A stretch of 10,489 bases of DNA, from the IMG/VR virus record IMGVR_UViG_2703718820_000012, positions 1 through 10,489 of that record. The stretch is one strand, 5' to 3'. Shown piece by piece: positions 1 through 10,489 of this stretch (within the stretch, counting starts at the first letter, position 1; each line of letters begins with the position of its first letter). The DNA comes from a virus. Taxonomy: Duplodnaviria > Heunggongvirae > Uroviricota > Caudoviricetes. A model generated the notes under the pieces. It had not been told where the DNA came from. It worked only from the letters and a program-made list of their open reading frames with translations, and searched no databases. The position numbers and the translations under genes are program-made.

Positions 1-1
1 G

Positions 2-688
2 GACCAGGAAAAATGGAGCGGCGACGGTGCCGGACTCAAGGCCATCACCGGCGGCGATGCGGTGTCCGTGGACCCGAAATACCGGGATGCGTACTCCACG
101 CATATCCCGGCGGTAATTCTGGCCGTGAACAATAACCCGATGCGCTTCACCGACCGCAGCGGCGGCGTGTCACGCCGGCGGGTGATTATTCACTTCCCGG
201 AACAGATAGCCCCGCAGGAGCGCGACCCGCAGCTTAAGGACAAAATCACCCGCGAGCTGGCGGTCATCGTGCGTCACCTGATGCAGAAGTTCAGCGACCC
301 GATGCTCGCCCGGTCACTGCTTCAGTCCCAGCAGAACTCAGACGAGGCGCTGAACATCAAACGGGATGCCGACCCGACGTTTGATTTTATCGGCTATCTG
401 GAAACCCTGCCGCAGACCAGCGGCATGTATATGGGGAACGCCAGTATCATCCCGCGCAATTACCGTAAATACCTCTATCACGCCTATCTGGCCTACATGG
501 AGGCAAACGGCTACCGGAATGTACTCAGTCTGAAAATGTTCGGGCTGGGGCTGCCGGTGATGCTGAAGGAATACGGACTGAATTACGAGAAGCGCCATAC
601 CAAACAGGGGATACAGACCAACCTGACGCTGAAAGAGGAAAGCTACGGCGACTGGCTGCCAAAATGTGACGACCCTGCAACAGCCTGA
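2..688 (+). CDS. P4 alpha-type primase/helicase, C-terminal portion (5' end upstream of window)
   Basis: Reading frame is open from the first base of the window (…DQEKWSGDGAGLKAITGGDAVSVDPKYRD…); the GTG at 62 chosen by the ORF track is internal, not a start. ILAVNNNP / RRRVIIHF segments resemble the end of an SF3 helicase core as in P4 alpha and D5-like primases. Stop TGA at 686-688 is followed by a strong terminator and TGTTCAC iterons, the binding motif of P4 alpha. Confidence 0.75.
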   Translation, partial: DQEKWSGDGAGLKAITGGDAVSVDPKYRDAYSTHIPAVILAVNNNPMRFTDRSGGVSRRRVIIHFPEQIAPQERDPQLKDKITRELAVIVRHLMQKFSDPMLARSLLQSQQNSDEALNIKRDADPTFDFIGYLETLPQTSGMYMGNASIIPRNYRKYLYHAYLAYMEANGYRNVLSLKMFGLGLPVMLKEYGLNYEKRHTKQGIQTNLTLKEESYGDWLPKCDDPATA

Positions 689-695
689 CCCACCT

Positions 696-720
696 GACCG
701 GCATCTGCCGGTCTTTTTTT
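696..720 (+). terminator. Rho-independent terminator of the primase gene
   Basis: GACCGGC (696-702) / GCCGGTC (707-713) 7-bp GC-rich stem, ATCT loop, then a run of seven T (714-720), starting 8 nt after the stop codon. Confidence 0.7.
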
Positions 721-738
721 ATCCCGACATCCCCCGAA

Positions 739-766
739 GGTGAACAATCCACTGTTCACTCTTCAC
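739..766. promoter_or_regulatory. Isolated iteron pair (GGTGAACA-N6-TGTTCAC inverted repeat) of crr/ori type
   Basis: GGTGAACA at 739-746 and TGTTCAC at 753-759 form an inverted repeat; a degenerate copy CTTCAC follows at 761-766. Same octamer family as the clustered repeats at 3037-3337. Confidence 0.5.
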
Positions 767-1149
767 TGTATATCCCCCGTACCAATATGAATTTAGTGAC
801 AAGAAAACATAAGTTGAACAGGAAAACCCAAAGAACTTTTTATCCCCCTCCAGACATTACCTGTCGCATCCATATTGAGCAAAAAATCTCATAGATAGAG
901 TGGTATTATTAACGTTTATCGCTTATCTAAATAGTAAAAACAAAATGCGATTCTAATTTTATTCACAGGGTAAATAACTGAAATTATCTAAATAACTATA
1001 AACCCCTCATATATATAAATAAATTATACCACATAACCAAAATACGATATTCTGCTGAGATCATTAAATTTAAGCTTATTTCAATGGCTATTACTCTAAA
1101 GATTTGTTAATAACCAGTCGTCATGAAAATATACTTACAGTTATGTTTA

Positions 1150-1158
1150 TGCTATAAT
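1150..1158 (+). promoter_or_regulatory. Candidate extended -10 promoter element (TGCTATAAT) for the HAD gene
   Basis: TGnTATAAT match 28 nt upstream of the ATG at 1186; no convincing -35 at proper spacing, which is tolerated by extended -10 promoters. Confidence 0.35.
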
Positions 1159-1185
1159 CAGTGACAAATATTTTGGGGAGGAATT

Positions 1186-1872
1186 ATGAAAATTTGTTTT
1201 TTCGATATGGAGGGGACTTTACTTGAAAAGAACTCATATTTAGATAATGGAAAAGTTGCACCGAGCGCGTGGACAGTACTTGCCAAAGAAATCAGCGAAG
1301 CTTGTTTTATTGAAGAGGAAAAAACAAAAGATTTATGGCTAGCTAATAAATATATCAGCTATACACAATGGATGAAAGAAACTGTTGAAATACAAATCAA
1401 ACATGGAATGAACAAAAATCACCTACAAACGGTATTATCTCAAGCGAAGATACAAAAAGGTGCTGTGGAACTTATTCATTATTTGAAAAGTCAAGGATAC
1501 TTAACAGTATTGATATCTGGTGGGTTTAAAGAATTAGCAGACCTAACTCAAAAGAGCCTAAAAATAGATCATGCATATAGTGCTTGTGAATATTTTTTTA
1601 GGAAAGATGGTAGCATTGAGCACTTCAATCTATTACCAACAGATGAGGAAGGGAAACTGGTCTTCATGAAACACCTTGCCTCTGAATATAACGTAGAACT
1701 TGAAAATTGTATTTTTGTTGGCGATGGGAAGAATGATGTTTTTATCGCCAAAAATGTAGGTACTTCTATAGCCTTCAATGCTCAGAGAGAATTAAGAGAA
1801 GTATCTACATTTATTGTAGACCAAGAAACACCTGATTTATCAGCGATTATTGACCTTATTAGAACTATTTAA
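1186..1872 (+). CDS. HAD-superfamily hydrolase, phosphoserine-phosphatase (SerB)-like
   Basis: Strong RBS (GGGGAGGA, 4-nt spacer) before ATG 1186. HAD motifs: I FFDMEGTL (Asp nucleophile, Glu at +2 instead of the usual Asp), II VLISGGF, III Lys in FMKHL, IV GDGKNDVFIAKNVGTSIAF, the last very like SerB GDGANDLPM…AG.GIAF. Visibly AT-rich compared with the flanks. Confidence 0.8.
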   Translation: MKICFFDMEGTLLEKNSYLDNGKVAPSAWTVLAKEISEACFIEEEKTKDLWLANKYISYTQWMKETVEIQIKHGMNKNHLQTVLSQAKIQKGAVELIHYLKSQGYLTVLISGGFKELADLTQKSLKIDHAYSACEYFFRKDGSIEHFNLLPTDEEGKLVFMKHLASEYNVELENCIFVGDGKNDVFIAKNVGTSIAFNAQRELREVSTFIVDQETPDLSAIIDLIRTI

Positions 1873-2673
1873 TCGATTTTGGAAGTCAAGTTTATCTTTA
1901 ACTATTTCCAGTTGTTCCTCTAACTGTTTTATCTTTGATTCAGACTGTAATTTGTACTGATTAAATTCATTTAAGTCAAATTTCTCTGAGAAATAGTAAT
2001 CTCTCCCAAAAGAAATTAGCGAGAGGAATAACCCAACAACAGCGATCATCGTTCCTATTTTAGTTATCGATATAATTGATAATTTTTCAGTTAGCTCTTT
2101 GCTTATCTGCTCTTTTAGAACTACTGGTTCTAAAAAAGTTTTAGGAAAATTACTTATATCTGAAACACGGTAAGATCTATATTCATTATATTGTTCTATA
2201 ACATCATAAGAACTAGGCACAGCAGAAGCCGGTTGATAATTTGGATTTTTTTCTATTTCATGGAATACAACTCTAAAGAAAGATTTATCTTGCTCACTAT
2301 CAGTAACTGGAAGATATTCCTCTACAGCTGAGAAATTAATTAACAGTGTTGATATCGGACCGTTATATCCAGAATCGATAATACCAGTATTGAGTGCAAG
2401 AAACCCCTTTTGCGATAATCTATTTTTTAAAAATACATATGCAATAAAACCCTCTGGCACATGAAGTATTTCTTCTGATATTACAAAAGCCGAATCTTGC
2501 GGTTTAAGTAAAGTTCTTCCGAGAGATCTTACATGATTTTTTTCATCTTTAAAAAGAATTTCCCTAATAGAAAGATCCACACTTGATTTATTAGAATAAT
2601 CTTTTGTGATTTTTTTGTTATATCTATCACAAACAAACCCATATTCAATTGCTTTTTGAGCACTAATCTGCAT
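1840..2673 (-). CDS. dUTPase/dCTP-deaminase-superfamily domain protein with predicted transmembrane helix and C-terminal coiled coil
   Basis: 277-aa ORF with AGGTGA RBS upstream of ATG (2671-2673). Central segment RLSQKGFLALNTGIIDSGYNGPISTLLINFS matches Dut motif III (GLIDSDYQGQLMISVWN) and the Dcd core (RIDPGWSG…LEFYN). Hydrophobic stretch LSIISITKIGTMIAVVGLFLSLISFG suggests one TM helix; the tail (KLQSESKIKQLEEQLEIVKDKLDFQNRL) is heptad-like. 3' end overlaps the HAD gene by 33 bp. Confidence 0.75.
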   Translation of the reverse strand: MQISAQKAIEYGFVCDRYNKKITKDYSNKSSVDLSIREILFKDEKNHVRSLGRTLLKPQDSAFVISEEILHVPEGFIAYVFLKNRLSQKGFLALNTGIIDSGYNGPISTLLINFSAVEEYLPVTDSEQDKSFFRVVFHEIEKNPNYQPASAVPSSYDVIEQYNEYRSYRVSDISNFPKTFLEPVVLKEQISKELTEKLSIISITKIGTMIAVVGLFLSLISFGRDYYFSEKFDLNEFNQYKLQSESKIKQLEEQLEIVKDKLDFQNRLNSSNKVNNR

Positions 2674-2893
2674 ACTTCACCTAACTTAGCTTATTCTATC
2701 GAACAATAATTGAATCACATAGTTATAATGTAACTAGACGAATATATCCAATGTTTTTGAATATATTATTGACGAAGCAAGTCAACTGATCAATACTGTG
2801 TATAAAAAAACAACATCTTCACCACATATAAAAAAAACATAAAATCATGGTACTACCTCAAAGTCCTGACTCCTGCTGAATTGCTTAATCATA

Positions 2894-2995
2894 AGAAGCG
2901 CCATACAAAACAGGGAATAAAGAGCAACCTGACGCAAAAAGAGGAAAGCTACGGCCACTGGCTGCCAAAATGTTACGCTCCTGCAACAACCCTAC
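2894..2995 (+). pseudogene. Relic of primase 3' end (direct-repeat copy 2); not an independent gene
   Basis: Encodes KKRHTKQGIKSNLTQKEESYGHWLPKCYAPATT, which parallels EKRHTKQGIQTNLTLKEESYGDWLPKCDDPATA at the end of the 2-688 gene. The original stop is lost, so the track ORF 2881-3093 reads through into terminator and iteron DNA. Confidence 0.65.
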
Positions 2996-2998
2996 CTA

Positions 2999-3022
2999 GA
3001 CCGTCCTCTGCCGGTCTTTTTT
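2999..3022 (+). terminator. Degenerate copy of the primase terminator
   Basis: GACCG (2999-3003) / CGGTC (3012-3016) stem, 8-nt loop, then a T run (3017-3022); positionally equivalent to 696-720. Confidence 0.4.
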
Positions 3023-3036
3023 ATCCCGGCCCCCCA

Positions 3037-3157
3037 GAAGATGAACAATCCACTGTTCACCTTTCACCGTATATTCACCTGTTATCATACTGAAATTAAA
3101 AGAGAAAAATGAAAGGTGAACAGTGTGAACAATCAAATCAAAAAAACTCTTTTCTCC
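3037..3157. repeat. crr-like replication element, 120-bp direct repeat unit 1 (TGTTCACC-type iterons)
   Basis: Contains TGTTCACC (3054-3061), TTTCACC, ATTCACC, and inverted GGTGAACA (3115-3122) / GTGTGAACA (3123-3131). Aligns nearly base-for-base with unit 2. Confidence 0.7.
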
Positions 3158-3215
3158 TTGTGTGATTTCAGTCCGGGGAATTAATCACCGGTATGAGTCA
3201 CACCGGCAGAATGCC

Positions 3216-3337
3216 GGAGGTGAAGAATCAAATGTTCACCCTTCACCCATTATTCACCACCTATCATACTGAAAGTAAAAGAGAAAACAGAAAGGTGAAC
3301 AGTGTGAACAGTTCTTTCGAAAAAAACTTTTTTCCTG
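3216..3337. repeat. crr-like replication element, 120-bp direct repeat unit 2
   Basis: TGTTCACC (3233-3240), CTTCACCC, ATTCACC, GGTGAACA (3294-3301), GTGTGAACA (3302-3310); offset 179 bp from unit 1. The ~58-bp spacer carries a hairpin CCGGCA-GAA-TGCCGG (3203-3217). Confidence 0.7.
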
Positions 3338-3620
3338 TACGATACAGCATCAATCAAAGTAAAAATGAGCTTTCATTCCACATTAACTTACAGCCATTGG
3401 TATACAATTAGGTATACGCACAAAAGCTGAATTAAATAAAATAATTAAAAATCAAAGAAATAAAATACTTATTCAAACTCCGCCAGCCCAATCATGATTG
3501 GACGGTGTAAGGACAACACCAACAAAAACAGGAAGTTAGCAGTCTCAGCAGGACACCGACCAGACGGTGAGGAGACAAAAAAGGATACGCAAAGGAGCCG
3601 CGGCTCTCGAGTGACACAAA

Positions 3621-3647
3621 AGCCCGCTTATGCGGGCTTTTTGTTTT
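3621..3647. terminator. Intrinsic terminator hairpin (A-tract / stem-loop / T-tract), orphan
   Basis: AGCCCGC (3621-3627) / GCGGGCT (3632-3638) stem with TTAT loop, preceded by AAAA and followed by TTTTTGTTTTT. No annotated CDS ends here. Confidence 0.55.
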
Positions 3648-3718
3648 TCCCTTAAGTTCCTAGCCGCTTATCTATAACTATGGAAAAATGTTAACCCTGA
3701 CTGTATGTTAACAAAGGG

Positions 3719-4933
3719 ATGTATATGTCGGTTTTTCATAACTGGCTGCTTGATATCGCAAGCGGGAATTACTTTATCTACATCAAACGCCTTTCTGCAA
3801 ACGACACAGGCGCAACAGGTGGCCATCAGGTCGGACTTTATATCCCCTCAAATATCGTTGAAAAGCTTTTTCCATCAATCAATCATACTCGCGAACTGAA
3901 CCCTTCAGTCTTCCTTACTGCGCATGTATCATCCCATGATTGCCCTGATACCCAAGCACGCGCAATTTATTACAACAACCGTTATTTTGGTAAGACCCGA
4001 AACGAAAAAAGAATTACGCGCTGGGGGAGAGGAAGTCCATTACAGAACCCTGAAAATACAGGAGCCCTCACAATTCTTGCTTTCAGGTTAAACGAACAGA
4101 ACACTGACTGTTCCGAGGTAGATATATGGGTCTGCGTCAATCCCGATGAAGAGGATATCATCGAGTCTGCTATTGGCGAAATCATACCTGGAACCCTAAT
4201 TTCCGGCCCTGCCGGACAAATTTTGGGCGGATTGTCTCTTCAGCAAACTCCAGTAAATCATAAATATGTTATTCCTGAAGACTGGAAGAAGCGTTTTCCT
4301 TCTGGAAACGAAATTATTCAATATGCTGCTGGCCATTATGCTAAAAACTCCAAGGATCCAGATGAGCAACTGATTGACCGTCGGCGTGTCGAGTATGATA
4401 TTTTTCTACTCGTCGAGGAATTACATGTTCTTGATATTATTAAGAAAGGATTCGATTCTGTAGATGAGTTTATTGCATTAGCCAACTCTGTCAGTAATCG
4501 ACGTAAATCAAGGGCAGGCAAATCACTTGAACTTCACCTAGAGAAGCTTTTTATCGAGCACGGACTACGGCATTTCTCCACTCAGGCAGTTACTGAAGGT
4601 AATAAAAAACCAGATTTCCTGTTTCCTTCAGCAGAGGCATATCATAACGTTGAATTTCCTGTAGAAAACTTACGTATGCTGGCAGTAAAGACCACCTGCA
4701 AAGATCGCTGGCGTCAGATACTGAATGAAGCAGATAAAATCCATCAGGTACATTTATTTACACTGCAAGAAGGTGTTTCTTCAGCACAATACCGAGAAAT
4801 GAAAGATGCGGGTGTCAGACTCGTTGTACCATCAACTTTACATAAAAAATACCCAGAAGCAGTTAGAGAAGAATTAATAACGCTCGGAGCATTCATTACT
4901 GAGCTGATAGAGCTTTACGCTGAACTATCATAG
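3719..4933 (+). CDS. ecoRIIR: Type IIE restriction endonuclease, EcoRII family (CCWGG)
   Basis: 404-aa ORF whose N-terminus (M-Y-MSVFHNWLLDIASGNYFIYIKRLSANDTGATGGHQVGLYIP…) I recognise as EcoRII; the length matches my recollection of R.EcoRII. It is convergent with a Dcm-like methyltransferase, as in the EcoRII system. Start ambiguity: ATG 3719 has a poorly spaced SD, ATG 3725 has AAGGGA at 5 nt. Confidence 0.85.
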   Translation: MYMSVFHNWLLDIASGNYFIYIKRLSANDTGATGGHQVGLYIPSNIVEKLFPSINHTRELNPSVFLTAHVSSHDCPDTQARAIYYNNRYFGKTRNEKRITRWGRGSPLQNPENTGALTILAFRLNEQNTDCSEVDIWVCVNPDEEDIIESAIGEIIPGTLISGPAGQILGGLSLQQTPVNHKYVIPEDWKKRFPSGNEIIQYAAGHYAKNSKDPDEQLIDRRRVEYDIFLLVEELHVLDIIKKGFDSVDEFIALANSVSNRRKSRAGKSLELHLEKLFIEHGLRHFSTQAVTEGNKKPDFLFPSAEAYHNVEFPVENLRMLAVKTTCKDRWRQILNEADKIHQVHLFTLQEGVSSAQYREMKDAGVRLVVPSTLHKKYPEAVREELITLGAFITELIELYAELS

Positions 4934-4938
4934 GCTGA

Positions 4939-4961
4939 CTCCCGGCTTAAAAGGCCGGGAG
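4939..4961. terminator. Inter-convergent hairpin, possible bidirectional terminator between R and M genes
   Basis: CTCCCGGC (4939-4946) / GCCGGGAG (4954-4961) perfect 8-bp stem with 7-nt loop, inside the 34-bp gap between the two stop codons. No clear T-tract. Confidence 0.4.
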
Positions 4962-4967
4962 ATGTTC

Positions 4968-6401
4968 TCAAGGCTGCCCAGTCTTACCAGCATCAGCAGA
5001 AACAGCTTTGAGGATATAGGGTTCCAGAAGTCTGGCAACAGCTTCAAATACTGGCACCACAACTGAGTTACCGAACTGCCGATATGACTGAGTATCTGAA
5101 ACCGGAATACGGAATGGTTTCCCTCCAGGTTTTTCAAATCCCATAAGGCGTGCACACTCTCGGGGAGTCAGCCTGCGTGGTCGACGAGCCTGATTACTCT
5201 CATTCATAAAGTCAGCCTCTCCCGTTGCCATATCCCAACCACGATCAATAAGAATTTCTGATCCGTCTTTGTGATATCTGGCAGAAAGTGTGCGTGCAAT
5301 GCTTTCCTTATTCTCAGGATTGACCAACCCAAAGCCAAAACCATTCCCCTTGGCTGCATGCTTTTTGGCGTAGTTATAAAGGTACTCCCATAGTTTTGGC
5401 GTAAGTATATATTTACTGTCGACTACAGGCTCCAGCAATTCACCAAATGATGGGCGGTGTTCCGGATAAAAACGACTGATATCACGCAAGGTAAACCCCT
5501 TGTGAATATTCAGATCTCGTCTAAATCCGACCAGAACAATGCGTTCACGATGCTGAGGCAAAAAATGCTTCCCATCGATAATCTTTGGATCGTTTTTTCC
5601 CATTTCTGCAGCATCGGCAACTTCGTAGCCCAGCTCGTCAAGGGTCTCCATAATCACTTTGAAAGTTTTACCCTTATCATGGCTCTTCAGATTTTTGACA
5701 TTTTCCAGCACAAAAATTGCCGGTTTTTTTGCTCGTATAATACGTGCCACGTCAAAAAAAAGTGTTCCTTGTGCTTCACATTCAAAACCATGCGCACGAC
5801 CAAGTGAGTTTTTCTTACTAACACCAGCAAGGCTAAATGGCTGGCACGGGAACCCCGCAAGAAGCACATCATGATCCGGCACATGCTCATCAATATATGC
5901 ATAAGCATCCGTTTCCAATACATCGGTTTTATCACTCAGCGTGACTTCCCGAATATCGAGATTGAATTTATGCACCTGTTCATCGTTAAACCAGTTGGCT
6001 TTGTATGTACGCACAGCATCTTTATTCCATTCACTGGTAAAAACACACTGGCCTCCAATGGCCTCAAAACCTTTCCGTATCCCTCCAATTCCAGCAAATA
6101 AGTCAATGAAGCGGAAAGCATATTCCGGATGGTTTGCAGGTGGTTCTGGTAGCATCTTACGCAGAAGAGACTCTTCTACTGAAGTCAACGATTTTGGTAA
6201 ACACTTGCCATTAATCCAGCGGTTAATGGTTTCACGGCTCCACTCATTTTTTCCGACTTTTCTCAGTAATTCAGCCACATACTTCTGATCATAGATTTCC
6301 AGCACTTTCTCGATAAGCTTTTTATCATTTTCCTGTCGCAGCTTTTCTTCCGCCTCGGCTTCCTTCAGCAGATGCTGTGCCAACACTTCAAATTCAGACA
6401 T
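4968..6401 (-). CDS. ecoRIIM: DNA (cytosine-5)-methyltransferase, M.EcoRII/Dcm family
   Basis: C5-MTase motifs: [32 protein letters not shown]-terminal [10 protein letters not shown]; strongly collinear with E. coli Dcm as I recall it. Start placed at the Met 15 codon (ATG at 6399-6401, GGAGG RBS with 4-nt spacer), giving 477 aa; the track's 491-aa start at 6443 has no RBS. Confidence 0.85.
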
Positions 6402-6762
6402 AATTCCTCCAAGGGGTCTAATGGGTGAAACTTTATCACTCATTCAACCCAGAAGGAAATGTTTTATCTGGATATTTAAACAGTGACTACAACGTAATCT
6501 AGCACTGGTGATGCTTTGTTAGGCATAGAGAATCATTCTATATACGACTAATGACAGAAAAACAGCAGACAAGTAGTTTGTTCATAAATTAACGCATACT
6601 ATGTGTCTACGGTTTTCGAGACCGGTCCAATCATCAAACGAAACATAAAATTAGCTCACATTATGAGGAAAAGTATCTTTTTTGTACTATGTAAATTCAA
6701 AGGCTTAGCCTCATTTCTCCGATGGTTTTCTCAACACTACTGGTTGTGAGCCCTTGCAATGA

Positions 6763-7581
<819 letters not shown>

Positions 7582-7603
7582 GTCTTTAAGTGATAAGCAT
7601 AAA

Positions 7604-7642
7604 CCGCAGCACGATCTTCTTCCATACGACGTGCTACGGTTT
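7604..7642. terminator. Possible bidirectional terminator hairpin between convergent GIY-YIG and invertase genes
   Basis: CCGCAGCACG (7604-7613) / CGTGCTACGG (7630-7639), one mismatch, 16-nt loop, AAA upstream and TTT downstream. The long loop makes this weak. Confidence 0.3.
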
Positions 7643-8196
7643 CATTTATCTCCGACCGGAAACTTCTTATACAGTGTCGATATACCAACATCATAGATGA
7701 TCGCCACCTTCTGGCGAGGAACGCCTGATGCAATTAATCGCCCGGCCTGCGCCCATTGTTCTGGTGTAAGTTTGGGACGACGTCCACCAATTCGTCCCTG
7801 TGCGCGAGCAGCTTCCAGTCCAGCTTTTGTTCGTTCAACAATCAGTTCTCGTTCCATTTCAGCCAGGGCACCCATCACATGAAAGAAAAAACGCCCCATC
7901 GGTGTGCTGGTATCAATAGCATCCGTCAGACTGCGAAAATTAACGCCACGTTCGCGCAACTCCTCAACCAGAATGACCAGATGCCGCATACTACGCCCCA
8001 GCCGATCCAGCTTCCAGACAACCAGAGTGTCACCTGCCGATAATGTCCTGAGCAGTTTTTTCAGTCCCGGCCTTTCGGACTTTGTACCGCTTATCTTGTC
8101 TTCAAAAATCAGCTCGCATCCTGCACAGTTCAGCGCATTACGTTGTAGATCTGTGTTCTGGTCATTTGTTGATACGCGTACATAGCCAATAAGCAT
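7642..8196 (-). CDS. Serine-recombinase DNA invertase, Pin/Gin/Cin/Hin family
   Basis: From the internal Met: MLIGYVRVSTNDQNTDLQRNAL…GDTLVVWKLDRLGRSM…MGRFFFHVMGALAEMERELIVERT…GRIGGRRPKLT…, the catalytic Ser region and C-terminal HTH typical of Gin/Pin. Start set at ATG 8194-8196 (185 aa); the 12-codon upstream extension in the track is not supported. Confidence 0.85.
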   Translation of the reverse strand: MLIGYVRVSTNDQNTDLQRNALNCAGCELIFEDKISGTKSERPGLKKLLRTLSAGDTLVVWKLDRLGRSMRHLVILVEELRERGVNFRSLTDAIDTSTPMGRFFFHVMGALAEMERELIVERTKAGLEAARAQGRIGGRRPKLTPEQWAQAGRLIASGVPRQKVAIIYDVGISTLYKKFPVGDK

Positions 8197-8250
8197 GGTA
8201 GATCCCCCTGACAAAAGCAGGAATGATGCCATCTGCTCGTTATTTCTGCA

Positions 8251-8276
8251 TTTTCATAAACGTTGGTTTGGGAGAA
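8251..8276. repeat. Left inversion crossover site (hix/gix/pix-like 26-bp site, TT core at 8263-8264)
   Basis: TTTTCATAAACG-TT-GGTTTGGGAGAA; inner half-site identical to the right site; AAACN-NN-GGTTT architecture. Confidence 0.7.
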
Positions 8277-8630
8277 GCGGCAAAACGGAATGTAGGTAAC
8301 GGGCAAAACCAAATTCCGGATATGGCGGCGTTTGCCAGTTCACTTTCATCAACGGGTTTTCAAAAACTCCCTTCAGGTCTGATTATTCAGTGGGGTATTG
8401 TCAGTGGAGCATCAAACTATACGGTGACTTACCCGGTAACATTCCCAAATCGTTCACTTGCGCTGTTGGCTGTGCCACATACAACGTCGGTGGCTGGTAT
8501 ATCTGCAATGGGCATAGCGAACTGTTCTGATATCAGCAAATCACAGTTCTATATAATTGTTGGCGGTATATCTCAGGGAGAAATTGTCAAATATGAAAGG
8601 TCCTGTTTTTGGGTAGCAATCGGTGTATAG
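8265..8630 (+). CDS. Silent alternative tail-fibre C-terminal (receptor-binding) cassette
   Basis: Begins [20 protein letters not shown]…, paralleling [20 protein letters not shown] in the expressed fibre. It would be fused in frame to the constant part after inversion; the ATG at 8223 is fortuitous. Confidence 0.6.
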   Translation, partial: GLGEAAKRNVGNGQNQIPDMAAFASSLSSTGFQKLPSGLIIQWGIVSGASNYTVTYPVTFPNRSLALLAVPHTTSVAGISAMGIANCSDISKSQFYIIVGGISQGEIVKYERSCFWVAIGV

Positions 8631-8638
8631 GTATATCT

Positions 8639-9034
8639 ATGATTTATTTCTCAAAATCGACTAATGGTTTTTTCTTTGATGGTATAAACAGCGACATGCC
8701 TGCTGACATTGTTGAGATAAGTACAGACTTATACAATGAATTAATTGCCGGACAGCAGGAAGGGGGGAAATTAATCACGTCAGATGAAAATGGTTTACCG
8801 GTACTGAAATCTCCGGCGATTGATTATGTCGCACGTGCTGAAAATCAGCGAATGCAGTTACTTGCTCATGCCGATAATGTCACAGCTGACTGGCGGGTGG
8901 AATTAATGCTTGGTGATATCAGCAGTACAGATAAAGAAAAACTATCTGCCTGGATGGACTACAAAAAAGAAGTAAAAGCCGTCGACACTTCGACGGCTCC
9001 TGAGATTAGCTGGCCTGAGTTACCGGAGGTGTAG
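8639..9034 (+). CDS. Tail fibre assembly protein (alternative copy, Tfa/U' type)
   Basis: MIYFSKSTNGFFFDG…[17 protein letters not shown]; the C-terminal motif is typical of Tfa/gpU chaperones. ATG at 8639 preferred over the TTG at 8609. Confidence 0.7.
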   Translation: MIYFSKSTNGFFFDGINSDMPADIVEISTDLYNELIAGQQEGGKLITSDENGLPVLKSPAIDYVARAENQRMQLLAHADNVTADWRVELMLGDISSTDKEKLSAWMDYKKEVKAVDTSTAPEISWPELPEV

Positions 9035-9425
9035 GCCATTCAATATCTGGCGCACCGGAAGTATCGACCAGTTCCAGTGCGTCCAGGTAATCCAGCCACA
9101 AATTATATTGTGCCAGTTCCTCACCTTTCAGCCGGCCAATAGCCGCTTTACCAGGCCATTGTTTACTGTTCATATAATCGTTGGCCTGTTCAATAAGTAT
9201 ATTTTTCATTCCCTCCGCTTCAGCTATTTCCTGTTCATGTGTCTTCGCTGGATATTCAGTAAGTACAGGGTAGTTATCCGGGCTATTGATAATAATTTTC
9301 CCCGTACTCTGACCATTCATAAGTTCATAATAAAGAGCATCTTCAATATCGAAAGCATCATCGGGAATATCGCTGTTGTTTTCAGAGAAAAATCCCTGAA
9401 CAGATGGGGACCATTTCATTTTCAT
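9006..9425 (-). CDS. Tail fibre assembly protein (Tfa/U type, currently in expressed orientation)
   Basis: [16 protein letters not shown]…[16 protein letters not shown]. Start ATG overlaps the stop of the upstream fibre gene (ATGA coupling at 9422-9425); 3' end overlaps the other tfa by 29 bp. Confidence 0.75.
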
Positions 9426-10489
9426 AATTTCCCAATTCCTAAAATATGGACATCATCAGCCTTACGGGCATTCCAGGTGACAATTACATCGGTAGAGTGA
9501 CGATTAACTGAGATTGCGTATGCTTCGTTAGTCGAGCCAGAAACTTTTGTGGCAAACACAGCAAACAGGACACCAAATGACTGGGGCCATTTATAGCCTG
9601 ACAGCTGATAATTACCATTATCCAGTGTTACAGCTTTGACTGCTGCACTTGATGGAATCGTCAGCCACTGGAGTATCAACCCTCCTGGCAAAAGTTGTTT
9701 TCCATAAAAATCCCTCACACCACTAAATGAAACCATATCCGGTATCTGATTTTCCCCTGTTCCCACGTCCCGTTTTGCCGCTTCTCCCAAACCAAGGTTT
9801 TCGAGAGCCGTTTGCACAGTGCCATCCGATTTGATATCGCCAAACGGATTCTTGCGGCTTAACAGCAGCGCACGAAGTGCGGTAAGCATCTGGTCATGCC
9901 GCCCTTTCTCCAGGCTGGCACCGGAGGCCTCCACCACGCTACAAAGTTCTTCCTGCAACATGTCAAAGTAGTCATCATCCAGATCGGTGGCAGGTGTGCC
10001 GGTCTGGGGGTTACCACGGGTATCCGGTTTGTCGGTGTTACTGCCCTGACCGTTCTCTCTGTGACGATGCCCGTTATAGGCAAGCCGCATCGCTGACATG
10101 GTGGTGCCGCCGGAGTCGCACAGGTCTTTCACCTGTCCGGTCACTTCCAGGTCCATTTCAAAACGTGCTTCAGGTGCATTGCGAAACGTGATCGTTTTAC
10201 CTGCACCGTCCACCACGATCCCCTCCCGGGTCAGCGTCACGGACTGCCCCTGATCGTCATAGACAGCCACCTCGCCCGTCTGCAGCCCTTTCAGGCGGTA
10301 GCGACGGTCCGACACCGTAACAACCACCGCATGAGAACGGTCGCCATCCGGAAACAACACCACCGCTTCCGCACCGCTGTTTGCCCTTGCGGTAAAACCG
10401 TAGGGTTCAAGATGTTCAACCCCGGCTTTGGGTTCACCGGCAATCAGGGACACATCCACGGTCTGTAGTGGCACACTAAATTTGGCCAC
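9422..10489 (-). CDS. Phage tail fibre protein, 3' portion (constant region plus currently fused variable tip); 5' end beyond window
   Basis: Open frame from the window edge to the stop at 9422-9424. The constant/variable junction at [13 protein letters not shown] coincides with the right crossover site. The upstream part (…FPDG…DSGGTT…HRH…) loosely resembles baseplate-spike (gpV-like) proteins, but this is tentative. Confidence 0.65.
9782..9807. repeat. Right inversion crossover site (hix/gix-like, AA core at 9794-9795)
   Basis: TTCTCCCAAACC-AA-GGTTTTCGAGAG; about 21 of 26 positions match hixL (TTCTTGAAAACCAAGGTTTTTGATAA) as I recall it. Confidence 0.7.

Follow-up and report, generated by a model that had tools for sequence, protein, structure and literature searches.

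A direct repeat in a P4-like satellite prophage at ssrA is the probable scar of a fusion between two satellites

Features of the satellite right end

The DNA analysed here (the window: 10,489 nucleotides, positions 1 to 10,489 of IMG/VR record IMGVR_UViG_2703718820_000012) is the right end of a P4-like satellite prophage integrated at ssrA. The features relevant to this analysis are listed below by window coordinates and strand.

2..688, +, alpha primase-helicase gene, 3' 228 codons, P4-type, functional copy; stop codon TGA at 686-688
577..850, +, repeat copy 1, made up of alpha tail, terminator and crr repeat 1; P4-type as far as 775, and from 776 either selC-type or diverged
696..720, +, intact alpha terminator with a 7-bp stem and a T run after it; annotated t-alpha in P4
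736..850, +, crr repeat 1 remnant in copy 1, redundant
776..2882 (approximate), no strand, imported block with homology to the cargo block at the end of selC-type P4-like satellites
1186..1872, +, HAD-IB hydrolase gene, phosphoserine-phosphatase-like (Pfam, NCBIfam)
1840..2673, -, gene for a dUTPase/dCTP-deaminase-fold protein (DCD-like; NCBIfam, with Pfam DCD and dUTPase below the gathering cutoff)
2796..2880, +, selC-type attP left arm and half att core, GACTCCTG(C)TGA at 2868-2880
2883..2994, +, first part of repeat copy 2: P4-type alpha relic comprising the final ~35-38 codons, stop codon lost
2998..3022, +, weakened copy of the alpha terminator (predicted by hairpin folding)
3037..3332, +, crr, functional-looking
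3472..3491, +, satellite attR with the ssrA 3'-end-like core TTCAAACTCCGCCAGCCCA

The alpha part matches Pfam Pox_D5 (5e-17) and DUF5906 and is 95-97% identical in nucleotide sequence to alpha of phage P4. The complete gene (777 aa) is found in the BEN2908 locus, which is 99.7% identical; gene order there is ssrA, int, psu, delta, a gene in the sid position and, further on, alpha. These core genes lie outside the window. Between them, the BEN2908 locus and the attR account for the integrase, psu-delta-sid, alpA, the remaining core genes and the bounding att sites of a P4-like satellite. From 3512 onwards the neighbouring DNA is ~100% identical to that of L004, a satellite at the same ssrA site with the same neighbours. 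Neither Rfam nor ARAGORN finds an RNA gene within the window; a phage match at 3488-3642 labelled as a tmRNA pseudogene is merely the ssrA-like attR plus neighbouring DNA.

The crr site next to attR consists of two ~115-nt direct repeats (3039-3153 and 3218-3332; 80% identical, 179-nt spacing) with five type-I iterons each. Its layout is that of P4 crr, and the crr repeat is 89-95% identical to P4-type crr repeat 1. Iteron-like sites (TGTTCACC) occur 21 times in the window against 8.1 expected, a count reached in none of 200 shuffles. The crr repeat 1 remnant of copy 1 has an 8-bp deletion which takes out one iteron; three iteron-like sites are left (739-746, 753-760 and 813-820).

The imported block and its cassette

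The imported block has a GC content of ~30%, compared with 54-63% in alpha. It contains the distal part of crr repeat 1, the HAD gene, the DCD-like gene, the attP arm and the initial 9-12 nt of a selC att core. The block originates from selC-type satellites: it is 86% identical to the E. coli satellite L002 over 1127-2771 and 73% over 500-957, and its coding part is 87% identical to L002, L006 and L008. The two genes are convergent and overlap by 33 nt. The DCD-like protein matches PDB dUTPases (E 2.5e-6) and has a hydrophobic C-terminal segment, ISITKIGTMIAVVGLFLSLISFG, as read from the translation; 114 homologues were found, the relatives being gathered from a protein database and from contig look-ups.

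The cassette matches no described anti-phage defence family in PADLOC 2.0: the DCD-like protein has no match there, and the HAD protein gives only a sub-threshold one (PDC-S34, E 2.8e-4), with no stretch passing. The cassette has no match in PLSDB plasmids, and searching GTDB genome contigs with the DCD-like protein gave none.

The two copies of the repeat

An earlier sequence-only reading had reported a direct repeat around the cassette, and this repeat is real. Positions 588-773 and 2894-3074 are collinear and identical at 158 of 186 positions (85%; five gap positions; E 1e-56, BLASTN); a repeat search and a MAFFT alignment concur. The duplicated segment is longer than was reported, reaching from ~577 to 850 and from 2883 to 3155 with weaker homology over the full extent. 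With L004 as an 'empty' yardstick, window positions 1-821 and 2883-3700 align to L004 12001-12823 and 12577-13405, respectively.

Copy 1 differs from L004 at 3 of 112 positions in the alpha tail, 1 of 46 in the terminator region and 49 of 129 in crr repeat 1; its final ~75 nt are strongly diverged. At the diagnostic sites in 577-775, copy 1 is P4-type throughout (27/27), and copy 2 is P4-type at 23 and selC-type at one of the 27. At those in 776-860, copy 1 is P4-type at one, selC-type at eight and neither at eight; copy 2 is P4-type at 16 and selC-type at one.

Copy 2 had been described as a decayed gene relic, which holds for its structure. The gene is truncated, CTA stands in place of the stop codon, and the terminator hairpin is weaker (-7.9 kcal/mol with six pairs and an 8-nt loop, 2998-3017, vs -14.1 kcal/mol with seven pairs, 696-713). 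In BEN2908, PGAP annotates copy 2 as a partial 'poxvirus D5-like' pseudogene. The changed codons of the relic are 2 synonymous and 10 non-synonymous. The excess of substitutions, however, is not significant: copy 2 differs from L004 at 26 of 158 positions in the alpha tail and terminator and at 14 of 124 in the adjoining crr repeat (Fisher p = 0.23), so that measurable in-situ decay is not supported.

The alpha tail of copy 2 is 82-87% identical to P4-type sequences and just 64-69% to selC-type sequences. Among 5,426 E. coli genomes, the best alpha 3' end match to the relic does not exceed 86% identity. Exact 31-mer searches of viral and metagenome collections for an intact alpha with the private variants of copy 2 matched only the same arrangement.

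The two junctions

The left junction lies within the conserved iterons of crr repeat 1, in homologous sequence, where the type of copy 1 changes at ~775. At the right junction, which is non-homologous, the half core GACTCCTG(C)TGA adjoins the alpha relic, ~115-127 nt ahead of the alpha stop. The GACTCCTG motif occurs once in the window; its identity with the 3' end of tRNA-Sec can be seen in L002. The attP arm and core align collinearly with those of the Citrobacter selC-type satellite (local score 32; shuffle mean 17.1, sd 2.8; 0/500 shuffles as high).

Distribution of the arrangement

Alpha, terminator and crr are contiguous in P4, in L004 and in L005, in all 68 informative IMG/VR loci and in the majority of the ~4,500 E. 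coli genomes that match. 'Empty' primase-crr junctions, which the sequence-only reading suggested looking for among relatives, are therefore the rule. Only empty junctions, and no alternative cargo, are found in 80 IMG/VR loci with near-identical alpha tails. The split arrangement is rare (3/5,426 E. coli genomes). The same arrangement is present in three complete genomes and one metagenome contig; hence, it is not an artefact.

Relatives which carry the cargo beside their own primase also exist, as had been anticipated: in L002, L006, L008 and L016 the HAD and DCD-like genes come right after the satellite's own alpha, terminator and crr repeat 1. Where the satellite is of selC type (E. coli, Citrobacter, Enterobacter), the cassette ends in an SSR, then an arm, then the core GACTCCTGTGATCTTCCGCCAAAA, identical to the 3' end of tRNA-Sec. 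The duplication of alpha, terminator and crr is absent from these satellites.

Alpha relics beside the same cassette recur in other genera. The leuX-type satellites of Klebsiella have, in order, alpha, terminator, a deleted crr repeat 1, the cassette, GACTCCTGT, an alpha relic of ~320 bp, terminator and intact crr. An ssrA-type satellite of Pantoea has an alpha relic of at least 257 bp and no half core. Each relic is of the local alpha type. By an identity matrix, the cassettes fall into three groups about equally distant from one another (86-87%): that of the window, that of Klebsiella, and that of selC-type satellites in E. coli and Citrobacter. The Enterobacter selC-type cassette falls outside.

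Origin of the duplication

The repeat is probably the recombination scar of two fused P4-like satellites with different integration specificities. A selC-integrating partner, in which the HAD and DCD-like cassette follows a single crr repeat as the last cargo before attP, would have contributed ~776-2882. All remaining sequence would have come from a P4-type resident of ssrA. The left join would then be a product of homologous recombination within the conserved crr repeat 1 iterons, and the right join would connect the donor att core to the resident alpha. Two such joins would leave the block flanked left and right by the alpha tail, terminator and crr repeat 1 of the resident. In the favoured order of events, a cointegrate or tandem of both satellites may have collapsed to unit length, and the alpha backbone may afterwards have undergone more homologous exchange with common E. 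coli satellites. Sequence alone does not give this order.

Several observations count against a fusion. Entry of a whole donor predicts that copy 1 was at first donor-type, and copy 1 is now P4-type; later homologous replacement, or a donor which already had a P4-type alpha, must therefore be assumed. The attP arm is only weakly similar to that of L002 (9/500 shuffles as high) and to those of Enterobacter and Klebsiella, and the Pantoea relic lacks the half core. In addition, the window junction fits a clean integrase crossover only with small indels.

It is possible, though somewhat less than an even chance, that the donor integrase made the right junction at a secondary site in alpha. The junction falls inside an att core in the window and also in Klebsiella, where GACTCCTGT precedes the relic. 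The likeness between the selC core and the alpha breakpoints is weak (9/20 and 10/20 matches), and neither breakpoint is the best site; they rank 13th of 681 positions here and about 11th of 2,332 in Klebsiella for core score (top 0.5-2%).

The fusion has to be weighed against four other histories. The sequence-only reading had proposed homologous exchange with a related element bearing the cargo beside its own primase 3' end, taken here as a reciprocal double crossover with a related satellite. Recombination between satellites, and not transposition, stands from that proposal; simple homologous exchange does not. The same cargo does occupy the same place in related satellites, and the left junction does lie within homologous crr iterons. 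However, a double crossover would replace sequence and not duplicate it, and at the right junction an att-core remnant meets alpha midway along its tail, where the partners have no homology. Furthermore, 577-775 is P4-type in both copies, so that the relic resembles the resident and not the donor. This route is improbable. There is equally little to recommend a Campbell-type event, in which a small circle of alpha tail, terminator, crr repeat 1 and cassette entered the resident alpha-crr region by a single crossover. It would explain why the homologous segment is directly repeated around the insert and why copy 1 is a hybrid which switches at ~775; a deletion from att core to alpha in a selC-type satellite would give exactly such a circle. 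A crossover at ~775, though, predicts a donor-type copy 2 leftward of that point, and the 23 P4-type sites and single selC-type site found there, like the identities of its alpha tail, place copy 2 nearer the P4 type. Over its whole length copy 2 is P4-type (39 of 44 diagnostic sites), and the reciprocal hybrid is not seen.

A single ancient fusion which spread among att types by homologous recombination, with relic lengths set by later erosion, is unlikely. Once formed, the alpha relic and crr could serve as a right-hand homology arm, and the near-equal distances among the three cassette groups (window, Klebsiella, and selC-type E. coli with Citrobacter) suit such a history. It also agrees with the contrast between alpha, where most 50-nt windows are 97-100% identical to L004, and the right end (776-3500), which differs by 7-15% from anything else in E. 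coli. Against it, the relics start at different points (about -115/-127 in the window, -320 in Klebsiella and at least 257 before the stop in Pantoea), and every one is of its local alpha type; as the same half core is abutted in the window and in Klebsiella, erosion would have to halt at the core twice. Transposition with target-site duplication, or an in-situ tandem duplication into which unrelated DNA was later inserted, would account for a low-GC insert between direct repeats and is extremely improbable. At its ends the insert has homology to satellite crr and attP, not to the end of a mobile element. There is no transposase domain, no terminal inverted repeat and no short identical target duplication, and, as the sequence-only reading had argued, the repeats, of ~190-270 bp at 85% identity, are unlike a target-site duplication.

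Comparison with known systems

In phage P4 (NC_001609 / X51522), the alpha 3' end and t-alpha are likewise accompanied by a crr of two ~120-bp repeats with five type-I iterons each, and the flanks of the window are 89-97% identical to P4. The parts are contiguous and single-copy in P4; in the window they are interrupted by a 2.1-kb block, and the stretch from alpha tail to crr repeat 1, terminator included, is doubled. The selC-type satellites (E. coli E1, L002; Citrobacter, L006; Enterobacter, L016) share the two genes (77-88% nucleotide identity), the upstream leader after crr repeat 1 and the downstream arm. They differ in having one crr repeat, a hypervariable (GGTCAGCA)n array, a full selC att core and no alpha relic. 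A single crr repeat is reportedly enough for replication, with which the one-repeat layout of the selC-type satellites is consistent.

Tyrosine integrases, for which lambda is the paradigm, carry out secondary-site integration and aberrant excision. The right junction resembles the products of such events in that it lies inside an att core joined to unrelated DNA. It differs in that the target is the replication gene of another satellite and the core likeness is weak; the part of the integrase is inferred. Campbell-type integration shares the direct-orientation duplication around an insert and differs by its reciprocal hybrid pattern, which is absent here.

P4-like satellites are major carriers of anti-phage cargo. 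The position of the cassette, between alpha and attR, is that of a minor P4 hotspot described in the available portion of a recent study (Nucleic Acids Res 2026, PMC13586616), where 7% of P4 defence systems are placed at the primase-att position. Small intergenic pseudogene remnants, some of them core-gene-like, are taken there as traces of recombination. The same portion leaves the route of cargo exchange unresolved, since transposons are nearly absent and homologous recombination requires flanking homology; it gives no account of an alpha tail-terminator-crr duplication, of att-core junction remnants or of the HAD and DCD-like pair.

The locus is a worked example for this hotspot, in which a cargo block has moved together with a piece of crr and an attP arm with half core, and it is a useful yet fairly ordinary case of satellite cargo swapping. 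The scar, a doubled alpha tail, terminator and crr repeat, is diagnostic, and comparable alpha-tail relics stand beside the same cassette in Klebsiella, with a half core, and in Pantoea, with none. It points to involvement of an integrase or att core, and it could be used to find and date grafts in satellite collections. Whether P4-family integrases drive cargo grafting between satellites of different att specificity in general is doubtful, if conceivable. The att core of a selC-type satellite would recombine with secondary sites at the 3' end of the resident alpha, and the double element would collapse by homologous recombination. The terminal cargo of the donor would stay in the primase-att hotspot, flanked by a short alpha-terminator-crr duplication. 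If true, grafting of this kind would provide both a general, recognisable signature and a mechanism for filling the minor P4 hotspot.

The repeats had also been thought capable of mediating loss of the cassette. Such loss is improbable because the longest exact identity between the copies is only 19 bp, and the crr-att end of this lineage (>93.5% identity) was found without the cassette in no genome. Copy 1 completes and terminates alpha, and copy 2 supplies an intact two-repeat crr beside attR. With the copies diverged to this extent and essential functions divided between them, the locus illustrates how a duplication is stabilised.

Structure of the satellite right end

A P4-like satellite prophage occupies positions 1-3491 of the window with its right end. 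An imported block (~776-2882) lies between two direct repeats, copy 1 and copy 2, each with the tail of the alpha primase gene, the terminator t-alpha and repeat 1 of the replication site crr; these flanks are 89-97% identical to alpha, t-alpha and crr of phage P4. The block has ~30% GC, compared with 54-63% in alpha, and holds a two-gene cassette. The features are:

1186-1872, plus strand: gene for a HAD-IB phosphatase-like protein
1840-2673, minus strand: gene for a 277-aa dUTPase/dCTP-deaminase-fold protein with a hydrophobic C-terminal segment
~3472-3491: satellite attR, with a core resembling the ssrA 3' end

E. coli BEN2908 carries the same 3.6 kb at 99.7% identity inside a complete satellite (ssrA, int, psu, delta ... 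alpha); PGAP annotates copy 2 in this strain as a partial D5-like pseudogene. By arithmetic, the BEN2908 satellite measures ~12.3 kb from ssrA to attR, compared with 11.6 kb for P4; its main hotspot contains only one small gene. Rousset et al. (PMC9122126) describe the main P4 hotspot as lying next to cos, which is elsewhere than the present locus.

The two copies of the repeat

The sequence-only reading described the repeat as ~190 bp long and, by eye, very roughly 85% identical. The identity is borne out by BLASTN, which matches 588-773 with 2894-3074 at 158/186 positions (85%; 5 gap positions, E = 1e-56); a repeat search and MAFFT give the same pairing within the window. The copies are collinear, but ~190 bp is too short. 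Window 1-821 and 2883-3700 align to 12001-12823 and 12577-13405 in the uninterrupted alpha-crr region of L004, a P4-type satellite of strain AR_0013. Since both flanks align to this one region, the homologous stretches are ~577-850 and ~2883-3155. Copy 1 is strongly diverged over its final ~75 nt.

Copy 1 retains the parts required on the left, the alpha tail and terminator. It differs from L004 at 3/112 sites in the alpha tail, 1/46 in the terminator region and 49/129 in the crr repeat, where three iteron-like sites are left and one iteron is gone through an 8-bp deletion. Copy 2 is a truncated alpha fragment without a stop codon, followed by a weaker hairpin and a complete crr, in which each of the two repeats holds five iterons. 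Loss of the stop codon and weakening of the terminator had both been claimed for copy 2, correctly: the TGA of copy 1 (686-688) is CTA in copy 2, and the hairpin drops from -14.1 kcal/mol (696-713) to -7.9 kcal/mol (2998-3017). Twelve codons differ between the copies, two synonymously and ten not. Copy 2 had also been called a decayed gene relic. This holds for its structure, but its dead part shows no significant excess of divergence over the live crr (26/158 vs 14/124, p = 0.23).

Empty and occupied sites

A search for 'empty' primase-crr junctions in relatives found them: alpha, terminator and crr are contiguous in the P4-type satellites P4, L004 and L005, and in all 68 of the IMG/VR loci that reach past alpha (80 fetched). 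In the best non-carrier E. coli matches (H6-H40), both flanks lie within ~1.35-1.4 kb, so there is no insert in those genomes. The full arrangement is present in only 3/5,426 complete E. coli genomes, and in none of these complete genomes together with the EcoRII neighbour of the window, which makes its source a different strain. Window 629-2951 also has a 99.5% match in one food-metagenome contig.

Origin of the imported block

A selC-type satellite contributed the block, from its terminal part. Satellites of this type (E. coli E1 L002 and L008, Citrobacter L006, Enterobacter L016/L017) run from alpha and its terminator through a single intact crr repeat to the cassette, which is followed by a (GGTCAGCA)n array, a ~90-nt arm and GACTCCTGTGATCTTCCGCCAAAA. 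As GACTCCTGTGATCTTCCGCCAAAA is the 3' end of tRNA-Sec, it is the att core. The cassette in this lineage is terminal cargo between crr and attP, and the selC-type satellites examined (three species) contain no alpha relic. A single crr repeat is reportedly enough for replication.

Ancestry at the left junction was read from diagnostic sites, at which P4, L004 and L005 share one state and L002, L006 and L016 another. In copy 1, all 27 such sites over 577-775 are P4-type; over 776-860, one site is P4-type, eight are selC-type and eight are neither. In copy 2, the P4-type sites number 23/27 and 16/17 over the same two intervals. These counts indicate that the ancestry of copy 1 switches inside crr repeat 1, just past the conserved iteron pair GGTGAACAATCCACTGTTCAC. 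Past GGTGAACAATCCACTGTTCAC the window is collinear with the selC-type leader (73% identity to L002 over 500-957, 86% over 1127-2771). The left junction is homologous. The right end (776-3500) is 7-15% away from anything else in E. coli; alpha has near-identical relatives. One reading is that a common alpha backbone was joined to a right end that is older and rarely sampled, with the switch at ~775 as the limit of homology usable for such an exchange.

At the right junction, local alignment in AT-rich DNA shows window 2796-2880 to be collinear with the attP arm and core start of selC-type satellites. The score against Citrobacter is 32 (shuffle mean 17.1, sd 2.8; 0/500 shuffles as good); against L002, 9/500 shuffles are as good. 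The alignment terminates in GACTCCTG(C)TGA at 2868-2880, and GACTCCTG occurs once in the window. The alpha relic begins 3-15 nt after GACTCCTG(C)TGA, ~115-127 nt before the equivalent of the alpha stop. Alpha at the breakpoints of the window and Klebsiella bears a weak likeness to the att core (9/20 and 10/20 matches, ranking 13th/681 and about 11th/2,332). The partners share no homology at the right junction.

The octanucleotide array lies ~100 nt upstream of the dUTPase-fold gene in related satellites (L002 14853-15004; equivalent place in L006, L008, L014, L016 and L017). Copy number is variable (19, 9, at least 5, 6; 1 vs 10 in two samples encoding an identical protein), and short-read contigs end at the array. 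The array may act as a contingency or phase-variable locus. The degenerate version in the window (2776-2792) has decayed to 'gcaagtcaactgatca'.

Parallel cases in other satellites

Cassette-bearing Klebsiella satellites use P4's own leuX-type site (attR gagtccggccttcgcacca vs P4 core GAGTCCGGCCTTCGGCACCA). The cassette is preceded there by alpha, its terminator and a crr repeat 1 with crippling deletions of 32 and 9 bp; after it come the arm and GACTCCTGT, an alpha relic of ~320 bp from which 11 bp are deleted, a terminator and an intact crr. The two Klebsiella copies are mutually closest (95% over the last 112 nt vs <=82% to other types). In the Pantoea ssrA-type satellite, alpha and its terminator precede the cassette, and a relic of alpha (at least 257 bp, 74% identity), a terminator, crr and attR follow it; there is no half core. 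Every non-selC satellite with the cassette has an alpha relic, in a small sample of three lineages.

Cassette identities give a three-way split between the window, Klebsiella and selC-type E. coli-Citrobacter (86-88%). The selC-type Enterobacter cassette falls outside this split (77-78%), which favours the selC arrangement as ancestral. The relics of the window and Klebsiella differ in length yet abut the same half core; this favours separate events for the two structures. About ten loci make up this small sample of cassette-bearing satellites.

In the Pantoea satellite (L015, reverse complement 7060-8330), the relic's terminator and the crr-like iterons are ~700 nt apart; a further hairpin terminator lies in between, and a small ORF on the minus strand may too. 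The crr of this satellite is highly divergent and lacks a perfect GGTGAACA iteron.

Proposed mechanism of acquisition and possible loss

The block is joined homologously at the left and at an att-core remnant at the right, so the resident's alpha tail-terminator-crr repeat is now present twice. The sequence-only reading took homologous exchange with a related element as the probable source of the cassette. This fits the left junction, but the right junction is non-homologous and exchange does not explain the duplication; together these rule out a plain double crossover. Plain Campbell insertion is ruled out as the reciprocal hybrid is missing. Transposition, which had already been discounted, is ruled out by the anatomy. 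The two satellites probably formed a double element instead, either as a cointegrate or by insertion of one in the alpha 3' end of the other; this element would then have collapsed via homologous recombination to a packageable unit. We infer this order of events and any integrase role; action of the integrase at the att core to form the double element is conceivable but on balance doubtful. Short duplications persist because long ones would rapidly recombine the cargo out.

Loss of the cassette through the repeats, also suggested, is possible in principle, but none was seen. The copies match perfectly over at most 19 bp, below the ~23-27 bp usually given as the minimum that RecA-dependent exchange needs to be efficient in E. 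coli. The crr-att end of this lineage occurs in no genome without the cassette (closest non-carrier match 93.5%), and no alpha 3' end resembling copy 2 at >86% was found. Cassette deletion through the repeats is probably rare.

PMC13586616 reports small pseudogene remnants of core genes, ascribes them to recombination and states that the mechanism of exchange is unclear. The present locus is a new, well-resolved example of this known kind of event; it adds an att-core remnant, a duplication of alpha-terminator-crr that recurs, and two copies that share the functions out between them.

The cassette genes

The HAD-IB and dUTPase-fold genes form a conserved convergent pair with a 33-nt overlap, and the dUTPase-fold gene is accompanied by the HAD gene in every close relative examined (Enterobacterales loci). 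The dUTPase-fold protein has many homologues in Enterobacterales and Vibrionaceae (including Vibrio and Photobacterium). The cassette lies directly 3' of a P4-type alpha in E. coli, Citrobacter, Klebsiella, Pantoea and Enterobacter; the exception is a Leclercia remnant. PADLOC gives no family match for either protein. From domains and position, a role in defence or the nucleotide pool can be guessed, making the pair a candidate anti-phage or nucleotide-pool module. In K. pneumoniae CP171521 (7818-8786), an IS with a DDE_Tnp_1 transposase is inserted between alpha and the HAD gene, so this interval tolerates further insertions.

The attR and neighbouring prophage remnant

Compared with the empty satellites L004 and L005, the attR core (3472-3491) has a 3-nt deletion (gccagcccaatcatg vs gccagcccaccaatcatg); it also has several mismatches to the ssrA 3' end. 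These differences could affect excision. The window from 3512 on matches, at ~100% identity, the DNA past the 'empty' satellite that occupies this site in strain AR_0013. The remainder is a neighbouring prophage remnant with an EcoRII-type restriction-modification system, a PD-T4-3 GIY-YIG gene, a Pin/Gin-type invertase and tail-fibre genes:

3719-4933: EcoRII-type endonuclease
4968-6443, minus strand: Dcm-type methylase
6808-7581: PD-T4-3 GIY-YIG gene (PADLOC E 1e-139)
7642-8232, minus strand: Pin/Gin-type serine invertase, adjoining a tail-fibre region (both within 7642-10489)

The first three form a defence cluster (3719-7581) just beyond the satellite attR, which is likewise found past the empty satellite in AR_0013. 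A 68-nt inverted repeat (8258-8325 / 9733-9800, 84% complementary) flanks alternative tail-fibre C-termini and assembly genes; the segment between its arms looks like an invertible host-range segment.

Follow-up and report, generated by a model that had tools for sequence, protein, structure and literature searches.

What is a two-gene, AT-rich cassette doing beside the replication genes of a P4-like satellite? The question is raised by the window, the whole stretch of 10,489 nt analyzed here (IMG/VR virus record IMGVR_UViG_2703718820_000012), in which the gene for a HAD phosphatase lies next to that for a membrane protein with a Dcd/dUTPase fold (hereafter the DCD-like protein; Table 1). We propose, as a serious possibility that we hold somewhat short of probable, that the pair is a mobile abortive-infection module analogous to type II Metis, with components that are not homologous to those of Metis and with cytosine methylation as the modification to which it is tuned.

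The block between positions 781 and 2893 has a GC content of 0.312, compared to 0.574 in 1-780 and 0.417 in 2894-3642. A sequence-only reading of this DNA had described it as an AT-rich block with two convergent genes that overlap at their 3' ends, each with its own ribosome-binding site, flanked by an imperfect direct repeat, and had taken it for acquired cargo rather than core satellite DNA. All of this was borne out. The genes are arranged as described, Shine-Dalgarno sequences precede both start codons (for the HAD gene GGAGG, at a distance of 6 nt from the ATG at 1186; for the DCD-like gene AGGTGA, ahead of the ATG at 2673), and the repeat copies are found at 578-778 and 2884-3079 (approximately 85% identical; 84.9% across 186 nt by BLAST; repeat families D1, D9, D16, and D3). 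The block is a foreign-looking, AT-rich cassette at a known cargo site. When it was compared with the cassettes of other P4-like satellites, a nucleotide identity of 76-86% was observed exactly over the span of the conserved core. Each gene is preceded by a putative promoter; that of the HAD gene reads TTAATA-17-TATACT and has an extended -10 element, TGCTATAAT, at 1150-1158. Both are called putative because the consensus scan was not above the shuffle expectation in AT-rich DNA. An Rfam search of the window gave no match.

The same reading had held that the cassette splits the primase gene from its crr. This is wrong, as a crr unit precedes the cassette: the left repeat copy runs on into one diverged unit (731 to approximately 850) with TGAACA/TGTTCAC iterons and an 8-nt deletion. 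Other P4-like satellites with the cassette (L014-L018 and L002) show the same succession of primase, terminator, one crr unit, and cassette. The right-hand repeat copy consists of a primase-tail pseudogene, after which come a terminator and a canonical crr, whose two units have a start-to-start spacing of 179 nt, versus 180 nt in P4 (crr annotated at 4291-4590). In the annotation of strain BEN2908, the primase gene appears as primase-helicase and the primase tail as a partial pseudogene. An identity of 85% between the repeat copies points to two different satellites rather than to a target-site duplication, and to judge from its sequence the second copy is the remnant of another P4-like satellite. 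The cassette fills a known secondary hotspot of P4, located between primase/crr and att; this primase-att hotspot of P4-like satellites has already been described in a preprint (10.64898/2026.02.27.708500). The same position, 3' of alpha/crr at the satellite end, is occupied in two E. coli satellites (ssrA, tRNA-Sec) and in Citrobacter/Enterobacter satellites. When attR was sought via the ssrA 3' end, merely matches of 9-11 nt were obtained, which is the chance level.

Table 1. Positions of the cassette, its two genes, and the surrounding satellite features in the window.
Feature	Coordinates	Strand	Basis
P4 alpha-type primase/helicase gene, 3' end, satellite A	62..688	+	Pfam Pox_D5, 4e-17
Intrinsic terminator of the primase gene	696..719	+	Terminator scan; equivalent to t-alpha of P4
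Single diverged crr unit, satellite A	731..850	+	Alignment with the two canonical units and L016/L002; BLAST
Putative HAD promoter region	1107..1158	+	Consensus scan and direct reading
Conserved mobile core: both genes and upstream regions	1128..2809		Nucleotide comparison with other cassettes
HAD-IB (phosphoserine-phosphatase-like) hydrolase, 228 aa	1186..1872	+	Pfam/NCBIfam, family alignment, AF2, Foldseek
Tail-to-tail 3' overlap of the two genes, 33 nt	1840..1872		ORF coordinates
DCD/dUTPase-fold - TM - coiled-coil protein, 277 aa; putative sensor/effector	1840..2673	-	
C-terminal long helix/coiled coil, residues ~234-271, predicted extracytoplasmic	1861..1974	-	AF2 helix 234-271
Single transmembrane (TM) helix, residues ~198-222	2008..2082	-	Kyte-Doolittle, AF2
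Predicted cytoplasmic Dcd/dUTPase-fold domain, residues 1 to ~145	2239..2673	-	Foldseek, profile, hhalign
Putative promoter of the DCD-like gene, TTGATC-17-AATAAT	2765..2793	-	Consensus scan
Primase-tail pseudogene, last ~37 codons, stop codon lost	2884..2996	+	85% identity to 578-690
Canonical crr of the remnant satellite, two ~120-nt units	3032..3332	+	Repeat families D2/D3
EcoRII endonuclease	3719..4933	+	Pfam and PADLOC
M.EcoRII-type C-5 cytosine methylase	4968..6443	-	Pfam and PADLOC

The folds that had been suggested for the two proteins were confirmed, for the HAD protein by Pfam and NCBIfam and for its partner by AF2 and Foldseek. In the family alignment, the HAD motifs are FFD7-M-E9-GT (I), S111 (II), K157 (III), and GD180GKND184 (IV), and D7, S111, K157, D180, and D184 are invariant or almost so. 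The protein scores above the cut-off of the HAD-IB subfamily model TIGR01488 (60.1 bits, cut-off 45), and its motif I reads D-M-E-G-T where the solved HAD-IB enzyme ThrH (1rku) has D-L-E-G-V. The SerB equivalog cut-offs were missed (TIGR00338, 85.8 bits versus 144.15; NF008350, 50.6 versus 413). The AF2 model has a pLDDT of 93.6, and Foldseek gave TM-scores of 0.77-0.87 for PSP and approximately 0.68 for pyrimidine 5'-nucleotidase III; weak similarity to pyrimidine and m7GMP 5'-nucleotidases was also found. A split HAD gene in one locus (L041) was considered as a sign that HAD is dispensable and rejected: the split is due to the loss of 1 nt in an A6 run, and it is uninformative because the contig is a metagenome-derived IMG/VR sequence in which such a loss could be a sequencing error.

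For the DCD-like protein, the AF2 model reaches a pLDDT of approximately 84-94 for residues 1-140, and Foldseek retrieved Dcd, Dcd-dUTPase, and dUTPase with a probability of 1.00 and target-normalized TM-scores of 0.51-0.75, indicating a jelly-roll Dcd/dUTPase fold. The Pfam gathering thresholds were just missed (PF22769, 25.0 bits versus 27; PF00692, 21.5 versus 22), and many homologues do have precomputed hits. The TM segment, with a Kyte-Doolittle value of 1.96 over 19 aa, corresponds to an AF2 helix (203-231) and is present in 45 of 46 family members. The charge distribution around it predicts that the C-terminal helix is extracytoplasmic.

Residues K83, N84, D100, T109, N113, and R134 are invariant in the family. 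In an hhalign comparison with E. coli Dcd (reference sequence checked against PDB 1xs1), Glu138, Ser111, and Arg115 (E. coli numbering), which we take to be the catalytic positions of Dcd, are replaced by L110, N84, and Q88, respectively. A profile comparison with PDB dUTPases revealed that motif 3 (GIIDxGYxG, with D100) and the Arg of motif 4 are present, that motif 2 is altered (K-N-R in place of R/K-S-S), and that motif 5 has no counterpart, the chain running into linker helices and the TM helix. We counted the motif 3 pocket and the invariance of K83, D100, and R134 as sensor-like features, together with the fold, the replaced Dcd positions, and the TM helix. Since D100, K83, and R134 are retained, the domain may still hydrolyze nucleotides, which counts against our proposal.

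Sequence divergence is much faster in the DCD-like protein than in the proteins encoded beside it: between V. cholerae and V. alginolyticus the DCD-like protein is 42% identical, compared to 80% for the HAD protein and 87% for the methylase. One E. coli lineage carries a frameshift in the DCD-like gene next to an intact HAD gene, a pattern to be expected if the DCD-like protein is the potentially toxic partner. The wider family comprises approximately 625 sequence clusters with the same architecture and other partners (a thymidylate-synthase-like enzyme, a deoxynucleoside kinase). One distant member shares an operon with an enzyme of the thymidylate-synthase family, which includes dCMP hydroxymethylases.

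Scans of viral contigs and genome contigs yielded few loci (4 and 9, respectively), to which a metagenome scan added 27. A survey of co-occurrence had been named as a check on whether this is a genuine gene pair, and the two genes were indeed adjacent in every assessable locus. The hosts range from E. coli to Vibrio and Idiomarina and include Enterobacterales, Vibrionaceae, several genera of Alteromonadales, and Ca. Thiodiazotropha. The pair is tail-to-tail in all loci except L067, where it is head-to-head; across 18 representative loci, taken from different hosts, the distance between the two 3' ends stays within -39 to +39 nt. Whether the genes sit in defence islands had been asked as well, and the pair occurs in defence hotspots of P4-like, P2-like, and K139-like elements: in a P2-like prophage it lies between portal and gpA, and in K139/P2-like vibrio prophages between cI and int. 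According to PADLOC, the neighbors of the cassette in the window are EcoRII R-M and PD-T4-3. Three satellites with the pair (L016-L018) also carry a dCTP-deaminase/AvcD-type gene in their main hotspot.

The pair had not been recognized as any named system, and this still stands: no PADLOC v2 model was matched and no describing paper was found. In PADLOC-DB v2.0.0, the DCD-like protein of the window had no hit and the 46 family members gave only noise, and the HAD protein matched PDC-S34 alone (18 bits, motif IV region). PADLOC, PHROGs, and NCBIfam provided no system-level assignment for the pair. Literature searches on HAD plus dCTP deaminase/dUTPase defence, on PF22769, and on m5dCMP turned up no description of the pair. 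Three RefSeq accessions (both BEN2908 proteins and the E1 HAD) were searched for in the DefensePredictor supplements, and none was present. The 'dUTPase' system predicted by DefensePredictor was rejected as a match, as its architecture differs (MazG-C kinase, dUTPase, and aGPT-Pplase).

The pair is also linked to one kind of methylase. A PF00145 C-5 methylase gene was found within approximately 5 kb of it in 23 distinct contexts, which are partly non-independent because a LlaJI-type block is common to several marine genera. The linked methylases represent about seven lineages or R-M types (LlaJI-type, MvaI/BcnI, NgoMIV, HNH+Vsr, MORC-like HATPase_c_3, AAA_21, and EcoRII/Dcm-like), and no other methylase family was found in the gene tables or scanned neighbors of the pair. 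The gap between methylase stop and HAD start is -4 to +2 nt in 12 loci, which represent five distinct contexts, and this arrangement spans two non-orthologous methylase families; judged by this spacing, translational coupling of the methylase to the HAD gene is frequent. All methylase-free loci with a known host belong to Enterobacterales, and in E. coli dcm or a homologue is present in 5367 of 5426 complete genomes. Some loci speak against our proposal. Those of Morganella, Providencia, and Rahnella have no adjacent methylase, and methylation of the Dcm type is not known to be general beyond the Escherichia-Salmonella-Klebsiella group. Marine contig L068 has no methylase within the 2.7 kb available on one side. 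The EcoRII methylase in the window may supply 5-methylcytosine; it is missing from the otherwise identical BEN2908 locus and is a separate, variable neighbor outside the conserved cassette. The recurrent linkage to C-5 methylases points to the sensing of methylated cytosine nucleotides rather than to bulk pool depletion.

From the anatomy, the folds, the strict co-occurrence, the hotspot locations, and the methylase linkage, we infer a defence phenotype, a ligand, and a role for each protein. Host DNA would contain 5-methylcytosine, made in E. coli and its relatives by the chromosomal Dcm and elsewhere by the C-5 methylase encoded beside the pair. When a phage shreds the host genome, methylated cytosine nucleotides would be released as an alarm signal. 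The cytoplasmic Dcd/dUTPase-fold domain, having lost the deaminase residues and motif 5, would bind such a nucleotide in its retained pyrimidine-deoxynucleotide pocket. Upon binding, the oligomer would damage the membrane by means of its TM helix and coiled coil and so stop the infection, and the HAD-IB phosphatase would dephosphorylate the small basal amount of methylated nucleotide and so prevent self-activation. In marine Gammaproteobacteria, a C-5 methylase, in many cases one from an R-M system, is translationally coupled to the module, which would make it self-contained. In its most specific form, this proposal describes a 'cytosine Metis', in which 5-methyl-deoxycytidine nucleotides are sensed by a repurposed Dcd/dUTPase-fold domain and a HAD-IB nucleotidase sets the threshold; we put this form forward tentatively, as one that may well prove incorrect.

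Other readings of the same observations have to be considered. The pair could be a housekeeping sanitizer beside C-5 methylase R-M systems, in which the DCD-like protein hydrolyzes 5-methyl-dCTP and the HAD protein dephosphorylates m5dCMP, so that methylated cytosine from DNA turnover is kept from re-incorporation and phage defence plays no part. It would account equally for the methylase linkage, including the coupling between methylase and HAD genes and the Vsr neighbors, and agrees with the resemblance of HAD to pyrimidine 5'-nucleotidases and with the retention of the motif 3 Asp, K83, and R134. We nevertheless consider it unlikely, since it leaves unexplained why 45/46 members conserve a TM helix and a coiled coil, why the DCD-like protein diverges fast, and why the pair is carried on its own in P4/P2 defence slots; with motif 5 missing and motif 2 altered, efficient triphosphate hydrolysis is also doubtful. 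The sequence-only reading had suggested a module that manipulates the nucleotide pool; in such a module, a Dcd/Dut-type enzyme would convert dCTP or dUTP, HAD would remove the monophosphate, and phage replication would be starved. The fold and the hotspot location fit this idea, and HAD phosphatases do deplete (d)NTPs in Chp and PUA-Cal-HAD, where they are effectors, which speaks against the cleaning role that we assign to HAD. Nucleotide depletion is weakened, however, because the presumed Dcd positions are replaced (E138 to L, S111 to N, R115 to Q), motif 2 is altered, motif 5 is absent, and the protein is anchored in the membrane. Neither this anchoring nor the specific link to C-5 methylases is explained by it, and the nucleotide-depletion systems in PADLOC were unmatched, leaving it quite unlikely.

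The nucleotide sensed could alternatively be of phage origin. The DCD-like protein would then sense or hydrolyze the 5-hydroxymethyl- or 5-methyl-dC nucleotides (modified dCTP/dCMP) made by phages that evade R-M through cytosine replacement, and kill the cell as a back-up to cytosine-specific restriction. Linkage to R-M systems with cytosine-containing sites, the distant family member in an operon with a thymidylate-synthase-family enzyme, and a pocket of the pyrimidine-dNTP type are in line with this. Yet HAD is given no clear role, the tight coupling of methylase and HAD genes suggests a host-derived nucleotide, and the pair stands alone in many Enterobacterales; we regard a phage-made ligand as improbable. 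Nucleotide sensing might even be absent altogether, the membrane protein being toxic or blocking DNA entry and HAD counteracting it, in an addiction or superinfection-exclusion module whose methylase linkage merely reflects the sharing of mobile islands. Such a module would fit genes that converge, overlap at their 3' ends, and are transcribed independently, as well as the lineage with a frameshifted DCD-like gene and intact HAD, and the cI-int slot of K139 is the site of the exclusion gene glo. Without a nucleotide ligand, however, the invariant pocket residues would not persist, nor would C-5 methylases alone be linked to the pair, in about seven lineages and in some cases translationally coupled to HAD. 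This makes the last reading very improbable.

If the proposed sensing of methylated cytosine is correct, the recently discovered use of a cell's own methylated nucleotides for danger sensing would cover cytosine methylation in addition to that of adenine (Dam/m6dAMP). The biological role of Dcm in E. coli has long been unclear, and Dcm would gain one in immunity. A methylase of an R-M system would do double duty, marking the genome for restriction and providing an abortive-infection back-up. The dUTPase fold would act as an immune sensor, and the family of approximately 625 clusters would form an entire class of membrane proteins that sense modified pyrimidine nucleotides. Whatever the ligand, mobile elements of the P4, P2, and K139 types carry in this cassette a candidate defence system that is compact and widespread and has gone unannotated.

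Among known proteins, the DCD-like domain shares its fold and the motif 3 beta-hairpin ('NTGIIDxGYxGPIS') with Dcd, Dcd-dUTPase, and trimeric dUTPase, and the pockets of the Dcd family can take up dCTP as well as dTTP, a 5-methyl pyrimidine nucleotide (PDB 2j4q and 2qxx, among the Foldseek hits). It differs from these enzymes by its low identity (12-22%), the replaced deaminase Glu/Ser/Arg, the change of the motif 2 Ser to Asn, the absence of motif 5, and the added TM helix and coiled coil. With dCTP-deaminase/AvcD-type defence, the pair would share deoxycytidine nucleotide chemistry, but those proteins have a cytidine-deaminase fold (PF00383), are catalytic and soluble, and lack a HAD partner; their PADLOC models matched neither cassette protein. 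Chp, a CARF-HAD phosphatase with four TM helices that serves as a type III CRISPR effector in phage defence, likewise combines a HAD phosphatase, membrane localization, and a sensor domain for a nucleotide ligand, as predicted for the pair. It is, however, one fused polypeptide whose CARF domain binds cA4 and whose HAD serves as toxic effector with ATP/dATP/IMP as substrates. In type I Metis/PUA-Cal-HAD, as proposed here, a HAD phosphatase accompanies a partner that senses a modified nucleotide, and abortive infection sets in when the host genome is degraded. Its sensor is a soluble PUA/ASCH-like domain fused to a calcineurin-like phosphoesterase, unlike the DCD-like protein, and its trigger is m6dAMP, which depends on Dam and not on Dcm. 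DS-9 of DefensePredictor, a pair of metallophosphatase and HAD, is similar to type I Metis.

Type II Metis is the 'Hydrolase+3TM' (Rst_Hydrolase-3Tm) system of Rousset et al. 2022, from a P4 hotspot. In Metis, the HAD protein MisB removes basal m6dAMP and MisC, with three TM helices, senses m6dAMP; its authors predict types that sense cytosine methylation and types with their own methylase (10.1101/2025.11.05.686725), and we found no description of a cytosine-sensing variant. MisB is of the HAD_2 type, whereas the HAD protein here belongs to subfamily IB, is PSP-like, and has a D-x-E motif I. MisC has three TM helices, in contrast to one TM helix with a Dcd/dUTPase-fold domain and a coiled coil. 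The Metis genes form an operon and here are convergent, and the methylase involved is Dam there and of the C-5 cytosine type here. Against MisB of E. coli 2862600, BLASTP gave an E-value of 0.024 over 26 aa; hhalign aligned 59 columns at motifs III-IV only (probability 65%), and the PADLOC 'Hydrolase' model matched 3 of 36 HAD members, at E-values of at least 0.004. These results place the HAD protein outside the MisB family. The DCD-like protein showed no similarity to MisC (probability 0.7%). Beyond the HAD superfamily, neither protein is homologous to MisB or MisC, and by this direct comparison with both Metis proteins an identity of the pair with 'Hydrolase+3TM' was rejected. In organization and logic, type II Metis nevertheless appears to be the closest functional analogue, which the sequence-only reading had overlooked: both consist of two genes, one encoding a HAD phosphatase and the other a small membrane protein whose nucleotide pocket lies in the cytoplasm (predicted here), both are carried in a P4-satellite hotspot, and where type II Metis depends on host DNA methylation, the pair described here is linked to methylase genes.

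The two cassette genes, encoding a HAD phosphatase and a DCD-like protein (Dcd/dUTPase fold with a transmembrane segment and a coiled coil), lie in an AT-rich block, on entering which the GC content falls from 0.57 to 0.31. They are convergent, their 3' ends share 33 nt, and each is preceded by a good Shine-Dalgarno sequence. An imperfect direct repeat (copies ~85% identical) flanks the block. All of this had been noted in the sequence-only reading and was borne out here.

Features of the window and of homologous loci from other genomes and contigs (positions refer to the window unless a locus, L, is named)
Feature	Position	Strand	Remarks
P4 alpha-type primase gene, 3' end	62-688		Pox_D5
Direct repeat, left copy	578-778		
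Terminator after primase gene	696-719		
Diverged crr unit	731 to ~850		
AT-rich block	781-2893		
Conserved mobile core of cassette	1128-2809		
HAD hydrolase	1186-1872	+	228 aa
HAD motif I	1204-1218		residues 7-11
DCD-like protein	1840-2673	-	277 aa; sub-threshold Pfam matches to DCD and dUTPase
Direct repeat, right copy	2884-3079		
Primase-tail pseudogene and full crr	2884-3332		
Canonical crr of right copy	3032-3332		two units, starts 179 nt apart
EcoRII R-M, complete	3719-6443		
EcoRII endonuclease	3719-4933	+	EcoRII-N/-C
M.EcoRII-type C-5 methylase	4968-6443	-	N-terminal repressor domain
GIY-YIG (LEM-3-like) protein	6808-7581		
Hin/Gin-type DNA invertase	7642-8232	-	
Inverted repeats	8258-8325 / 9733-9800		68 nt, 84% complementary
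Candidate host-range switch	7642-9800		
Methylase-HAD junctions, Vibrio/Photobacterium prophages	L007 9632; L029 8650-8656; L036 8608-8614; L040 8541-8544; L020 3375-3381		
Marine methylase clusters	L028 1064-5925; L058 9243-14268; L064 5256-10540		
Head-to-head pair	L067 2399-4138		
Split DCD-like gene	L002 14719-15560		E. coli E1
Deaminase-like cargo	L016-L018 1-1041		
Extended Vibrio DCD-like homologues (examples)	L029 7001-7969; L039 7001-7945		
Distant loci with other partners	L045 6279-7774; L046 2263-8706		

The same reading held that the cassette separates the primase gene from its crr, the P4 cis replication element. This was not the case, as the left repeat copy continues in the alignment as one diverged crr unit. 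In other cassette-bearing P4-like satellites, from Citrobacter/Enterobacter (L014-L018) and E. coli E1 (L002), the primase gene is likewise followed by a terminator, a single crr unit and then the cassette. The right copy comprises a primase-tail pseudogene, a terminator and a canonical two-unit crr; in P4 itself the spacing between the starts of the annotated 120-bp repeats is 180 nt. In E. coli BEN2908, which has an otherwise identical locus, the primase piece is annotated as a partial pseudogene. Together, the pseudogene and the full crr look like what remains of a second P4-like satellite. With copies only 85% identical, the alignments point to two different satellites, brought together for example by tandem integration (at ssrA) and subsequent deletion, rather than to an insertion with target duplication. 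Since a crr unit precedes the cassette and the repeat represents two satellites, the cassette occupies the secondary cargo site of P4, which lies between primase/crr and att and reportedly holds 7% of P4 defence systems (2026 preprint, 10.64898/2026.02.27.708500).

A complete EcoRII R-M system follows 1 kb past the cassette. It is absent from the BEN2908 locus, where homology to the window stops at 3642, and is a separate variable neighbour of the cassette. Further downstream, the GIY-YIG protein is a full-length match (E 1e-139) to the PADLOC model of PD-T4-3, a defence system already known to consist of one gene, which makes the DNA beyond the satellite a defence island. The DNA invertase adjoins a segment, bounded by inverted repeats, that holds genes for tail-fibre assembly and alternative C-termini of the tail fibre. 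The arrangement resembles a host-range switch that works by inversion and belongs to the adjacent Mu/P2-like prophage remnant.

Loci were gathered from contigs encoding the homologues, from scans of genome, viral and metagenome contigs and by HMM searches of all six reading frames. Homologues of both proteins occurred in Enterobacterales, Vibrionaceae, several Alteromonadales genera and Ca. Thiodiazotropha, and the two genes were adjacent in all loci with enough sequence, confirming them as a genuine pair. Their arrangement is tail-to-tail, with 3' ends -39 to +39 nt apart, except in L024, which has an IS element at the contig end, and in L067, the sole head-to-head locus, where a LlaJI-type C-5 methylase comes after the pair. 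The cassette is rare in complete E. coli genomes (5 of 5426), where it was found in two different P4-like satellites, at ssrA and at tRNA-Sec. The pair is cargo rather than core satellite DNA, and it sits in cargo slots of mobile elements. P4-like satellites carry it at the primase-att site, and E. coli also has it in an int-AlpA island. Among P2-like prophages, one from Rahnella holds it in the portal-gpA hotspot and one from Providencia downstream of ogr. Further positions are the variable ends of prophages in Morganella and, in vibrios, the slot between cI and int of K139/P2-like prophages. The feature is real: its two genes form a conserved module that occupies defence slots.

In E. coli E1, and likewise in FXCREC043, the DCD-like gene is split into two reading frames and the HAD gene is intact, so that the membrane partner alone is lost. 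Three of the Citrobacter/Enterobacter satellites with the pair (L016-L018) also carry, in the main psu-int hotspot, a ~500-aa dCMP_cyt_deam_1 protein resembling the AvcD/dCTP-deaminase defence type, and therefore hold two deoxycytidine-related cargoes each.

The HAD protein belongs to subfamily IB (TIGR01488 score above cut-off) and scores far below the SerB equivalog cut-off. The best structural matches of its AF2 model (pLDDT 93.6) were phosphoserine phosphatases; cytosolic 5'-nucleotidases acting on pyrimidine nucleotides and m7GMP, and ThrH, came next. Every HAD motif was kept in an alignment of 36 homologues. Motif I reads D-M-E-G-T, with Glu where the usual HAD motif has a second Asp. 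None of the aligned homologues departs from E9, and hardly any from D7. The same Glu variant occurs in ThrH (PDB 1rku; D-L-E-G-V), a solved HAD-IB phosphotransferase/phosphatase. A cap insertion, LDNGKVAPSAWT (residues 19-30), is also invariant, and no counterpart of it was identified.

In the AF2 model of the DCD-like protein (pLDDT 81), a beta domain at the N-terminus is followed by linker helices, then by a helix spanning residues 203-231 and a long one spanning 234-271. In Foldseek searches the beta domain matched dCTP deaminases, bifunctional Dcd-dUTPases and dUTPases, with sequence identities of 12-22%. A clear transmembrane segment lies at residues 198-222, a feature shared by 45 of 46 family members. 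Compared with E. coli Dcd (sequence checked against 1xs1), the catalytic residues E138, S111 and R115 are replaced by L110, N84 and Q88. Compared with dUTPases, motif 3 is an excellent match (NTGIIDxGYxGPIS, D100), motif 2 is K-N-R instead of R-S-S, and motif 5 is absent. From these residues we infer that the domain probably retains a pyrimidine-deoxynucleotide pocket with impaired or altered catalysis, although it might still be catalytic. Between V. cholerae and V. alginolyticus, identity was 42% for the DCD-like protein, 80% for the HAD protein and 87% for the adjacent methylase, indicating that the DCD-like protein is evolving much faster than its neighbours. Such divergence beside slower neighbours is typical of immune sensors. 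In Vibrio homologues the chain continues past the coiled coil for another 30-45 aa; this presumably periplasmic C-terminal extension contains a conserved 'TQNLNI..P' stretch and ends in 'E/D-S/N-L/V-F-x-K'.

When 1.84 billion cluster representatives were searched with a profile, 625 clusters matched at E <= 1e-10, most of them 250-290 aa long with matches spanning the whole profile. Distant members keep the motifs, the transmembrane helix and the coiled coil. Both distant loci inspected have another pyrimidine-nucleotide enzyme as partner. In L045 this is a divergently transcribed deoxynucleoside kinase. The partner in L046 belongs to the thymidylate-synthase family; its gene is in an operon and overlaps the DCD-TM gene by 4 nt at the latter's 3' end, again beside a cluster of C-5 methylase, PP_RS20740 and MORC-like HATPase_c_3 genes. 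These two loci hint that the family may be modular and made up of membrane proteins sensing modified pyrimidine nucleotides.

A PF00145 C-5 methylase lies within ~5 kb of the pair in 23 distinct contexts, mostly directly adjoining it. About seven non-orthologous lineages or R-M types are represented: LlaJI-type (methylase, AAA_5 and RE_LlaJI, with or without Vsr), MvaI/BcnI-type, NgoMIV, HNH with Vsr, MORC-like HATPase_c_3 type, AAA_21 ATPase type and EcoRII/Dcm-like. No methylases of other families were present in the gene tables or scanned neighbours of the pair. In 12 loci from five distinct contexts, the methylase is co-directional with the HAD gene, and the distance between the methylase stop codon and the HAD start codon is -4 to +2 nt, which amounts to operon-level (translational) coupling beyond mere neighbourhood; the coupled methylases belong to two unrelated families. 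Loci without an adjacent methylase were from Enterobacterales in all cases with a known host, and chromosomal dcm is present in 5367 of 5426 E. coli genomes. In three marine loci, a recurring cluster beside the pair encodes a C-5 methylase together with a MORC-like HATPase_c_3/HATPase_c protein of 740-800 aa and an unannotated protein of ~300-500 aa; the L058 cluster has an additional HAD_PNKP-type phosphatase.

Given this specific coupling to C-5 methylases and an architecture parallel to that of Metis, a defence sensing m6dAMP from host DNA, the best-supported explanation is a Metis-like mechanism that senses 5-methyl-dC nucleotides, which we hold tentatively, at somewhat under an even chance. 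Weighing on it are the convergent orientation of the genes, unlike in Metis, and carriers such as Morganella, Providencia and Rahnella, whose DNA may lack C-5 methylation; in addition, the DCD-like domain might still be catalytic, and the HAD protein might be an effector and not a cleaner. The methylase link would also be accounted for by a sanitiser of 5-methyl-dCTP/m5dCMP accompanying C-5 R-M systems; that role leaves the transmembrane helix and coiled coil, the fast divergence and the carriage in hotspots unexplained, and we regard it as unlikely. The enzymatic depletion of nucleotide pools proposed in the sequence-only reading is weakened by the loss of the Dcd catalytic residues and appears less likely still. 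Slightly less probable again is a sensor of phage-made modified cytosine nucleotides, and least probable a nucleotide-independent toxin-antitoxin or exclusion module.

PADLOC v2 contained no model for either cassette protein, and no description of the pair was found in the literature and databases searched. Among known systems, Chp is a CARF-HAD effector with four transmembrane helices, and PUA-Cal-HAD, described by a second group and related to Metis, is Dam-dependent and Dcm-independent. A 'HAD-like hydrolase + transmembrane protein' system from the main P4 hotspot was validated by Rousset et al. 2022 and later shown to be type II Metis (Osterman et al. 2025, 10.1101/2025.11.05.686725). There, the HAD protein MisB clears basal m6dAMP, and the 3-TM protein MisC senses the m6dAMP set free when phages degrade Dam-methylated host DNA. 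The same authors predict types that recognise methylated cytosine and types with their own methylase. The cassette is not a member of the type II family, since its proteins have no homology to MisB or MisC. Its genes are convergent, unlike those of Metis. Both systems, however, combine a HAD protein with a membrane protein bearing a nucleotide pocket and are carried as satellite or prophage cargo. The likeliest mechanism for the cassette would be a so far undescribed form of this very recently discovered kind of immunity.

Follow-up and report, generated by a model that had tools for sequence, protein, structure and literature searches.

A predicted membrane-anchored Dcd-like protein and its HAD-IB phosphatase partner in P4-like satellite cargo, a candidate sink for deoxycytidine nucleotides

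DcdV and the dGTPases are defence enzymes that act by depleting nucleotides. HAD phosphatases also feature in validated defence, both in DS-9 (a metallophosphatase with a HAD protein) and as the CARF-HAD effectors of type III CRISPR. A described anti-T7 system of P4-like satellites, ‘Hydrolase + 3TM’ (plasmid pFR97; Rousset et al. 2022), joins a HAD-superfamily hydrolase to a membrane protein, and a 2026 preprint lists the region between primase and att as a minor P4 defence hotspot, with 7% of P4 defence systems. Here we describe a gene pair from a window of 10,489 nt (the whole stretch of viral DNA analysed, IMG/VR record IMGVR_UViG_2703718820_000012) which resembles ‘Hydrolase + 3TM’ in combining a HAD hydrolase with a membrane protein as cargo of an E. 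coli P4-like satellite. The HAD protein of ‘Hydrolase + 3TM’ is, however, 288 aa long and of the HAD_2 type, whereas ours is a HAD-IB protein of 228 aa; the protein paired with it is predicted to be Dcd-unrelated and has three membrane helices, whereas our partner protein, which we call DCD-TM, is Dcd-like with a single predicted helix; and that system occupies the psu-int hotspot, whereas the DCD-TM cassette lies in the primase-att hotspot. That the pair is itself ‘Hydrolase + 3TM’ was rejected, as BLASTP against the Table S2 sequences gave E = 0.024 over 26 aa and E = 0.27. Literature searches on dUTPase, Dcd and HAD defence, on bacterial 5-methyl-dCTP pyrophosphatases and on dCMP deaminase/Vsr/methyltransferase neighbourhoods returned no description of the pair and no published assay of it against phage, and two preprints on modularity do not mention it.

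The pair is carried in a 2.1-kb low-GC cassette (positions 779–2883, delimited from the composition profile), with ~31% GC against 56–60% in the primase gene (windows 251–750 and 1–500). The cassette sits directly downstream of the primase/helicase (alpha) gene of a P4-like satellite, between primase and att end; the 3′ part of this gene is at 62–688 on the plus strand (Pfam Pox_D5, E = 4e-17). Two plus-strand direct repeats, 85–92% identical, enclose the cassette. The left repeat (578–778) comprises the primase 3′ end, a terminator-like hairpin at 696–719 (site 696–713) and ~60 nt beyond, and the right repeat (2884–3079) a remnant copy of the primase 3′ end with a terminator at 2998–3022. An identical region follows a full 2.3-kb primase gene in E. 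coli BEN2908, within an int-psu-delta-sid-...-alpha satellite at ssrA, and the primase-att location recurs in three independent P4-like lineages. In most E. coli genomes the flanks are joined without the cassette, which is also missing from nearly all other E. coli satellites. As a variable insert of low GC content, the cassette belongs to the cargo of a defence hotspot in P4-like satellites. Neither Rfam nor tRNA scans matched anything in the window. An EcoRII-Dcm system adjoins the cassette; we rejected it as part of the methylation association described below because 239 E. coli genomes without the cassette share the same island, the right-repeat copy being there the true primase end with EcoRII directly after it.

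Distribution of the pair is rare and patchy, with nine loci among 100,044 species representatives and the cassette itself in five of 5,426 complete E. coli genomes. Enteric copies are stand-alone cargo of satellites and of small islands in defence hotspots. Related copies were found in a Vibrio P2-like prophage, flanked by cI and int, and others adjoin BrxR, AIPR, AAA_13, RES and PD-T4-3 genes.

The HAD-IB phosphatase gene (1186–1872, plus strand) and the gene for the 277-aa DCD-TM protein (1840–2673, minus strand) converge, their 3′ ends overlapping by 33 nt (1840–1872, from the ORF coordinates). A HAD gene adjoins every DCD-TM homologue examined with enough flanking sequence, save two explained exceptions, and is the obligate partner of DCD-TM in this clade (clade 1). 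The convergent layout holds in every clade-1 locus, with an overlap of 18–39 nt or a gap of 0–39 nt, and DCD-TM and its partner gene are always on opposite strands, never co-directional. Both genes in the window have good ribosome-binding sites, GGAGG 7 nt before the HAD ATG and AGGTGA just upstream of the DCD-TM ATG. A putative extended -10-like element, TGcTATAAT (1151–1159, plus strand), precedes the HAD gene as a consensus match; upstream of DCD-TM, a consensus scan found the promoter-like site TTGATC-17-AATAAT (2765–2793, minus strand), a weak candidate as the frequency of such sites does not exceed that in shuffled sequence. The HAD protein is phosphoserine-phosphatase-like, possesses HAD motifs I–IV and the C1 cap and scores above the HAD-IB subfamily cut-off. 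Its scores fall below those of SerB equivalogs (TIGR00338, 85.8 bits against 144; NF008350, 50.6 against 413), and residues 15–65 form a conserved, family-specific cap segment. Motif I is D-x-E, which we take to be as in the phosphotransferase ThrH, to which similarity is weak.

For DCD-TM, profile comparison found the Dcd/dUTPase-like fold that the first-pass annotation had proposed (hhalign, HMMER and PDB matches). The fold is the dUTPase-type jelly-roll of the Dcd branch, to which the family belongs, and covers residues 1–140 (2254–2673, minus strand), including motif I D33, a variant motif II K83-N84, and R134. DCD-TM scores 25 against a Pfam DCD threshold of 27 and 29.2 bits against the cut-off of 92.8 for NCBIfam dCTP_deam TIGR02274, and neither PHROGs nor NCBIfam offered an informative family for it. 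The active-site register was set by hhalign against E. coli Dcd (exact sequence verified), in which D100 pairs with D128, Y103 with W131 and N113 with N141. The earlier match of GIIDSGYNG (residues 97–105) and LLINFS (residues 110–115) to Dut motif III, including its Asp, was borne out: the motif reads G97-I-I-D100-x-x-Y103, and G97-I-I-D100-S-G-Y103 aligns with Dut GLIDSDY, retaining the catalytic Asp and the sugar-stacking Tyr. The motif III Asp is the general base in dUTPases. The catalytic Glu of Dcd is absent, as had been noted, although its position is occupied by Leu110 and not, as first read, by Ile112. Indeed, all three Dcd deaminase residues differ in DCD-TM (S111 to N84, R115 to Q88 and E138 to L110), and none of ~300 family members has Glu at the catalytic position, hence its loss is a fixed feature of the family rather than a sign of decay. 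In place of the Arg-Ser of Dut motif II, DCD-TM has K83-N84, and at motif IV the HMMER alignment places R134 opposite Gln, in a register from which hhalign departs.

The earlier annotation also stressed the loss of the Gly-rich Dut motif V. The motif is indeed missing, the sequence past residue 140 being taken up by helices, one of them of the membrane type, and by a coiled coil, but the whole Dcd branch is without it, hence its absence is uninformative rather than distinctive. Residues of the sugar and phosphate pocket (D33, K83, N84, D100, Y/F103 and R134) are invariant in the family. As judged from sequence, this conservation fits the suggestion of a nucleotide-binding or hydrolysing protein and speaks against the suggested alternative of an inactive pseudo-enzyme scaffold. 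With family cut-offs widely missed, the deaminase triad gone, a predicted membrane anchor and a place in mobile-element cargo, DCD-TM is neither a housekeeping dUTPase nor a canonical Dcd, in keeping with the same annotation.

In dUTPase-fold enzymes the C-terminal arm becomes ordered over the active site upon substrate binding. In DCD-TM the jelly-roll is followed by a variable loop and two helices (residues 141–200; 2074–2253, minus strand; AF2 helices 158–174 and 183–200) with an invariant Y165 and a P177-x-x-F180-L181 motif, both invariant alignment columns. In a weak alignment Y165 meets Y179 of Dcd, the lid tyrosine, which is apparently retained, and this segment is possibly a Dcd-type lid and a stalk toward the membrane. 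A single transmembrane helix, ISITKIGTMIAVVGLFLSLISFG, is predicted from the hydropathy scan at residues 201–223 (2005–2073, minus strand). This agrees with the hydrophobic helix of ~25 aa annotated at first pass: residues ~198–223 are the sole 19-residue window with a mean Kyte-Doolittle value of at least 1.5, and the helix keeps its position in each of 39 aligned members; of 301 members in a wider set, 299 have it. The bias under the positive-inside rule is weak (2.7 against 2.0 K+R), hence we can only infer the topology; the tail would be periplasmic, provided that the N-terminal domain is cytoplasmic. The tail (residues 234–271; 1861–1974, minus strand) is a helix in the AF2 monomer model, with pLDDT 65–83, as expected of the heptad-repeat tail described earlier, though clean heptads are confined to ~248–262 (I248, L251, L255, V258 and L262), making the coiled coil short.

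In a sister clade (clade 2; 98 clusters from alpha- and beta-proteobacteria), the HAD gene is replaced by that of a dCMP-type deaminase, a 163–182-aa zinc enzyme encoded head-to-head with the Dcd-like gene, for example in Sinorhizobium, where the deaminase gene is divergent. Its closest matches are the dCMP deaminases of T4, humans and bacteria, together with the anti-phage dCTP deaminase in its core region. A dCMP-like mononucleotide is plausibly the sole substrate class that this deaminase and a phosphatase would have in common.

Outside enterics, both clades occur within or beside restriction-modification operons with C5-cytosine methyltransferases (MTases) and Vsr. By raw counts, a C5-MTase lies within 5 kb of nine of 11 non-enteric clade-1 loci and four of five clade-2 loci. 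Six clade-1 loci have one MTase lineage in common, and at least five unrelated lineages are represented (an LlaJI-type clade, Dcm-like with MvaI/BcnI, NgoMIV, MTase-HNH-Vsr and MTase-Vsr-EcoRII-C). Spacing to the adjacent gene is often just 0–3 nt, that from MTase to HAD being 2–3 nt, and Vsr is frequent; in two genera the deaminase gene heads a deaminase-MTase-Vsr-EcoRII-C operon. We dropped the proposal of an invariant same-strand arrangement of MTase and partner gene, as the Dcd-like gene takes that position in three loci (L013, L019 and L028). The obligate HAD partner, the place in the Dcd branch, the dCMP-deaminase sister clade and the tie to C5-cytosine methylation are additions to the first-pass annotation.

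The explanation we consider best, and put forward tentatively, is that the pair drains deoxycytidine-type nucleotides, possibly those modified at C5, in two steps and in the service of phage defence. The two genes would act as one mobile module carried as satellite cargo. DCD-TM would be a Dcd-fold protein of the trimer type whose one helix anchors it in the inner membrane and which keeps the deoxyribose and triphosphate pocket with the motif III Asp and has lost the three deamination residues. It may bind a deoxycytidine-type triphosphate and hydrolyse it to monophosphate and pyrophosphate, the most plausible substrate being C5-substituted, for instance 5-methyl- or 5-hydroxymethyl-dCTP. In a second step, the HAD-IB enzyme would convert the monophosphate to the nucleoside and so block its re-phosphorylation; in the sister clade this step would fall to the dCMP deaminase. 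The net result would be an irreversible sink for that nucleotide, and its presumed purpose a nucleotide-pool defence complementing restriction enzymes to which C5-modified cytosine is a barrier. Against C5-modified phage DNA, an m5C-dependent nuclease is no option for a host with m5C in its own genome.

Several observations weigh against the sink. The proposal leaves the universally conserved membrane anchor and the tail unexplained, and the HAD protein is most closely related to phosphoserine phosphatases rather than to nucleotidases. Cells could tolerate a constitutive dCTP sink only if it were specific or regulated, and opposite-strand genes are unusual for two steps in one pathway. As the motif II Ser is Asn in this clade and the lid contacts may go unreplaced, nucleotide binding without hydrolysis is conceivable for the domain. 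Furthermore, tblastn against 50,697 deposited phage genomes found no DCD-TM homologue, and in PADLOC-DB v2 DCD-TM matched no model, while the HAD protein matched none above noise (PDC-S34 over 36 residues only, E = 2.8e-4).

An alternative is a nucleotide-gated membrane effector acting through abortive infection, which we regard as possible but unlikely. Here the Dcd-like trimer would sense rather than catalyse. Its C-terminal arm continues into stalk, transmembrane helix and coiled coil, hence binding of a phage-perturbed or phage-specific deoxycytidine nucleotide could shift the three helices and leave the membrane permeable or depolarised. As long as a cell is uninfected, the HAD protein, or the deaminase of clade 2, would remove the ligand and prevent self-activation. 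Such a role would give meaning to the helix, which is the most constant feature after the pocket and which a soluble enzyme does not need, although one poorly conserved helix per subunit is a weak candidate for a pore; a match of residues 203–254 to a PHROG holin is faint and non-significant (E = 0.12). The length of the tail is likewise hard to reconcile with it, varying from 0 to ~160 aa among relatives, with one member stopping directly after the helix. Loss of the deaminase residues and the change of the motif II Ser are consistent with a sensor, but the invariant catalytic-base Asp and phosphate-binding positions exceed what binding alone would need. Genes that always lie on opposite strands, as if independently expressed, also fit an effector and its partner, as does ‘Hydrolase + 3TM’, which shares the logic of HAD plus membrane protein and for which the authors proposed abortive infection.

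Equally possible but unlikely, in our view, is that the pair serves not defence but pool hygiene in cytosine-methylating cells, as a Vsr-like accessory to C5-MTases. Its targets would be 5-methyl-dCTP and 5-methyl-dCMP from DNA turnover, or cytosine analogues such as 5-aza- and 5-fluoro-dCTP, which trap C5-MTases covalently. E. coli strains with C5-MTases are hypersensitive to 5-azacytidine, and Dcm, which the pair would serve in enterics, is near-universal in E. coli. The siting of the pair inside MTase-Vsr-restriction enzyme operons, with the deaminase first in two genera and the HAD gene close to the MTase, is what such an accessory predicts, and Vsr itself is the precedent of a maintenance gene travelling with C5-MTases. 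However, enteric copies stand alone at defence hotspots, which is odd for a housekeeping helper, and the pair is far rarer than C5-MTases. On the biochemical side, the HAD protein resembles YjjG weakly, and human DCTPP1, which with dCMP deaminase would be the human parallel, is reported to be active on 5-methyl-dCTP (PMC4491611); against this, the turnover flux of 5-methyl-dCMP is tiny, the benefit would be small and the membrane anchor is again unexplained.

A further reading, which we would not rate as probable, treats the module as a hitherto unrecognised nucleotide-level arm of cytosine-methylating restriction-modification: DCD-TM, as a trimer with dCTP deaminase ancestry, would sense the C5-modified dCTPs of DNA-hypermodifying phages, and would either destroy them together with the dCMP-level sink or switch a membrane effector through its ligand-responsive C-terminal arm. 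If true, this arm would cover exactly those phages against which every C5-MTase-associated restriction enzyme fails. An ordinary or decaying gene, that is, a redundant dUTPase/Dcd paralogue or inactive remnant beside an unrelated HAD gene, is very improbable and largely refuted by the conservation data, as the sub-threshold Pfam score, frameshifts of the DCD-TM gene in two E. coli genomes and the great rarity of the cassette are set against ~19 invariant residues retained down to 32% identity, a full-length architecture conserved across hundreds of 50%-identity clusters, the conserved partner gene, good ribosome-binding sites on both genes and a family-wide loss of the catalytic Glu.

Should the pair protect its host, the dUTPase/Dcd fold would be a new enzyme fold and the two-step logic new among nucleotide-pool defences, and it may explain how hosts with C5-methylating restriction-modification handle phages with modified cytosine. 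Should its role be hygiene, it would be the bacterial equivalent of the DCTPP1/dCMP-deaminase barrier that keeps human cells from using methylcytosine again, and would travel Vsr-like with MTases. Either way, the family would present a dUTPase-fold trimer fused through a ligand-responsive C-terminal arm to a membrane helix; PDB and literature searches found no dUTPase-fold trimer joined in this manner. The analysis also supplies a substrate-class hypothesis for HAD phosphatases of defence islands, whose role published work leaves open.

Several known systems resemble the pair in part. The anti-phage dCTP deaminase NF041025 also acts on the deoxycytidine nucleotide pool, as proposed for DCD-TM, and its catalytic core is matched by the sister-clade deaminase (E ~1e-11). 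Deaminases of this type, however, join a zinc-dependent cytidine-deaminase fold to a kinase-like domain, whereas DCD-TM has an unrelated dUTPase fold without deaminase residues. DS-9 and CARF-HAD differ from the window pair in HAD subfamily and partners, and the predicted dUTPase-domain system of DefensePredictor has other partners (MazG-C kinase and aGPT-Pplase). Human DCTPP1 with dCMP deaminase, in the sanitation of 5-methyl-dCTP, follows the same logic that we propose: C5-modified dCTP is cleaved by a pyrophosphatase, and the resulting monophosphate is then removed. DCTPP1 is all-alpha, MazG-like, soluble and eukaryotic, and we infer a functional analogy only. Trimeric Dut proteins, a group that includes staphylococcal phage dUTPases, give the best PDB sequence matches (E = 2.5e-6); DCD-TM has in common with them the Asp and Tyr of motif III, as well as an Asp resembling that of motif I. 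Compared with Dcd, DCD-DUT and archaeal Dcd-like dUTPases such as P45, DCD-TM has in addition a stalk, a membrane helix and a coiled coil, and its gene is carried by mobile elements alongside a constant partner.

The window is E. coli chromosome, and its Dcd-like and HAD genes form a real, conserved two-gene module, apparently undescribed so far. The Dcd-like gene (1840–2673, minus strand) encodes 277 aa behind a good ribosome-binding site, and its 3′ end overlaps by 33 nt that of the convergent HAD-IB phosphatase gene (1186–1872, plus strand, 228 aa; family placed by Pfam and NCBIfam). The composition profile shows ~31% GC across the 2.1-kb segment containing both genes, which begins just past the point where a P4-like satellite primase gene (62–688, Pox_D5 domain by Pfam) ends. 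Direct repeats at 578–778 and 2884–3079 (85% identical), each comprising the primase gene's last 110 nt, the terminator and ~60 further bases, bracket this cassette. The cassette is 100% identical over 1186–2673 in E. coli BEN2908, where it lies downstream of a complete primase within an int-psu-delta-sid-...-alpha element at ssrA. An 87%-identical cassette occupies the equivalent position of a different P4-like element at tRNA-Sec in E. coli strain E1, and Citrobacter and Enterobacter satellites, marked by an 88%-identical HAD, have the same arrangement. This primase–att interval holds 7% of P4-like satellite defence systems (2026 preprint). Only five of 5,426 complete E. coli genomes carry the cassette, with the Dcd-like gene frameshifted in two of the five. 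In the tRNA-Sec satellite of E1 (L002, 10719–11560), and likewise in FXCREC043, it is split into two overlapping ORFs; the RefSeq annotation of the E1 copy covers 142 aa only, and the HAD is intact.

Other features of the window were also recorded. Two 115-nt direct repeats (3039–3153 and 3218–3332, 80% identical), with a related copy at 731–778, each contain a perfect 15–16-nt inverted repeat (CACTGTTCACCTTTCA; arms 3051–3066/3110–3125 and 3290–3304). No ORF or Rfam family explains the 115-nt repeats, which are possibly part of the satellite's att end. PD-T4-3 (GIY-YIG, LEM-3-like), a known single-gene defence protein, is matched at full length at 6808–7581 on the plus strand (PADLOC E = 1e-139, 255 of 256 profile positions). 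A Pin/Gin-type serine invertase adjoins oppositely oriented tail-fibre and tail-fibre-assembly genes (7642–8232, minus; 8223–9425; 9422–10489, minus), with GLGEAAKR(N/D)VG(N/T)G(Q/E)NQIPDM common to the 8223–8630 plus-strand ORF and the 9422–10489 tail-fibre ORF; the arrangement suggests a cryptic Mu/e14-like prophage with an invertible host-range segment.

The Dcd-like protein scored just under threshold with both Pfam DCD (25 against 27 bits) and Pfam dUTPase (21.5 against 22), hence the dUTPase/Dcd-fold domain claimed in the first-pass annotation needed independent support. This came from phmmer, where the best PDB-sequence matches were staphylococcal phage dUTPases (E = 2.5e-6), and from a profile of 39 family members, which matched EIAV dUTPase (E = 2.6e-8). 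By these sequence matches the fold is genuine and of the Dcd branch, bearing the claim out. The family profile was aligned to exact database entries of E. coli Dcd and Dut, and in the Dcd alignment D100 corresponds to D128, Y103 to W131 and N113 to N141. The nucleotide pocket is retained in its Dcd type, keeping the deoxyribose-selecting aromatic residue and the Asp equivalent to the dUTPase general base, with phosphate-binding motif II present in a K/R-(N/T)-(S/T/G) version. The three residues that Dcd requires for deamination are changed (S111 to N84, R115 to Q88 and E138 to L110), and none of ~300 relatives has Glu at the E138 position. The absence of this Glu had been noticed correctly at first pass, the residue there being Leu110 in the profile alignment rather than Ile. 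The Gly-rich motif V is missing, as had also been reported, but this is uninformative since it is absent throughout the Dcd branch. Equivalences beyond motifs II–III are of low confidence, with the motif IV register differing between HMMER and hhalign, and this applies to the joint alignment of conserved Y165 with the Dcd lid Tyr179. Judged from its residues, the protein is without capacity for deamination.

The Dcd-like protein also carries a membrane anchor. Residues ~198–223 contain its only strongly hydrophobic 19-residue window, found at the same place in 39 of 39 aligned members and 299 of 301 wider relatives, in line with the hydrophobic helix described initially. The AF2 monomer model predicts this segment as part of a free helix, unpacked against the domain rather than buried. 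The putative topology is based on charge, which shows a weak positive-inside bias, and on the missing signal peptide. About two clean heptads are present in the tail, which is helical and ranges among relatives from absent to ~160 residues.

A search of a 5.8-billion-protein collection gave 114 clusters, all of one architecture, from Enterobacterales, Vibrio, Photobacterium, Idiomarina and others. The invariant positions are D33, S66, L82, K83, N84, G90, A93, N95, T96, G97, I98, D100, G105, T109, N113, S115, R134, Y165 and F180. When 1.84 billion representatives were searched exhaustively with a profile, 101 proteins matched at E ≤ 1e-30 and 760 at ≤ 1e-10; the best 150 matches listed were nearly all 250–290 aa and aligned through the membrane helix. 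Gene neighbourhoods of diverse members showed the HAD-IB and Dcd-like genes tail-to-tail in a second E. coli island type (int-AlpA-Rep), a Vibrio P2-like prophage, Idiomarina, Thiodiazotropha, Shewanella, Photobacterium, Psychromonas, Pseudoalteromonas, Pseudidiomarina, Rahnella, one Alteromonadaceae metagenome bin and four IMG/VR viral contigs. There were two exceptions: in one Pseudoalteromonas (L019, 4333–6453) an AAA_13 ATPase gene interrupts the tail-to-tail pair, and in Alteromonas confluentis (L026, 10862–12130) a Mutator-family IS transposase occupies the expected HAD site.

A sister clade, comprising 98 clusters from alpha- and beta-proteobacteria, came to light through a tblastn match on a Sinorhizobium megaplasmid; it retains the fold, membrane helix and coiled coil, with Ala in place of the Dcd Glu. 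Its neighbour, instead of HAD, is a head-to-head 163–182-aa zinc deaminase, closest to T4, human and bacterial dCMP deaminases and the anti-phage dCTP deaminase catalytic core. A second enzyme is obligate: a small-molecule phosphatase in one clade, a dCMP-type deaminase in the other. In Paraburkholderia (L037, 1–431) and Novosphingobium (L040, 1–983), a Prim-Pol/D5_N primase gene precedes the deaminase-partnered version by a few kb, resembling the E. coli position downstream of the P4 primase.

Outside enterics, a C5-cytosine DNA methyltransferase lies within 5 kb at nine of 11 HAD-partnered and four of five deaminase-partnered loci, often alongside Vsr, a raw count over ~16 loci, six of which represent one methyltransferase lineage. 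The neighbouring methyltransferases represent at least five lineages unrelated to one another: a LlaJI-type clade (members 66–79% identical, with AAA_5 and LlaJI restriction genes alongside), a Dcm-like enzyme with an MvaI/BcnI-family nuclease, NgoMIV, MTase-HNH-Vsr and MTase-Vsr-EcoRII-C. Frequently 0–3 nt separate one of the paired genes from the restriction-modification gene beside it, and in two genera the deaminase heads a deaminase-MTase-Vsr-EcoRII-C operon. A Photobacterium island with the pair has a DndB-like gene (L022, 6505–8118) between Vsr and an MvaI/BcnI-family nuclease. The window itself encodes a complete EcoRII-type enzyme (EcoRII-N and EcoRII-C domains; 3719–4933, plus) convergent with a Dcm-type C5 methyltransferase (4968–6443, minus), 1 kb from the Dcd-like gene. 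We rejected this proximity as evidence of a methylation link, since 239 cassette-less E. coli genomes have this island at the primase end too; the closeness is still striking given the MTase-Vsr-EcoRII-C operons of the sister clade.

What the module does we can only infer. A dCMP-like mononucleotide is the only substrate class plausibly common to both partners, making a sequential scheme the simplest: the Dcd-like protein would act first, taking a deoxycytidine-type triphosphate down to its monophosphate, and the HAD or deaminase would then render the loss irreversible. C5-substituted substrates are favoured because the host would suffer if normal dCTP were constitutively drained, and because the pairs travel with C5-methylating systems. 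A defence role is favoured by the satellite and prophage hotspots and their neighbours, which include BrxR, AIPR, AAA_13, RES and PD-T4-3. Phages with fully C5-substituted cytosine would evade restriction enzymes whose cognate protection is C5 methylation, and a host containing m5C could not turn m5C-dependent nucleases on them. We tentatively give this two-step, defensive loss of C5-substituted deoxycytidine nucleotides somewhat less than an even chance.

The C-terminal arm of the dUTPase fold closes over bound nucleotide. Here the closing arm leads into the membrane, so ligand binding could plausibly be coupled to it, with the partner buffering the ligand; such a sensor-effector best accounts for the universally conserved helix, and we consider it rather unlikely overall. 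We are similarly doubtful of a Vsr-like hygiene role, clearing 5-methyl-dC nucleotides or methyltransferase-trapping analogues, which best explains the operon linkage but leaves the stand-alone copies in satellite hotspots unaccounted for. An ordinary or decaying paralogue is very improbable, being largely excluded by the conservation data. The first-pass proposal of a membrane-tethered nucleotide-binding or hydrolysing effector or sensor, or an inactive scaffold, is supported in part.

PADLOC has no model for the pair, and our literature search found no paper describing it. We considered the published P4 HAD and transmembrane system, 'Hydrolase + 3TM' (Rousset et al. 2022), and rejected it, as both its proteins (Table S2) are unlike those of the window; its partner has three transmembrane segments and it occupies the other hotspot, whereas the window pair differs in both respects. 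Archaeal Dcd-like dUTPases provide precedent for triphosphate-to-monophosphate activity on this fold. The module would join the systems that act on nucleotide pools, with a testable hypothesis tying it to cytosine C5 modification.

What the first reader, a model, noticed from the sequence alone, without database searches (positions are those of the whole stretch)
3037..3337. P4 crr-like element: two 120-bp direct repeats packed with TGTTCACC iterons, now displaced ~2.3 kb from the primase gene
Seen: two near-identical ~120-bp units 179 bp apart, each with direct and inverted TGTTCACC-type octamers, plus one lone iteron pair at 739-766 immediately after the primase terminator. Established: P4 alpha binds TGTTCACC iterons in ori and crr, and I recall crr as two 120-bp direct repeats. 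Inference: this is the cis replication element of a P4-type replicon, and the cargo cassette sits between the primase gene and the bulk of crr. The spacer hairpin CCGGCA-GAA-TGCCGG (3203-3217) reuses the terminator stem sequence seen at 698-711.
Basis: partly seen in the sequence, partly recalled or inferred. Interest (0 to 1): 0.5.

Follow-up and report, generated by a model that had tools for sequence, protein, structure and literature searches.

The report
P4 satellite replication element, split by cargo
This is the well-known "crr" replication element of a P4-type phage satellite; it is ordinary in itself, but a two-gene cargo cassette with its own worn-out third crr repeat has been spliced in front of it.

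Summary
Window 3035-3333 is a homolog of the phage P4 cis replication region (crr). It is 91% identical to the annotated P4 crr. It has two 120-bp direct repeats 179 bp apart, and all ten P4 "type 1" iteron positions are kept (79 of 80 bases). The primase (alpha) C-terminus encoded upstream is 227/228 identical to P4's.

Three amendments:
- The "lone iteron pair" at 739-766 is the head of a third, decayed 120-bp crr repeat (734-841).
- The intact crr is preceded by a 113-bp pseudogene fragment of the alpha 3' end and a weakened terminator (2884-3022). The locus is therefore a fusion of two satellite right ends, not a simple insertion.
- The spacer hairpin is confined to the P4/E. coli lineage.

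The cargo is a HAD phosphatase plus a membrane-anchored dUTPase/dCTP-deaminase-like protein. It occupies the minor "primase-att" hotspot described in 2026. The same cassette, with the same duplicated alpha-3'/terminator/crr architecture, recurs in Klebsiella. In a survey of Enterobacterales satellites, about one in five loci with close alpha relatives had crr displaced or split by cargo.

The crr itself is known biology. The composite architecture is a modest new detail.

The parts
2..688 (+). 3' end of the alpha primase-helicase gene (C-terminal 228 aa; stop codon at 686-688)
   Evidence: Pfam Pox_D5 and DUF5906. It is 227/228 identical to P4 alpha residues 550-777.
696..719 (+). Intact alpha transcription terminator (stem GACCGGC/GCCGGTC plus a T-run)
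   Evidence: Terminator scan. Folds at -14.1 kcal/mol, z = -5.4. Homologous to the P4 'talpha' feature.
734..841 (.). Decayed third crr 120-bp repeat (copy A). Iterons: 739-746 exact, 753-760 and 813-820 with one mismatch each, the third position ruined (TATCCCCC), the fifth deleted.
   Evidence: 560-772 is about 98-99% identical to P4, and 773-841 only about 60%. Homology to the intact single repeat of the E. coli E1 satellite runs on into the cargo.
842..2789 (.). Low-GC cargo cassette (about 25-36% GC). HAD-IB phosphatase at 1186-1872 (+) and a 277-aa dUTPase/dCTP-deaminase-like protein with a hydrophobic segment, read as one TM helix, at 1840-2673 (-). The genes are convergent.
   Evidence: Composition. 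Pfam, NCBIfam and PDB matches. Translations. The gene pair is conserved in other mobile elements.
2790..2879 (.). Remnant of the right arm and half att core (TGACTCCTG) of a selC-type P4-like satellite. This is the right edge of the imported segment.
   Evidence: Local alignment to the E. coli E1 satellite right end up to its tRNA-Sec att core: score 50 against shuffles of 24 +/- 4.3 (maximum 41). The same half-core sits at the equivalent junction in Klebsiella.
2884..2996 (+). Pseudogene fragment of the alpha 3' end (copy B)
   Evidence: 85% identical to 578-690. RefSeq annotates it as a partial poxvirus D5-like pseudogene in BEN2908. No alpha gene in 5,426 E. coli genomes is more than about 86% identical to it.
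2998..3022 (+). Weakened copy of the alpha terminator
   Evidence: Two stem mismatches; -7.9 against -14.1 kcal/mol for the intact copy.
3035..3153 (.). crr 120-bp repeat 1. Iterons at 3040-3047 (-), 3054-3061 (+), 3072-3079 (+), 3115-3122 (-), 3124-3131 (-).
   Evidence: 93% identical to P4 repeat 1, with the iterons mapped position by position.
3154..3213 (.). crr spacer with the hairpin CCGGCA-GAA-TGCCGG (3203-3217)
   Evidence: 88% identical to P4. Folds at -14.5 kcal/mol. The spacer and hairpin are not conserved across genera.
3214..3333 (.). crr 120-bp repeat 2. Iterons at 3219-3226 (-), 3233-3240 (+), 3251-3258 (+), 3294-3301 (-), 3303-3310 (-).
   Evidence: 96% identical to P4 repeat 2.
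3397..3418 (.). Two GGTATAC-type repeats, probably integrase arm sites
   Evidence: The same motif is repeated next to the integrase gene of the BEN2908 satellite. Their position matches the P4 attP arm repeats. Function is inferred.
3472..3490 (.). Right attachment-site core of the satellite (TTCAAACTCCGCCAGCCCA, an imperfect copy of the ssrA 3' end). The neighbouring prophage begins beyond it.
   Evidence: Compared with the ssrA 3' end. Genomes without the satellite begin to match the window at 3472-3488.

Best explanation
Window 3035-3333 is the cis replication region (crr) of a P4-like satellite integrated at ssrA.

**How it works (established for P4, inferred here).** The C-terminal domain of the alpha primase-helicase binds the TGTTCACC-type iterons. 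There are ten in crr and six in the distant origin. The two alpha-bound sites cooperate in cis so that replication can start at ori.

**Local architecture.** The locus is a composite of two satellite right ends. The complete alpha gene and its terminator are followed by a decayed crr repeat, the HAD/dUTPase-like cargo and half of a selC-type att core. This segment is the right end of one satellite. Next come an alpha-3' pseudogene fragment, a weakened terminator, the intact two-repeat crr and the ssrA-type att, which form the right end of another. The distal crr is the one kept by selection. The proximal repeat became redundant and is decaying.

**Likely route (inferred).** Two P4-like elements joined, for example by integration of one into the alpha gene of the other. 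Alpha-alpha homologous recombination then resolved the junction.
For: **Shown**
- 91% identity (E = 3e-130) to the annotated P4 crr.
- All ten iteron positions are kept: 79/80 iteron bases are identical to P4 against 201/220 non-iteron crr bases (Fisher p = 0.019). The adjacent alpha remnant is only 83% identical.
- Across 22 crr sequences from several genera, iteron columns are 95% conserved, against 79% for the rest of the repeats and 53% for the spacer (p = 3e-9).
- The alpha C-terminus is 227/228 identical to P4's.
- In E. coli BEN2908 (99.7% identical to window 1-3642), the same satellite carries all the P4 core genes. It also has six exact TGTTCACC between sid and the regulator gene, as in P4 ori.

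**Composite origin**
- The alpha-3'/terminator/iteron module is duplicated.
- Identity to P4 drops sharply at 772/773.
- Homology to the E. coli E1 selC satellite runs through repeat, cargo and att arm.
- The Klebsiella satellite has the same layout: decayed proximal repeat, same cargo, half att core, a longer alpha remnant, then terminator and intact repeat.
- Cassette-bearing satellites with no distal crr keep an intact proximal repeat.
Against: - No binding or replication data exist for this element.
- The origin is not inside the window and is seen only in a near-identical proxy genome.
- The looping model of crr action is from my memory of the P4 literature. The classic papers were not in the library.
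- The route to the composite is inferred from junction sequences. The att-core remnant is only 9-12 nt long.
- The two lineages could descend from one ancestral event followed by recombination, rather than from two independent events.
Confidence: 0.88

Rival explanations
1. The proximal decayed repeat (734-841) is the working crr, and the distal two-repeat crr is a passenger left over from another satellite.
For: A single 120-bp repeat is the only crr in about 17 of the surveyed satellites and in three hosts of this same cassette. The proximal copy sits in the canonical place, about 50 nt after the alpha stop.
Against: The proximal copy keeps only one exact iteron and two with one mismatch; the third is ruined and the fifth deleted. 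The distal copy keeps 79/80 iteron bases while the alpha remnant beside it has drifted to 83%. In Klebsiella the proximal copy is likewise decayed and the distal one intact.
Confidence: 0.07
2. The iteron array acts mainly as a negative, copy-number or incompatibility element that titrates or 'handcuffs' alpha, rather than as an activator of initiation.
For: Iteron arrays outside origins do this in P1 (incA) and other iteron plasmids (general knowledge). P4 can live as a plasmid and has a negative regulator, Cnr, that increases alpha binding to DNA (from memory). Nothing in the sequence distinguishes activation from control.
Against: In P4 the region was defined genetically as required in cis for replication, as the GenBank feature name states. 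Every surveyed cassette-bearing satellite keeps at least one intact repeat, which fits an essential role better than a dispensable control role.
Confidence: 0.1
3. The whole satellite is a defective relic, and the repeats are conserved only because the insertion is recent.
For: The element sits in a crowded ssrA island next to another prophage. The cassette is rare, at 3 of 5,426 complete E. coli genomes.
Against: The alpha remnant has diverged about 15% from every sampled alpha gene, so the junction is old, yet the iterons beside it are intact. The BEN2908 copy has uninterrupted int, psu, delta, sid, regulator and alpha genes. Its length of about 12.3 kb is close to P4's 11.6 kb.
Confidence: 0.06
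4. The duplication arose in place: a tandem duplication of alpha-3'/terminator/crr, followed by insertion of cargo between the copies, with no second satellite involved.
For: The two flanks are in direct orientation and collinear. Several other satellites have cargo between two repeat-1-type copies with no alpha remnant.
Against: The cassette's left part is continuous with a divergent crr repeat, and its right edge carries the arm and half-core of a selC-type att site found at the end of another satellite. Identity to P4 changes sharply at 772/773.
Confidence: 0.12

Closest known systems
Phage P4 crr (cis replication region), X51522 4291-4590
   Same: 91% sequence identity. Two 120-bp direct repeats separated by about 60 bp. 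Five type 1 iterons per repeat in the same order and orientation. Preceded by an alpha terminator sequence and followed by the att region. The cognate alpha C-terminus is 227/228 identical.
   Different: - It lies 2.35 kb rather than 45 bp from the functional alpha stop codon.
- What precedes it is an alpha pseudogene fragment and a weakened terminator.
- A third, decayed repeat lies upstream of the cargo.
- The att type is ssrA rather than leuX.
- The first iteron carries one substitution (GATGAACA).
The minor 'primase-att' defence hotspot of P4-like satellites (Nucleic Acids Res 2026, PMC13586616)
   Same: The cargo lies between the primase gene and the att site. It has low GC and its own genes, and it varies between otherwise similar satellites.
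   Different: That paper describes the hotspot at gene level and never mentions crr. Here the cargo is seen to lie before, within or after the crr repeats, often flanked by repeat-1 copies and sometimes by alpha-3' remnants. The cargo in this window is not a recognised defence system.
Distant iteron sites that cooperate by protein-mediated looping in iteron plasmids (e.g. R6K pi protein joining the gamma iterons to the alpha/beta origins; P1 incA)
   Same: Clusters of initiator-binding octamers lie kilobases from the origin and act in cis. They tolerate changes in distance (general knowledge; here 4.8 kb without cargo against 7.1 kb with it).
   Different: The initiator is unrelated: P4 alpha is a primase-helicase, not a Rep/pi-type protein. 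There is no sequence relationship. This is a comparison of working principle only.
'HAD-like hydrolase + transmembrane protein' anti-T7 system from the P4 psu-int hotspot (Rousset et al. 2022, PMC9122126)
   Same: A two-gene satellite cargo made of a HAD hydrolase and a membrane protein.
   Different: PADLOC models, which I recall include that system, do not match either protein. The partner here has a dUTPase/dCTP-deaminase-like domain and one hydrophobic segment that I read as a single TM helix. It also sits in a different hotspot.

Membership tests
P4 crr (cis replication region) | Sequence homology to the P4 crr | tested here: met
   91% identity over 343 nt, E = 3e-130, to X51522 4291-4635. 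Repeats are 93% and 96% identical to P4's.
P4 crr (cis replication region) | Two ~120-bp direct repeats separated by ~60 bp | tested here: met
   3035-3153 and 3214-3333, spacing 179, 80% identical to each other. P4 spacing is 180.
P4 crr (cis replication region) | Five type 1 (TGTTCACC-like) iterons per repeat, in the P4 order and orientation | tested here: met
   All ten annotated P4 positions have a counterpart; 79/80 bases are identical. Enrichment is 5 exact matches against 0.29 expected.
P4 crr (cis replication region) | Located just downstream of the alpha gene terminator and upstream of att | tested here: inconclusive
   It is 140 nt upstream of the att core and directly after an alpha-3'/terminator sequence. 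That copy, however, is a pseudogene remnant. The functional alpha stop codon is 2.35 kb away.
P4 crr (cis replication region) | Cognate alpha protein with the iteron-binding C-terminal domain | tested here: met
   The 228 C-terminal residues are 227/228 identical to P4 alpha. The rest of the gene lies outside the window and is intact in BEN2908.
P4 crr (cis replication region) | A matching ori with type 1 iterons in the same replicon | tested here: met
   Not in the window. In BEN2908 (99.7% identical over window 1-3642) there are six exact TGTTCACC at L003 9152-9255 between sid and the regulator gene, as in P4.
P4 crr (cis replication region) | Bound by alpha and required in cis for replication | not testable with these tools
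   Needs gel shift or footprinting and replicon assays.
P4-like satellite | Core gene set: int, psu, delta, sid, alpA-type regulator, ash/epsilon, alpha | tested here: met
   Seen in proxy genomes BEN2908 and ETEC1717, which carry the same element at ssrA. Only the alpha 3' end is in the window.
Primase-att cargo hotspot of P4-like satellites | Variable accessory genes between the primase gene and the att site | tested here: met
   ETEC1717 has 747 bp and no gene between alpha and the next prophage, whereas this element has a 2.3-kb insert. Other cargoes occupy the same place in 12-13 of 59 surveyed loci.
Primase-att cargo hotspot of P4-like satellites | The cargo is an anti-phage defence system | tested here: inconclusive
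   No PADLOC hit. The gene pair is conserved in satellites, an integrative island and a Vibrio P2-like prophage beside an RM system. That is suggestive only.

The most novel reading that the evidence does not exclude
Cargo at the primase-att hotspot of P4-like satellites is acquired by capturing the right end of another satellite (crr repeat, cargo and att arm). Integrase-mediated insertion at a secondary site in the resident alpha gene would start the event, and alpha-alpha homologous recombination would complete it. This leaves redundant crr copies, of which selection keeps only one. The 120-bp crr repeats then serve as portable homology arms that let cassettes be swapped or lost. On this reading the replication element doubles as the recombination scaffold of a defence hotspot.
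Probability: 0.3. Interest if true: 0.45.

Novelty: new member of a known kind. Interest (0 to 1): 0.25.

Why it matters
The crr itself adds nothing new. It confirms that this is a P4-type replicon with P4's own iteron specificity.

The natural variation around it is more useful.
- Satellites tolerate 0.7-2.3 kb between the primase gene and crr.
- Many carry a single 120-bp repeat.
- Among hosts of this cassette, at least one intact repeat is always kept while a redundant copy decays.

These patterns are consistent with one repeat being sufficient and the ori-crr distance being flexible.

The observations also tie a recently described minor defence hotspot to a defined DNA element, and they suggest how its cassettes move. 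The HAD plus dUTPase/dCTP-deaminase-like pair is a candidate anti-phage module worth testing.

Tried and rejected
- **Classic P4 replication papers.** Statements on alpha binding and looping therefore rest on my memory and on the GenBank feature tables.
- **A P4 cosmid paper.** It mentions crr only as an inactive part of a construct.
- **tRNA scan.** None in the window.
- **Rfam.** No family reaches its gathering score.
- **PADLOC.** No model matches the cargo. There is only a sub-threshold HAD hit.
- **Exact att search.** No exact match to the ssrA 3' end; the att core is an imperfect copy, found by eye.
- **Hairpin as a conserved crr feature: rejected.** It is absent from the spacers of other genera, which align poorly and contain indels. 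It has no T-run, so it is not a terminator.
- **Alpha remnant as a recent import from a divergent live alpha lineage: not supported.** Nothing above about 86% identity exists in 5,426 E. coli genomes.
- **Satellites with alpha below 80% identity (Pantoea, Erwinia, Serratia).** Nearly all show no TGTTCACC cluster and probably use another iteron. I did not pursue this.

Full report
**1. What is in the sequence**

The two direct repeats are real. Copies at 3039-3153 and 3218-3332 are 80% identical, with start-to-start spacing 179.

TGTTCACC occurs five times in the window against 0.29 expected, and no shuffle out of 200 reaches five. Every copy lies at 739-746 or within 3054-3301. With one mismatch allowed there are 21 matches against 7.9 expected, and 13 of them lie in 739-820 and 3040-3310.

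They fold at -14.5 and -14.1 kcal/mol.

**2. Identity**

Window 2991-3333 is 91% identical (E = 3e-130) to P4 X51522 4291-4635. GenBank annotates that stretch as "crr (cis required region for replication)", with two "crr 120bp direct repeat" features, ten "ori type 1 repeat" features and the alpha terminator.

Mapped position by position, the repeats are 3035-3153 and 3214-3333. All ten P4 iteron positions have a counterpart, and 79 of 80 iteron bases are identical. Non-iteron crr bases are 201 of 220 identical (Fisher p = 0.019). The repeats are 93% and 96% identical to P4's, and the spacer 88%.

The alpha C-terminus encoded at 2-688 is 227/228 identical to P4 alpha residues 550-777. From memory of Ziegelin et al., this part of the protein binds the iterons. 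The same octamer specificity is therefore expected here.

**3. The replicon as a whole**

The window begins inside alpha, so the origin is not in it. E. coli BEN2908 carries the same element, 99.7% identical over window 1-3642.
- It is integrated at ssrA and has integrase, psu, delta, sid, regulator, ash-like and alpha genes.
- Six exact TGTTCACC lie between sid and the regulator gene, matching the six type 1 repeats of P4 ori.

The related satellite in ETEC1717 lacks the cargo. Its crr starts about 50 nt after the alpha stop, and its ori-crr distance is about 4.8 kb, against 7.1 kb in BEN2908.

The satellite ends at 3472-3490 with an imperfect copy of the ssrA 3' end. Putative integrase arm repeats (GGTATAC) lie just before it at 3397-3418. 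Genomes without the satellite start matching the window at 3472-3488.

The rest of the window belongs to a neighbouring prophage end. It encodes EcoRII, a Dcm-type methylase, a GIY-YIG protein, a Pin-type invertase and tail-fibre genes.

**4.

*The "lone iteron pair" is part of a whole repeat.* It is the head of a complete but decayed 120-bp crr repeat.
- Window 560-772 is about 98-99% identical to P4.
- From 773 to about 841 the alignment to the second half of P4 repeat 1 drops to about 60%.
- The third iteron is ruined, the fourth has one mismatch, the fifth is deleted, and the terminal A-run/T-run is still recognisable.

*The intact crr is not simply pushed away from the primase gene.* It is preceded by a 113-bp fragment of the alpha 3' end (2884-2996, 85% identical to 578-690) and a weakened terminator (2998-3022, -7.9 kcal/mol).
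- RefSeq calls this fragment a partial pseudogene in BEN2908.
- No alpha gene in 5,426 complete E. coli genomes is more than about 86% identical to it.
- It is therefore an old, drifting remnant, while the iterons next to it are intact.

*The spacer hairpin is lineage-specific.* It is present only in the P4/E. coli lineage. In crr sequences from other genera the spacer aligns poorly, has indels and lacks the hairpin. A vestige of the terminator from the duplication that made the two repeats is plausible, but it is not a general crr feature.

**5. Origin of the arrangement**

The same cargo, 86% identical, occurs in a different P4-like satellite integrated at tRNA-Sec (selC) in E. coli E1. The order there is alpha, terminator, one intact crr repeat, cargo, att, with no crr after the cargo.

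Homology between the window and E1 is continuous from alpha through the repeat into the cargo. In both, the cargo starts right after the repeat's terminal "AACTTTTT".

At the right edge, window 2790-2879 aligns with the right arm of the E1 satellite up to the first half of its att core, TGACTCCTG. The alignment scores 50, against 24 +/- 4.3 (maximum 41) for shuffles. The alpha remnant follows immediately.

Window 773 to about 2880 is therefore the right end of a selC-type satellite: repeat tail, cargo and att arm. It has been placed in front of the right end of an ssrA-type satellite.

A Klebsiella pneumoniae satellite with a P4/leuX-type att has the same layout. Its order is a decayed proximal repeat, the same cargo, the half att core (TGACTTCTGT), a longer alpha remnant of about 240 nt, an intact terminator, one intact crr repeat, and att.

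In Citrobacter braakii, Enterobacter hormaechei and E. coli E1 there is no distal crr, and the proximal repeat is intact.

The pattern across hosts of this cassette is that at least one intact repeat is always kept and a redundant copy decays. I infer that two satellites fused. One possibility is integration of one into the alpha gene of the other, resolved by alpha-alpha recombination. A single ancestral event followed by recombination in crr cannot be excluded.

**6. How common this is**

I fetched 80 loci from one genome per species using the alpha C-terminus as query, then scanned downstream of each alpha stop codon for iteron clusters. Among the 59 loci with alpha at least 80% identical:

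| crr arrangement | Loci |
|---|---|
| Canonical two-repeat crr, starting about 50 nt after the stop | about 15 |
| Single repeat | about 17 |
| Whole crr displaced by 0.7-2.2 kb | 7 |
| One repeat at the canonical place, further repeats 1.2-2.1 kb away | 5-6 |
| No cluster detected | about 10 |

In the split cases both flanking copies are repeat-1 type, 79-88% identical to each other, with no alpha remnant.

The inserts have low GC (0.35-0.46, against 0.58-0.61 for alpha) and encode diverse proteins.

[quoted passage not shown] It never mentions crr.

Across 22 two-repeat crr sequences, iteron columns are 95% conserved, other repeat columns 79%, and spacer columns 53% (Mann-Whitney p = 3e-9). 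The A-run/T-run that closes each repeat is 89% conserved.

**7. The cargo**

Gene 1186-1872 encodes a HAD-IB, SerB-like phosphatase.

Gene 1840-2673 (minus strand) encodes a 277-aa protein. It has an N-terminal dUTPase/dCTP-deaminase-like domain, then a hydrophobic segment that I read as one transmembrane helix, then a C-terminal region that I judged by eye to be coiled coil. The domain match is weak:
- Pfam DCD scores 25 bits, against a threshold of 27.
- PDB dUTPases match at E of about 2.5e-6.

No PADLOC model matches either protein.

The convergent gene pair is conserved at about 42-43% identity in two other kinds of mobile element. One is an E. coli integrase/AlpA island. The other is a Vibrio cholerae P2-like prophage, where the pair sits beside an LlaJI-type restriction system.

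At 72-88% identity it sits just downstream of alpha in Citrobacter, Klebsiella and Enterobacter satellites.

Rousset et al. validated a "HAD-like hydrolase + transmembrane protein" anti-T7 system from the other P4 hotspot. The logic is similar, but membership of that family is not shown here.

**8. Verdict**

The finding is a correct recognition of a known element, so the novelty of the crr itself is nil. Three points are modestly new:
- This locus has three repeats and is a composite of two satellite right ends.
- The same design recurs in Klebsiella.
- The primase-att hotspot is physically interleaved with the crr repeats.

No experiment was possible. Alpha binding, the cis requirement and the route of cassette capture remain inferences.

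Noticed in passing
window 1186-2673: The convergent gene pair (HAD-IB phosphatase plus a 277-aa dUTPase/dCTP-deaminase-like protein with one hydrophobic segment, read as a TM helix) is a conserved two-gene module. It recurs in P4-like satellites of four genera, in an E. coli integrative island, and in a Vibrio cholerae P2-like prophage next to an RM system. It has no PADLOC match. It is a candidate uncharacterised anti-phage or nucleotide-pool module.
   Followed up: partly
window 3719-6443: An EcoRII-type restriction endonuclease (404 aa) and a convergent Dcm-type C5 cytosine methylase (491 aa) sit at the end of the neighbouring prophage, followed by a LEM-3-like GIY-YIG protein (6808-7581). 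This looks like a defence cluster at the prophage end that abuts the satellite att site.
   Followed up: partly
window 7642-9800: A Pin/Gin-type serine invertase (7642-8232, minus strand) lies next to 68-nt inverted repeats (8258-8325 and 9733-9800, 84% complementary). The repeats bracket tail-fibre C-terminal and tail-fibre assembly genes, as in a typical invertible host-range switch.
   Followed up: no
L004 10655-10810; window 2776-2793: The E. coli E1 satellite has a long (GGTCAGCA)n microsatellite of about 19 units at the right edge of the cargo. The window keeps only a degenerate stretch of about two units (AGCAAGTCAACTGATCAA), and Klebsiella has one unit.
   Followed up: no
window 3141-3153 and 3321-3333; alignment: Each 120-bp crr repeat ends in a conserved A-run/T-run (AAAAAAACTTTTTT). 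It is 89% conserved across genera and is the point after which cargo begins in several satellites. It may be a bend or an easily melted element, or a preferred recombination point.
   Followed up: partly
L063-L085 (Pantoea, Erwinia, Serratia, Pectobacterium and related loci): Nearly all satellites whose alpha C-terminus is below 80% identical show no TGTTCACC cluster downstream of alpha; three or four have only small clusters of 3-4 matches. They probably use a different iteron that co-varies with the alpha DNA-binding domain.
   Followed up: no
L002 and L003 (whole satellites at ssrA): Total satellite length stays similar whichever hotspot is filled. It is about 11.8 kb with a 2.9-kb SIR2/ATPase cargo in the psu-int hotspot and no primase-att cargo. 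It is about 12.3 kb with a small psu-int cargo plus the 2.3-kb primase-att cassette. This is consistent with a capsid size limit forcing a trade-off between the two hotspots.
   Followed up: no
L039, L040, L046, L048, about 60 nt upstream of the distal crr repeat: A conserved motif (GCTTCCGC..TCGCTCACAGCAGA.TATA.GCCTGTACCTATAGCCTG) precedes the distal repeat-1 copy in four split-crr satellites, taking the place of the alpha terminator. Its origin is unknown.
   Followed up: no

Follow-up and report, generated by a model that had tools for sequence, protein, structure and literature searches.

An EcoRII-type restriction–modification gene pair in an e14-like prophage, at its attachment-site end

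Results

A convergent endonuclease and methyltransferase gene pair

The window, i.e. the whole stretch of 10,489 nucleotides that we analysed (IMG/VR record IMGVR_UViG_2703718820_000012), carries two convergent genes: R, an endonuclease gene of the EcoRII family (Type IIE, CCWGG) on the plus strand (positions 3719–4933), and M, the gene of an M.EcoRII-type C5-cytosine methyltransferase on the minus strand (4968–6401). They are separated by a gap of 34 bp (4934–4967), the layout noted in the first-pass annotation of this DNA, which had also pointed out a hairpin with an 8-bp stem in the gap.

The R open reading frame has 404 codons and, as that annotation had recognized, codes for an EcoRII-type endonuclease with both domains of the enzyme. 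It aligns with crystallised EcoRII (PDB code: 1NA6) over 403 residues without any gap, at 86.1% identity (E = 3e-243 in the PDB search). The N-terminal effector domain (EcoRII-N), a B3-like pseudobarrel, is detected by Pfam PF09217 (E = 3.9e-61, residues 18–165) and matches PDB entry 3HQF (E = 7.6e-100), and the C-terminal PD-(D/E)XK catalytic domain (EcoRII-C) is detected by PF09019 (E = 2.4e-71). The length of 404 residues given by the first-pass annotation stands for the open reading frame and not necessarily for the protein: the RefSeq annotation of the gene starts at ATG 3725 (402 residues), and AAGGGA (3713–3718), the sole Shine–Dalgarno-like run near R, touches ATG 3719 and lies 6 nt ahead of ATG 3725, so that ATG 3725 may be the translated start.

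R was compared with EcoRII at 27 residues to which a function has been assigned (Golovenko et al. 2009; PMC2770665). All 27 are identical in R, as they are in four other lineages; they comprise (i) the active site (E271, D299, K324 and E337, 4/4); (ii) the residues that read CC:GG (K328, D329, R330 and N260); (iii) the pocket of the flipped base (R222, E225, Y226, F229, R265 and A266); (iv) the base contacts of the effector domain (N28, H36, Q37, Y85, R94, E96 and R98); and (v) phosphate contacts (Y41, R81, K92, T93, T100 and R101). The 56 of 403 residues that differ from the prototype include positions 87–89, in the C-arm loop of the effector domain. No inactivating substitution in the effector or the catalytic domain was found by this residue comparison with EcoRII. 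Thus, both ways in which the first-pass annotation might have failed, a lack of homology or an inactivated catalytic motif, are contradicted: the homology of the pair to EcoRII and Dcm is clear and the active-site residues are intact. Compared with the plasmid gene, R displays a dN/dS of 0.045 (dS ~1.7), the mark of purifying selection.

EcoRII is inactive on a single site and depends on a further copy that serves as effector, and both of its domains are blocked once the second C is methylated (PMC2770665), which agrees with what the first-pass annotation had put forward as established. From its 86% identity to this characterised enzyme, R is predicted not to cleave at a single site, to be activated by extra CCWGG copies and to be blocked by 5-methylation of the inner cytosine. 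PspGI (CCWGG) and Ecl18kI/SsoII (CCNGG) have in common with R the catalytic fold, the flipping of the central pair and the K-D-R readout of CC:GG (PMC2770665), but their sequence similarity to R is marginal (E about 1e-4 in the PDB search) and they are devoid of the N-terminal effector domain; hence, they are not Type IIE enzymes.

M contains an N-terminal regulatory DNA-binding domain (DNA_meth_N, PF18284, E = 6.6e-27, residues 28–84) followed by a catalytic domain (residues 96–457; DNA_methylase, PF00145, E = 4.4e-78). The C5-methyltransferase motifs I (FAGIGG), IV (PCQ, with Cys186), VI (ENV), VIII (QHRER), IX (RE) and X (GNS) are all there, at residues 102, 185, 233, 283, 414 and 444, respectively, and the score against NCBIfam NF007772 is 927 bits (cutoff 710). 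The 477-residue Dcm-like methyltransferase of the first-pass annotation is therefore genuine, but it is nearer to plasmid M.EcoRII (90.6% identity) than to the Dcm protein of Escherichia coli K-12 (66%). From motif VIII to motif IX, M and M.EcoRII are nearly identical; together with the overall identity, this suggests that M methylates the inner cytosine of CCWGG. Its dN/dS relative to the plasmid gene is 0.033 (dS ~1.7), also indicative of purifying selection.

K-12 Dcm resembles M in its subfamily (NF007772), its DNA_meth_N layout and its expected target and base, whereas it departs from M over the first 30 residues and at the C-terminus. Moreover, the K-12 gene lacks a restriction-enzyme partner and overlaps the vsr gene. 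No vsr gene was found beside M, whose 3' end faces R. Since a convergent EcoRII gene lies 34 bp away and vsr is absent, the locus is of the M.EcoRII type and not a Dcm–Vsr orphan.

The M open reading frame extends in full from 4968 to 6443 (minus strand, 491 codons), and 477 codons remain when it is read from ATG 6401. The latter start, which the first-pass annotation had preferred, is the correct one: GGAGG (6406–6410) lies 4 nt upstream of ATG 6401, RefSeq gives 477 residues in every homologue, and a 1-nt deletion in the Enterobacter ludwigii homologue creates a TAG between the two candidate ATGs. The 42 nt between ATG 6443 and ATG 6401 display four non-synonymous and two synonymous differences from the plasmid gene, although synonymous changes would dominate in coding DNA at these rates. 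This stretch is therefore non-coding, and ATG 6443 was rejected as the start of M.

Conserved non-coding elements

The hairpin in the gap (CTCCCGGC/GCCGGGAG) forms eight Watson–Crick pairs. As plus-strand RNA it folds with 10 pairs (4939–4948 with 4952–4961) at −19 kcal/mol (z = −2.3, equalled by 5 of 200 shuffled sequences), and as minus-strand RNA with eight pairs at −16 kcal/mol (z = −1.9); by folding statistics alone it is only mildly unusual. The stem is nevertheless kept in five EcoRII lineages despite diverged flanks and loop, with one compensatory change from C:G to A:U. The element (4939–4961) sits between the convergent stop codons and lacks a U-tract, and the terminator scan did not return it among canonical terminators. 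It probably serves to block transcription from both directions or to stabilise 3' ends.

Upstream of M, an 82-bp block (6402–6483, minus strand) contains the ribosome-binding site described above and the non-coding ATG (6441–6443). Across the five lineages, 76.8% of its columns are invariant, as against 34.9% of the third-codon positions of M. The block includes an inverted repeat, ATCCAGA (6467–6473) N13 TCTGGGT (6447–6453), of which the arms are invariant and the spacer varies. Methyltransferases of the M.EcoRII type repress their own promoter via an N-terminal helix-turn-helix, as reported in a review that cites Som & Friedman 1994 for EcoRII (PMC3874152); the autoregulation mentioned in the first-pass annotation thus has a source. 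Our literature search on EcoRII autoregulation returned nothing beyond this review, on which the claim consequently rests. In view of the reported role of the N-terminal domain, the inverted repeat is a candidate operator for autorepression of M.

Upstream of R, the block TATAA(C/T)TATG(G/A)AAAAATG (3673–3691, plus strand) is conserved in the five EcoRII lineages, whereas the sequence farther upstream diverges; this pattern makes it a putative −10 region of the R promoter. A consensus promoter scan gave no canonical sigma-70 promoter for either R or M, with no more matches than in shuffled sequence, and it missed the 3673–3691 block because a good −35 element is absent. Expression of R and M is therefore assumed here, and the promoter assignments are those suggested by conservation. 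Further upstream, the terminator scan identified an intrinsic terminator (3618–3651, plus strand) with a 10-bp GC-rich stem and a T-run. It belongs to the prophage-end sequence shared with strain M37H and would keep transcription that arrives from ssrA or the satellite from reaching R.

Altogether, the operon layout (convergent R and M, a short hairpin-containing gap, and conserved DNA upstream of M) is identical across the five lineages. The prototype on plasmids (PDB codes: 1NA6, 3HQF and 3HQG) shares with the window pair the gene order, the convergence, the 404 and 477 codons, the gap of 33–34 bp with its hairpin, the conserved block upstream of M, the two-domain endonuclease with all catalytic, recognition and effector residues, and, in M, the motifs and the regulatory domain at the N-terminus. 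The two differ in sequence, with DNA ~80% identical and proteins 86–87% (R) and 91% (M) identical, and in location: plasmid EcoRII is found on conjugative enterobacterial plasmids, whereas the window pair is chromosomal and prophage-borne. Because dS is ~1.7, with synonymous sites near saturation, the window pair represents an old sister lineage of plasmid EcoRII rather than a recent transfer.

A defence island at the end of an e14-like prophage

The 3' end of ssrA, the tmRNA gene, is present as a decayed copy at 3472–3494. This attachment-site remnant marks the boundary between the end of a P4-like satellite on the left and the prophage end on the right. In prophages sited directly at ssrA, the homology begins at window position 3472, which corresponds to the final 23 nt of ssrA as annotated in strain M37H; the window sequence ACTCCGCCAGC-CCAATCATGATTGG aligns with ACTCCCGCCAGCTCCACCAATCATGATTGG of ssrA. 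An Rfam scan of the whole window (E ≤ 0.1) gave no match, the 23-nt remnant being too short. To the right of the R–M pair, the same prophage end carries CMoRE, also known as PD-T4-3 (6808–7581, plus strand), a GIY-YIG type IV nuclease outside the R–M system, which matches PDB entry 9U75 over its full length (residues 1–257, E = 3.1e-170) and the PADLOC PD-T4-3 model (E = 1.1e-139). CMoRE is a validated nuclease specific for DNA containing 5hmC or glucosyl-5hmC (PMC12923530). Next comes a pinE-type serine DNA invertase gene (7642–8196, minus strand), with which the tail-fibre inversion module of the prophage begins; the inverted-repeat arms of the module lie at 8258–8325 and 9733–9800. The order is thus decayed ssrA site, R–M pair, CMoRE, pinE and then the invertible genes for tail fibres, all of the prophage part being e14-like. 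This context bears out the mobile setting and the defence island proposed in the first-pass annotation.

Close relatives of the window prophage occupy two sites, one at ssrA and the other beside paoABCD. The slot beyond CMoRE contains different genes in EDL933, G5 and BEN2908 (a DUF262 protein), and mcrA in the e14 element of K-12. Since R–M and CMoRE are adjacent and the content of the slot varies among related mobile elements, the island is a genuine hotspot for prophage defence cargo. In e14, mcrA occupies the same slot, as a nuclease defence gene flanked by the pin invertase on one side and the attachment site on the other, but McrA is unrelated to EcoRII, is encoded by one gene and is methylation-dependent, and e14 integrates at icd instead of ssrA or the paoABCD site. 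Note that the e14-like prophage has lost its baseplate genes by deletion, so that the island may be decaying. A collection of phage genomes contained no copy of the R–M pair or of CMoRE, which is why no sequenced free phage can be named as a carrier; only the 150 nt proximal to the attachment site were matched, in two coliphages, where they are annotated as a tmRNA pseudogene.

Distribution in E. coli

As stated by the first-pass annotation, the system is a known one: the exact R and M proteins are public, each on at least 1000 contigs, and R–M DNA at least 99% identical to that of the window occurs in 263 chromosomal records among 5426 complete E. coli genomes. Three records labelled as plasmids also reached 99% identity; a plasmid origin was rejected for the one examined, which contains the chromosomal genes paoABCD and the same prophage end and looks like a chromosomal segment. 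Matching plasmids number 642, of which 481 are conjugative, and strain M37H harbours both a prophage copy and a plasmid copy of an EcoRII-type pair. The dcm gene is found in 5368 of the 5426 genomes (98.9%). The window itself contains 12 CCWGG sites, where base composition predicts 12.5 and a third-order Markov model 23, which gives no clear sign of selection.

Discussion

Taken together, these data make it highly probable that the pair is a functional EcoRII-type Type IIE restriction–modification system, the accessory cargo of an e14-like prophage, now defective, at its attachment-site end. The residue-level homology predicts Type IIE behaviour and specificity for CCWGG, and sensitivity to methylation, autorepression and the proposed function of the hairpin would likewise follow from homology. 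M would add a methyl group to C5 of the inner CCWGG cytosine, and probably represses its own promoter when its N-terminal domain binds the conserved block upstream. R is expected to form a dimer, in which the N-terminal B3-like domains would keep the catalytic core off until further unmethylated CCWGG copies are bound, upon which the C-terminal domains would flip the central base pair and then cleave. Invading DNA that contains several unmethylated copies of CCWGG would thereby be destroyed and methylated host and prophage DNA spared, while the conserved hairpin probably keeps each transcript from entering the opposite gene antisense. Together with CMoRE, the pair would let the prophage end deal with invaders whose cytosine is unmodified as well as with those whose cytosine is hypermodified (hmC, glucosyl-hmC). 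Given that dcm is nearly universal in the host, most DNA from other E. coli should already be protected and loss of the system should not be lethal; both its defence value and its addiction value in an E. coli host are therefore limited.

A bolder extension, which we regard as possible though rather doubtful, is that this EcoRII lineage and CMoRE form a co-selected module that senses the state of cytosine, and that the inverted repeat is an operator timing the establishment of restriction–modification after lysogeny. If so, one nuclease would deal with unmodified CCWGG and the other with hmC and glucosyl-hmC, and the 5mC made by M would be invisible to CMoRE. As 99% of E. coli carry Dcm, the selective value of such a module might lie in phage traffic via hosts that lack Dcm or contain plasmid EcoRII.

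Alternatively, the pair could be kept mainly as a selfish stabiliser of the prophage end through post-segregational killing, or as self-protection of the phage against plasmid EcoRII. EcoRII is a documented post-segregational killer (PMC3874152), EcoRII-type pairs sit on mobile elements wherever they are found (mostly conjugative plasmids, and a prophage here), strain M37H has both copies, and a prophage-borne M would shield a phage entering cells with plasmid EcoRII. However, killing after EcoRII loss is reportedly neutralised by host Dcm (PMC3874152), so that addiction should be weak in an E. coli host, and the neighbours found in the same slot are dedicated defence nucleases (CMoRE, mcrA in e14 and the DUF262 protein of BEN2908). 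We thus consider this explanation unlikely as the main one, a stabilising role being in any case compatible with defence.

It is very improbable that R is silent or inactive and that only M matters, in which case the host would have, besides Dcm, another orphan methylase of that kind with an epigenetic or anti-restriction role. The lack of a detectable canonical promoter, the strong terminator 70 bp upstream, the degraded state of the prophage and the presence of host Dcm, owing to which substrates would rarely be met, would fit such a scenario, but R is full length, retains every functional residue examined under a low dN/dS, is conserved together with M at 99% identity or more in the 263 records and is preceded by the −10-like block in five lineages, while an unselected gene would be expected to accumulate frameshifts or stop codons. 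Least credible of all is a drift of the pair to another specificity, e.g. CCNGG or CCSGG as in Ecl18kI/SsoII relatives: despite the 56 substitutions in R, its weak similarity to Ecl18kI and PspGI and the fact that relatives read CCNGG with nearly identical pockets (PMC2770665), the published base contacts are identical in both domains, including those of the effector domain to the central T:A (Q37, Y85, R98 and N28), the region between motifs VIII and IX of M is nearly that of M.EcoRII, and host survival demands that R and M match in specificity.

An EcoRII-type system is in itself ordinary here, of low novelty and annotated in hundreds of E. coli genomes, and the pair leaves the current understanding of restriction–modification systems unchanged. 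Its analysis mainly benefits annotation, by setting the M start at 6401, by flagging that the endonuclease is likely to be a 402-residue protein and by giving a probable CCWGG specificity to two proteins that bear only generic names in RefSeq. It also adds to the EcoRII family, known classically from plasmids, an old lineage that is chromosomal and borne by a prophage, and presents the pin-to-att end of e14-like prophages as a slot in which nuclease defences (EcoRII-type R–M, CMoRE, McrA and the DUF262 protein) are swapped.

An intact EcoRII-type restriction–modification system

The window contains a real, intact EcoRII-type restriction–modification (R-M) system. As announced in the first-pass annotation, two convergent open reading frames, R for the endonuclease (3719–4933, + strand, 404 aa) and M for the C5-methyltransferase (4968–6443, − strand, 491 aa, or 477 aa when begun at ATG 6401), are present and are separated by a 34-bp gap (4934–4967) containing an inverted repeat, CTCCCGGC / GCCGGGAG. 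The R product comprises both EcoRII domains (Pfam EcoRII-N, 3.9e-61; EcoRII-C, 2.4e-71) and aligns without gaps with crystallised EcoRII (1NA6; E = 3e-243, 86.1% identity). The functional residues of EcoRII, as listed by Golovenko et al. 2009 (PMC2770665), form (i) the active site (E271, D299, K324 and E337); (ii) the CC:GG readout (K328, D329, R330 and N260); (iii) the pocket into which the central base flips (R222, E225, Y226, F229, R265 and A266); (iv) the base contacts of the effector domain (N28, H36, Q37, Y85, R94, E96 and R98); and (v) the phosphate contacts (Y41, R81, K92, T93, T100 and R101). Because all 27 are identical in R, as they are in four further lineages of the family, inactivating substitutions in the catalytic motif, which the annotation had named as evidence against its assignment, are absent.

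The M product displays the Pfam DNA_methylase (4.4e-78) and N-terminal DNA_meth_N (6.6e-27) domains, scores 927 bits against NCBIfam NF007772 (cutoff 710) and is 90.6% identical to M.EcoRII from a conjugative-type plasmid, versus 66.3% to K-12 Dcm; between motifs VIII and IX, it is near-identical to M.EcoRII. All the motifs are found (FAGIGG, PCQ, ENV, QHRER, RE and GNS), with the catalytic cysteine at position 186, as in M.EcoRII. K-12 dcm overlaps vsr; the locus in the window has no vsr, and M faces a convergent R gene; therefore, the locus is of the M.EcoRII type, not of the Dcm type.

The system is very probably functional. By homology, M would methylate the inner C of CCWGG, and R would remain autoinhibited until its effector domains bind additional unmethylated CCWGG copies, and then cut; methylated CCWGG would block both R domains. 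EcoRII itself requires effector copies, and methylation blocks both its domains (PMC2770665). Since 5368 of 5426 E. coli genomes carry dcm, DNA from most other E. coli is already protected, and Dcm reportedly cancels the killing that follows EcoRII loss (PMC3874152). Thus, in an E. coli host, the pair can be of value for defence or addiction only when it meets DNA without Dcm-type methylation. CCWGG counts gave no clear signal of selection.

Start codons and conserved non-coding elements

The first-pass annotation was right to place the M start at ATG 6401 rather than 6443: a GGAGG lies 4 nt upstream of ATG 6401, the RefSeq length is 477 aa in all homologues inspected, and the 42 nt from ATG 6443 to ATG 6401 show four non-synonymous and two synonymous changes relative to the plasmid gene, the reverse of a coding pattern. 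Moreover, owing to a 1-nt deletion, the Enterobacter ludwigii homologue has a TAG between these two start codons. For R, ATG 3725 is a more likely start than ATG 3719. RefSeq uses ATG 3725 (402 aa) for the window-type gene and gives 404 aa for three plasmid homologues; AAGGGA, the sole run of purines there in the window, is immediately next to ATG 3719 and 6 nt upstream of ATG 3725; and the sole variable position of the N-terminus is codon 2 (Y, F, L, L, L). The two-residue difference is of no consequence.

We aligned five lineages (the window, an E. coli plasmid, and Pantoea, E. ludwigii and Salmonella plasmids) to look for conserved non-coding elements. Upstream of M (6402–6483), 76.8% of the columns are invariant, versus 34.9% at M third codon positions. 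This block contains, in the sense of the − strand, an inverted repeat, ATCCAGA (6467–6473) and TCTGGGT (6447–6453), with invariant arms and a variable 13-nt spacer. Such methyltransferases repress their own gene through an N-terminal helix-turn-helix that binds an operator overlapping the promoter, according to a review that cites Som and Friedman 1994 for EcoRII (PMC3874152); ATCCAGA-N13-TCTGGGT is a candidate operator for M autorepression. Each arm also resembles a CCWGG site over four of its five positions. Upstream of R, a TATAA(C/T)TATG(G/A)AAAAATG block is conserved, and the terminator scan predicts a strong terminator at 3618–3651.

The hairpin in the gap would form 10 pairs in R-strand RNA (4939–4948 with 4952–4961; −19 kcal/mol, z = −2.3) and 8 pairs on the opposite strand (z = −1.9). 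No U-tract follows it on either strand, and it is absent from the results of the terminator scan. Its stem is kept among the five lineages while its loop and flanks diverge; in Pantoea, an A:U replaces one C:G, both sides having changed.

A sister lineage of plasmid EcoRII

Compared to the plasmid genes, dN/dS is 0.045 for R and 0.033 for M, with dS about 1.7: the prophage-type and plasmid-type lineages are old and both under strong purifying selection. Among 5426 complete E. coli genomes, DNA at least 99% identical to the pair occurs in 263 records, at 268 chromosomal places, the classical plasmid version forming a separate band at about 80% DNA identity. Proteins identical to the 402-aa and 477-aa products are already public, each in at least 1000 contigs, under generic names only ('type II restriction endonuclease', 'DNA cytosine methyltransferase'). 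The pair represents a lineage that is sister to the plasmid EcoRII prototype, already annotated in many genomes, and its novelty is low. E. coli M37H carries both types, one on the chromosome and one on plasmid perm_M37H (about 80% DNA identity); with the near-universal host dcm, this would make three CCWGG methyltransferase genes per cell.

A variable cargo slot at a prophage end

Homology to intact prophages starts at 3472, inside the final 23 nt of ssrA, and the order in M37H is ssrA, R, M, a GIY-YIG gene, pinE, invertible tail-fibre genes, baseplate, tail, head and terminase. This places the R-M pair, as cargo, at the attachment-site end of an e14-like prophage whose tail is of the Mu type. 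The same R-M–CMoRE–pinE end (CMoRE being the GIY-YIG gene) is also found beside paoABCD, as is, in strain G5, a related end with CMoRE and without R-M; ssrA is therefore not the sole integration site of this family. A 30-kb 'plasmid' record (NZ_CP104634.1, pHNAH212872-4) carries the R-M–CMoRE–pinE end together with chromosomal paoABCD, and appears to be a piece of chromosome or an excised circle, not a true plasmid. Both in the window and in ETEC1717, a P4-like satellite has inserted in tandem; in the window, its primase gene ends at 688.

The GIY-YIG gene (6808–7581, + strand) is CMoRE/PD-T4-3 (PADLOC, 1.1e-139; PDB 9U75, 3.1e-170), a recently characterised type IV enzyme that destroys DNA containing 5hmC or glucosyl-5hmC but does not bind or cleave DNA that is unmodified or carries 5mC (PMC12923530). 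It is therefore compatible with the 5mC that M would make, and it complements EcoRII. R-M lies next to CMoRE in 244 E. coli genomes, and several hundred more have CMoRE without R-M. In the latter, homology breaks at 6594–6607, beyond which lie an AraC-type gene in EDL933, two hypothetical genes in G5 and, in BEN2908, several genes including one for a DUF262 protein; in K-12 e14, by comparison, mcrA adjoins pinE in the corresponding slot. The mobile context and defence island proposed for the pair are thereby borne out and can be specified: the stretch from the pin invertase to the attachment site is a slot for variable cargo, a genuine defence hotspot at the prophage end, and the pair is part of it.

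Other features of the prophage and satellite ends

Next to pinE (7642–8196, − strand), 68-nt inverted repeats (8258–8325 and 9733–9800, 84% complementary) enclose a 1.4-kb segment that holds alternative tips of the tail fibre and two genes for fibre assembly; this arrangement is an invertible host-range switch of the Pin type. At 10021–10022, a deletion junction marks the absence of about 2.1 kb relative to the intact relatives ETEC1717 and M37H, with loss of gp46, baseplate J/gp47 and ymfQ, and an in-frame fusion joins the baseplate V gene to the tail-fibre gene (ORF 9422–10489, − strand); the prophage bearing the R-M pair is therefore defective.

A rare 2.1-kb cassette (781–2893; 5 of 5426 E. 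coli genomes) contains two convergent genes overlapping by 33 bp (1186–1872, + strand; 1840–2673, − strand), which code for a HAD-IB phosphatase and a 277-aa protein. The latter weakly resembles the dCTP-deaminase/dUTPase (DCD) fold at its N-terminus, appears from its sequence to continue with hydrophobic transmembrane-like and then coiled-coil-like stretches, and has no match in PADLOC or PHROG. The cassette, which lies just downstream of a P4-like satellite primase gene in all three loci inspected, at two chromosomal sites, could encode a defence pair, not described before, that acts by depleting nucleotides. It is flanked by two to three diverged direct copies (578–780, 2884–3080, 3039–3153 and 3218–3332; 80–85% identical) of the primase 3′ end, terminator and downstream sequence, which suggests that satellite ends lying in tandem recombined, and not that a recent duplication took place.

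Follow-up and report, generated by a model that had tools for sequence, protein, structure and literature searches.

The DNA analysed here (the window, 10,489 nt) carries a serine invertase gene and an inverted pair of hix-like sites, which enclose two alternative tail-fibre tips. The earlier note on this DNA regarded the arrangement as a switch of phage host range, and found it of special interest for the defence genes beside it. The question is whether this switch is still in working order and, if so, whether it still serves a phage. The features that bear on the answer are collected in Table 1.

Table 1. Features of the inversion locus and its flanks, in window coordinates
Feature	Position	Strand	Basis or remark
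PD-T4-3, GIY-YIG defence gene	6808–7581	+	PADLOC PD-T4-3 1.1e-139, full length; Pfam LEM-3_GIY-YIG
pin, serine DNA invertase, catalytic domain and C-terminal HTH	7642–8196	-	184 aa; Pfam Resolvase and HTH_7
Putative recombinational (Fis) enhancer, in pin codons 7–30	8107–8178		placed by homology to the P1 cin enhancer
Distal Fis-consensus site, coding nt 71–85, GTGCAGGATGCGAGC	8112–8126		consensus match, position conserved
Proximal Fis-consensus site, coding nt 23–37, TATCAACAAATGACC	8160–8174		consensus match, position conserved
Silent alternative tip ORF, variable part 8277–8630	8223–8630	+	Gp53-like_C 2e-15, residues 48–134
Left (pin-proximal) 26-bp crossover site	8251–8276		core TT 8263–8264; 26/26 identical to K-12 e14 pin-proximal site, L003 5606–5631
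tfa', assembly chaperone for the silent tip	8639–9034	+	Caudo_TAP 1.8e-24
tfa, chaperone of the expressed tip	9006–9425	-	Caudo_TAP 3e-22
Expressed tip, now in frame with the constant part	9422–9781	-	frame continues after ...GLGEAAKR
Right 26-bp crossover site	9782–9807		core AA 9794–9795; reverse complement 26/26 identical to K-12 e14 site, L003 3779–3804
Fibre constant-part remnant, Stf residues 22 to ~93	9808–10021	-	collinear with strain DAM prophage only up to 10022
Truncated Mu gp45-like baseplate gene, residues ~30–176	10022–10463	-	Phage_Mu_Gp45 5e-20
Left terminal inverted repeat, IS3-family element	10464–10489	+	TGTAGTGGCACACTAAATTTGGCCAC, identical to one end of the IS3-family element annotated in L029

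Invertase, enhancer and crossover sites

The presence of a serine invertase was confirmed by a Pfam profile search (Resolvase, 8.9e-52; HTH_7, 5e-13), and its proposed length was corrected from 185 to 184 aa. The ORF at 7642–8232 on the minus strand encodes 196 aa counted from the first ATG, and the start MLIGYV (8196), which is common to all homologues, gives 184 aa. Alignments bore out the Pin/Gin-type assignment, with protein identities of 95% to Escherichia coli K-12 PinE, 80% to Cin and 77% to Gin. The first 107 nt of pin, enhancer stretch included, are those of pinE, and the identical Pin protein was present in nearly 3,000 blocks of a public protein collection.

Pin aligned over its full length with the Gin structures 3UJ3 and 4M6F (E ~1e-93). 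Ser9 is the catalytic residue, and mutation of H106 or M114 leads to Fis independence. In comparison with the two structures, Ser9, His106 and Met114 of Pin were all wild-type. The protein has the composition of a small serine recombinase, namely an N-terminal catalytic domain with the Ser9/10 nucleophile and a C-terminal HTH. In Hin, contact with Fis or the enhancer is made by Q151, R154, L155, K47, K/R48 and K/R51 (PMC3798978), and their equivalents in Pin were all present (Q150, R153, L154, K46, K47 and R50).

A Fis-dependent enhancer was expected in the 5' part of the gene, and a search of 8050–8150 had been proposed. We located the stretch through the annotation of the P1 GenBank record, which places the cin enhancer at cin nt 19–90. 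The corresponding stretch of pin lies in the expected part of the gene, but the proposed search range covers only part of it. It was identical to pinE at 72/72 positions, to cin at 57/72 and to gin at 55/72. Scoring with the Fis consensus, (G/T)NNYRNN(A/T)NNYRNN(C/A), gave two matches at equal positions in pin, pinE, cin and gin, with their centres 48 bp apart. The enhancer of Johnson, Glasgow and Simon (1987) reportedly has its two Fis sites spaced at about 48 bp. In the Hin/Gin/Cin/Pin family, the enhancer lies some 100 bp from the nearer crossover site. Here the proximal match is 96.5 bp from the left crossover site, centre to centre; the figure for Hin is 99 bp (PMC3798978).

The Fis consensus is degenerate: the first 200 nt of pin contain four matches, where chance would give roughly one or two. 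The enhancer stretch also showed no extra conservation, at 57/72 where the catalytic core reaches up to 60/72. Conservation therefore gave no independent signal, and the placement rests on positional homology. At the sequence level, a candidate enhancer with two Fis-consensus sites lies near the 5' end of pin.

Both of the inverted 26-bp sites that the earlier note had described were present. The left site reads TTTTCATAAACG TT GGTTTGGGAGAA and the right site TTCTCCCAAACC AA GGTTTTCGAGAG; as its reverse complement, the left site is TTCTCCCAAACC-AA-CGTTTATGAAAA. Each is made up of two 12-bp half-sites around the same 2-bp core, and both can be aligned to gix and cix. The inner half-site together with the core (TTCTCCCAAACCAA) had exactly two matches in the window, in inverted orientation, where 0.12 would be expected by chance. 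The inverted repeat reaches inward, spanning 68 nt at 84% complementarity (8258–8325 and 9733–9800). Inversion at the e14 sites, to which both are identical, has been demonstrated experimentally (PMC12529663).

The invertible segment and its tips

The segment between the crossover sites is 1,531 bp long and holds two tips and two chaperone genes in mirror order. The ORFs were as previously described; the silent tip matched Gp53-like_C, and both chaperone genes matched Caudo_TAP. The two tips part company after about 45 aa, and tfa and tfa' are only 33% identical. The two chaperone genes converge with an overlap of 29 bp, and a terminator-like hairpin (9001–8974, minus strand) lies just 3' of the tfa stop codon. 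Inversion was simulated within the window and kept the frame uninterrupted (353 aa versus 355 aa). Both alternative C-terminal tips, each with its own chaperone, were in frame after inversion.

These parts suggest the following course of inversion. Pin dimers would bind the two crossover sites, and Fis, bound at the two sites in the 5' part of pin, would assemble the invertasome, as in the Hin, Gin and Cin literature. By the same analogy, all four strands would be cleaved at the AA/TT core and the segment inverted by a 180-degree rotation of the subunits. The upstream constant frame would thereby be joined to the other C-terminal tip and its cognate chaperone gene.

Decay of the fibre gene and inversion among relatives

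In a viable temperate phage, such a segment would be a working host-range switch, and the progeny would carry one of the two receptor-binding tips. The architecture is that of Mu G, P1 C and e14 P. In intact relatives, the same switch adjoins a complete module of Mu-like tail and baseplate genes, and the sequenced phage vB_EcoM-689R6 has an invertase that is 97% identical.

On the other hand, the genes that such a phage would need in this position were found to be damaged. A deletion of 2,127 bp joins fibre codon 22 in frame to gp45, with a 2-bp TA microhomology at the junction. The first 21 fibre codons were lost, together with the baseplate genes gp46, gp47 and gp48. An IS3-family element truncates gp45 at 10464. 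A 34-nt query that holds the 26 nt of the IS end (10456–10489) gave multi-copy matches in 3,644 genomes.

The gp45-fibre junction was present in none of 5,426 complete E. coli genomes, and for this reason an assembly artefact was considered. The identical junction was found in two independent assemblies, L016 and L017, whose contigs end 2–3 nt before the IS end. This recurrence of the lesions ruled out an artefact.

The constant frame is an in-frame gp45/fibre chimera and no longer a working fibre gene. The expressed tip is indeed fused in frame, as the earlier note had it, but the gene that carries the switched tip is not an intact fibre gene. With the fibre gene wrecked, a switch of phage host range by this segment was unsupported, and that reading no longer applies at this locus; we consider a viable phage highly improbable. 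The window ends at 10489, and the rest of the prophage could still be present past the IS. We interpreted the locus as an e14-type Pin inversion system. Since the constant frame offers no working fibre gene, the switch most likely persists, still active, as a relic of a decayed prophage, in the manner of K-12 e14.

The activity of the switch was examined by comparing relatives, and statements on orientation were limited to loci confirmed by BLAST collinearity. A 36-nt junction pattern was also tried as an orientation caller and was rejected, because L025 and other prophage variants at a greater distance gave ambiguous calls.

The near-clonal strains DAM and ANT were identical over 18,520 bp, except that the Pin-switched segment (8787–10267 in that comparison) was the exact reverse complement. 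L027 and L028, which are two overlapping ends of one contig, were in opposite orientations. L016 and L017, both with the deletion junction, were 99.92% identical in the flanks (7 mismatches in 11.5 kb) and had the segment in opposite orientations. That these two share the deletion and the break at the IS boundary, yet differ in orientation, indicates that the switch kept flipping after the decay.

The same comparisons bear on the possibility of a frozen relic, in which the parts look intact and no inversion occurs in this strain, with pin unexpressed or too weakly expressed. A simple scan of 7400–10489 found no sigma-70-like promoter upstream of pin, with fewer matches than in shuffled sequences. 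In K-12, moreover, the inversion fraction obtained with PinE alone is modest, and most inversion is due to other Pin paralogues (PMC12529663). PinQ and PinR act in trans there. On the other hand, L016 and L017 differ in orientation in spite of their common lesions, the inversion is the sole difference between DAM and ANT, and both orientations were found at the overlapping ends of the one contig. We consider a frozen switch very unlikely.

The comparison of relatives indicated that the segment inverts. Sequence and comparison together showed the parts of the switch to be all present and intact, and the segment to be flipped in very close relatives, those with the same lesions included. In this genome, too, the switch looks intact and still active.

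Known systems, neighbouring defence genes and a possible role

The closest likeness was to K-12 e14. The gene order there (pinE and the invertible P segment stfP-tfaP-tfaE-stfE, then mcrA) is mirror-identical, the pin-proximal stfE-type ORF has the same start, and both prophages are defective, with a defence gene after the invertase. The crossover sites and the invertase agree as described above. The system is therefore the e14 Pin (P-segment) system itself, which is already known.

The two loci also differ. The tips and chaperones of the window are unrelated or only distantly related to those of K-12: one tip was 35% identical to StfP over 84 aa, and the other matched nothing in StfP or StfE beyond the constant part. 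The e14 segment is 1,797 bp long, longer than that of the window. The neighbours are PD-T4-3 and EcoRII here and mcrA in e14, and the constant part, fused here to the truncated gp45, follows ymfQ in e14.

Mu (gin/G) and P1 (cin/C) share the serine invertase, the 26-bp sites with an AAACC-NN-GGTTT core, the tip-chaperone pairs in mirror order (S/U and S'/U') and an enhancer at the 5' end of gin or cin. They differ in being viable phages with intact fibre genes, and in their much larger segments of about 3 kb (Mu) and 4.2 kb (P1). In P1, it is the 3' end of cin, not the 5' end, that faces the segment.

The very same cassette was found in P2-like E. coli prophages (for example in strains MS20657, N17/N24 and LF82), at 99.9% identity over window positions 8260–9800. 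The homology breaks exactly at the crossover sites, and both orientations occurred among the strains. In these prophages, by contrast, a fibre of the P2 gpH type supplies the constant part, the P2-like tail operon is intact, and the invertase is another allele (86% protein and about 79% DNA identity).

The defence genes reported beside the switch were confirmed as PD-T4-3 and the EcoRII restriction-modification genes (endonuclease and methylase). Their presence, which had been singled out as a point of special interest, proved not to be unusual. PD-T4-3 occupies the position of mcrA in e14, and mcrA directly follows the invertase in both K-12 e14 and phage vB_EcoM-689R6. The switch sits at the end of the prophage that bears accessory defence genes. 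Scans of the whole window for tRNA, tmRNA and Rfam families gave nothing, and the stretch thus holds no att-site RNA gene.

A role of the switch in defence was suggested by K-12, in which StfE2, a protein that blocks T2 adsorption, arises when the e14 P segment inverts (PMC12529663). The window locus resembles this PinQ/StfE2 system (Kirigo et al. 2025, PMC12529663) in being a cryptic prophage with the same crossover sites, in which a short pin-proximal ORF acquires a gp53-like tip by inversion. The ORF at 8223–8630 crosses the left site in this manner. Its ATG at 8223 lies outside the segment, its start (ATGATGCC) is the same as that of K-12 stfE, and Gp53-like_C covers residues 48–134 as in StfE2. 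RefSeq annotates an equivalent CDS in strain DAM.

A domesticated, recombinase-activated switch of this kind would select by inversion which gp53-like tip is made, with either the 8223 ORF or the gp45-Stf chimera as its source. One of the products might then mask a surface receptor and block adsorption of other phages, alongside PD-T4-3 and EcoRII. The adjacent defence genes are consistent with this, as is the finding that the switch stayed intact and went on flipping after the tail genes had been destroyed.

Several observations argue against it. The tips are other proteins, distant from K-12 StfP and StfE. The 8223 ORF shows neither a promoter, in the scan of 7400–10489, nor a good ribosome-binding site. 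Retention of the switch can also be explained by recent decay: with so few mismatches between the flanks of L016 and L017, there was little time for it to erode. We therefore regard a domesticated anti-phage switch as unlikely, and the masking of a receptor by one of its products as equally doubtful. Nor does it seem probable that selection, and not chance, kept the Pin switch after the loss of the baseplate and fibre genes and that it now acts as a phase-variable anti-phage device.

As a DNA-inversion system, the locus offers nothing new, its invertase, sites and enhancer being those of e14 Pin. It has a modest value as an instance from nature in which the invertase switch outlives its phage. 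The relatives that share its lesions and carry the segment in opposite orientations fit the recent claim that the host may reuse relic switches for defence. If that were true here, a selected anti-phage Pin switch would add a third layer to a small defence island that also comprises PD-T4-3 and EcoRII. With these genes as its neighbours, the locus is a concrete place to test the claim.

The e14 Pin locus and its cargo

All the features described in the earlier note were present in the sequence. The two inverted 26-bp crossover sites were found at the same positions, with AA/TT cores (table). Across the 10.5-kb window the inner half-site plus core matched exactly twice, the copies being inverted relative to each other, where 0.12 matches would be expected. 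The inverted repeat continued inward over 68 nt, with 84% complementarity (8258-8325 and 9733-9800). The invertible segment was 1,531 bp long. Its ORFs, the tip domain and Caudo_TAP bore out the previous description of two alternative tips and two chaperone genes in mirror order. The tips parted from each other after about 45 residues, and identity between the chaperones was 33%, which indicated that these are real alternatives. Inversion at the cores in silico kept the frame open, giving 353 aa versus 355 aa within the window.

A hairpin with a 12-bp stem followed by a T-run was seen on the minus strand at 8974-9001, just beyond the tfa stop and within the 3' end of tfa' on the plus strand. 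It could plausibly terminate whichever operon runs through the segment in the present orientation. No counterpart of this hairpin was detected in the opposite direction.

The Pfam domains of pin agreed with a serine invertase. The ORF from the first ATG covered 7642-8232(-) and 196 aa. MLIGYV is the N-terminus in all homologues, which placed the start at the ATG at 8196 and corrected the earlier length of 185 aa to 184 aa. The exact protein was recorded in 2,963 blocks of a public collection. Comparison with the Mu, e14 and P1 loci, which the earlier note had proposed, gave identities of 77% to Gin, 95% to PinE of K-12 e14 and 80% to Cin; the invertase of a P2-like prophage was 86% identical.

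Both crossover sites were identical to the e14 sites at 26/26 positions. With the PinE identity, this sharpened the earlier Pin/Gin-type assignment to e14 Pin. The K-12 e14 order, ymfQ-stfP-tfaP-tfaE-stfE-pinE-mcrA, was mirror-identical to that in the window. The locus is the e14 Pin/P-segment system itself and not a mere resemblance; this inversion system is already known, and inversion at the e14 sites has been observed experimentally (PMC12529663).

The tip/chaperone cassette also occurred in P2-like prophages at 99.9% identity (window 8260-9800; 4001-5541 in the P2-like locus L002), but behind a P2 gpH-type fibre constant part and with a different invertase allele. Both orientations occurred among the P2-like copies. 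The homology with the window broke exactly at the crossover sites, so the cassette moves as a unit between unrelated tail types. Fibre-cassette exchange between unrelated phages is long established.

Defence genes adjoin the switch, as had been claimed: PD-T4-3, then an EcoRII-type endonuclease with its convergent methyltransferase (491 aa from the first ATG; called at 477 aa in relatives). PD-T4-3 is found alongside pin in many prophages of E. coli, which occupy several chromosomal sites. In K-12 e14 and phage vB_EcoM-689R6 mcrA occupies this slot, and the cargo beside the invertase varied across relatives. Accessory loci of this kind are known at prophage ends, and the slot is not particular to this switch.

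Farther away lay a convergent gene pair (1186-2673). One gene encoded a HAD-family hydrolase of 228 aa; the product of the other, 277 aa long, combined a weak dCTP-deaminase/dUTPase-like domain at the N-terminus with a hydrophobic C-terminal stretch. The pair was flanked by two copies, 85% identical, of a P4-type primase gene's 3' end (Pox_D5 domain), with repeats at 578-690/2884-2996 and 731-778/3032-3079/3211-3258. In the comparison locus L019 the primase directly abutted EcoRII, without the 2.1-kb insert. The pair had no significant PADLOC match and so may be an undescribed cassette, for cargo or defence, belonging to a P4-like satellite remnant.

Features of the inversion locus and its surroundings in the window
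Feature	Position	Strand	Remarks
EcoRII-type endonuclease and convergent C5 cytosine methyltransferase	3719-6443		beyond PD-T4-3; endonuclease 404 aa, EcoRII-N and EcoRII-C
PD-T4-3, GIY-YIG defence gene	6808-7581	+	257 aa, full length, PADLOC 1.1e-139; adjoins pin
pin, serine invertase	7642-8196	-	184 aa; Pfam Resolvase 8.9e-52, HTH_7 5e-13
Candidate Fis site, coding nt 71-85	8112-8126		consensus match common to pin, pinE, cin and gin
Candidate Fis site, coding nt 23-37	8160-8174		consensus match common to pin, pinE, cin and gin
Silent tip ORF, stfE-like	ATG 8223, across 8223-8276	+	start homologous to K-12 stfE
Left 26-bp crossover site	8251-8276		TTTTCATAAACG-TT-GGTTTGGGAGAA
gp53-like tip	8277-8630	+	inside segment
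Caudo_TAP chaperone	8639-9034	+	inside segment
Second chaperone	9006-9425	-	inside segment
Second tip	9422-9781	-	inside segment
Right 26-bp crossover site	9782-9807		TTCTCCCAAACC-AA-GGTTTTCGAGAG
IS3-family terminal inverted repeat	10464-10489		last 26 nt, TGTAGTGGCACACTAAATTTGGCCAC; identical to end of annotated element in L029

Candidate Fis enhancer

The cin enhancer is annotated at cin nt 19-90 in the P1 GenBank record. As the N-termini of Pin, PinE, Cin and Gin align without gaps, the equivalent stretch was placed at 8107-8178, where 72/72 nucleotides were identical to K-12 pinE, 57/72 to cin and 55/72 to gin. When the first 200 nt of the four genes were scanned with the classical degenerate Fis consensus, (G/T)NNYRNN(A/T)NNYRNN(C/A), exactly two positions were common to all. 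Their centres were 48 bp apart, the spacing that Johnson, Glasgow and Simon reportedly found in 1987 to be required for the Hin enhancer. The proximal centre lay 96.5 bp from that of the left crossover site, versus the native 99 bp in Hin.

The consensus is weak (pin has four matches within 200 nt) and the stretch was conserved no more than the catalytic core, so its placement rests on positional homology and not on a statistical signal. Judged from sequence, Fis would be expected to bind both candidates. The earlier note had located no enhancer and proposed a search for Fis sites in 8050-8150; that range covers part of the stretch placed here.

End-to-end alignment to Gin crystal-structure sequences found Ser9 present and His106 and Met114 wild-type. 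Changes at the latter two positions in hyperactive Gin/Hin mutants relieve Fis dependence. The Hin residues in contact with Fis and the enhancer (Q151, R154, L155, K47, K/R48 and K/R51; PMC3798978) were kept in Pin as Q150, R153, L154, K46, K47 and R50.

Prophage decay and segment inversion

The window was collinear with the intact prophage of strain DAM over 6607-10022, followed by a 2,127-bp jump to the gp45 baseplate gene. The junction (10021-10022) was in frame, with a 2-bp TA microhomology, and joined Mu gp45-like residue 176 to short tail-fibre residue 22. The fibre start, ymfQ/gp48, gp47, gp46 and the end of gp45 were lost. This junction was found in none of 5,426 complete E. coli genomes. 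It was present in two independent draft assemblies, L016 and L017 (the latter 99.91% identical to the window over 6,995 bp), and is thus real.

The gp45 homology ended at 10465, and with the IS3-family end at 10464 this indicated that gp45 was also cut at about codon 30. The L016 and L017 contigs stopped 2-3 nt short of the IS end; short-read assemblies commonly break at repeats. What looks like a 'GTG start' of the 355-aa ORF results from read-through into the IS end. With the genes in the window, the prophage cannot build a baseplate. The host-range function previously ascribed to the segment is therefore unsupported at this locus, and a viable phage with a working host-range switch is most improbable, as the fibre and baseplate lesions exclude this here.

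Orientation was compared among relatives. The loci of DAM and ANT, Lebanese seawater strains with genomes of 4,603,072 and 4,603,065 bp, were 98.3% identical to the window. Over 18,520 bp the two loci differed solely in that their positions 8787-10267 were an exact reverse complement, bounded by the shared repeat. Three loci shared the smpB-side context of part of the window (EcoRII, PD-T4-3 and pin); L017 had the window orientation, and L014 and L016 the opposite one.

In another assembly (GCA_002588135.1, PDLJ01000002.1), the ends of one 4.97-Mb contig (L027 and L028) repeated a region of about 16 kb at 99.8-99.9% identity, probably an untrimmed circular overlap. Their 1,833-bp invertible segments (6107-7939 in each) had opposite orientations, which suggests that the culture was mixed for orientation. 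Across relatives, these comparisons strongly support inversion of the segment.

A frozen relic, in which the segment no longer inverts, is unlikely, since relatives that share the lesions differ in orientation. L016 and L017 had the deletion in common, both broke at the IS boundary, and their flanks were 99.92% identical, yet their segments were opposite. The switch therefore kept flipping once the prophage had decayed. We interpreted the locus as probably an intact, Fis-dependent e14-type Pin switch, still inverting and stranded on a decayed prophage.

A possible role in defence

Inversion of the e14 P-segment in K-12 creates StfE2, which blocks T2 adsorption (Kirigo et al. 2025, PMC12529663). 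This short protein begins at the pin-proximal ATG and finishes with a gp53-like tip (PMC12529663). The window has a start at 8223 that is homologous to that of K-12 stfE, the frame from which inversion produces StfE2. It lies outside the segment, separated by 26 bp from the start codon of the divergent pin, with a frame that crosses the crossover site and a gp53-like tip behind it.

That the inversion product inhibits phage here too is nevertheless unlikely. The window tips differ from the K-12 tip proteins. Neither an obvious promoter nor a good ribosome-binding site was evident for the 8223 ORF, whose AGGA abuts the ATG. The decay also looks recent, so retention of the switch needs no selection. 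Of the rivals to a stranded but active switch, this reading is the most interesting, and it raises the question of whether relic switches are kept for defence.
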